In this document: positions 1 to 32,773 of the stretch, in pieces
How positions within the stretch are numbered: the stretch's first letter is position 1
How the letters are laid out: each line of letters begins with the position of its first letter
DNA from: Candidatus Latescibacterota bacterium
GTDB taxonomy: Bacteria; Latescibacterota; UBA2968
Assembly: GCA_038279365.1 (NCBI GenBank)
Contig: JAYODI010000068.1
Coordinates: 1 to 32,773, forward strand
Length of the DNA stretch: 32,773 bases
Direction: 5' to 3'
Translations under genes and position numbers: made by a program
Notes under the pieces: model-generated
Told to the model about the DNA's origin: nothing
Database searches by the model: none
Seen by the model: the letters and a program-made list of their open reading frames with translations, nothing else

Positions 1-684
1 CAAGAACCCGGTGCTTGGGGTCCATATAAGTTGGTGAAGAATATTCCTGCAGCTCAACTGAGCAGTTATCTCAACACCGACTCTGATAGTGGCACGTATA
101 AGTATGCCTTTGCAGACAACAGCGATTTGGTCACATTTGGTTTCACATACTATTATTATGTGGCCGCTTATGACAATGAATCGGGTAGCATTGCAGGCAA
201 ACCTTATACATCGTTGGAAACGCACAAGAACAACTTTAATGGCCGTACGGGTTTGTGGGAAGGCACGCATCACTATGCAACTGCCAACTCATTTTTCCCA
301 AATGGCAATGATTTGGCTGGTTTGAAAGACATTGGTGCCGCATTTGTGTTAAAAGCACCTTTGGTTGATGCCAGTGTGTTGACTGCTGGCACGTTGAAAG
401 TACAAGTCAAACCCAACCCATATAAAAAGCAAGCCTTGCACGATACGGGTACTGAGCACAAGATTCTCTTTACAAACTTGGCCACCGGCACCAAAATTAC
501 GATTTTGGATGTGGCGGGTCAGATTGTAGACGTGCTTGAGTTTAATGGCACCAATCAATTTGATGGTACATTATTTTGGGATATGTTTTCAAAAGACGGT
601 ATTGAGGTTGCAAGCGGACTCTATATTTATGTTGCCCAATATCCTGGTGGCCAGCAAACGGGTCATTTTGCGATTATGCGGTAA
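1..684 (+). CDS. C-terminal part of a secreted/surface protein ending in a FlgD-Ig/T9SS-sorting-like domain (5'-truncated by window)
   Basis: Frame is open from base 1. Contains a FN3-like 'TYYYYVAAYD' strand and a C-terminal 'VKPNPY...ILFTNL...TKITILDVAGQIV...LFWD...GIEVASGLYIY' pattern typical of FCB-group sorting domains. Lies directly upstream of a PorV-like gene. Confidence 0.75.
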   Translation, partial: QEPGAWGPYKLVKNIPAAQLSSYLNTDSDSGTYKYAFADNSDLVTFGFTYYYYVAAYDNESGSIAGKPYTSLETHKNNFNGRTGLWEGTHHYATANSFFPNGNDLAGLKDIGAAFVLKAPLVDASVLTAGTLKVQVKPNPYKKQALHDTGTEHKILFTNLATGTKITILDVAGQIVDVLEFNGTNQFDGTLFWDMFSKDGIEVASGLYIYVAQYPGGQQTGHFAIMR

Positions 685-737
685 CGGAAATTTTACTAAG
701 GTAGAGTCAATCACTTGAATTATGATGGAGGATCACA

Positions 738-1775
738 ATGAAATTCCTCAAAACATTGTTGGGACTCGCGCTTGCAGTCTGGATGCTCGGTGGAACGGCC
801 GATGCACAGGTGCGCAAGGCCGGTTTGACCGGTGCGAGTTTTCTGAAAATTGGGGTTGGAGCACGTGCGGTGGCGTTAGGCTCGGCCTATACGACCATTC
901 GCTCAGATGTAAACCAGATGTTCTGGAACCCAGCAGGTATTTCGCTGGTGGGTGGCAAAACACAAGCAACATTTTCATATAACCAGTGGATTGCCGATTT
1001 GAGTCACTATGCCGCAGGTATTAGCCATGACTTTGGTACATGGGGTACTTGGGGTGTGGGTGTGGTTGCAATGGGTGTTAGTGACATTCCTGCCAACCGC
1101 GATGCGGTGCCAGGCTTTTTGTCGGGCACGTATACAGGTTTTGTAGATCCCAACACTTCAGCGACTTACAACTATAACGATACGGCCATTAATATTTCTT
1201 GGGCCTATCAGTTTACAGATCGTTTGTCGATGGGTGTAACGGGCAAATACATCAATCAGTCGATTGATGGCCAAAGTGTTAATGCTATGGCGATTGATGT
1301 GGGTGCTATTTATGACATTGGTTATAAAGGCGCACGCATTGGTGCACGTATGAACAACTTGGGTGGTGACCTGAAGTATTATGACATTGGTGCACCGTTG
1401 CCCTTGGTGTTTAGCGTGGGTACCTCAATCGACTTGCTTGATCAAGAAGAACAAGGTATGCGCTTTACAGCCATGCTTGATGCAACAAAACCACAAGATG
1501 CCGAGCAGTTGTTGTTTGCCGCTGGCGAATTTCAAGTGATGAAATATTTGATGGTTCGCGGTGGATACAAGTTTAACTATTCGGGCATTACGGATAAGAA
1601 GACCGATGAAATCACACGGCAACCCATTAATGCCGATCGCACCGAAGAAGGGTATACTTTGGGTGGTGGTATTGATTATCCGTTTGGTGGCTATCGTTTG
1701 GGTGTAGACTATGCTTATACACAGTTTGGTATTTTGGATAGTGTGCACCGTGTCACAATGAATATTGGGTTCTAA
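738..1775 (+). CDS. PorV/PorQ (UPF0164)-family outer-membrane beta-barrel protein
   Basis: Signal peptide; family motif 'FLKIGVGARAVALGSAY...MFWNPAG'; C-terminal 'DYAY..FG.L...HRVTMNIGF' ending in Phe; GGAGG RBS. Confidence 0.85.
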   Translation: MKFLKTLLGLALAVWMLGGTADAQVRKAGLTGASFLKIGVGARAVALGSAYTTIRSDVNQMFWNPAGISLVGGKTQATFSYNQWIADLSHYAAGISHDFGTWGTWGVGVVAMGVSDIPANRDAVPGFLSGTYTGFVDPNTSATYNYNDTAINISWAYQFTDRLSMGVTGKYINQSIDGQSVNAMAIDVGAIYDIGYKGARIGARMNNLGGDLKYYDIGAPLPLVFSVGTSIDLLDQEEQGMRFTAMLDATKPQDAEQLLFAAGEFQVMKYLMVRGGYKFNYSGITDKKTDEITRQPINADRTEEGYTLGGGIDYPFGGYRLGVDYAYTQFGILDSVHRVTMNIGF

Positions 1776-1807
1776 GCCTATTTTAAAAGTGTATTAGAAA
1801 CCATATG

Positions 1808-1844
1808 GGCCTCCGGGGCTATTTGACCTCGGAGGCCTCTTTTT
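1808..1844 (+). terminator. Intrinsic terminator
   Basis: GGCCTCCGGGG/CCTCGGAGGCC stem followed by TCTTTTT. Confidence 0.75.
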
Positions 1845-1910
1845 AGATTACGTTGGAAGCAAGATGTCTGTTCTTTTTTTAGGTTCATGAAATTATAAAG
1901 ACGAGTATAT

Positions 1911-2762
1911 ATGGATATGTGGTTGTTAGGTACAGGGGGGGGCGTTTATCAAAGCCCCGATGGATGGCATTGGACACGCGTTTCGGAATACGATTATCGC
2001 ATCACGGCGTTAATATCCGATGAACAAGGTATTTTGGCGGCTTGTGGCAGTGGTTTGTGGCGGATTTTATCAAATGATTTGGTGTGGGTGCAATTACACG
2101 ATGAGACTTTGACAGAGGTTATGGACATTGCGCGTGTGCCGGGTGATGTGGGCATTGTGGCAGCATCGGCCTATGGTGTGGCAACGGGTTATCACACAGA
2201 TGATGGGGTGGTGCGTTGGCGTTGGCATTCAGACGATTTGCCAGTCAATGCACGATTTACCAATGCCATTGTGGCCAATACGGCGCATCGGTGGGTGATT
2301 GGCACAGAAGCAGGCGTGTTGATAACAGAAGATGCAGGTGGGGTATGGCAGTGGACAAATTTGATAGGTGTTGGCATTCGGAATTTGCGCCATATTATGG
2401 GGCAGTGGTGGGCATGTGCAGATAATGGCATTTGGATGAGTGATGATGGTGTTTTTTGGAAACGAGCGGGCAAAGGTCTTGTGGATGTGGCGGTGTTTGA
2501 TGTGGCGGTGACAAAAGTGGGTGTGGTATTGGGCACGGAAGATGGGGTGTGGTGTGGGGATGGTCTGACAGGATGGGAAAAGGTCGGCTTACACGGACAA
2601 GTGCACGCTGTGGATGTGCACCAAGAAAAGACAGATTTATGGGTTGCTGGATGTTTGCCAGGTGGGGTTTGGGTGACAGACAGTGCGGGCAAGGCGTGGT
2701 CATATATGCCCGATTTGCCAGGTGGGGTTGAGGTTGTTTTGGCTCCGGGAGGCGGGGTATGA
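1911..2762 (+). CDS. BNR/WD40-like beta-propeller repeat protein
   Basis: Repeated blades 'GT.GGVY.S.DG..W', 'GTEAGVLITEDAG..W', 'GIWMSDDG..W', 'GGVWVTDSAGKAW'; stop overlaps next start (ATGA). Confidence 0.75.
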   Translation: MDMWLLGTGGGVYQSPDGWHWTRVSEYDYRITALISDEQGILAACGSGLWRILSNDLVWVQLHDETLTEVMDIARVPGDVGIVAASAYGVATGYHTDDGVVRWRWHSDDLPVNARFTNAIVANTAHRWVIGTEAGVLITEDAGGVWQWTNLIGVGIRNLRHIMGQWWACADNGIWMSDDGVFWKRAGKGLVDVAVFDVAVTKVGVVLGTEDGVWCGDGLTGWEKVGLHGQVHAVDVHQEKTDLWVAGCLPGGVWVTDSAGKAWSYMPDLPGGVEVVLAPGGGV

Positions 2763-4519
2763 CAGAAGAAGCGTATCGGACAGAATTGGAAAAACGTGGT
2801 GATAAGATTTTGCGACATGTAGCAGATCAACCGACGTCTATTTATGCCTGTCACGCACTTTTTGCTTTGGATGAAAAAACAGATCAAGTAGAAGACATTG
2901 TAAAGCGTGTTTTTGGCGGTGAAAAGGCAGGGGCTTTTGGGCGTGTTGCGGCCGGAACGTTTGATGTGTTTGCCGCGATGCATTTGGCCAGCCGGTGGCA
3001 GGCACAATTGAGTGTGGGCACGCTGGATCATATCCGTCAGATCATGACTCATGGGATGCATCACCGAGGCAATACCGAAAATCATTGGTTGATGTATTAT
3101 GTGGGGCATTTGTTGGCTGCAGAAATGTGGCCCGACGAATCGGTGATGTGGAATGGCTTGCGCCCCCAAGTGGTGCAAAAAGAGGCCACGCGCTGGTTGT
3201 TGGGCATGATGGATCGCACGGCTCGAACAGGGCATCACGAATACGATTCGACGCAATATCATGGCTGGCATGTGACGCCGATGATTGCTTTGGCCGACCA
3301 TGCAAAGGATGAAGTTTTGCGCAAAAAGGCGGCCCAAACAGCAACGCTATTGATTGCCGATATGGCATTGGAATATTTTGCAGGCGCTTGGGCAGGAGGA
3401 CATTGTCGCGAGGGGTACCGCGAAAATACATGGCGTTATGTGGGCACGTCTGCTGCGTTGATGGCTTATTATTTTGGTGATGAGACGGAAGATCCATTGC
3501 ATATTCAAGCGGGCATGTGCCCTGCGGTGGTGGCCCACTATCAACCGCCTGCATTGTTGGCTGAGCTTGCGCGTGAACGGTCTGTGCCCCGTGTGATCAA
3601 AAAGACAAAGGCACCGCGCACCATTTATCGGTATGTGGAGGGTGAGACCAAACCCGTGCGAAAATATACCTATTTGAGCCGATCTTTTGCATTGGGATCA
3701 ACACAAGTGGGTTTGCCGGGGGCACCGGCTGGACCCATTGATTTGATTTCGTGGGATTTGACTTGGGATGCTCCCAAGCATGAAGGCTCGGTGGTGTGCA
3801 ACCACCCTTATTTGGACTCGGGTCGTTTTGGTGCATTTTTGAGTGAATCGCCTCAAAGCATTGAGCGCAATGTGGCCTCTCCAAAACCGTATTTGCAAAA
3901 CCCAGACCGGTTGTTTGGCGCCTCACCTTATGAGCAGATGATGCAATTTGAAAATGCGATGATTGTGTTGTATCGCATTCCTAAGGGGGATCGGACGCCT
4001 TATGTGAATTTGTATTTGCCGCGCAGTGTCAAATGGGTAGAACGCGCAGGATGGATTTTGGGTGATATGGGCAATTTTTATTTGGGATTGCGTCCTATTG
4101 GGGCTTATCGCTGGGAATCTATTTCGGAAGATGATCATGTCAATGGTTGGCTGTTGCGCATAGAAGATCTCCATGCTGGGTTGGTGGTTGAAGCCATAGA
4201 AGCCGATGATGTGGCCTCTTTTGCGGCCTTTTGTGAAGCTGTGGATCAGCGCGACTTGGATTTGTCTGATTGGCACACACACGGTGTGGTGCGTTATGAG
4301 GCATTGAATGGTCATCAATTGAAAATGGTTTATGATGGCGCACATTTTGTAGATGGTGAAGCAATAGATTATGAAGCTTGGCCACTCTATGGTGGGCCAG
4401 GTATTGATGCCCCATTGGGCACAGGTGTGATCCGGTTTGAACACGGAGATCAAAAGCTTGTGCTTGATTTTGATGTGGACGAAAAACAAGCGATGATTCC
4501 GATGCGGGTCATTGGTTAA
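2759..4519 (+). CDS. Hypothetical protein, possibly heparinase/polysaccharide-lyase-like (helical N-domain, beta-rich C-domain)
   Basis: 586-aa ORF coupled to the upstream gene; 'TENH.LM' and 'EYDS..Y' motifs resemble heparinase II/III-like proteins. Function is inferred. Confidence 0.55.
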   Translation: MTEEAYRTELEKRGDKILRHVADQPTSIYACHALFALDEKTDQVEDIVKRVFGGEKAGAFGRVAAGTFDVFAAMHLASRWQAQLSVGTLDHIRQIMTHGMHHRGNTENHWLMYYVGHLLAAEMWPDESVMWNGLRPQVVQKEATRWLLGMMDRTARTGHHEYDSTQYHGWHVTPMIALADHAKDEVLRKKAAQTATLLIADMALEYFAGAWAGGHCREGYRENTWRYVGTSAALMAYYFGDETEDPLHIQAGMCPAVVAHYQPPALLAELARERSVPRVIKKTKAPRTIYRYVEGETKPVRKYTYLSRSFALGSTQVGLPGAPAGPIDLISWDLTWDAPKHEGSVVCNHPYLDSGRFGAFLSESPQSIERNVASPKPYLQNPDRLFGASPYEQMMQFENAMIVLYRIPKGDRTPYVNLYLPRSVKWVERAGWILGDMGNFYLGLRPIGAYRWESISEDDHVNGWLLRIEDLHAGLVVEAIEADDVASFAAFCEAVDQRDLDLSDWHTHGVVRYEALNGHQLKMVYDGAHFVDGEAIDYEAWPLYGGPGIDAPLGTGVIRFEHGDQKLVLDFDVDEKQAMIPMRVIG

Positions 4520-4592
4520 ATCTGGGATGTTTTGTGATCCATTTAAAAATAAATACAACTGTTTGATGTATCGTTTCTATGAAAAATTAAAA

Positions 4593-7500
4593 ATGAAAAA
4601 ATATCTTTTATTTGTGATTTTGTGTTTTGTTTCGTCGCTTGAAGCCAATGATATGGCCAATCGGTTGGGCCATATTGTCACGACGTTGTCTGATGTGGAC
4701 TCGCGCATAACGGGTTATGCGGGCAATCGTTTGGCGGCAGAAGAGATTGAGCAACAGTTGCGCAACTTGGGTGTGGCAGAGATTCACCATCATCATTTTC
4801 GTGTGCCTGTACCCATTGACGAGGGGTTTGAACTGGTTGCGGGTGCAAAGCGGATCCAATTGTATGGGATGTGGCCCAATTTGGTGCGCACATCCACTTT
4901 GCCACCCAATGGTCTTTCAGGCGTTTTGATTGATGGGGGCAATGGCGATTTGTCGGCGTTGGATGGGGTGCCCATTCAAGATCGCATTGTGTTGTTGGAT
5001 TATGATTGTGGGGATCGGTGGGTTGCATTTTTTCAGTTGGGTGCAAAAGCCGTTATTTTTCGCAATGCCGAAGGCACACATCGCAAAGAAGCCGATTTGA
5101 AGTTTTTGGAAGTGCCCGCTGATTTGCCTCGGTTTTATGTTGCCGATGCCACACAGATTAATGCTTTGGCGGCAGCGCAAAAGACGGTGCAATTGTTTGG
5201 GCAAATGACGTGGCAAAATGTGCAAGGGCGTACGATTGTTGGCATTATTGAAGGTACTGATCCAACGCTGAAACATGAAGCCATTTATCTCAATGCCCAT
5301 TACGATGCCATGTCACCGGTGCCGGCATTGGCACCTGGGGCGGCACAGGCGGCGTCTGCGGCAGGGTTGTTGGAATTTTTGCGTGTGTTTGAAAAAACGC
5401 CACCAAAGCGTACGGTTGTTGTGGTTTTTACAGATGGCCACTTTTTGAATTTGGCAGGGATTCGCCCATTTGTGCCGCTGCTTCAAGTGGCATCGGGGTT
5501 GCGTGAAAAAGATTTGAAGACGTGGACGCAAGAAGAGCTGGCTCTAATGGATCGGTTGGATGATTTTGATGTGCGTTTGTTTGTGGGTATGGATTTGTTG
5601 GTGGGCAGTGACAAGTTGATTGTGAGCAAGCCCGCCTTTCCATATCGCATTGCATTGCCCACGCCACCGCTTTTGGATCGGTTGTTGAATTTGACGGTTG
5701 ATTATGAAGACCGCGTTTTGGGTGGGCAAAAAATATTGTCCAATGGTTTGAAGCAAGATTTAAGTCGTCAAGGTTTGGGAAGTGTACCAGAGACGGTTCC
5801 TGTGGATGCTGCGGCACCTGCGCTGGCAGGTTTTCCAACGTTGTTGTTTACCACCATTAATGACATTCGCAAGGCGTTTGATTCACCTGCCGACAAGGTG
5901 GATGGATTGCGTTTTGAGGGTTTGGCCACACAAGTGGCATTTTTGCAATATGTGATTGCAGGTTTGGTGAATGATCAAGATCTGGAGGCCTGGGATGTGA
6001 GCACCGATGCCTTTGGGATGATGCATGGTGAGGTGATGCATTATGGGGCGCGCAGTTATTTGCCCGATAACCCAACGGCTGGGGCATTGGTGCGCATACG
6101 GTTGCGCAACCCAACTTTGGCTGGGGTGCGGGGTGACTTTTGGACTGTGGCCGATGATTCGGGGCGATTTGAAGTGCAAGGTCTTGAGACCACAAAAATT
6201 CTGTACACCAAAAAGGTTCGCGTTGAAGCCTATGGGGTCGATGATCTCACTGGTGTGGTGACCGATGCACCTGACTGGGGTGTCAATGGAGAGCGACGGT
6301 TGCCTGATCGGGCCTTAAAAGTATTGATGGACAATGAAGTTGAAGAAGTACAGGTGGTGACAACGGCGGTTGCGGGGCTGACGATATTTGAAATGTTTGA
6401 TCCGCGCAATTTGCTGACGCCTGAGCGTGTTGAGATTGTGGATGCCAGTATGGAGGCCGAGCCGAGTAGTTTTGGCGCGGTGTTGCCATTGACCCCCCCA
6501 GAGATCAGTTTGTTTGGATATGTAAACCGAGTAGGGTCTCATGTGGAAACGTCGGGTGTGTTGTTTGTCAAGCCCGGCATGTCTTTAAAGGCCATTATGT
6601 CAACGGGGTTGTATGGGTTGGGGCGGCGGTTAATTTTGTTGAACAGCTCAGTTGATCACCCCGAAGGCATTGGGTATCCTGTGCCTGTAGAATCGCGTTT
6701 GACAGAGACGGTGTATCATGTGGCCAAAGATATTATTTATTTGAATGGCTCGCGCATTGCCAATTTGGAAAAACACGGTGTCAACAATCGGCGGTTGGCG
6801 GGTTTTCATCAGGAGTCTCAAAAGTTTCTTCAAGAAGCGGACGGTGCTCGCACAGAAAACAGGCATCAAGACTTTTTGGATCACTCACGCAAGGCGTGGT
6901 CGTTGGCGGCTGCGGCTTATCAGGATGTATCGAGCACACAAAGTGGTGTGATTCAGGGGGCGTTGTTTTTGTTGGCGATGTTGGTGCCATTTGCACATTT
7001 TGCCGAGCGGTTGGTGTTTGGTTTTCCCGATTTGCGGGGGCAAGTGTTTGGGTTTTTTGGGTTTTTCTTGGCTGGCTTTTTTGCGCTGCGTTATTTGCAT
7101 CCGGCTTTTGAATTGTCGATTTCGCCTGCTGTGATTTTGTTGGGTTTTGTGATTTTGACGTTGGGGTTGCTGGTGACGAGCATTGGTGTGTCACGTTTAA
7201 ATGGTGAACTGAAAGATTTGGCATCGGGGCGCAGAGGGCGTGAGCGCAATGATTTGCAACGCTCGGGTACATTTATGACGTCGGTGTCTGTGGGATTGGC
7301 CCATTTGCGTCGTCGGCCTTTGCGCACAGGATTGACGTGTGCAACACTTGTTTTGTTGACGTTTTCGGTGTTGTCGTTTACGTCTATTCGGTCTTCTTTG
7401 CGCACCAACAATATTGAAGTGGGTGAGGGTGCGCGTTATAGTGGGGTGTTGGTGCGGATGCCAGGGTGGCAAACGATGGAGATGACGGCTTATCGGTCGT

Positions 7501-9017
7501 TTACGGATCGTTTTGGGGAAGATCGGGTGGCACCACGGGCTTGGATTTCGGGTGATGGGGTAGGTACGCGCTTTTTGGTGCAGCGGGTTGAAGATGATAC
7601 ACGGTTTACTGAAATTACAGGTGTGACGGGTTTGTCTGCATTGGAAAGTTCGCTTGTGCATTTGGATGAAGGTTTGGTGGCGGGGCGTTGGTTGAAAAAT
7701 GGCGAAAGTGATGTGTGTGTGTTGCCTTTGGCGGTGGCCGATTCATTGGGTATTTCGGCAGGTGATTTGGACAAGGCCTCAATTCGCATTTTTGGTGAGG
7801 TGTTTCGGGTGGTGGGCTTGATTGAGACACAGGCCATGAATTTGCCCGATTTGAATGGGGAACCATTAACACCGTTGCACCCTGAGGCAAAAACATTGGC
7901 GGCCATTGAGGCCAAACAAAGCCGTGGGGGAGGCAGTGGGCAGTTGCCATCGTTTGATCATTTGGAACCGAATGAGGTTATTGTTTTGCCGTTTGATGCG
8001 GTGATGCAGTGGGAAAATGCGGTGTTGATTTCGGTGGGGTTGCAAACAGAAGATGTGGATGGTGTTTTGCAGGAGTTGTCAGAGACGGTGGATATTAATT
8101 TGTTTGCGGGTAAAAATGGCAAGCGGTATTTGATCAATACGGTTGGGGTGGCGTCGGTGTCGGGGTTGGGTGATTTGGCAGTACCGATTGGCATTGCGGC
8201 GTTGATTGTGCTCAATACGATGATGGGTGCGGTGTATGAACGCACACGAGAGATTGGAACCTTTAATGCGGTGGGGTTGGCGCCCAAACACGTGAGCAAC
8301 TTGTTTATGGCCGAAGCGTGCGCTTATGCGGTGGTGGGCGCTGTAATGGGGTATGTGTTGGGGCAATTGGCGGCACAAACGATTGGGACGTGGGGATTTT
8401 TGGAGGGGCTGGAACTGAATTATTCTTCGCTTTCGGCGGTGTTGTCTTTGGGTTTGGTGATGGTGGTGGTGATGTTGTCTGCTCTTTACCCCGCTTATCA
8501 GGCAGGTAAAATTTGTACGCCGGGTATTGAACGGCGCTGGACACCGCCTCGGCCCGATTCGGATACGTTGGAAATGGTGTTGCCTTTTACATTGATGCGT
8601 ACCGATGCCCATGGGATGGGTGCGTTTTTGGCGGAGTTTTGGGCATCGCATCAGGAGCAGTCGATTGGGGCTGGATTTTATGTGGAGGCGTTGCAAGCAC
8701 GCCAAGAGGGCAATCAGGTGTTGTTGGATGTGAAGACGTGGTTGGCGCCGTTTGATCAGGGTGTGATGCAAAATGTGTCTTTGGTGATGGAACCCGGCAA
8801 TGATCGGTATTATGGCATTGTGGTCAGGTTGCAACGCACGGCGGGTGATTTTGAGACGTGGAGCCGGGTGATGCGTACGTTTTTGGATGATTTGAGGAAG
8901 CAGTTTTTGGTGTGGCGCACTTTGGCGTTAGAGGATCGGCAGTTTTATGCGGCGGAGTTGGCGCGGTGGGTGGAGGAGACAGAAGGGAGTAAAGTGGTGG
9001 AGGTGAAGGGGGTTTGA
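4593..9017 (+). CDS. Large membrane protein: M28-peptidase-like periplasmic domain (with PA-like insert) fused to an FtsX/MacB-like permease
   Basis: Signal peptide MKKYLLFVILCFVSSLEA from ATG 4593; 'AHYD' and 'PPKRTVVVVF' M28-like segments; 'RRRPLRTGLT' and 'VYERTREIG...AVGLAP..V..LF..E' FtsX motifs; several TM helices. Confidence 0.8.
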   Translation: MKKYLLFVILCFVSSLEANDMANRLGHIVTTLSDVDSRITGYAGNRLAAEEIEQQLRNLGVAEIHHHHFRVPVPIDEGFELVAGAKRIQLYGMWPNLVRTSTLPPNGLSGVLIDGGNGDLSALDGVPIQDRIVLLDYDCGDRWVAFFQLGAKAVIFRNAEGTHRKEADLKFLEVPADLPRFYVADATQINALAAAQKTVQLFGQMTWQNVQGRTIVGIIEGTDPTLKHEAIYLNAHYDAMSPVPALAPGAAQAASAAGLLEFLRVFEKTPPKRTVVVVFTDGHFLNLAGIRPFVPLLQVASGLREKDLKTWTQEELALMDRLDDFDVRLFVGMDLLVGSDKLIVSKPAFPYRIALPTPPLLDRLLNLTVDYEDRVLGGQKILSNGLKQDLSRQGLGSVPETVPVDAAAPALAGFPTLLFTTINDIRKAFDSPADKVDGLRFEGLATQVAFLQYVIAGLVNDQDLEAWDVSTDAFGMMHGEVMHYGARSYLPDNPTAGALVRIRLRNPTLAGVRGDFWTVADDSGRFEVQGLETTKILYTKKVRVEAYGVDDLTGVVTDAPDWGVNGERRLPDRALKVLMDNEVEEVQVVTTAVAGLTIFEMFDPRNLLTPERVEIVDASMEAEPSSFGAVLPLTPPEISLFGYVNRVGSHVETSGVLFVKPGMSLKAIMSTGLYGLGRRLILLNSSVDHPEGIGYPVPVESRLTETVYHVAKDIIYLNGSRIANLEKHGVNNRRLAGFHQESQKFLQEADGARTENRHQDFLDHSRKAWSLAAAAYQDVSSTQSGVIQGALFLLAMLVPFAHFAERLVFGFPDLRGQVFGFFGFFLAGFFALRYLHPAFELSISPAVILLGFVILTLGLLVTSIGVSRLNGELKDLASGRRGRERNDLQRSGTFMTSVSVGLAHLRRRPLRTGLTCATLVLLTFSVLSFTSIRSSLRTNNIEVGEGARYSGVLVRMPGWQTMEMTAYRSFTDRFGEDRVAPRAWISGDGVGTRFLVQRVEDDTRFTEITGVTGLSALESSLVHLDEGLVAGRWLKNGESDVCVLPLAVADSLGISAGDLDKASIRIFGEVFRVVGLIETQAMNLPDLNGEPLTPLHPEAKTLAAIEAKQSRGGGSGQLPSFDHLEPNEVIVLPFDAVMQWENAVLISVGLQTEDVDGVLQELSETVDINLFAGKNGKRYLINTVGVASVSGLGDLAVPIGIAALIVLNTMMGAVYERTREIGTFNAVGLAPKHVSNLFMAEACAYAVVGAVMGYVLGQLAAQTIGTWGFLEGLELNYSSLSAVLSLGLVMVVVMLSALYPAYQAGKICTPGIERRWTPPRPDSDTLEMVLPFTLMRTDAHGMGAFLAEFWASHQEQSIGAGFYVEALQARQEGNQVLLDVKTWLAPFDQGVMQNVSLVMEPGNDRYYGIVVRLQRTAGDFETWSRVMRTFLDDLRKQFLVWRTLALEDRQFYAAELARWVEETEGSKVVEVKGV

Positions 9018-9090
9018 TGGGGAGGGTGGAGATGAGGTTTGTGAGGGGAGAAGCGTTGTGATTCATTGTTTTGATTGCTTTTTGTGATTT

Positions 9091-9293
9091 GCCTTCGGCG
9101 ACTTACTTTTTTTCAACAGCAAAAAAAATAAGCAAAAAATGCCGTCCCTCAGGTGCCGGGAAGGCTGATGTGTTTCGTCGCTTCGCTCCTTATGCGAAAT
9201 AAGGGCACTTCGTGCCTTTTCTAACAAGTTAGAAAACCACCCGCTTCGCGTGTGCTTGTTTGGTCCGCAAATACCTTCAGTGGGCACATGGCG
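9091..9293. repeat. Intergenic multi-hairpin (BoxC/MITE-like) element
   Basis: T-tract/A-tract palindrome 9102-9132; stems 9188-9204 and 9217-9236; four C-TTC-G mini-hairpins. Only one copy is visible in this window. Confidence 0.45.
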
Positions 9294-9406
9294 GATAGTG
9301 GCCTACGAGAGTAAGTGTTGTTACAAAGTGAATAGCTGGACGGAATGGTGCGGAAAATCTTGATGGTTTACGTGATGGTTATTGTGATGATGTACCATCT
9401 TTACTT

Positions 9407-11350
9407 TTGGATAAGACTTTGATTTCTACAATTCGGACGAGTGTGATTATTGTTGTGCTGACGGTGTTTTCGGCTTATGTGGCACAGCAGGTTGAGTTTG
9501 TTTATGGTGGGCCTTATATCGCGGGTGGGATTTTTCCGGCTACGGTTGTGTTGCCTGCTTTGCCGATTGGGTTGTTGGCGCTCATGTTGTTGTTTCGGCG
9601 TTGGTTGCCTGTGGGTGAACGGGCCGTGATTTATGCGGCGTTGGCCATTGGGGTGACGGTGACGGCATCGGGGTTGATGCATCGGTTTTTGCCGGGGTTG
9701 GTGACGGGTTTTTATGGAGGGTTTGCCAGCCCGAAGGGGAAGTATTATCCTTATTTGTTGCAATTTCCTGAGTGGATGATTCCGGGGGGGCCCAATTCTG
9801 CTGCGGCTGTGGGTGCATTTGAAGGCGATATGCCTGTGCCTTGGGATGCGTGGGCCACGCCAATTTTGGGTTGGTCGTCGTTTTTTATGGCGTTGTTTTT
9901 GACGTCGTTGTGTTTGGCGTGGTTGTTGCGCGAGCGATGGATTGAGACGGAGCGGTTGTCTTTTCCGTTGTTGGAGCTGCCCATTGCGCTGTTAGAGGGC
10001 GAGACCGATCAGCAATCGCTTTTTCGAAACCGTGCTTTTTTGTGGGGAATGGTTGTTCCGGCACTGTTGTTTGGCGTAAATGGGGTGAGTCATTATTTTC
10101 CGGCTTTGGCTCAAATTGGTACGGGTGTTGATTTTCAACATTTTTTGCTTGAAGAGCCTTGGAAAGCCTTGGCCGATTTAGAGTCGCCATTTGTGTTTAA
10201 CATATCGCCGTTTTTGGTTGGGATTTCTTTTTTGGCACCTGTTGAGGTGTCGTTGAGCACGTGGGTGTTTTACTTGCTTACGCGTGTTCAATTTTTGGTG
10301 ACCGATTTGATGGGGTTGACCGAGTATCGGGGTAATTTTTTGCCCAATGGGGGATCGGTTTGGCTCGATTGGCCGATGCACTTTCCCTTTTTGATGTCGC
10401 AAGCCCGTGGTGGGCTGATTGTGATTGCGCTGTTTAGTTTGTGGTCGGCACGCAGGGCATTTTCTGGGTCGTGGCGCAATCCGGCGATGTGGGGTTTTGT
10501 GGTTGGTTTGGGTGGGTTGTGGATTTGGACAATGGCCATTGGCTTGCCACCGTTGATTGGTTTTTTGGCGTTGATTTTGTTTTTGATTTTTAGTTTGGCG
10601 TTTGTGCGTTTGCGCGTAGATGGTGGTTTGCCAATGACACAGGTGTATGTGTTGATTGGCATTTTCTTTTTGATGGCAATGGGGTCTGGCCCACAAGTAT
10701 TTGCACAGACAACGGTGATTGGGTTTGCCTTTTTGGCTGTTTTGGGATACACAACCATTGGCGTTTGGCCTGCGTTCCAGTTTGAGGGTTTTAAGCTGGC
10801 CGAGCGGTTTGGGGTGTCGAATGGGAAAATGGTGTGGGGGATGTGTTTGGGATTGTTGGCGGGGTTGGCGGCAGGTTACTATTTTGCCCTGGAAACGATT
10901 TATGAATATGGTATTTTTGCTTTGCAAGAACAAGGTGGTGCGCGTGTAGAGACACGCATTGGGCGATATTATAGTTATTTGTATTCTTTGGCAGGAGATA
11001 CCGAAGCATTGCCCGATGGTGAGCGGTTGTGGATTCATGTGGCGGGCGGGGTGTTTACGTGGTTTTTGATTGTGATGCGCCAACGGTTTTTGCGCTGGCC
11101 GTTTCATCCGATGGGTTTTGTTTTTGGTACGGGTTTTGGTTGGATGATGTGGGGGTCGGCATTTGTGGGTTGGGTGTGCAAGTGGCTCACGGTGCGTTAT
11201 GGGGGTGCGTCAACGTATCGGCATGTGCGGCCGTTTTTCTTGGGAATGATTTTTGGCGAGATTGGGATGCGGTTGTTCTGGGCGGGAGTGGCGTATATGA
11301 AGGGTGAGATGGGGATGGGATATGATATGCCGTTTATGACGGAGTATTAG
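9407..11350 (+). CDS. DUF6785-like polytopic membrane protein (OPT-superfamily-related)
   Basis: Many TM helices; motifs 'VPW.AW..PI.GW', 'W...ERL.FPL..LP', 'WPFHPMG', 'RYGG...YR...PFFLG.I.GE'; TTG start is uncertain. Confidence 0.7.
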   Translation: MDKTLISTIRTSVIIVVLTVFSAYVAQQVEFVYGGPYIAGGIFPATVVLPALPIGLLALMLLFRRWLPVGERAVIYAALAIGVTVTASGLMHRFLPGLVTGFYGGFASPKGKYYPYLLQFPEWMIPGGPNSAAAVGAFEGDMPVPWDAWATPILGWSSFFMALFLTSLCLAWLLRERWIETERLSFPLLELPIALLEGETDQQSLFRNRAFLWGMVVPALLFGVNGVSHYFPALAQIGTGVDFQHFLLEEPWKALADLESPFVFNISPFLVGISFLAPVEVSLSTWVFYLLTRVQFLVTDLMGLTEYRGNFLPNGGSVWLDWPMHFPFLMSQARGGLIVIALFSLWSARRAFSGSWRNPAMWGFVVGLGGLWIWTMAIGLPPLIGFLALILFLIFSLAFVRLRVDGGLPMTQVYVLIGIFFLMAMGSGPQVFAQTTVIGFAFLAVLGYTTIGVWPAFQFEGFKLAERFGVSNGKMVWGMCLGLLAGLAAGYYFALETIYEYGIFALQEQGGARVETRIGRYYSYLYSLAGDTEALPDGERLWIHVAGGVFTWFLIVMRQRFLRWPFHPMGFVFGTGFGWMMWGSAFVGWVCKWLTVRYGGASTYRHVRPFFLGMIFGEIGMRLFWAGVAYMKGEMGMGYDMPFMTEY

Positions 11351-11417
11351 AGCACAGATTTTAGCATTAATTTCCATTTAATAGCAATGTTTTTGCGATT
11401 TTTTAAAGGTTATTCCA

Positions 11418-13433
11418 TTGGCAGATAAGCACACACAAGATGAAGAATTAGAGCAATATCGCTCACTTATGGATCGGCCCGATACGTTTGAGGAAGGGTT
11501 TACACTTCGAACAGTGATTGGCGCGTTTTTTGTTGGGTTTATCATGATGCCCGGTGCCATTTATATGGGGTTGATTGCTGGCGTGAGTATGGGCCCTGCA
11601 GCAGAGTGGGTGACGATCATTTTGTTTTCGGAGTTGGCACGACGCTCGTTTTCACCGCTGACGCGGCAAGAGATTTATGTGATCTATTATGTGGCTGGCG
11701 GACTTGCAGGTGTGATCAGTGGTGGTGTGGGTGGGATGATGATTGCGGGAGGGCCATTTGGGCAGTTGATTTGGAATCAGTATCTTGTGCAGTCGCAGGC
11801 CGTGGAAGGGTTTGGCATTGCAGAATTTATTCCTCAATGGGTGGCACCGGCTGCTGGCAGTGAAGCGTTGGCGGCACGCACCTTTTTTCATTATGCGTGG
11901 TTGCCTGCGGTGGCCGTTTTGGTGGCCTCACAGGTGTTGTCGCGGGCTGAGTGGTTTAGCTTGGGGTATATCCTTTTTCGCATTACGTCTGATGTGGAGC
12001 GTTTGCCTTTTCCATTGGCTCCGGTGGCTGCGCAAGGTGCCATGGCTTTGGCCGAAGGTGGCGAAGATGAAGAGAAGGAGAGTTGGCGTTGGCGGGTGTT
12101 TTCAATTGGGATGGGTATCGGATTGTTGTTTGGCTCTATTTATGTGGGGTTGCCTGCACTTACAGGGTTAGTTGCCAGCGATCCGATTGCACTGTTGCCC
12201 ATTCCATGGATTGATTTGACCACGACGACGGAATCGTTTTTGCCTGCTGCACCTTTGGGTATTGGAACGGATTTGGGTTTGGTGATTATTGGTATGGTGT
12301 TGCCGTTTTGGGTGGTTGTGGGCAGTTTTGCTGCGGCAATGGTTCACGCGTTGGGTAGCCCGGTTTTGTATCACGCAGGGTATTTAACCCACTGGCGCCC
12401 TGGCATGGATACGATTTTAACACATTTTTCAAATGACGTAGATGTGTGGATGAGTGTTTACATTGGCTCTGGTGCCATGGTGGGGCTGATTGGGCTTTAT
12501 CACGCCTTTAAATCTATTGGTGATCGGCGCAAAGAAAATGCAGGTGGGCGCGGCAGTTTGTCGGATACACCCGCAGGGCGCGGTGACTTCCCATTTTGGG
12601 GCGCGGTGGGTGTATATTTGCTGGCCACTTTGTCGATGATTTTGTTGTGTTTGTATTTGTTAGAAGACGATGATTTCCCACTGTTGTTTTTGATTGCATT
12701 TGGGTTTTTACTCACGCCATTGTTGTCTTATATCAATGCCCGAATGGCAGGGCTTACGGGGCAAACGGTTGGGTTTCCAATGATTCGTGAGGGCGCGTTT
12801 ATTTTTAGTGGGTATAAGGGTGTGGATATTTGGTTTGTGCCCATTCCTTATGCCGATCACGGGCGACGGGCGCAACTGTTCCGGGAAGTGGAATTGACGG
12901 GTACAAAGTTTACGAGTATTTTGAAGGCCGAATTGTTGGTGTTGCCCATGAGTTTACTTTGCGGGTTGATTTTCTGGTCGCTCATTTGGCTGATGGCACC
13001 CATTCCCTCTCCCGTTTTTCAATATGCGCAGAATTATTGGCACCTGATTGCTTTGCGCCAAAGTTTGTGGTATTCGTCTACGCTGCCTGGTGTAACGGAT
13101 TCTTTGTTTAGTGAAGCGATTAAGTGGGAGTGGATTGCAGGTGGGTTTGCATTTACTGCGGGATCGTATTTTGTGTTGTCGTTTATGCGAATGCCCGTGT
13201 CATTGATTTACGGATTTATTCGAGGTTTGCAAGGTTTGCCTCATATGTTGATCCCTGAAATGATCGGTGCGCTGATTGGTCGATATTACTTGGAGAATCG
13301 ATTTGGTGTGCGCCAATGGCGGCAATATGCCCCAGTGATTTTTGCAGGCTTCGCGTGTGGAATGGGGTTGATTGGGATGTCGTCGGTGGCGATTGCGTTG
13401 ATTTCAAAATCCGTGACGCAGTTGCGATATTAA
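11418..13433 (+). CDS. OPT-like peptide-transporter membrane protein
   Basis: 671 aa with many TM helices; shares 'ERLPFPL' with the upstream protein; TTG start after AAAGG. Confidence 0.7.
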   Translation: MADKHTQDEELEQYRSLMDRPDTFEEGFTLRTVIGAFFVGFIMMPGAIYMGLIAGVSMGPAAEWVTIILFSELARRSFSPLTRQEIYVIYYVAGGLAGVISGGVGGMMIAGGPFGQLIWNQYLVQSQAVEGFGIAEFIPQWVAPAAGSEALAARTFFHYAWLPAVAVLVASQVLSRAEWFSLGYILFRITSDVERLPFPLAPVAAQGAMALAEGGEDEEKESWRWRVFSIGMGIGLLFGSIYVGLPALTGLVASDPIALLPIPWIDLTTTTESFLPAAPLGIGTDLGLVIIGMVLPFWVVVGSFAAAMVHALGSPVLYHAGYLTHWRPGMDTILTHFSNDVDVWMSVYIGSGAMVGLIGLYHAFKSIGDRRKENAGGRGSLSDTPAGRGDFPFWGAVGVYLLATLSMILLCLYLLEDDDFPLLFLIAFGFLLTPLLSYINARMAGLTGQTVGFPMIREGAFIFSGYKGVDIWFVPIPYADHGRRAQLFREVELTGTKFTSILKAELLVLPMSLLCGLIFWSLIWLMAPIPSPVFQYAQNYWHLIALRQSLWYSSTLPGVTDSLFSEAIKWEWIAGGFAFTAGSYFVLSFMRMPVSLIYGFIRGLQGLPHMLIPEMIGALIGRYYLENRFGVRQWRQYAPVIFAGFACGMGLIGMSSVAIALISKSVTQLRY

Positions 13434-13434
13434 T

Positions 13435-13459
13435 GTAGGGGCGCGGTTTCCGCGCCCTA
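13435..13459 (+). repeat. GTAG-type REP-like hairpin
   Basis: GTAG-GGGCGCGG-TTT-CCGCGCCC-TA immediately after the stop codon, followed by a T-rich tract. Confidence 0.5.
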
Positions 13460-13491
13460 ATTTTGTTTTTTGAGACAGGTTACGCGTGTTA

Positions 13492-13520
13492 CAAAAGCCG
13501 CTTTTCAAAAGCGGCTTTTG
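13492..13520. terminator. Bidirectional intrinsic terminator
   Basis: Perfect inverted repeat CAAAAGCCGCTTTT-C-AAAAGCGGCTTTTG. Confidence 0.8.
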
Positions 13521-13591
13521 TGTTTTATAAATATATGTTTTTGGAAACAAAATTAGTTTAATTGATTTCCATTAATATGCAAAAATTTTTC

Positions 13592-13620
13592 TTGATATCT
13601 GCACGGATGTTTACTATTAT
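13592..13620 (+). promoter_or_regulatory. Sigma70-type promoter
   Basis: TTGATA-17 bp-TATTAT upstream of ORF 13732. Confidence 0.6.
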
Positions 13621-13731
13621 TATCCAAGCAATCAGCGGTCAGGTCTTATGTTGGTGTGTGTGGTTGGGTGGTTAAAAGCTGACCGTTGATTGCTGACCAC
13701 TTTTATCGGATTGAGTTATCAAGGGGGAATC

Positions 13732-14700
13732 ATGAGCACCGTACTTGAAGGGTTGACGTGTCGACCATTGTGGGTGTCGCAAATGGGGTGTTTAAAGGGG
13801 TGTTTGGATTATTTGGAAATGGGTATGTCTGAAGCGTGGTTGTTTGGGGTAACAGGGCATGCATTTGTGAACAATATCGCATTTGATGTGTGCCCCAGTG
13901 GCCCCACCGCCTGGCAATGTAATCGAATATTTGAGTTGGGAAAAAATGCAGGTTTTGATGTGGAGACGGTTTTTGCTTGCAAAGAGAATGGTGATTTTGC
14001 CGAACGGCAACTCAAAGCATGGACGTTTGTGCGCGAAGCCCTTGATGCGGGTGTGCCGTGTTATGGGTGGGAATTACAAAAACCTGAGTACTATGCCATT
14101 TTAGGATATGACGATACGGGTTATCGGTTTCACGGCCATGGTGCCGATGTTGAAACCCCTGCACGCGCTTGGAATACCTTGGGCAATACGGATATTGGTG
14201 TTTTGACCGTACATTCGGTTAAGCCCGGGCGAGCTGTTGAAGATGATGTGGCTGTGCGTGAGGCCCTTGCCTTTGCTGTTCAATTTGGTCGGTCGCGTCA
14301 GTGGGTATTTGAAAATTACACATCTGGCCCCGATGGGTTTTTGGTTTGGGCCAAGGCATTGGAAACGGGGCAAGCCAATGGTTTTGGCGTGGCCTATAAT
14401 GCTGTGATTTGGGCCGAGTGTCGCAAATATGCTGTGGAGTTTTTAAAGTTGGTGGTTTCGCGTGGCATTTTGTCTCGTGATGAAGTGCAAGAAGCACGTG
14501 AAGCATATGAAGTATCTCACCACGCGCTTCGGGAAATTGCTGAATTGTTTCCTTTTTTTGGTCACGATGCAAGCCAGGTTCAAGATAAAACACGCGTGCA
14601 AAAAGCGGTCACCTTTCTGCACCAAATACACGATGCAGAAGATCGCGCCTTAAATACATTTGAAGAAATTGTATCTTCAGAAATTGTGATTCATTCATAG
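13732..14700 (+). CDS. Hypothetical protein (weak BtrH/C39-like N-terminal resemblance)
   Basis: AGGGGG RBS before ATG 13732; 'WLFGVTGHAF...CPSGP' and 'ILGYDD.GY' motifs. Confidence 0.6.
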   Translation: MSTVLEGLTCRPLWVSQMGCLKGCLDYLEMGMSEAWLFGVTGHAFVNNIAFDVCPSGPTAWQCNRIFELGKNAGFDVETVFACKENGDFAERQLKAWTFVREALDAGVPCYGWELQKPEYYAILGYDDTGYRFHGHGADVETPARAWNTLGNTDIGVLTVHSVKPGRAVEDDVAVREALAFAVQFGRSRQWVFENYTSGPDGFLVWAKALETGQANGFGVAYNAVIWAECRKYAVEFLKLVVSRGILSRDEVQEAREAYEVSHHALREIAELFPFFGHDASQVQDKTRVQKAVTFLHQIHDAEDRALNTFEEIVSSEIVIHS

Positions 14701-14724
14701 TGACTCATCAAGTTGGAGTGTTTC

Positions 14725-15597
14725 ATGGCAGAGGATTTACCCGATTTTGATGCACTGTGGGATTATCACAATCCCGCCAAAACAGAGCAATTGTTTCTTG
14801 AAGTGTTGCCCGTAGCACAAAATGATGGCGATGATGATTATTTGGCTCAGTTGCTCACACAAATCGCGCGCACACAGGGTTTGCAACGCAAGTTTGATGT
14901 GGCCCATCAAACTTTAGATGAAGTGAAAGAGTTACTTTGCGAAAAAACGCCAATTGCACAGATTCGTTATCTTTTAGAACGCGGGCGGGTTTATAACTCA
15001 TCACAGAAAGCGGATGAAGCCCGTTTGTTGTTTAAACAAGCGTGGGATGTTGCACGACAAAACAGCGAAGATTATTATGCGGTTGATGCGGCGCATATGT
15101 TGGGTATTTGTGAAACAGGTGACGAATCGTTGTGGTGGAACGAACGGGCAATGGAAGTGGCAGAAGCATCTAATCACCCTCGTGCCAAGGGCTGGTTGGG
15201 TTCGCTGTATAACAATACGGGATGGACGTATCACGATATGGGCAATTATGAACGTGCATTGACCTTGTTTGAAAAAGGTTTGGCTTGGCGAGAAGAACGC
15301 CATGATACCATTGCCACCCAAATTGCCAAATGGACGGTTGCACGCACGTTGCGTTCAATGGGGCGTGTTGAAGAGGCCCTTGAAAAACAGCGTGTGCTTC
15401 ACGAAGAAAATAAAGCAATGGATCGACCTGACCCGTATGTGTCTGAAGAGATGGGTGAATGTCTCCTGGCACTGGGGCACGCGACCGAAGCCCAACCGCA
15501 TTTTGCACGCGCGTATGAAGCTTTGTCACAAGACGAATGGCTCAAAGACAAAGACCCCGAACGCATTGAACGACTCAAAACATTGGCTGTGGGTTAA
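14725..15597 (+). CDS. Tetratricopeptide repeat protein
   Basis: TPR motifs, e.g. 'SLYNNTGWTYHDMGNYERALTLFEKGL'; GGAG RBS before ATG 14725. Confidence 0.85.
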   Translation: MAEDLPDFDALWDYHNPAKTEQLFLEVLPVAQNDGDDDYLAQLLTQIARTQGLQRKFDVAHQTLDEVKELLCEKTPIAQIRYLLERGRVYNSSQKADEARLLFKQAWDVARQNSEDYYAVDAAHMLGICETGDESLWWNERAMEVAEASNHPRAKGWLGSLYNNTGWTYHDMGNYERALTLFEKGLAWREERHDTIATQIAKWTVARTLRSMGRVEEALEKQRVLHEENKAMDRPDPYVSEEMGECLLALGHATEAQPHFARAYEALSQDEWLKDKDPERIERLKTLAVG

Positions 15598-15653
15598 GAG
15601 GCAACATACATTATCACTTGTTTTTTTGTAGTTTTTAAGCTACTTTTTGAAAA

Positions 15654-15971
15654 ATGCAAAATATTCGACCAAAAGAATTACGAGAATATATCATTGCAAC
15701 GGGACGTTCTCCTTTTGGTGAGTGGCTTATTTCTTTAAAAGATCCTCAAATACGTGCTCGAATTCGTGTTCGTTTAGATCGTTTAAGTTTGGGTCTTTTT
15801 GGCGATTGTAAGTTGCTTGGGCATGGACTATAAGAATTGCGTCTCAATTTTGGTTCTGGATATCGCATTTATTTTGGACAAGATGGCGATGTTTTGGTGA
15901 TTTTGTTGTGTGGTGGTGATAAATCAACACAACAAAAGGATATCGAAAAAGCGCGTGTATTTAAGGCGAAA
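15654..15971 (+). pseudogene. RelE/ParE-like 'addiction module killer' toxin with an internal stop
   Basis: Reads MQNIRPKELREY...GRSPFGEWL.SLKD..IRARIRVRLDRL.LG.FGDCK..G.GL*ELR..FG.GYRIYFG......[14 protein letters not shown], with in-frame TAA at 15831-15833. Confidence 0.85.
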
Positions 15972-16280
15972 ATGATGAATACTGTGTCTCGTTCTTATCG
16001 TGCTGAGTTATTAAAAGCTTTGACAGACCCCGGTGAAGCTGCTGAATATTTAAATGCCGCTTTAGATGATGGCGAGCAGGAGGTGTTTCTTCTTGCATTA
16101 CGTCATGTTGCAGAAGCACATGGGATCAGTCATATTGCAGAAGATGCCCATTTGAACCGTGAGTCTATGTATCGAATGCTTTCCAAATCGGGTAACCCAC
16201 AATTATCCAGTTTATCGGCAATTTTGAAGACGATGGGATTGGAATTGTCGATAAGTGTTAAAGACGTAGAAACGGCTTAG
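15972..16280 (+). CDS. Addiction module antidote protein (HTH antitoxin)
   Basis: 'AAEYLNAAL...[16 protein letters not shown]....[23 protein letters not shown]' is the family pattern; ATG 15972 or 15975. Confidence 0.85.
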
Positions 16281-16430
16281 GATAGATTTGCCAAATTAAC
16301 TCAATAAAGTATATCATACACCGCCTCATTGAAATTTTATTTCAATGAGGCGATTTTTTTACCACCAGTTATATTGATTTGGGTCTTTAAGTGTAGAAAG
16401 AAGGCCTTCACATTTTTATCAAGAGTCTAT

Positions 16431-17250
16431 ATGGAAACCTTAAATGCCCTCGTTCGTTGTGCGCAATTGGGTGATACACGTGCTTACAATGCCATTGTGA
16501 TCCGATTTCAAGATATGGCGTTTGCGTATGCCTATTCTTTTTTGAAAGATTTTCACCTGGCACAAGATGTCGCACAAGAGGCATTTGTTGGTGCGTTTTA
16601 CGATTTGCCCAATTTGAGAGCTCCCGAAGCCTTCGCCTCTTGGTTTCGCCGTGTGGTGTATAAACAGTGTGATCGCGTAACACGTGGTAAGTCGTATGAC
16701 ACCATTTCGTTGGACGATGTGGTGTTGCGCTCACCCGATAAAGATCCGATGGCACAATTGGAAAGCCAGGAAATGAAAACTTATGTGCTCAATGCCATTC
16801 AGGTCTTACCAGAAGAAGAACGTCAAGTGGTTACGCTGTTTTATATGAGTGATTATACCCACACTGAAATTGCCGCATTTCTCGATATGTCTGAGACCAC
16901 TGTGAATAACCGACTGCGTGCGGCAAGAAAACGCCTTAAGAAAGGACTGTTAGATATGACCAAAGATACACTTAAAAATGAGGCACCATCGCGCGACATC
17001 CAGTTTTCTGATCGCGTTGCAAAGGCCCTTAATGTTATTGGTCTTTGTGAGGCCGCCCAATCGGGCGATTTGGCAGTGGTAAAACAAGTAGTTGAAGCCA
17101 ATCCAAAATTGATGCAAGCCCAACACCCCGAATTGTCGCCGCGAAATATGCCACTTCGCGCCATTCATATGGCGTCGCAAGAAGGGCATGCCGATGTGGT
17201 GGCCTTTTTATTGGATCATGGGAGATTTGTTGCGCAAACACGGGGCCTGA
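16431..17250 (+). pseudogene. ECF sigma-70 factor fused to ankyrin repeats, with an internal deletion/frameshift near 17220
   Basis: Sigma2 'AQDVAQEAF' and sigma4 'EIAAFL.....TVNNRL..ARKRLK'; ankyrin 'AIHMASQEGHADVVAFLLDHG'. The natural end 'DLLRKHGA*' lies in a shifted frame (17224-17250). The uncorrected frame runs to 17381. Confidence 0.7.
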
Positions 17251-17261
17251 GTAGGAAGAAG

Positions 17262-17287
17262 AAAAAGGGACACCTGCTCCCTTTTTT
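17262..17287 (+). terminator. Intrinsic terminator
   Basis: AAAAAGGGA-N7-TCCCTTTTTT just after TGA at 17250. Confidence 0.6.
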
Positions 17288-17396
17288 AGAAGGGATACGG
17301 AGGGGTCATTTTTTTGTTGGCACAGGCGTAGGTGATGGCACATCTTTAAGGGTCAATGAAATAAGGATTGTGTCCAATTAAACAGAGGTCAACAAT

Positions 17397-18260
17397 ATGT
17401 CTCAAGTGATGAATGCCGATGGTTTGCCCGCTATTGAATTAACTGAGGAACAGAAATACATTTTTGATACGCGCGGTTGGCTCAGTGTGCCTGGCGTGCT
17501 AAGTGACAGTGATGTTGCAGAAATGCGTGAATTTGCCTATCAAATGGCGCGAGATCCCAAATCTATTTCTGAAGATGAACGCTCTTCGGTAGGCGGGCCC
17601 TTACAACGGTTGACCGATCACCCCATTGTGGTTGGTTTTATGAATGAGTTTGTTGCCTATGATCCACTTGCTTCGGAAGATGGATATGGGTTTCGATGTG
17701 AGGGCAGTTTTTTGACCATTCGCCCATGGGGTCCGGGCAATAAGACGTTTCAACCTCACGGTGGGAGTGGTGTGTTTAATTTTCCGGGCAATCATCATAC
17801 TTATCATGCACGGCCTGGCAAAGCAAACAGTGGTTTGACCCGAGTTGTGTGGGAGTTGAATCCAATTGTAAAAGGAGATGGAGGAACACTCTTTTTGAGT
17901 GGCAGTCATAAGGCCACGTTTAATCGCCCACCGTCAACGGATGATGAAGACAGTCCATTGTGGGACAGTTATGAATGTCCGGCAGGATCGGTGCTCTTTT
18001 TTACGGAAGCGGTTACGCATGCAGGTGTGGTGTGGAAAACGACAGAGCGTGAACGATGTGCTGTATTTAATTGTTACAATACGATTGGCAGCAAGTGGCA
18101 TTCTTGGGAGCCACCCGAAGCGGTGTTTCAGGCCATGCCATCTAAAAGACAAAGTTTGTTTCGCCACGTTTATTGCCAAGGCAATGCCATCAATCCGGGT
18201 GACAAGGTGAATCCTGGCAATTCCTTTTTCCCACGTCGGGTGTCCAAAGTTGTGGGATAA
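17397..18260 (+). CDS. PhyH-like Fe(II)/2-oxoglutarate-dependent oxygenase (HxG variant)
   Basis: 'LTEEQKYIFD.RGWL.VPGVLS', 'GG.LF..GSHK', 'AGSVLFFTEA..H', 'ER' motifs; GAGG RBS. Confidence 0.8.
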   Translation: MSQVMNADGLPAIELTEEQKYIFDTRGWLSVPGVLSDSDVAEMREFAYQMARDPKSISEDERSSVGGPLQRLTDHPIVVGFMNEFVAYDPLASEDGYGFRCEGSFLTIRPWGPGNKTFQPHGGSGVFNFPGNHHTYHARPGKANSGLTRVVWELNPIVKGDGGTLFLSGSHKATFNRPPSTDDEDSPLWDSYECPAGSVLFFTEAVTHAGVVWKTTERERCAVFNCYNTIGSKWHSWEPPEAVFQAMPSKRQSLFRHVYCQGNAINPGDKVNPGNSFFPRRVSKVVG

Positions 18261-18294
18261 ATGTTGGCGGGTGATATTTTTAAGTTGAATCAAC

Positions 18295-18335
18295 AATAAA
18301 GCTCCGATTCTGATGACGAATCGGAGCTTTATTTT
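18295..18335. terminator. Intrinsic terminator (probably bidirectional)
   Basis: 16-bp perfect stem AATAAAGCTCCGATTC/GAATCGGAGCTTTATT. Confidence 0.8.
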
Positions 18336-18451
18336 CGATAAGTTACACACAAACAAAAATAAATTTAAAAAAACAATATAGGGTGGTATGATTTTTAGGA
18401 CAAGTTGGGCCTTTTATGATAGATGCTCACTTGTAACCATAAAGGTTGAAT

Positions 18452-20056
18452 ATGGAAACGTTATCAGATGTTGTGCAAAAAGCGGTTGAGGGTGATTTGA
18501 AGGCATTTAAGACGCTTGTGGAGCGGTTTCAGGATATGGCTGTTGGGTATGCATTTTCTATTTTGGGTGATTTTCACTTGGCTGAAGATGCGGCCCAAGA
18601 AGCGTTTGTGGAAGCCAATCGCGATTTGTCCACACTAAATGAACCTGCAGCTTTTTCAAGTTGGTTTCGCAAACTTGTCTTTAAACAATGTGATCGCATT
18701 TGGCGTAAAAAAAAGCTTGAAACATCACCTTTAACAGAAGCACAAGAAGAAGCGAATCACGCCCCCAATCCATTGGATTTAATTGAGAAAAAAGACATGA
18801 AAGCTTGGATTCACAACACCATTGATACGTTGCCCGAACAACAGCGACAGGCGATTATGTTGTTTTATATTTCTGATTATTCACAAAAAGAGATTGCTTC
18901 GTTTTTGGATGTGCCACAAACCACGGTTCAAAAAAGATTGTATGATGGTCGCCAGCGATTGAAGGAAGAGATGCTCGGGAAGATAAAAGAAGAAATTCAA
19001 AGTCATGCACCATCTAAGGATGGTCGTTTTGTGCGTCGGCTTGAAGATGCGATGATGAACAATGACATTGGTTATTTAAAGGCCTTGATTGAAAAAGACC
19101 CAAGTGCCATCAATCGTGGATATGAATGGTTTAAATTGCGCTACAACAGTCATCCACTGGCTTATGCCACACGTTTGGGAAGGATAGATGTGATGAAAAC
19201 GCTACTCGAAGCAGGTGCCGATGTAAATGTGGATACACAATATGGCAACCCTATGGGGCGAGCGATGGGACGGGGAGATGTTGAAGCGATGGATTTGTTG
19301 TTTGAACATGGCGCAAAATTTGATTTGAACGGGTCATTAATGTTGGCCTGTGAAGTGCAAAGACCCGAGACAATCAAGTGGTTGCTCAACAAAGGGGCTG
19401 ATCCCAATTTTTATCATGAGGGGTGGGGGTGTTCGGTGTTGATGGCTTTGGCACAGACGTATACACGGCGCAACACATTAAGTGAATGTGTTAATATTTT
19501 GATTGATGCGGGCGCTGAGTTTGAAGATGGGCCCATCATGGATATTTTGCGTGGGCGAGCGGATTTATTAATGGCGCGGATAGATAAAGATCCCCAATTG
19601 GTATACAAACGTTTTGATTTTGATTATGGCGATCATTTAACGCTGCGTGGTGTGACGTTGTTGCATATTGCTGTGGAGTACAATATAAAATCATGCGTGG
19701 ATGTATTGCTTTTACATGGGGCAGATATCAATGCTCGGGCAGAGGTGGGCAAAAATGGTGTGGGCGGTCAAACGCCACTTTTTCATGTCATTGGCAGCAA
19801 TCAGGGGCGTTGTTATGAGATGTTTGAATATCTGTTGTTGAAGGCGCCCGACTTGCGTGTGGTGGCCAAAGTTCAGGTGAATGACAAGGATGATGGCAAA
19901 GTGATGGATTGTATGCACAAGGGCCAAGATCACTTTTTTGATGCTGTAAAAGAAGTGACACCATTGGGATATGCGCTTTGGTATCAAGAAGAACCGAGTT
20001 GGCGAAGTGCCAAGCGTGAAGTGGCGCGACTCAGAGATTTGGGTGCGCCTGAGTGA
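18452..20056 (+). CDS. ECF sigma-70 factor with C-terminal ankyrin-repeat extension
   Basis: Sigma2/sigma4 ('AEDAAQEAF', 'SQKEIASFL.VP..TV.KRL') followed by ankyrins ('PLAYA...GR.DVMKTLLEAGADVN', 'TLLHIAVEYN...CVDVLL.HGADINA'). Confidence 0.85.
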   Translation: METLSDVVQKAVEGDLKAFKTLVERFQDMAVGYAFSILGDFHLAEDAAQEAFVEANRDLSTLNEPAAFSSWFRKLVFKQCDRIWRKKKLETSPLTEAQEEANHAPNPLDLIEKKDMKAWIHNTIDTLPEQQRQAIMLFYISDYSQKEIASFLDVPQTTVQKRLYDGRQRLKEEMLGKIKEEIQSHAPSKDGRFVRRLEDAMMNNDIGYLKALIEKDPSAINRGYEWFKLRYNSHPLAYATRLGRIDVMKTLLEAGADVNVDTQYGNPMGRAMGRGDVEAMDLLFEHGAKFDLNGSLMLACEVQRPETIKWLLNKGADPNFYHEGWGCSVLMALAQTYTRRNTLSECVNILIDAGAEFEDGPIMDILRGRADLLMARIDKDPQLVYKRFDFDYGDHLTLRGVTLLHIAVEYNIKSCVDVLLLHGADINARAEVGKNGVGGQTPLFHVIGSNQGRCYEMFEYLLLKAPDLRVVAKVQVNDKDDGKVMDCMHKGQDHFFDAVKEVTPLGYALWYQEEPSWRSAKREVARLRDLGAPE

Positions 20057-20070
20057 TAGGGTTATAAATT

Positions 20071-20103
20071 AAAAAAGCCGACGTTATTGACGTCGGCTTT
20101 TTT
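20071..20103. terminator. Bidirectional terminator between convergent genes
   Basis: AAAAAAGCCGACGT-TATTG-ACGTCGGCTTTTTT. Confidence 0.85.
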
Positions 20104-20123
20104 ATGGTGTTCAGTCAGCAATA

Positions 20124-22052
20124 CTATTCTTCTTCATCACTGCCTGTTGTGTCGGTGGTGCCCCCAATGAATTTGGCGCTTTTGACTTCGCGGTTGGCCA
20201 AGCGTATGCCTTTGGCGGTTTTGCCTTTTACCAAAAAGTCTGCCACTGCAAATTCTTCTTCGAGAATGCGTACCCGTGGTTTGGGTTTGTAACTGACTTG
20301 TACATGGACGTTTTGATCGGTGGTGAGCTTGAGCACTTTACACCCTTCAGGCACCAATTCATAGGCTTTGTTCATGATAAATTTGTCAAGGTTACACCGT
20401 TTGATGCATGGGTAATTCGTTTTCTTTTCGCGATAGATGACGGTGTAAATACGCTCAGGATCGACAAACCCACAAAAGAGCATGCCTTTGTCTACAAAGA
20501 GTCGGTCGGGTGCATCGTGGAGTGAATAGGTACCGTTTTGGCGAATAACCAATACGCGGTCATATTGGGAAACATCCAAGAGCGTGTTGCCATTGACTTC
20601 ATAACCCAAGTAGCCTGTGTTTTTGTCGTAGCGCAGTTTGAGGTTGCGTTGGGCTGCATCGCGCACGTCTACTTGATCGAATGAACCGACTTCAGTACGG
20701 CGGGGATATTGGTCTTTGTATTGGTCAATCAGGTATTCAATAAAGTCGATGGTAAAGCTGATGATGTTACCCAAGTTGGTTTGGATTTCTTTGAGGCGGG
20801 CGCGAATGTCGCGCATTTCTTTTTGGGCTTTGTTGATGTCGTAGAGCGAAATGCGTCGGATGGGAATTCTGAGCAGGGTATCCACATCGTCTTTGGTGAC
20901 TTCGCGTTTGATTTTGTCTTGATACGGTTTGAGGCCATCAAATACGGCTTGGATAACCCCTTCGGCTTCGGTGACTTCTTCAATGGCTTTGTAAACGCGT
21001 TCTTCAATAAAGATTTGTTCGAGTGTTTTGGCGTGTAATTTGTCGCGTAGTTGTTTTTGCTCAATTTTGAGTTCTGCTGTGAGAATTTCTACGGTATGAT
21101 CGGCATTGTATTTGAGTATTTCTGTAATGGTGCCAATGTGTGGTCGGTTGTCTTTGATGACGAGTGCATTGATGCTGATGGATTGTTCGCAGTCTGTGAA
21201 TGCATAAAGGGCGTCAACGGTGTCTTTGGCATGCACGCCACGCGCTAGGCGAATCTCAATTTCGACATCTTCACCTGTGAAGTCACTGATGCCAGCAATT
21301 TTGATTTTGTTTTTACGTGCGGCGGCCTCAATGGACGCGATGAGTGATTCTGTGGTGGAACCAAATGGGAGTTCGCGAACAACAATGCTTTTGGGGTCTT
21401 TGGTGTCGAGCTTGGCACGCACAAGCACTTTGCCGTTGCCATCGGCATATTCGGCAACATCCACATAACCACCAGTGGGAAAGTCGGGAAAAACTTGAAA
21501 CGTTTCGCCTTTGAGGTAAGCAATTTGAGCTTGCAAGAGTTCGATGAGGTTGTGTGGCAAAATGCGGGTGGACATGCCGGAGGCAATGCCTTCTGTACCT
21601 TGGATGAGCAAAACGGGTATTTTGGCGGGAAAAGCAATGGGCTCTTTGTTGCGCCCATCATATGATTCGACGTATTCGGTTATTTCGGAATTGAAGAGGA
21701 CATCGTTGGCCAGTTTGGTGAGGCGACATTCGATGTAGCGAGGCGCAGAGGCATCATCGCCCGTAAAGATGTTACCAAAGTTGCCTTGTTTTTCAATGAG
21801 CAGGTCTTTGTTGGCCAAGTTGACCAATGCACCATTGATGGAAAGATCTCCGTGGGGATGGTATTTCATGGTTTGGCCAACGATGTTGGCTACTTTGTGA
21901 AATTTGCCATCGTCTTGTTCTTTGAGTGCGTGTAAAATACGGCGCTGTACGGGTTTTAAACCGTCGTCAATATTGGGAATGGCACGGTCTTTAATAACAT
22001 AAGACGCGTGTTCCATGTAGTAGCGGTCGAATAGGGTGTCGATATAGGCCAT
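20124..22052 (-). CDS. parC: DNA topoisomerase IV subunit A
   Basis: 'RAIP...DGLKPVQRRIL', 'YHPHGD', 'QGNFG', catalytic 'APRYIE'; short C-terminal domain without a GyrA-box; downstream of parE. Confidence 0.9.
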   Translation of the reverse strand: MAYIDTLFDRYYMEHASYVIKDRAIPNIDDGLKPVQRRILHALKEQDDGKFHKVANIVGQTMKYHPHGDLSINGALVNLANKDLLIEKQGNFGNIFTGDDASAPRYIECRLTKLANDVLFNSEITEYVESYDGRNKEPIAFPAKIPVLLIQGTEGIASGMSTRILPHNLIELLQAQIAYLKGETFQVFPDFPTGGYVDVAEYADGNGKVLVRAKLDTKDPKSIVVRELPFGSTTESLIASIEAAARKNKIKIAGISDFTGEDVEIEIRLARGVHAKDTVDALYAFTDCEQSISINALVIKDNRPHIGTITEILKYNADHTVEILTAELKIEQKQLRDKLHAKTLEQIFIEERVYKAIEEVTEAEGVIQAVFDGLKPYQDKIKREVTKDDVDTLLRIPIRRISLYDINKAQKEMRDIRARLKEIQTNLGNIISFTIDFIEYLIDQYKDQYPRRTEVGSFDQVDVRDAAQRNLKLRYDKNTGYLGYEVNGNTLLDVSQYDRVLVIRQNGTYSLHDAPDRLFVDKGMLFCGFVDPERIYTVIYREKKTNYPCIKRCNLDKFIMNKAYELVPEGCKVLKLTTDQNVHVQVSYKPKPRVRILEEEFAVADFLVKGKTAKGIRLANREVKSAKFIGGTTDTTGSDEEE

Positions 22053-22078
22053 GGAGATTACTCAGTGGTTAAATGTTG

Positions 22079-22154
22079 AGTCACGGGTCTGCAGGTCACG
22101 GGTCGCAGGTCAAAATCGGAAAGACCTGTGACTTGCAGACTTGTGACTGTTTTT
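22079..22154 (+). repeat. 26-bp-arm inverted repeat built from ~7-nt units
   Basis: Arms 22079-22104 and 22123-22148; all four mismatches are G-U pairs on the + strand; followed by GTTTTT. Confidence 0.7.
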
Positions 22155-22159
22155 CTGAA

Positions 22160-24046
22160 TTAGACTAAGTTTTCTATGATATAGTCGCGGCGGTCGGGTG
22201 TGTTTTTGCCCATGTAAAATTCGAGCGTGTTGGATACCGCAGCAAGGGAGCGTACATCCACTTTGATGAGGCGAATGTCTTCGCCAATGAATTGCCCAAA
22301 TTCTTTGGGTGAGATTTCACCCAAACCCTTAAAGCGTGTCACTTCGGGGTTGCGAATGGCTTTGATGGCTTCTTCGCTTTCTTTTTCGGTGTAGCAGTAG
22401 CGGGTTTCTTTGCTGTTGCGCACTCGGAATAGGGGCGTTTCGAGAATGTAGATGTGGCCCGATGTAACGAGTTCTTCAAAGTAATTGAGAAAAAATGTCA
22501 TCAGAAGGTTGCGGATGTGGAAACCATCGTAGTCGGCGTCTGTGGCAATGACCACTTTGTTAAAGCGTAAGTTTTCTACGCTGTCTTCAATGCCGAGGGC
22601 GGTCATGAGATTGAAGAGTTCTTCGTTTTTGTAAATGGCGGCTTTTGTACGGCCAAAAACATTGAGAGGCACCCCTTTAAGACCAAAGATGGCTTGACTC
22701 ATCACATCGCGTGAGGCCACCATAGACCCAGCAGCCGATGGCCCTTCGGTGATAAAGATGGTTGATTCTTCGCCATGTTTTTTGTCGCCATAGTGATATT
22801 TGCAGTCTTTGAAATGGGGAATTTTGATGGCGACTTTTCGTGCGGCGTCTTTGGCTTCTTTGCGAACGGCGTTGAGTTCTTTGCGCAGGCGTTCGTTCTG
22901 GTTGATTTTTTCTTGGAGTTTTTTGGATGCATCGGGGTTTTTGTGTAAAAAATCGACAACGGCACTGCGCGTTTCAGGTACAATCCAAGAACGCACTTCG
23001 GTGTTGCCCAGTTTGTTTTTGGTTTGCGATTCAAAAATGGGGTCTTTGAGTTTGACGGCCACGGCACCACTGATAGACTCGCGCACGTCTACACCGTTGT
23101 AGTTCTTTTTAAAATATTCGTTTACGCCTTTTAAGATCCCTTCGCGAAATGCACTTTGATGCGTACCGCCATCGCTGGTGTATTGTCCATTGACAAAGGA
23201 GAAGTAATTTTCACCATAGTTGGTGGTGTGTGTAAATGCAAATTCGAGATACTGTCCTTTAAAGTAAGCGGGCTCGTAGGTGACGTTGTCACCGACTTCG
23301 GCATTGAGAAAATCGAGAAGACCGTTTTTGGATACAAATTTTTGTTTGTTAAAGATGAGTGTGAGGCCACTGTTGAGGCAGGCATAATTCCACATGCGCC
23401 GTTCAACGTATTCGAAGTTGTATTCGTATTCGTTGAAGATTTCAGGGTCTGGATAAAACTCGATGAGGGTACCATTGGGTTCAGTGGTTTTGCCACTTTT
23501 TTCATTTTGAAGGTCGCCACGCTCAAAGGTGGCTTCGGCATATTTGCCATCGCGGTAGGCTGTTACGCGAAATTGTGTGGAGAGTGCATTAACAGCTTTG
23601 GTACCCACACCGTTGAGACCCACACTGAATTGGAAGACGTCGTCGTTGTATTTGGCACCGGTGTTGATGACAGAGACACATTCGACAATTTTGCCCAACG
23701 GAATACCACGACCATAGTCGCGTACACGAACATGGTTTCCGTCTATGGTGATGTCTACTTTTTGGCCATGTCCCATAATAAATTCGTCAATGGCATTGTC
23801 GACAACTTCTTTGAGCAAGATGTAAATACCATCGTTGGGATCGTCGCCATTGCCCAATCGACCAATGTACATGCCTGTGCGCAAACGAATGTGTTCGAGC
23901 GATGAAAGGGTTTTGATTTTGCTTTCATCATATACGGCACCATTTTTTTTGCCATTGGTCTTGCCATTGCTTTTGCCGTTGGTTGGGGTGCCAAGCAAGT
24001 CGAGTTGTGATTGAGATGTACTGCGCGATTTGGTGGCTATTGGCAT
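22160..24046 (-). CDS. parE: DNA topoisomerase IV subunit B
   Basis: GHKL motifs 'EVVDNAIDE', 'DYGRGIP', 'GLNGVG'; TOPRIM 'ITEG.SA', 'ATDAD.DG.HI'; 'RFKGLGE'. Confidence 0.9.
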   Translation of the reverse strand: MPIATKSRSTSQSQLDLLGTPTNGKSNGKTNGKKNGAVYDESKIKTLSSLEHIRLRTGMYIGRLGNGDDPNDGIYILLKEVVDNAIDEFIMGHGQKVDITIDGNHVRVRDYGRGIPLGKIVECVSVINTGAKYNDDVFQFSVGLNGVGTKAVNALSTQFRVTAYRDGKYAEATFERGDLQNEKSGKTTEPNGTLIEFYPDPEIFNEYEYNFEYVERRMWNYACLNSGLTLIFNKQKFVSKNGLLDFLNAEVGDNVTYEPAYFKGQYLEFAFTHTTNYGENYFSFVNGQYTSDGGTHQSAFREGILKGVNEYFKKNYNGVDVRESISGAVAVKLKDPIFESQTKNKLGNTEVRSWIVPETRSAVVDFLHKNPDASKKLQEKINQNERLRKELNAVRKEAKDAARKVAIKIPHFKDCKYHYGDKKHGEESTIFITEGPSAAGSMVASRDVMSQAIFGLKGVPLNVFGRTKAAIYKNEELFNLMTALGIEDSVENLRFNKVVIATDADYDGFHIRNLLMTFFLNYFEELVTSGHIYILETPLFRVRNSKETRYCYTEKESEEAIKAIRNPEVTRFKGLGEISPKEFGQFIGEDIRLIKVDVRSLAAVSNTLEFYMGKNTPDRRDYIIENLV

Positions 24047-24259
24047 ATGTTTTCCGTGGGTTTGAGAGGTGATTTAAAATGGTTATGGGTGCGTACACAC
24101 ATCACGGACCATGTCAATATGGTGCTGTGTTTTATGTTATTCGGAAATGAAGACGTTAAAGGATTAAGTGTGGGTTGTGTGTAACGATAAACTGATGGAT
24201 ATATCAACCGAGTGTGCGGTGAATAACCGCTTGGTTGAGGCTTTTGGGAGAGGTAGTAT

Positions 24260-24288
24260 AATATAGTAAGTGAACGGTATTCTTTCAA
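24260..24288 (-). promoter_or_regulatory. Sigma70-type promoter for parE-parC
   Basis: On the minus strand TTGAAA-17 bp-TATATT. Confidence 0.5.
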
Positions 24289-24395
24289 GTCCTAATCTAA
24301 ATCACGCTTTCACATGAAGTGGAATGGGTTCCTGGTAGACAAAGTTTGATGTCTTTTTACAAAATGTGATTAAAACATTTTTTTGCGTTTAAATG

Positions 24396-24434
24396 ACAAA
24401 AGCCCCTGCTCACACCATTGGCAGGGGCTTTTGT
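24396..24434. terminator. Intrinsic terminator
   Basis: ACAAAAGCCCCTGC/GCAGGGGCTTTTGT 14-bp stem downstream of the 24458 gene. Confidence 0.8.
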
Positions 24435-24457
24435 GCTGTTCGCTAACTTTTTTGGTC

Positions 24458-25834
24458 TTAAAAGGTGCTTTCTTTTGTGGTTACGGGGCACCAGCGTGTG
24501 GTTTCCATCCAATGGAGCAATGTATCAACTGCTTGGGGGGTACGAATACGCCGAAGGGCTGTAACGGCGTGACCACTCACATAACGGTTGGGGTCATTGA
24601 GTGCTTGTTTAAGTGCAGGTACGGCCTCGGCGGCATCTGTGCCAAAACACGCCAGTGCATAGGCCGCATTGTAACGTACTTGTCCATCATCATCGTGTAT
24701 GAGTGCATTGGCAAGTGCGGGCACAGATACGTCTGCATGGCTGGCTATGGTGCCAAGGGCTTCTACGGCATGGTGGCGCACCCAAGGTGATGCATCTTTG
24801 AGTTTTTGTGTGAGTAGGGGTGTTGCATCTTGTGCTTGTGCACCCATATCGCCCAAGGCAAAGGCGGCATGAGCGCGCACCTCATCGCTTTCGTGGGTAA
24901 GTGCATTTTGAAGCGATTCAACGGCGGGTTCACCCACCAGTGAGAGCCCATAGACAGATGCGCGGCGTGCGTGTTCATTGTTGCTTATAAGGGCTTGCAT
25001 GAGTGTCTCGGTTGCCAATTCGCCCATGGATCCAAGTGTATAAGCTGCATTGAGGCGATCAGGTTCGGCATCTGAGGTGAGGGTTTTGGCAAGGGTTTGA
25101 ATGTCACCGGTTTCAGAAACAGGCGCACGGCCACTGAGCCAGTTCCAATGTTGTTGCCACATGACATCGTGTTTGGACAAGTCGTTGTGAAGCGATTGCC
25201 ATTGGGTGTCCACATTGTTCCAGGTGGGGTGTGTGGGTTCGCTCATGCGGTGAAACTGAAATTTCATCATAAAGCGGTTGGCGTCGGTAAAGTTGGCTGA
25301 TGCTTGGTGCCATATGTCGAAGTGGACAATGGCAATGGTGCCTGCCTGCCCCAAGACGGGTTGCCCGAGTGTTTCAATTTGTTCAAAACGTTGGTCATAA
25401 CAATGTGATCCTGCCACAACGCGCGTGGGGCCATTTTGGAGGGTAATGGCTTGTGGATAATAAAAGACCATGGCCCAGCGTGGGCGGTGGTAACGAATCT
25501 TTTTGTAACCCCAATAGCTGTCTTTGTGCCACCCACGATCTTCGGTTTTGCCTTTGGTGAGGTGTCCATGTCGATGGGTGTGCATGACAAAATCGGGGCC
25601 CAGCAAGCTGCTAAAAGCACCTGTTACTGTGGGATGGTCAAAGACCTGTTGCAGTTCGGGCACACGGGGTAAGAGGTTGTTGCCTGGGTTGCCTTCGGTA
25701 TTGTAGACGGTTTCACATCTTTGATAAATGTGTTCGTGAAATCCTTCGGGCATATCGACATGAAGCACGACAAAACCATTGCTGATGAATTGACGCATGT
25801 GTTCGTCGGTAAAGAGGTTGTTTACCTGCGACAT
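24458..25834 (-). CDS. PhyH-like dioxygenase fused to HEAT/PBS-lyase repeats
   Basis: 'WHKD', 'GPT.V..GSH', 'DIWH'; C-terminal repeats 'L.D....VR..AA.ALG'; GGAG RBS before ATG 25834. Confidence 0.85.
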   Translation of the reverse strand: MSQVNNLFTDEHMRQFISNGFVVLHVDMPEGFHEHIYQRCETVYNTEGNPGNNLLPRVPELQQVFDHPTVTGAFSSLLGPDFVMHTHRHGHLTKGKTEDRGWHKDSYWGYKKIRYHRPRWAMVFYYPQAITLQNGPTRVVAGSHCYDQRFEQIETLGQPVLGQAGTIAIVHFDIWHQASANFTDANRFMMKFQFHRMSEPTHPTWNNVDTQWQSLHNDLSKHDVMWQQHWNWLSGRAPVSETGDIQTLAKTLTSDAEPDRLNAAYTLGSMGELATETLMQALISNNEHARRASVYGLSLVGEPAVESLQNALTHESDEVRAHAAFALGDMGAQAQDATPLLTQKLKDASPWVRHHAVEALGTIASHADVSVPALANALIHDDDGQVRYNAAYALACFGTDAAEAVPALKQALNDPNRYVSGHAVTALRRIRTPQAVDTLLHWMETTRWCPVTTKESTF

Positions 25835-25943
25835 ATTTATCTCCAAAGAGAGGGTTTTTGCTGATAAGGTAGAATTGTCAAATTACGATACGGGGTCAAA
25901 TTTGTCTATACACAATCCCGTCATTTTTGTATCCTATTTCGAT

Positions 25944-26786
25944 ATGAATACACATTTACCACACCTCACATCGCGTCGTCCATTTGTAGACCGCATTCAT
26001 ATTCGGTTGTTAACGGTAAATAAAACGACCATCGATTCGCGATGGCGGTTGCAAGATGTGCGCAGCAGTCATTGGCGTCTCTATATCAATTTTCGCGATG
26101 GGGCACAGGTGATGGCCGGAGATGAACGGATCGCCTTGATGCCTATGACGGTTTATTTTGTGCCTGCCTGGTTGACTTTTTCAACACAGTGCTTGGGGGC
26201 TGTTGAACACTTTTTTATGCATTTTGATATTTTGGGCATGCCAGGAACGTTGATTCGCGATGTTTTTGATAGGGTGTTTTGTTTGACCACAGATGGCGGG
26301 GTGTTGGCACAAGGAGTTGATTTGGCAAAGCGGGTGGATGCCAATAGGCATGCACAATTGGATGGTCAGCTGTTGGCAAAGGGGTTTTTGTATCAGGCGA
26401 TGGCCCAACTGGTTGTGCAGTTGCCCAAAGATCGACAGATGCAGTTGATGGGTTATGATCGTACTGTGGCACCCGTATTACCCGCTTTGCGGTTTTTGGA
26501 TCAATACTTTCGCCAATCTGTTCGCAACCCCGATCTGGCGGAGTTGTGTCATTTGAGTGTGGATCATTTTATTCGTCGGTTTCGAGCTTGTGTGGGGCAA
26601 ACACCCAATCAGTATTTGTTGGAGCGTCGTATTCACGGTGCGGCACAGCAGTTGTTGTTTTCGGAAGATTCAATAGAGAAAGTGGCCGATGACAATGGAT
26701 TTGGCAACCGACATTATTTTTCACGTATGTTTGGTCGCTTGATGGGGATGCCTCCTGCGTCGTATCGCAATGTGTTGCGGGTATGA
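25944..26786 (+). CDS. AraC-family transcriptional regulator
   Basis: 'LAELCHLS.DHF.R.F...VGQTP.QY...RRI..A..LL.....SIE.VA...GF.N..YFSR.F...MG.PP..YR'; likely start is ATG 25944. Confidence 0.9.
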   Translation: MNTHLPHLTSRRPFVDRIHIRLLTVNKTTIDSRWRLQDVRSSHWRLYINFRDGAQVMAGDERIALMPMTVYFVPAWLTFSTQCLGAVEHFFMHFDILGMPGTLIRDVFDRVFCLTTDGGVLAQGVDLAKRVDANRHAQLDGQLLAKGFLYQAMAQLVVQLPKDRQMQLMGYDRTVAPVLPALRFLDQYFRQSVRNPDLAELCHLSVDHFIRRFRACVGQTPNQYLLERRIHGAAQQLLFSEDSIEKVADDNGFGNRHYFSRMFGRLMGMPPASYRNVLRV

Positions 26787-26793
26787 GGTAAAT

Positions 26794-27546
26794 TTAATCG
26801 ATTTGTTGAAGGGTAAGCATAGGGTTGAGCATGCCGCACATGCCCAATGTGGTGTATTCACTGCGCTGTGGAGGTTGACGATGGTGGGTAACTGTGTTGC
26901 TGTCTGGGTGTGTGGATGTGGGTTTTTGGAGGCGGCTTAGAGAACGTGCGCCCCAAAAACTGGGGCCTGTTTTTATGGCCGATTGGAATGTGTCATGCAA
27001 GGGTTTGATGGCATTTTGGTGGGTTTGAATAAAACGTTGGAGTTCTGCATTATACGCATCTGTATTTTCTTGATGCAATTGTAAAAGGGTCTGGTAGGCA
27101 TGCACAGAATGGTCTCGCCGTTCGAGTGCGCCTTCGAGGCCCTTTTCTTTTGGCAGTGCAGTAAGGCGTTTAAATTCGGCGTCATTTTTATCTACATTTT
27201 TTCCAAAATAGATGCGGGCGTCACCTGATTCGGCCAAACCTGCATTGCCCATCATACCCAAAATGCGCAACTTGTTGTGGCTGATAATGCGATGGAGAAC
27301 AAGCGGGGGAAATTGAACATATTGCCCCGGGGAGAGGGCAAGGCTACGAAAGCCATTGGTAAGGTCGTGTAATTCGACTTCGCCTGAACCTTCAATAACA
27401 TAATATGCCTCATCGCAAATGGCGTGGATATGAGGGCATCCAGAATTTGTGCCATCGGGGGCGGGGCGTTGTTCGTAAACGGCGAGTTCGGTAAGACCAA
27501 TGCCGCCAATGAGGCTGGTGTGATTTGTTTGATTGGGTATGGTCAT
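26794..27546 (-). CDS. Cupin-domain protein
   Basis: Cupin motifs 'PHIH....EAYYVIEGSG' and 'PGQYVQFPP...HR'. Confidence 0.8.
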   Translation of the reverse strand: MTIPNQTNHTSLIGGIGLTELAVYEQRPAPDGTNSGCPHIHAICDEAYYVIEGSGEVELHDLTNGFRSLALSPGQYVQFPPLVLHRIISHNKLRILGMMGNAGLAESGDARIYFGKNVDKNDAEFKRLTALPKEKGLEGALERRDHSVHAYQTLLQLHQENTDAYNAELQRFIQTHQNAIKPLHDTFQSAIKTGPSFWGARSLSRLQKPTSTHPDSNTVTHHRQPPQRSEYTTLGMCGMLNPMLTLQQID

Positions 27547-27559
27547 TTAAAAGTTCGTT

Positions 27560-28600
27560 TTATGTGTCGTTGAGTTCTGTGCGTTGAACGGTTCTGTGCT
27601 GTTGGATAGACATGACCATCATTTGACACATGGCCATTACTTCGAGGTTGTGATAGCCACTGATACCTGGCACAATGTTTTGGGTGATATAAGCATGAAA
27701 ATCTTGGAGTACGCCCACCTCACCGAGGTGGTGGTCAAATGGAATGGCAATGGGATCTGACTTGCCAAATTGGGTGGTTGGGCGTTTTGTGAAGGCCAGT
27801 GATTGTAACCCACCCGTACTGCTTGTTTGATCAAACACACAACCAAATACAGCACCCTTTTCACCATGTAGGTTGATGCGACATTCGCCACGTGCACTGT
27901 CGTGCCCATGGAAATAGTTAACACAAGTGCCATTTTGAAAACGCATGAATGCACTGGTATTGTTGGGGTGTTCATATTGTGAATGAGGTGCAGCAAAAGC
28001 ATGCGCGGTAATTTCTGAAACAGGACCAAGCCAATAGACAAGGTTGTCAAAATGATGGCAGGACATGTCCCAAATGGAGGCATAGGGGTAATTTAAGGTG
28101 CGTGGTTCGGGGCGAACCCGGTGATGGCTGAGGTCAAGAAGGTAGGGATGTCCTATAAAAGCTGGGTCATTTGCGTTTGTTAATAAGCGATGGAAGGTGC
28201 GTTCAAGTGCGTTGTAGCGATAGTTTTGCGACACACAAAAGATGCCATTGTGTTGGCGTACAAAAGCGATGGCTTCATTGGCTGTTGACCAATTGGGCGC
28301 CATACCCTTTTCGGTGAGTACGGGCAAACCCCGTTCTATGGCGCGTTTTGCCATTGGGATATGGTAGATGGTGGGCGTGCAGAGGATGACGCAATCTACA
28401 TCCGATTGGTCAAGGGCTTGTTCGTAATCGGTATAACATGCCGATTTGGGCAGGTTTGCAATGTCACACGCACTTGCAAGGGCGTTGGTGTTTACATCGC
28501 AAAGTGCAACGAGTTTAAAGCCTATTTCCGGGCGACATGTTTTAACAGGCCATTGGCCACGCCCACTCACACCAACGCTGAGCGTTTTGAGTATTTTCAT
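27560..28600 (-). CDS. Gfo/Idh/MocA-family oxidoreductase
   Basis: 'VALCD', 'DCVILCTP...H', 'VLTEK', 'QNYRY', 'DMSCHHFD'. Confidence 0.9.
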   Translation of the reverse strand: MKILKTLSVGVSGRGQWPVKTCRPEIGFKLVALCDVNTNALASACDIANLPKSACYTDYEQALDQSDVDCVILCTPTIYHIPMAKRAIERGLPVLTEKGMAPNWSTANEAIAFVRQHNGIFCVSQNYRYNALERTFHRLLTNANDPAFIGHPYLLDLSHHRVRPEPRTLNYPYASIWDMSCHHFDNLVYWLGPVSEITAHAFAAPHSQYEHPNNTSAFMRFQNGTCVNYFHGHDSARGECRINLHGEKGAVFGCVFDQTSSTGGLQSLAFTKRPTTQFGKSDPIAIPFDHHLGEVGVLQDFHAYITQNIVPGISGYHNLEVMAMCQMMVMSIQQHRTVQRTELNDT

Positions 28601-28612
28601 GGCGCTTGGAGG

Positions 28613-29440
28613 TTATATGTTGGTTGGAAATGCATCCATATTTTCATGGCGCGTACGACGCCCACGCACCATGAGCCCTGGACGCCCTTTGGATTGGCCC
28701 CCTACTTGTTCATTGTCAGGATCTTTGTAACCCACACGTACCATGCGACGCATGTGTGGGGTTTGGTTGATGCGCGATCCGTGAATGGTATGAATACAAA
28801 AGACAACCACATCACCTCGTTTGGCAGGCACGGGAACGGTGTCTTCAAGGCTGTATTCGTCAGTGGGCAAATGTGGGGTGCAGGTGGAACCATCGGGGTT
28901 TTTGCGCACGTGTTCTAAGGCCCCATTTTTATGTGATCCTGCAAGAAATCGGATACATCCATTTTCATCGTTGGTGTCGTCAAGATGAATAAGACAATCG
29001 ACATAACGTCCATCGAGGTGTTCATAAAAAGCCCAGTCTTGATGCATTGGAAAAGGATGACCGGTTTCTGGGGGTTTTGCATGTAAGGTGGTATGGTGTA
29101 GTTCTACATTAGGGCCAATAAGGTCGGCTATTGCCCCTGTGAGTTTTGGGTGGGTTACTGCATCACACCAGGCTTTGGAGTAGCGGTGCAGATCGTGTAG
29201 GGCAATGAGTTTGGATTGTTTTTCCGTTGATTCATCCATATATACCTTGCGCCAGGGGCCACTCCATCCTGCACTTTTGCTCGCCCATGTTTGAATTTGC
29301 CAATCGAGTTCGTTGGCCATGACATCAATTTCTTCTTTGGCAAATACATTGGGAATGTGTAAAAAACCATGTTCTTGATAAAAGGCAACTTGATCTTCTG
29401 TGAGTTCATTGAGCATTGGGGCTGTTAAAACATCGGCCAT
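28613..29440 (-). CDS. PhyH-family dioxygenase
   Basis: 'HQD', 'NGC.RFL.GSH', 'GDVV.F...TIHGS..N.....RR'; AGGAG RBS before ATG 29440. Confidence 0.9.
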   Translation of the reverse strand: MADVLTAPMLNELTEDQVAFYQEHGFLHIPNVFAKEEIDVMANELDWQIQTWASKSAGWSGPWRKVYMDESTEKQSKLIALHDLHRYSKAWCDAVTHPKLTGAIADLIGPNVELHHTTLHAKPPETGHPFPMHQDWAFYEHLDGRYVDCLIHLDDTNDENGCIRFLAGSHKNGALEHVRKNPDGSTCTPHLPTDEYSLEDTVPVPAKRGDVVVFCIHTIHGSRINQTPHMRRMVRVGYKDPDNEQVGGQSKGRPGLMVRGRRTRHENMDAFPTNI

Positions 29441-29690
29441 GAGAATCTCTCCTGTTTTGGCTTTTAGGGTGTTGATGATTGCCATACATTCAAAATGGTG
29501 GGTATGGCATTTTCAGAAACTGGACATTTCATATTAAAGTGTATTGATCCAATATCTCTAATTTAAGGTATATCTATTGTGAATGAAAGTATGTTTCTCG
29601 GTGACTGTGGTCAATAATGAGTACTGTTTTGGCCATATAAACCGTTTTTTAGAAGGATTGATATGGATTATCAACGTAAGGGAGGAAGAC

Positions 29691-30782
29691 ATGAAAATTG
29701 TGGATGTGAAAACATATCATTTGCGTTATCCATTAAAAGAAAGGTTTGCCAATTCGAGCACTTGGAACACGTCGCGTGGGGCCTATGTTGTAGAAGTTAT
29801 AACGGATAATGGGTTAATTGGGTGGGGAGAAGGCAGTGGTCCATTGGCACGTTCGGTCATTGAAACAAGTGTTATGGGGCAAAGTCCTTTTGCCTATGGG
29901 GCTATTTGGCAAGCGTTATGTGAAAAAGGCGTAAGCCCGCGTGCCATTAGCGGGTTGGATATTGCTTTGTGGGATGTGATGGGCAAGGCATTGAATATGC
30001 CTGTTTATGAATTGTTGGGAGGAGCCGTAAGAACTCAAATTCCGGCCTATGCCAGTGGTTTGTTTTACAAAGACCGTTCTGATATGACACAGGTTTTGGT
30101 TGATGAGGCCAAAGGATATGTGGATCAAGGTTTTGGCGCTATGAAAATGAAGATTGGATTTGGGGCAGCATATGATGTGAAGAATGTGACCGCTGTTCGC
30201 AAAGCCATTGGAGATGATGTGTTGTTTGCTGTGGATGCCAATTGTGGTTATGATGTGAGTACGGCCATAGATGTGGGTCGAAAGATCATGCACAATGATT
30301 TGTTTTGGTATGAAGAGCCCATTTCTCCTGATGATGTGACGGGGTACAGAGAAATTAAACAGGCGTTAGGGATGCGCATTGCGGGTGCTGAAGCGTTGGC
30401 TGGCAAGTGGGCATTTAGAGAGCTGATTCAGAAACGCGCTTTGGATATTGTGCAACCCGATATCAGTATTGCGGGTGGGTTTACCGAATGTCGGTTGGTG
30501 GCGGCAATGGCCAGTGCAAATTATGTGCGGGTGTTGCCACATATGTGGGGCGGACAAATTCGTTTGGCAGCTACTTTGCATTGGCAGGCCACGCTTCCTG
30601 ATTGGCCACAAGTATTGCATCCATTTCCTTCGTTGTTTGAATACGATATGACCGAAAATGGTTTACGCACCGATTTGGCCCAAAACCCCATTCGAGCCGT
30701 AGATGGCCTATTGCATTTACCCCAAGATGTTGGATTGGGCATTGAGATTGATCGGGATATTTTGGAGAAATATGCCGTTTGA
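29691..30782 (+). CDS. Mandelate racemase/muconate lactonizing enzyme (enolase superfamily)
   Basis: 'G.IGWGE', 'DIALWD..GK', 'KMKIG', 'VDAN', 'EEP', 'QPD'; GGAGG RBS before ATG 29691. Confidence 0.9.
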   Translation: MKIVDVKTYHLRYPLKERFANSSTWNTSRGAYVVEVITDNGLIGWGEGSGPLARSVIETSVMGQSPFAYGAIWQALCEKGVSPRAISGLDIALWDVMGKALNMPVYELLGGAVRTQIPAYASGLFYKDRSDMTQVLVDEAKGYVDQGFGAMKMKIGFGAAYDVKNVTAVRKAIGDDVLFAVDANCGYDVSTAIDVGRKIMHNDLFWYEEPISPDDVTGYREIKQALGMRIAGAEALAGKWAFRELIQKRALDIVQPDISIAGGFTECRLVAAMASANYVRVLPHMWGGQIRLAATLHWQATLPDWPQVLHPFPSLFEYDMTENGLRTDLAQNPIRAVDGLLHLPQDVGLGIEIDRDILEKYAV

Positions 30783-30811
30783 ATGGAATTGTTTGGCGAG
30801 GGATTTGACGG

Positions 30812-31018
30812 GTGGGTGTTGATAAGGTCGTTGAAAGGGGGCCTGAAGTGAGTTTGTGTCTAAAATGTCACTATGCGCGAACGATAAAAAATGTGCGCGG
30901 ATCGGTTTTCTTTTTATGCGAAAAATCGAAGGAAGATGCGCGGTTTATTAAATATCCAACGATGCCAGTCATTAAGTGTGGTGGGTATGAAGAAAGAAAT
31001 GACGGGGTAGATGGATAA
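30812..31018 (+). CDS. Small four-Cys protein, putative metal-binding
   Basis: 68 aa with 'CLKC..AR....RGSVF.LC......RF.KYP..PV..C.GYE'; start is uncertain. Confidence 0.6.
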   Translation: MGVDKVVERGPEVSLCLKCHYARTIKNVRGSVFFLCEKSKEDARFIKYPTMPVIKCGGYEERNDGVDG

Positions 31019-31098
31019 TTTGAGAAGGTCGGCCCCAATATTTGAGGTGCGACAAGTTGTCATATTTTTATGAAAATGCCTTTGACACAAATTTTATG

Positions 31099-31127
31099 GG
31101 AACTTTTGGACCTTTTTTATGGTCTAA
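31099..31127 (+). promoter_or_regulatory. RpoE (sigmaE)-type ECF promoter
   Basis: GGAACTT-16 bp-GTCTAA, a close match to the sigmaE consensus. Confidence 0.55.
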
Positions 31128-31220
31128 ATAAAAGTTTTATAGGAGATTCCAGAGAACGGGGTTATTTCATCGCAACTGGAAAATTTTTTAAATAATTGTG
31201 ATAAGTGTATGAAATACAAA

Positions 31221-31318
31221 TAAAAAAGTCGTTGATTACCTACCTTGGCGGGGACGGAATCAACGACTTTGGAGGGGTATATAAGGAGGCTTTGATGTCT
31301 CTTTACACGCCCGATAGT
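31221..31318 (-). ncRNA. Putative ~98-nt sRNA (repeat copy 1)
   Basis: Has its own TTGACA-17-TACTAT promoter; two hairpins; ends in a 13-bp stem with a U-tract; no conserved ORF. Confidence 0.6.
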
Positions 31319-31324
31319 TTTTTT

Positions 31325-31353
31325 ATAGTATCTATTCTAAAGGCTTATGTCAA
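31325..31353 (-). promoter_or_regulatory. Sigma70 promoter firing into repeat copy 1
   Basis: Minus-strand TTGACA (31353-31348), 17 bp, TACTAT (31330-31325). Confidence 0.7.
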
Positions 31354-31437
31354 GAAAAAAATAGATTAATAATTAATTTTTTACACACATTAAACCGAAC
31401 ATTTTTGTTTGTAAGTGGTTACTTTGTAGAAGGATTT

Positions 31438-31878
31438 ATGGTTAAGTTAAATCCGCAATGGGCAGAAACCTCAGAATCATTGTTTCAACGTAGCTTTGAA
31501 ACAGATGGTCGGCGTTTGCGTGAGCGTTATCTGGCATTGGCATTGATTGCTTCGGGGCGTAGCATTAAGCAGGTTGCAGCTCAGGTAGGAAAAAGGCGTC
31601 AAACAGTGGCAGAATGGGTGGATCGATATAATAAGTTGGGTATTGATGGACTCGAGCCAGAATTTAAGAGTAAGGCTGTTGCATCACTTTCTGAATCTGA
31701 ATTTGATATTTTAAAACAAACCTTGTGCGACCCGCCACATCTACATGGCATATCGAGTACCAGATGGCGCAGCCGTGATGTTGTTCAATATGTAAAGGAA
31801 AAGTTTCATAAACAAATTCATGCTGAAACTGCTCGAAGGTATTTAAATCGGTTAAATAAAAATGATCCAAGTAGGTAA
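31438..31878 (+). CDS. Stand-alone HTH protein resembling the IS630 transposase DNA-binding region
   Basis: 'RERYLAL.LIA.G.SI.QVA..VG..RQTV.EWV.RYN..GIDGL' plus 'P..HG....RW....V..Y....F......T.RRYL.RL'; AAGGA RBS; no DDE domain follows. Confidence 0.75.
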   Translation: MVKLNPQWAETSESLFQRSFETDGRRLRERYLALALIASGRSIKQVAAQVGKRRQTVAEWVDRYNKLGIDGLEPEFKSKAVASLSESEFDILKQTLCDPPHLHGISSTRWRSRDVVQYVKEKFHKQIHAETARRYLNRLNKNDPSR

Positions 31879-31911
31879 AAGGCCAGCCTCAATTTTGAGA
31901 TTGGCTTTTTT
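31877..31911 (+). terminator. Intrinsic terminator
   Basis: AAAAGGCCAGCCTC...GAGATTGGCTTTTTT directly after the stop codon. Confidence 0.7.
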
Positions 31912-32041
31912 AATGACAATTTTGGTAGATGTATATTATATAGGTTTGGTATGTATTTTTTAACGTGTTCTATTATGGGTCTTAAATGTTCGGTTTTTGA
32001 TGTGGATTTTTGTTTTTTTTGATTTTTGTCTTAAAATTGTG

Positions 32042-32071
32042 TTGACAGTCATAAGTTGACTGCTGTATATT
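32042..32071 (+). promoter_or_regulatory. Sigma70 promoter with an overlapping palindrome
   Basis: TTGACA-18 bp-TATATT; the spacer carries CAGTCA-N5-TGACTG (32046-32062). Confidence 0.5.
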
Positions 32072-32128
32072 TCTTGAACTCTGTATCTTCTTTTATTTTT
32101 TTATGAGTTGTAAATTTTATATGTTGTT

Positions 32129-32211
32129 TCGTAAGTAACCTACCTTGGCGGGGACGGAACTTACGATTTCGGAGGGATGTGTAAGGAGGCTTTGACGTCT
32201 CCTTACACGCC
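32129..32211. repeat. Structured repeat copy 2
   Basis: 32138-32211 is identical to 32304-32377 (74 nt); same 22-nt core as copy 1. Confidence 0.9.
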
Positions 32212-32294
32212 TAAATTTATTTAAATGTCGTTTTAATAATATGCCTTGTTTTGTTTTCATTGCCTGATGGTGATGGTTTGCAGGGATATGAAAG

Positions 32295-32387
32295 ATTGTA
32301 AGTACCTACCTTGGCGGGGACGGAACTTACGATTTCGGAGGGATGTGTAAGGAGGCTTTGACGTCTCCTTACACGCCCGTTTTTTTT
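32295..32387. repeat. Structured repeat copy 3, followed by a T-tract
   Basis: Direct repeat 166 nt downstream of copy 2; the second hairpin is followed by a run of T on the + strand. Confidence 0.9.
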
Positions 32388-32773
32388 CAACTAAGTATTA
32401 TGTTTACATGTATTGGTGATTAGACCTATGAATGTATTGTTCATATTGGTGAAATAATAAAAATAAAACAGCCTCCCAATCGTTAACCGTGCAAGGGATT
32501 TCGACTGGAAGGCTTCTTTGTGTTTTATCAATTCTAAAATCATTGCGTAGTGAGTTTAGAATTGAGATGGTTGTTCGTTCTTTTATCCACCGCATAATAA
32601 GTGCAAAATTAGTGCCATATTCAATTATGTGGCTTTGTCATATTTACAGTTCGATTTTAGTGTGTATTTAATGACAAATCGCCGTATTTGAAAAATGAGC
32701 AATGACAATCTGACATCGCAAGGAGGTGCCTGGAGAAATAACTTGAGAGCGGTTTTTGAAGTGAGTTTCCGAA

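Follow-up and report, generated by a model that had tools for sequence, protein, structure and literature searches.

The window analysed here, a stretch of 32,773 nt from a Candidatus Latescibacterota genome, carries three direct repeats of about 90 nt that flank a small gene for an HTH protein, and it ends within the leader of an outer-membrane protein gene (Table 1). A repeat search found one family, with three copies of 102 nt that are 72-79% identical and lie at spacings of 900 and 166 nt. The same 22-nt core, ACCTACCTTGGCGGGGACGGAA, starts at 31238, 32138 and 32304, and it is enclosed by a stem with the arms AAAGTCGTTGATT/AATCAACGACTTT in copy 1, TCGTAAGT/ACTTACGA in copy 2 and ATTGTAAGT/ACTTACGAT in copy 3; between copies 2 and 3, 74 bases are identical at a period of 166 nt. 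These repeats, with their invariant core and stems, had been described in a first-pass annotation of this DNA. They are real and lie where it placed them, the 74-nt identity was reproduced, and the plus-strand promoter-like site (32042-32071, score 11/12) and the terminator-like hairpin with its T8 run (32344-32375) are likewise present.

Table 1. Features of the repeat-bearing part of the window (RNA ends, promoters and terminators are predicted)
Feature	Position	Strand	Description
Direct repeats (copies 1, 2 and 3)	31225-31312, 32129-32211, 32295-32379		Same direction
Copy 1, putative sRNA	31218..31318	-	About 100 nt, C-rich; predicted ends
Copy 1, 5' hairpin	31274-31312	-	Reverse complement of these positions; followed 5' to 3' by linker CCCCUCC and the terminator hairpin
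Copy 1, terminator hairpin	31225-31270	-	Loop UCCGUCCCCGCCAAGGUAGGU, then U6
Copy 1, promoter	31325..31353	-	Sigma-70 type; TTGACA, 17 nt, TACTAT; score 10/12
HTH gene	31438..31878	+	146 aa; IS630-type N-terminal DNA-binding domain, no DDE domain
Promoter of copies 2 and 3	32042..32071	+	Sigma-70 type; TTGACA, 18 nt, TATATT; score 11/12
Copy 2	32129..32211	+	G-rich reading: P1 stem, core, GGAGGG linker, second hairpin; no U-run
Copy 3	32295..32387	+	G-rich reading; hairpin 32344-32375, then T8 (32380-32387)
Promoter of downstream outer-membrane gene	32403..32438	+	TTTACA, 18 nt, TATGAA; putative, placed by eye
Terminator-like hairpin in outer-membrane gene leader	32470..32526	+	AGCCUCCCAAUCG...CGACUGGAAGGCU, then U-rich tail
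Start of shared leader segment	32719..32773	+	Common to three contig ends (C52, C140, C49)

The protein encoded between copies 1 and 2 has the N-terminal HTH/winged-helix region of IS630 transposases. Four Pfam models (HTH_32, HTH_29, HTH_23 and HTH_28) match it above their cut-offs, and the NCBIfam model transpos_IS630 aligns over profile positions 2-108 of 299 with 72.8 bits, below its cut-off of 100. At 146 aa the protein falls short of the approximately 300 aa of an IS630 transposase with its DDE domain, and no open reading frame of at least 40 aa lies on the same strand between the gene and position 32489. The gene is single-copy in this genome; a scan of the contigs with the protein gave 93 pattern matches, none of them a relative. 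The sole orthologue is found at the same position in one sister genome, with 69% amino acid identity and a dN/dS of about 0.11.

A structured RNA module and its distribution

Each copy can fold into two hairpins, with z-scores of -3.8 to -5.0, and none of 200 shuffled sequences folded equally well. Among nine copies from three genomes, 7 of the 18 pairs are changed on both sides, and 85% of the cells are compatible with pairing, versus 30-47% when the partner is slid by one to three columns. With 22 distinct copies, in an alignment fitted to the covariance model, both sides are changed in 8 of 18 pairs; the covariation score was reached by none of 500 shuffles, and RNAalifold finds double changes in 11 of 20 pairs of 14 minus-strand sequences. 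Both-side changes thus exceed the controls, as in a structured RNA, and the claim of a multicopy RNA with compensatory stems is borne out. The module is a long hairpin, with a stem that varies yet keeps pairing and an apical part of 16-22 nt that is almost fixed, followed by a short linker and a second hairpin.

The core has five matches with at most 3 mismatches in the 6.03-Mb genome and none when read backwards, which indicates repetition beyond chance, and the covariance model recognizes eight copies in the 6 Mb of this genome (copy 1 is matched at 31223-31277 with 76-77 bits). Contigs from four RNA libraries, 185-235 nt in length and with 0-1 differences, span all three copies and the spacer of copies 2 and 3, in agreement with the multicopy RNA of the first-pass annotation; these contigs give neither strand, ends nor level, and may derive from DNA, and the four runs contained 7-13% of the sampled words. 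Over copy 1, the contig (about 31086-31301, strand not given) extends some 130 nt beyond the predicted minus-strand terminator. Copy 2 is covered by contigs 32090-32283 and 32095-32329, the starts of which, coming from two studies, are a weak hint for the promoter at 32042-32071, and copy 3 by contig 32270-32454. On the HTH gene and its flanks (31335-32086) the four runs have no contig, which speaks neither for nor against expression.

Inverted-repeat arms, copies dispersed in both orientations and an IS-derived gene nearby are also what one would expect of a DNA-level element, such as a MITE, an IS end, a REP-like repeat or a recombination site. A MITE or IS terminus, however, has conserved terminal inverted repeats and a variable interior, and the module is built in reverse, with arms that differ in a compensated way around a fixed interior. 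The strand-specific G·U pairs described below, the low number of copies (just 8 in 6 Mb), the conserved promoters and terminators at their flanks and the RNA-library contigs over them make a mere DNA repeat highly improbable.

None of the 4227 models of Rfam 15 matched anywhere in the window at its gathering score, and at E<=10 the surroundings of the copies gave chance-level matches alone (DLEU2_4, RsaJ and U6atac, the last at 22.5 bits where its gathering score is 33); six other copy-bearing loci had no relevant match. The first-pass annotation was thus right in not recognizing a named family. A full-text literature search, with supplements outside its scope, found no description of a regulatory RNA in Latescibacterota, and the module is an undescribed RNA family.

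The RNA was found in a few families of the phylum only: 14 of the order's 53 genomes have it, and 100 genomes from other Latescibacterota families do not. Most RNA-bearing genomes outside the genus have a single copy. In metagenomes, a pattern scan for the P1 arms returned 30 stretches, among which the covariance model accepts L079 alone; the other 29 were dropped as chance matches. The loci around relatives of the neighbouring MR_MLE gene contain the RNA in one case of 25 (L089), which was not counted as independent, having three scores the same as in G002.

This distribution bears on the model put forward by the first-pass annotation, in which the stand-alone IS630-like HTH protein and the three RNAs form one system. 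In two genomes of the genus the gene does lie flanked by the copies, its dN/dS points to purifying selection, and the spacer of the copy-2 promoter includes a palindrome, CAGTCA-N5-TGACTG, which in the sister genome is preserved at just 4/6. Outside the genus the RNA occurs throughout without the HTH gene. It directly adjoins outer-membrane or TonB-receptor genes there, and IS630-like HTH homologues in these genomes of the order were either not found or belong to multi-copy IS-like genes at a distance of 35 kb or more; the other five copies in the present genome have no HTH gene nearby. Co-occurrence therefore does not support a joint system, which we now regard as very improbable, and the HTH gene is best viewed, from these comparisons, as a conserved IS630-derived neighbour in this genus only and not as a part of the RNA family.

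Strands and gene signals of the three copies

Copy 1 is the orthologue of the single-copy form of other genera, where G·U pairs on the minus strand and U-runs accompany it. Of the 15 copies of this type, 12 have a minus-strand promoter scoring at least 10/12, with the hexamer TTGAC[AT], just after hairpin 2; the same score is attained by 48 of 2000 random 150-nt windows of the genome and by 1 of the 17 other copies. In the sister genome, the hexamers and spacing of the copy-1 promoter are unchanged while the spacer sequence is different. Plus-strand promoters of at least 10/12 upstream of copies are seen only in genus g5 and before copy 2. In 14 copies, the 11 pairs of the minus-strand terminator stem show G·U in 8 cells, U·U in 1 and A·C in none. 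For the 5' hairpin on the same strand the counts are 18 G·U and 5 A·C, and a U-rich tail lies 3' of the terminator stem. Copy 1 thus has, as motifs and with predicted ends, the promoter of its own and the intrinsic terminator that characterize genes for base-pairing sRNAs.

Of 14 copies from outside the genus, 12 have their better fold on the minus strand. Within the genus the plus strand is the better fold in all nine copies tested, by 7.4 kcal/mol in copy 1, and for this reason copy 1 may also work on the plus strand, or may have been homogenised with its neighbours. The signals listed above predict that the widespread, ancestral form, represented by copy 1, is a C-rich, anti-Shine-Dalgarno-like sRNA of about 100 nt read from the minus strand, with several anti-Shine-Dalgarno-like C/U-rich stretches. 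For copy 1 and its orthologues, transcription is therefore most likely from the strand opposite to the one that the first-pass annotation had folded. This is a caution for readings made from sequence alone: both strands fold, and the strand on which the ancestral form functions is probably not the best-looking one here.

Copies 2 and 3 occur in this genus only and appear to have a plus-strand promoter and terminator of their own. The sister genome keeps the hexamers and spacing of the copy-2 promoter as well as the T8 of copy 3, where the second hairpin and the T8 are predicted to act as an intrinsic terminator. On the plus strand, U·G occurs 15 times in the inner pairs and A·C never; for copies other than the copy-1 type, A·C cells of the outer P1 stem on this strand (19) outnumber G·U (7), many of the cells coming from copies that lack the 5' arm. 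Of the proposed sibling family, then, the multicopy RNA stands, and the idea that all copies are the same RNA does not, some copies being reverse-complemented relative to promoters and neighbouring genes.

One could nevertheless suppose that every copy acts on the G-rich strand, as sibling sRNAs or cis leaders with an apical loop that binds a shared protein or ligand, the minus-strand promoter of copy 1 being incidental or serving a local antisense brake. The core is invariant while the stems vary, the U·G pairs of the core and inner stem occur on the plus strand only, and one apical pair is double-changed from C-G to U-A in genus g5; the better plus-strand folds in 9 of 9 genus copies, the promoters and terminators at copies 2 and 3, the strong terminator of a further copy (C12) and the G-rich reading being sense to the downstream gene in most loci fit as well. 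This supposition has to contend with the copy-1 type, in which G·U pairs are confined to the minus strand and the minus-strand promoter is conserved, no U-run follows hairpin 2 outside the genus, and families f2 and f3 and the metagenome copy lack a plus-strand promoter. In addition, the G-rich reading of the C49-type copies is antisense to an outer-membrane operon in three genomes and lacks the P1 5' arm, and no riboswitch or protein-binding motif of Rfam matches. We judge this reading unlikely, though more plausible than the other alternatives.

A mirror-image proposal is that the C-rich RNA alone matters, an anti-Shine-Dalgarno sRNA that blocks the ribosome-binding sites of envelope genes, and that the G-rich copies are either by-products of duplication, transcribed by chance, or plain sponges that serve no particular gene. 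Minus-strand gene signals are spread across three families, every lineage has a C/U-rich linker, loop and hairpin arm (CCCCUCC, UCCCC, UCCUC, GCCUCCUUA), neighbouring genes have strong AAGGAGG ribosome-binding sites, and the sRNA gene adjoins outer-membrane genes. Yet all 21 copies from the three genomes of the genus compared share one 16-nt core, with flanks too diverged to be aligned, a combination that points to selection on the G-rich copies too (two of the 21 have a one-base change or deletion just before this core). Copies 2 and 3, moreover, have a promoter and a terminator that are kept between genomes, and the most conserved part, the loop, is not complementary to a ribosome-binding site, so that an exclusive role of the C-rich RNA seems to us rather improbable.

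The possibility of a small-peptide gene or a type I toxin-antitoxin-like repeat is raised by copy 1, where AAGGAGG-CTTTG-ATG opens a frame of 24 codons, and by a strain variant seen in an RNA-library contig, C>T at 32362, which gives copy 3 this ATG as well. In the genome analysed here, copies 2 and 3 read ACG where copy 1 has the ATG, the sister genome has a frame of 6 or 19 codons that differs in sequence, and copies in other genera have no start codon there; it is the hairpin that is conserved and not the frame. Of all the explanations considered, this one is the least probable.

Other copies, their neighbourhoods and a possible pairing circuit

Outside the genus, genes for outer-membrane beta-barrel proteins or TonB receptors lie downstream of the RNA in 6 of 9 assessable lineages or loci. 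Further copies are found in leaders, operon spacers and 3' UTRs, in some loci in the G-rich orientation; the leader of one outer-membrane paralogue has C-rich copies, and the leader of a second paralogue a G-rich one. The former are of the C49 type (five copies in three genomes), in which the C-rich strand is sense to an operon of OMP_b-brl and CarboxypepD_reg genes and the 5' arm of P1 is missing; in one genome the promoter TTGACA-17-AATAGT lies just upstream. The G-rich C140 copy, probably part of an outer-membrane gene leader and not a free sRNA, has a sigma-54-type site, TGGCATTGGATTTGCA, 65 nt upstream and a divergent gene for an NtrC-family regulator adjoining. The sigma-54 promoter motif is TGGCAC-N5-TTGCW; the genome has 97 such sites, or a chance of about 0.6% per copy with eight copies examined, so that the site could be there by chance, and none was found upstream of copies 1-3.

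Among the remaining loci, a BBP2 porin gene and urtB flank the C163 copy, the C12 copy stands alone with its terminator, and two 3' UTRs hold G-rich copies; one copy (G002:C99) begins directly after the stop codon of a response-regulator gene. With stand-alone, 3' UTR and antisense copies, the family lacks the fixed sense orientation in 5' UTRs that marks riboswitches and other cis leaders. A glutamine, guanidine or other nitrogen riboswitch, an idea taken from the urt context, was rejected for want of an Rfam match and for the mixed orientations. Two other candidates were dropped as well: a hammerhead-like CUGAUGA...GAAAC motif upstream of the C163 copy has no Rfam match, and a CsrA/RsmA-type decoy would call for GGA motifs, which are not kept in family f2.

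At the right-hand end of the window, a 1255-nt RNA-library contig with a word depth of 92 starts at 32438 and continues beyond the window, which suggests that the mRNA of the outer-membrane gene begins at about 32438, even though the promoter scan made no call for the TTTACA/TATGAA hexamers. The contig passes through the leader hairpin, which is kept in the sister genome. The shared leader segment leads to a Shine-Dalgarno sequence and the TTG start of the OMP_b-brl gene, as seen in sister genomes where this start is visible; a search of the present genome with the G001 protein gave no match, meaning that the gene is absent from this bin and nothing more.

Between G-rich copies and C-rich RNAs, complementarity extends over 16-35 nt. 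The C49 region matches the region of copies 2 and 3 in inverted orientation only, over 34 nt and at 88-91%, and the match between the spacers of copies 2-3 and those of C49a/b is confined to the 34-nt element; an inversion or an inverted duplication had been considered, and the idea of an invertible segment was set aside on this result. Complementarity between copies has exceptions: in the sister genome, one core base that all its G-rich copies retain is missing from copy 1, and in G047 at least one core base distinguishes the copy that has no promoter from those that have one.

We propose that the module is part of a base-pairing, antisense RNA circuit for envelope and transport genes, to which we assign a probability of about 0.45; the family probably works by RNA-RNA pairing and not through the neighbouring DNA-binding gene. 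The ancestral form would be a free-standing gene of about 100 nt beside outer-membrane beta-barrel or TonB-receptor operons, with copy 1 as its orthologue, transcribed from the strand opposite to the earlier fold and made up of a sigma-70 promoter, a 5' hairpin, CCCCUCC, a terminator hairpin whose loop is C-rich (UCCGUCCCCGCCAAGG...), and a final U-run. Within the genus the module has multiplied into C-rich leader copies and a G-rich set, the latter made up of copies 2 and 3, the sigma-54 leader of the second paralogue, the porin-urtB spacer and the two 3' UTRs. Pairing of the C-rich sRNA or leader with G-rich copies would start between the loops and then extend, ribosome-binding sites being possible further partners, and expression of envelope and transport genes would be tuned as an outcome. 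What the data establish are the copies, their co-varying structure, their distribution and gene neighbourhoods, the promoter and terminator motifs and the occurrence of the copies in RNA libraries; the transcript strands, the pairing between the two kinds of copies and any regulatory outcome are all inferred. Most genomes outside the genus having a single copy, pairing in trans between copies cannot have been the ancestral function.

A bolder extension of this circuit, which we consider doubtful, would make the module a portable sense/antisense unit in an RNA-RNA network, with the C-rich sRNA and leaders set against G-rich mirror copies in leaders, spacers and 3' UTRs. Such a network might cross-regulate the operons of near-identical outer-membrane/TonB-receptor paralogues and nitrogen-related transport (urt and the NtrC-type regulator), for example by making paralogue expression mutually exclusive, and the tandem spacings, 166 nt for G-rich and 171 nt for C-rich copies, would permit double kissing contacts.

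We know of no cultured member of the Latescibacterota, polymer-degrading bacteria that rely on outer-membrane/TonB-receptor operons. The family offers a concrete sRNA candidate, with conserved structure and predicted promoter and terminator, beside such operons. If the mirror copies really pair, a regulon would have been built by spreading a ready-made antisense target module, and the choice among near-identical outer-membrane paralogues would be made at the RNA level.

Comparison with known regulatory RNAs

In enterobacteria, the adjacent sibling sRNAs OmrA and OmrB repress outer-membrane proteins and TonB-dependent receptors, and MicF is an sRNA encoded beside ompC. The module resembles these in its length of about 100 nt, its own predicted promoter and intrinsic terminator, its location next to outer-membrane genes and a presumed action by base pairing, and it shares with OmrA/OmrB the adjacent near-identical copies. 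It comes, however, from another phylum, has no sequence or structure match to them in the Rfam scans, occurs in both orientations and inside mRNAs, and has a conserved hairpin loop instead of a 5' single-stranded seed.

A second comparison is with anti-Shine-Dalgarno sRNAs that are rich in C, namely RsaE/RoxS of Firmicutes and, in streptococci, the cia-dependent csRNAs. As in these multi-copy sibling families, the minus-strand RNA has two hairpins and unpaired C/U-rich stretches (CCCCUCC, UCCCC, CCUCCUUA) complementary to ribosome-binding sites, but no homology was found, the longest conserved stretch, CCGCCAAGG, is not anti-Shine-Dalgarno, and this genus has G-rich mirror copies.

The Qrr sRNAs of Vibrio are sigma-54-dependent siblings next to LuxO, an NtrC-type regulator. 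The C140 copy, a member of a sibling family behind a sigma-54-type site and beside a divergent sigma-54-dependent response regulator, recalls this arrangement, which is seen at that one copy only and with no Rfam match to Qrr.

Finally, CopA/CopT of plasmid R1 and RNA-OUT/RNA-IN of IS10 are countertranscript systems, in which antisense RNAs of about 70-100 nt have a promoter in or beside the controlled leader and a stem-loop terminator, as is predicted here. The module differs in being chromosomal and beside envelope genes, in having a plus-strand promoter that reads through the element in genus g5 only, and in its dispersed mirror copies in unrelated mRNAs. It is alike in having complementary loops on stable stems, and loops presented in this way would explain why the loop of the module is fixed while its stem is free to vary.

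The element and its distribution

The repeated element on this contig, C52 (one of 199 in the 6.03-Mb genome G000), is genuine: it is structured, restricted in lineage, undescribed and represented in RNA libraries. The three repeats noticed in the first-pass annotation are confirmed as copies of about 90 nt each. As that annotation held, copies 1, 2 and 3 have an identical 22-nt core, within a stem that varies in sequence and preserves its pairing; each copy continues with a GGAGGG linker and a second hairpin, and 74 bases are identical between copies 2 and 3, at a period of 166 nt. The two-hairpin fold of each copy has a z-score of -3.8 to -5.0 against dinucleotide shuffles. The core, with up to three mismatches allowed, is matched also on contigs C12 and C140, and the reversed core, a control for chance, has no match genome-wide. 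A covariance model built from nine copies finds eight places in this genome, i.e., copies 1-3, C140, C12, C163, and two on C49 spaced 171 nt.

In nine sequences, both sides of the enclosing stem have changed in 7 of 18 pairs, and 85% of the cells pair, compared to 30-47% with the partner slid; the covariation score was reached by none of 500 shuffles. With 22 distinct sequences, in an alignment fitted to the model, both-sided change is seen in 8 of 18 pairs. The view that this is not a named RNA family also holds: Rfam 15 has no match to the whole window at gathering level, no family match around the copies at E<=10, and no match to six other copy-bearing loci. Full-text literature on small RNAs and riboswitches in Latescibacterota, surveyed at the level of titles, gave no account of such an RNA.

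Wider searches relied on a second covariance model of 27 rows. Matches were found in 14 of 53 genomes of the order (E<=0.01), in 14 of 132 genomes of the class and in 11 of 151 genomes of an even phylum sample (both at E<=0.001); filters were stricter in the larger searches, which scored part of the candidates, so that weak copies may be missed. In the order, these are all three members of genus g1 (G000 and its sisters G001 and G002), 8 of 21 genomes of another genus, g5, and 3 of 22 in family f2. None of the 100 phylum-sample genomes from families f4-f14 has a match. Outside genus g1 there is mostly one copy per genome, with three in G047 and two in G029.

Seven metatranscriptome runs each contain 7-13% of the sampled words of 31100-32500, and contigs from four of the seven were placed on the window (see the table), as evidence of presence and not of strand, ends or level. 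In our own comparison, the 502-nt X3 contig has a flank similar to the C12-type locus of G001. Contig starts from two studies lie 5 nt apart, 12-17 nt past the predicted plus-strand start, and weakly hint at a start on that strand. One contig carries a strain variant, C>T at window 32362, by which the ACG five bases past AAGGAGG in copy 3 becomes ATG; a like arrangement, with ATG five bases past AAGGAGG, is present in copy 1 at 31283-31297. The short frames opened by ATG in copies 1 and 3 are not conserved.

Features of the element and the RNA-library contigs placed on it (window positions, except where a contig or locus is named)
Feature	Position	Strand	Remarks
Copy 1	31225-31312		~90-nt element
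Copy 2	32129-32211		~90-nt element
Copy 3	32295-32379		~90-nt element
Copy 1 minus-strand promoter	31353-31325	-	motif and G002 comparison
Predicted copy 1 C-rich RNA	about 31318 to about 31218	-	motifs and comparison
Promoter of copies 2/3	32042-32071	+	11/12; kept in G002
TGTTGCATGG motif	G000 C49 34450-34490; L034 1410-1450; L035		L035 in reverse complement
X6 contig	32090-32283		copy 2 and spacer
X1 contig	32095-32329		copy 2 into copy 3
X2 contig	32270-32454		copy 3 and beyond; one C>T difference
X2 contig, 1255 nt	from 32438 onward		downstream leader and onward; word depth 92
X3 contig	about 31086-31301		copy 1 and upstream flank
X3 contig, 502 nt	32305-32337		part of core; 3 differences

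Predicted transcription of the copy classes

We call the plus-strand reading of the window copies G-rich, and its reverse complement C-rich. The widespread copy-1 type comprises copy 1, its G002 orthologue, g5, six f2 loci, one metagenome contig and family f3. Of 15 such copies, 12 have a minus-strand promoter of 10/12 or better, with TTGAC[AT], from which transcription is predicted to begin where the second hairpin has its base; the same score is reached by 48 of 2000 random 150-nt windows and by 1 of 17 other copies. In copy 1 (TTGACA...TACTAT), the hexamers and their 17-nt spacing are kept between G000 and G002, and the spacer sequence is different. The 11 nt preceding the stem are A-rich, i.e., a U-rich tail on the minus strand. 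RNAalifold analysis of 14 minus-strand sequences gives a terminator stem of 11 pairs with eight G·U cells, one U·U and no A·C, and a 5' hairpin with 18 G·U cells versus five A·C; these G·U cells are mismatches if read on the plus strand. Outside the genus, 12 of 14 copies have their better fold on the minus strand, and a plus-strand promoter of at least 10/12 within 150 nt upstream is found only in g5 and before copy 2. Promoters, G·U cells, U-rich tail and folding thus argue for an ancestral gene on the minus strand, encoding a putative C-rich RNA of ~100 nt, its ends predicted from motifs and comparison. However, within the genus the plus strand folds better in all nine copies tested, copy 1 included, and the X3 contig over copy 1 reaches well past the predicted minus-strand terminator.

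Genus g5 (L024-L030) has a conserved plus-strand promoter (TTGACA, 17 nt, TATCTT) about 20-90 nt upstream of the element; it faces the element and the minus-strand promoter beyond, and transcription across the element would therefore be convergent. The stretch between this promoter and the element is indel-rich.

The promoter and terminator signals claimed earlier were found for copies 2 and 3, as a plus-strand promoter and a hairpin with T8, the latter likewise kept in G002; no minus-strand promoter was found for these copies. The promoter spacer includes a perfect palindrome, CAGTCA-N5-TGACTG (32046-32062), a possible operator that is only partly kept in G002. The genus has further G-rich copies, embedded in the sense direction. 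The one on C140, with a sigma-54-type site 65 nt ahead, adjoins a divergent NtrC-family regulator and leads into the shared outer-membrane leader; the one on C163 separates a BBP2 porin gene from urtB in a urtA-porin-urtBCDE cluster; on C12 the copy comes after a small ORF and before a strong terminator; and the copy on G002 contig C99 begins directly after the stop codon of a response-regulator gene. On the plus strand, the two inner pairs of these G-rich copies show U·G in 15 cells and A·C in none. Three genomes share a conserved stretch immediately ahead of the C163 copy, CUGAUGAGUGCCGGGUUUCCGGUCAGAAACGGUC (G000 C163 about 2512-2551; L019 about 1461-1500), which resembles a hammerhead core but has no Rfam hammerhead match.

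In the C49 type, five copies in three genomes, the C-rich strand runs in the sense direction of an outer-membrane/TonB operon whose start codon is about 50-215 nt further on; in G002 a TTGACA-17-AATAGT promoter stands immediately ahead of the element. Linker, one stem arm and core are nearly unchanged, and the other arm is missing. The genus therefore appears to have RNAs of both the C-rich and the G-rich class, with a complementarity of 88-91% between them over at least 34 nt. In each of the three genus genomes, the first C49-type copy is preceded, at about 60-90 nt, by a conserved motif, AAAAAAG(G)TGTTGCATGG(C/T)(A/G)TTTTT.

The HTH gene and the outer-membrane genes

The ORF at 31438-31878 (+) contains HTH_32, HTH_29 and HTH_23 domains, and matches positions 2-108 of the 299 in an IS630 transposase model (72.8 bits, cut-off 100), without the DDE part. 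It is single-copy in G000; its sole orthologue, with 69% amino acid identity, is at the same location in G002, flanked by the equivalent three RNA copies. The dN/dS of the pair is about 0.11, with dS near saturation, which marks it as a maintained gene. In the remaining RNA-bearing genomes of the order, homologues were either not found at E<=1e-5 or are 26-32% identical and far from the RNA (multi-copy in G018). The nearest of these genes, in G018, is 35 kb from the RNA. The five further G000 copies have no HTH gene nearby. Of the first-pass idea of a multicopy sRNA family linked to an HTH protein, the structured multicopy family stands and the partnership is unsupported: the link is local to one genus.

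The outer-membrane neighbourhood extends further. G002 sequence continues past the end of C52, from copies 2 and 3 through a leader to a gene starting MKMFKMLMLAVALLAAG...AQVTGKWGFGG. The complete downstream gene in G001 encodes an OMP_b-brl protein (29.1 bits, cut-off 28.7), followed by a CarboxypepD_reg (TonB-receptor N-terminus) gene. In 7/7 genomes of genus g5, the order is the single copy, then after ~200 nt an OMP_b-brl-type gene (match under cut-off), then a CarboxypepD_reg gene. Downstream genes in families f2 and f3 encode TonB receptors with a Plug domain (L039, L043, L040), OMP_b-brl proteins (L041; L045, under cut-off) and other secreted proteins (L038, L042, L044). Three G000 contig ends enter one leader segment (window 32719-32773, C140 2053-2107, C49 about 34821-34921): C52 and C140 have the last 55 bases in common, and C49 differs by one base and extends to an SD and TTG start. 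The OMP_b-brl gene body has no match in the G000 bin; probably, several near-identical outer-membrane/TonB operons have collapsed in assembly.

The leader also contains a terminator-like hairpin with a U-rich tail (32470-32526), conserved in G002, which could be an attenuator; the 1255-nt RNA-library contig passes through it. A perfect sigma-54-type site within this leader, TGGCACTAATTTTGCA (32602-32617, minus strand), faces leftwards to copy 3. It is one of 97 such sites genome-wide and may be due to chance, because the shorter orthologous G002 region does not keep it. Between the MR_MLE gene and copy 1 there is a Cys-rich ORF of 68 aa (30812-31018), zinc-ribbon-like by eye, with no Pfam match; part of it aligns to G002 at 81% DNA identity.

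Predicted pairing and known base-pairing RNAs

RNAs of both polarities have a fixed loop on a freely varying stem, and the ancestral gene is laid out as a canonical sRNA. Taken together, these features are consistent with loop-mediated antisense recognition, as in countertranscript systems. The C-rich RNA also has anti-Shine-Dalgarno-like stretches, read from alignments (CCCCUCC, UCCCC or UCCUC, GCCUCCUUA), and neighbouring genes have AAGGAGG ribosome-binding sites, so direct occlusion of these sites is a possible second mode. We propose, at slightly less than even odds (about 0.45) and with strand and mechanism inferred from sequence comparison, that the C-rich sRNA and the C-rich leader would pair with G-rich copies, perhaps also with ribosome-binding sites, and so adjust the expression of envelope and transport genes. 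Against this proposal, besides the within-genus folding and the X3 contig described above, complementarity is not strictly preserved in G002 and G047, and single-copy genomes leave no place for trans pairing between copies.

Functionally, the closest systems are OmrA/OmrB and MicF, sRNAs for outer-membrane and TonB-receptor genes; RsaE/RoxS and the csRNAs, which are C-rich anti-SD siblings; CopA/CopT-type countertranscripts; and, for one copy only, Qrr/LuxO. None of these RNAs is related to the element by the Rfam test. The RNA family is new, and its kind, a base-pairing small RNA, is known; the use of mirror-image copies placed in leaders, in spacers and in 3' UTRs would, if confirmed, represent an unusual variant of that kind.
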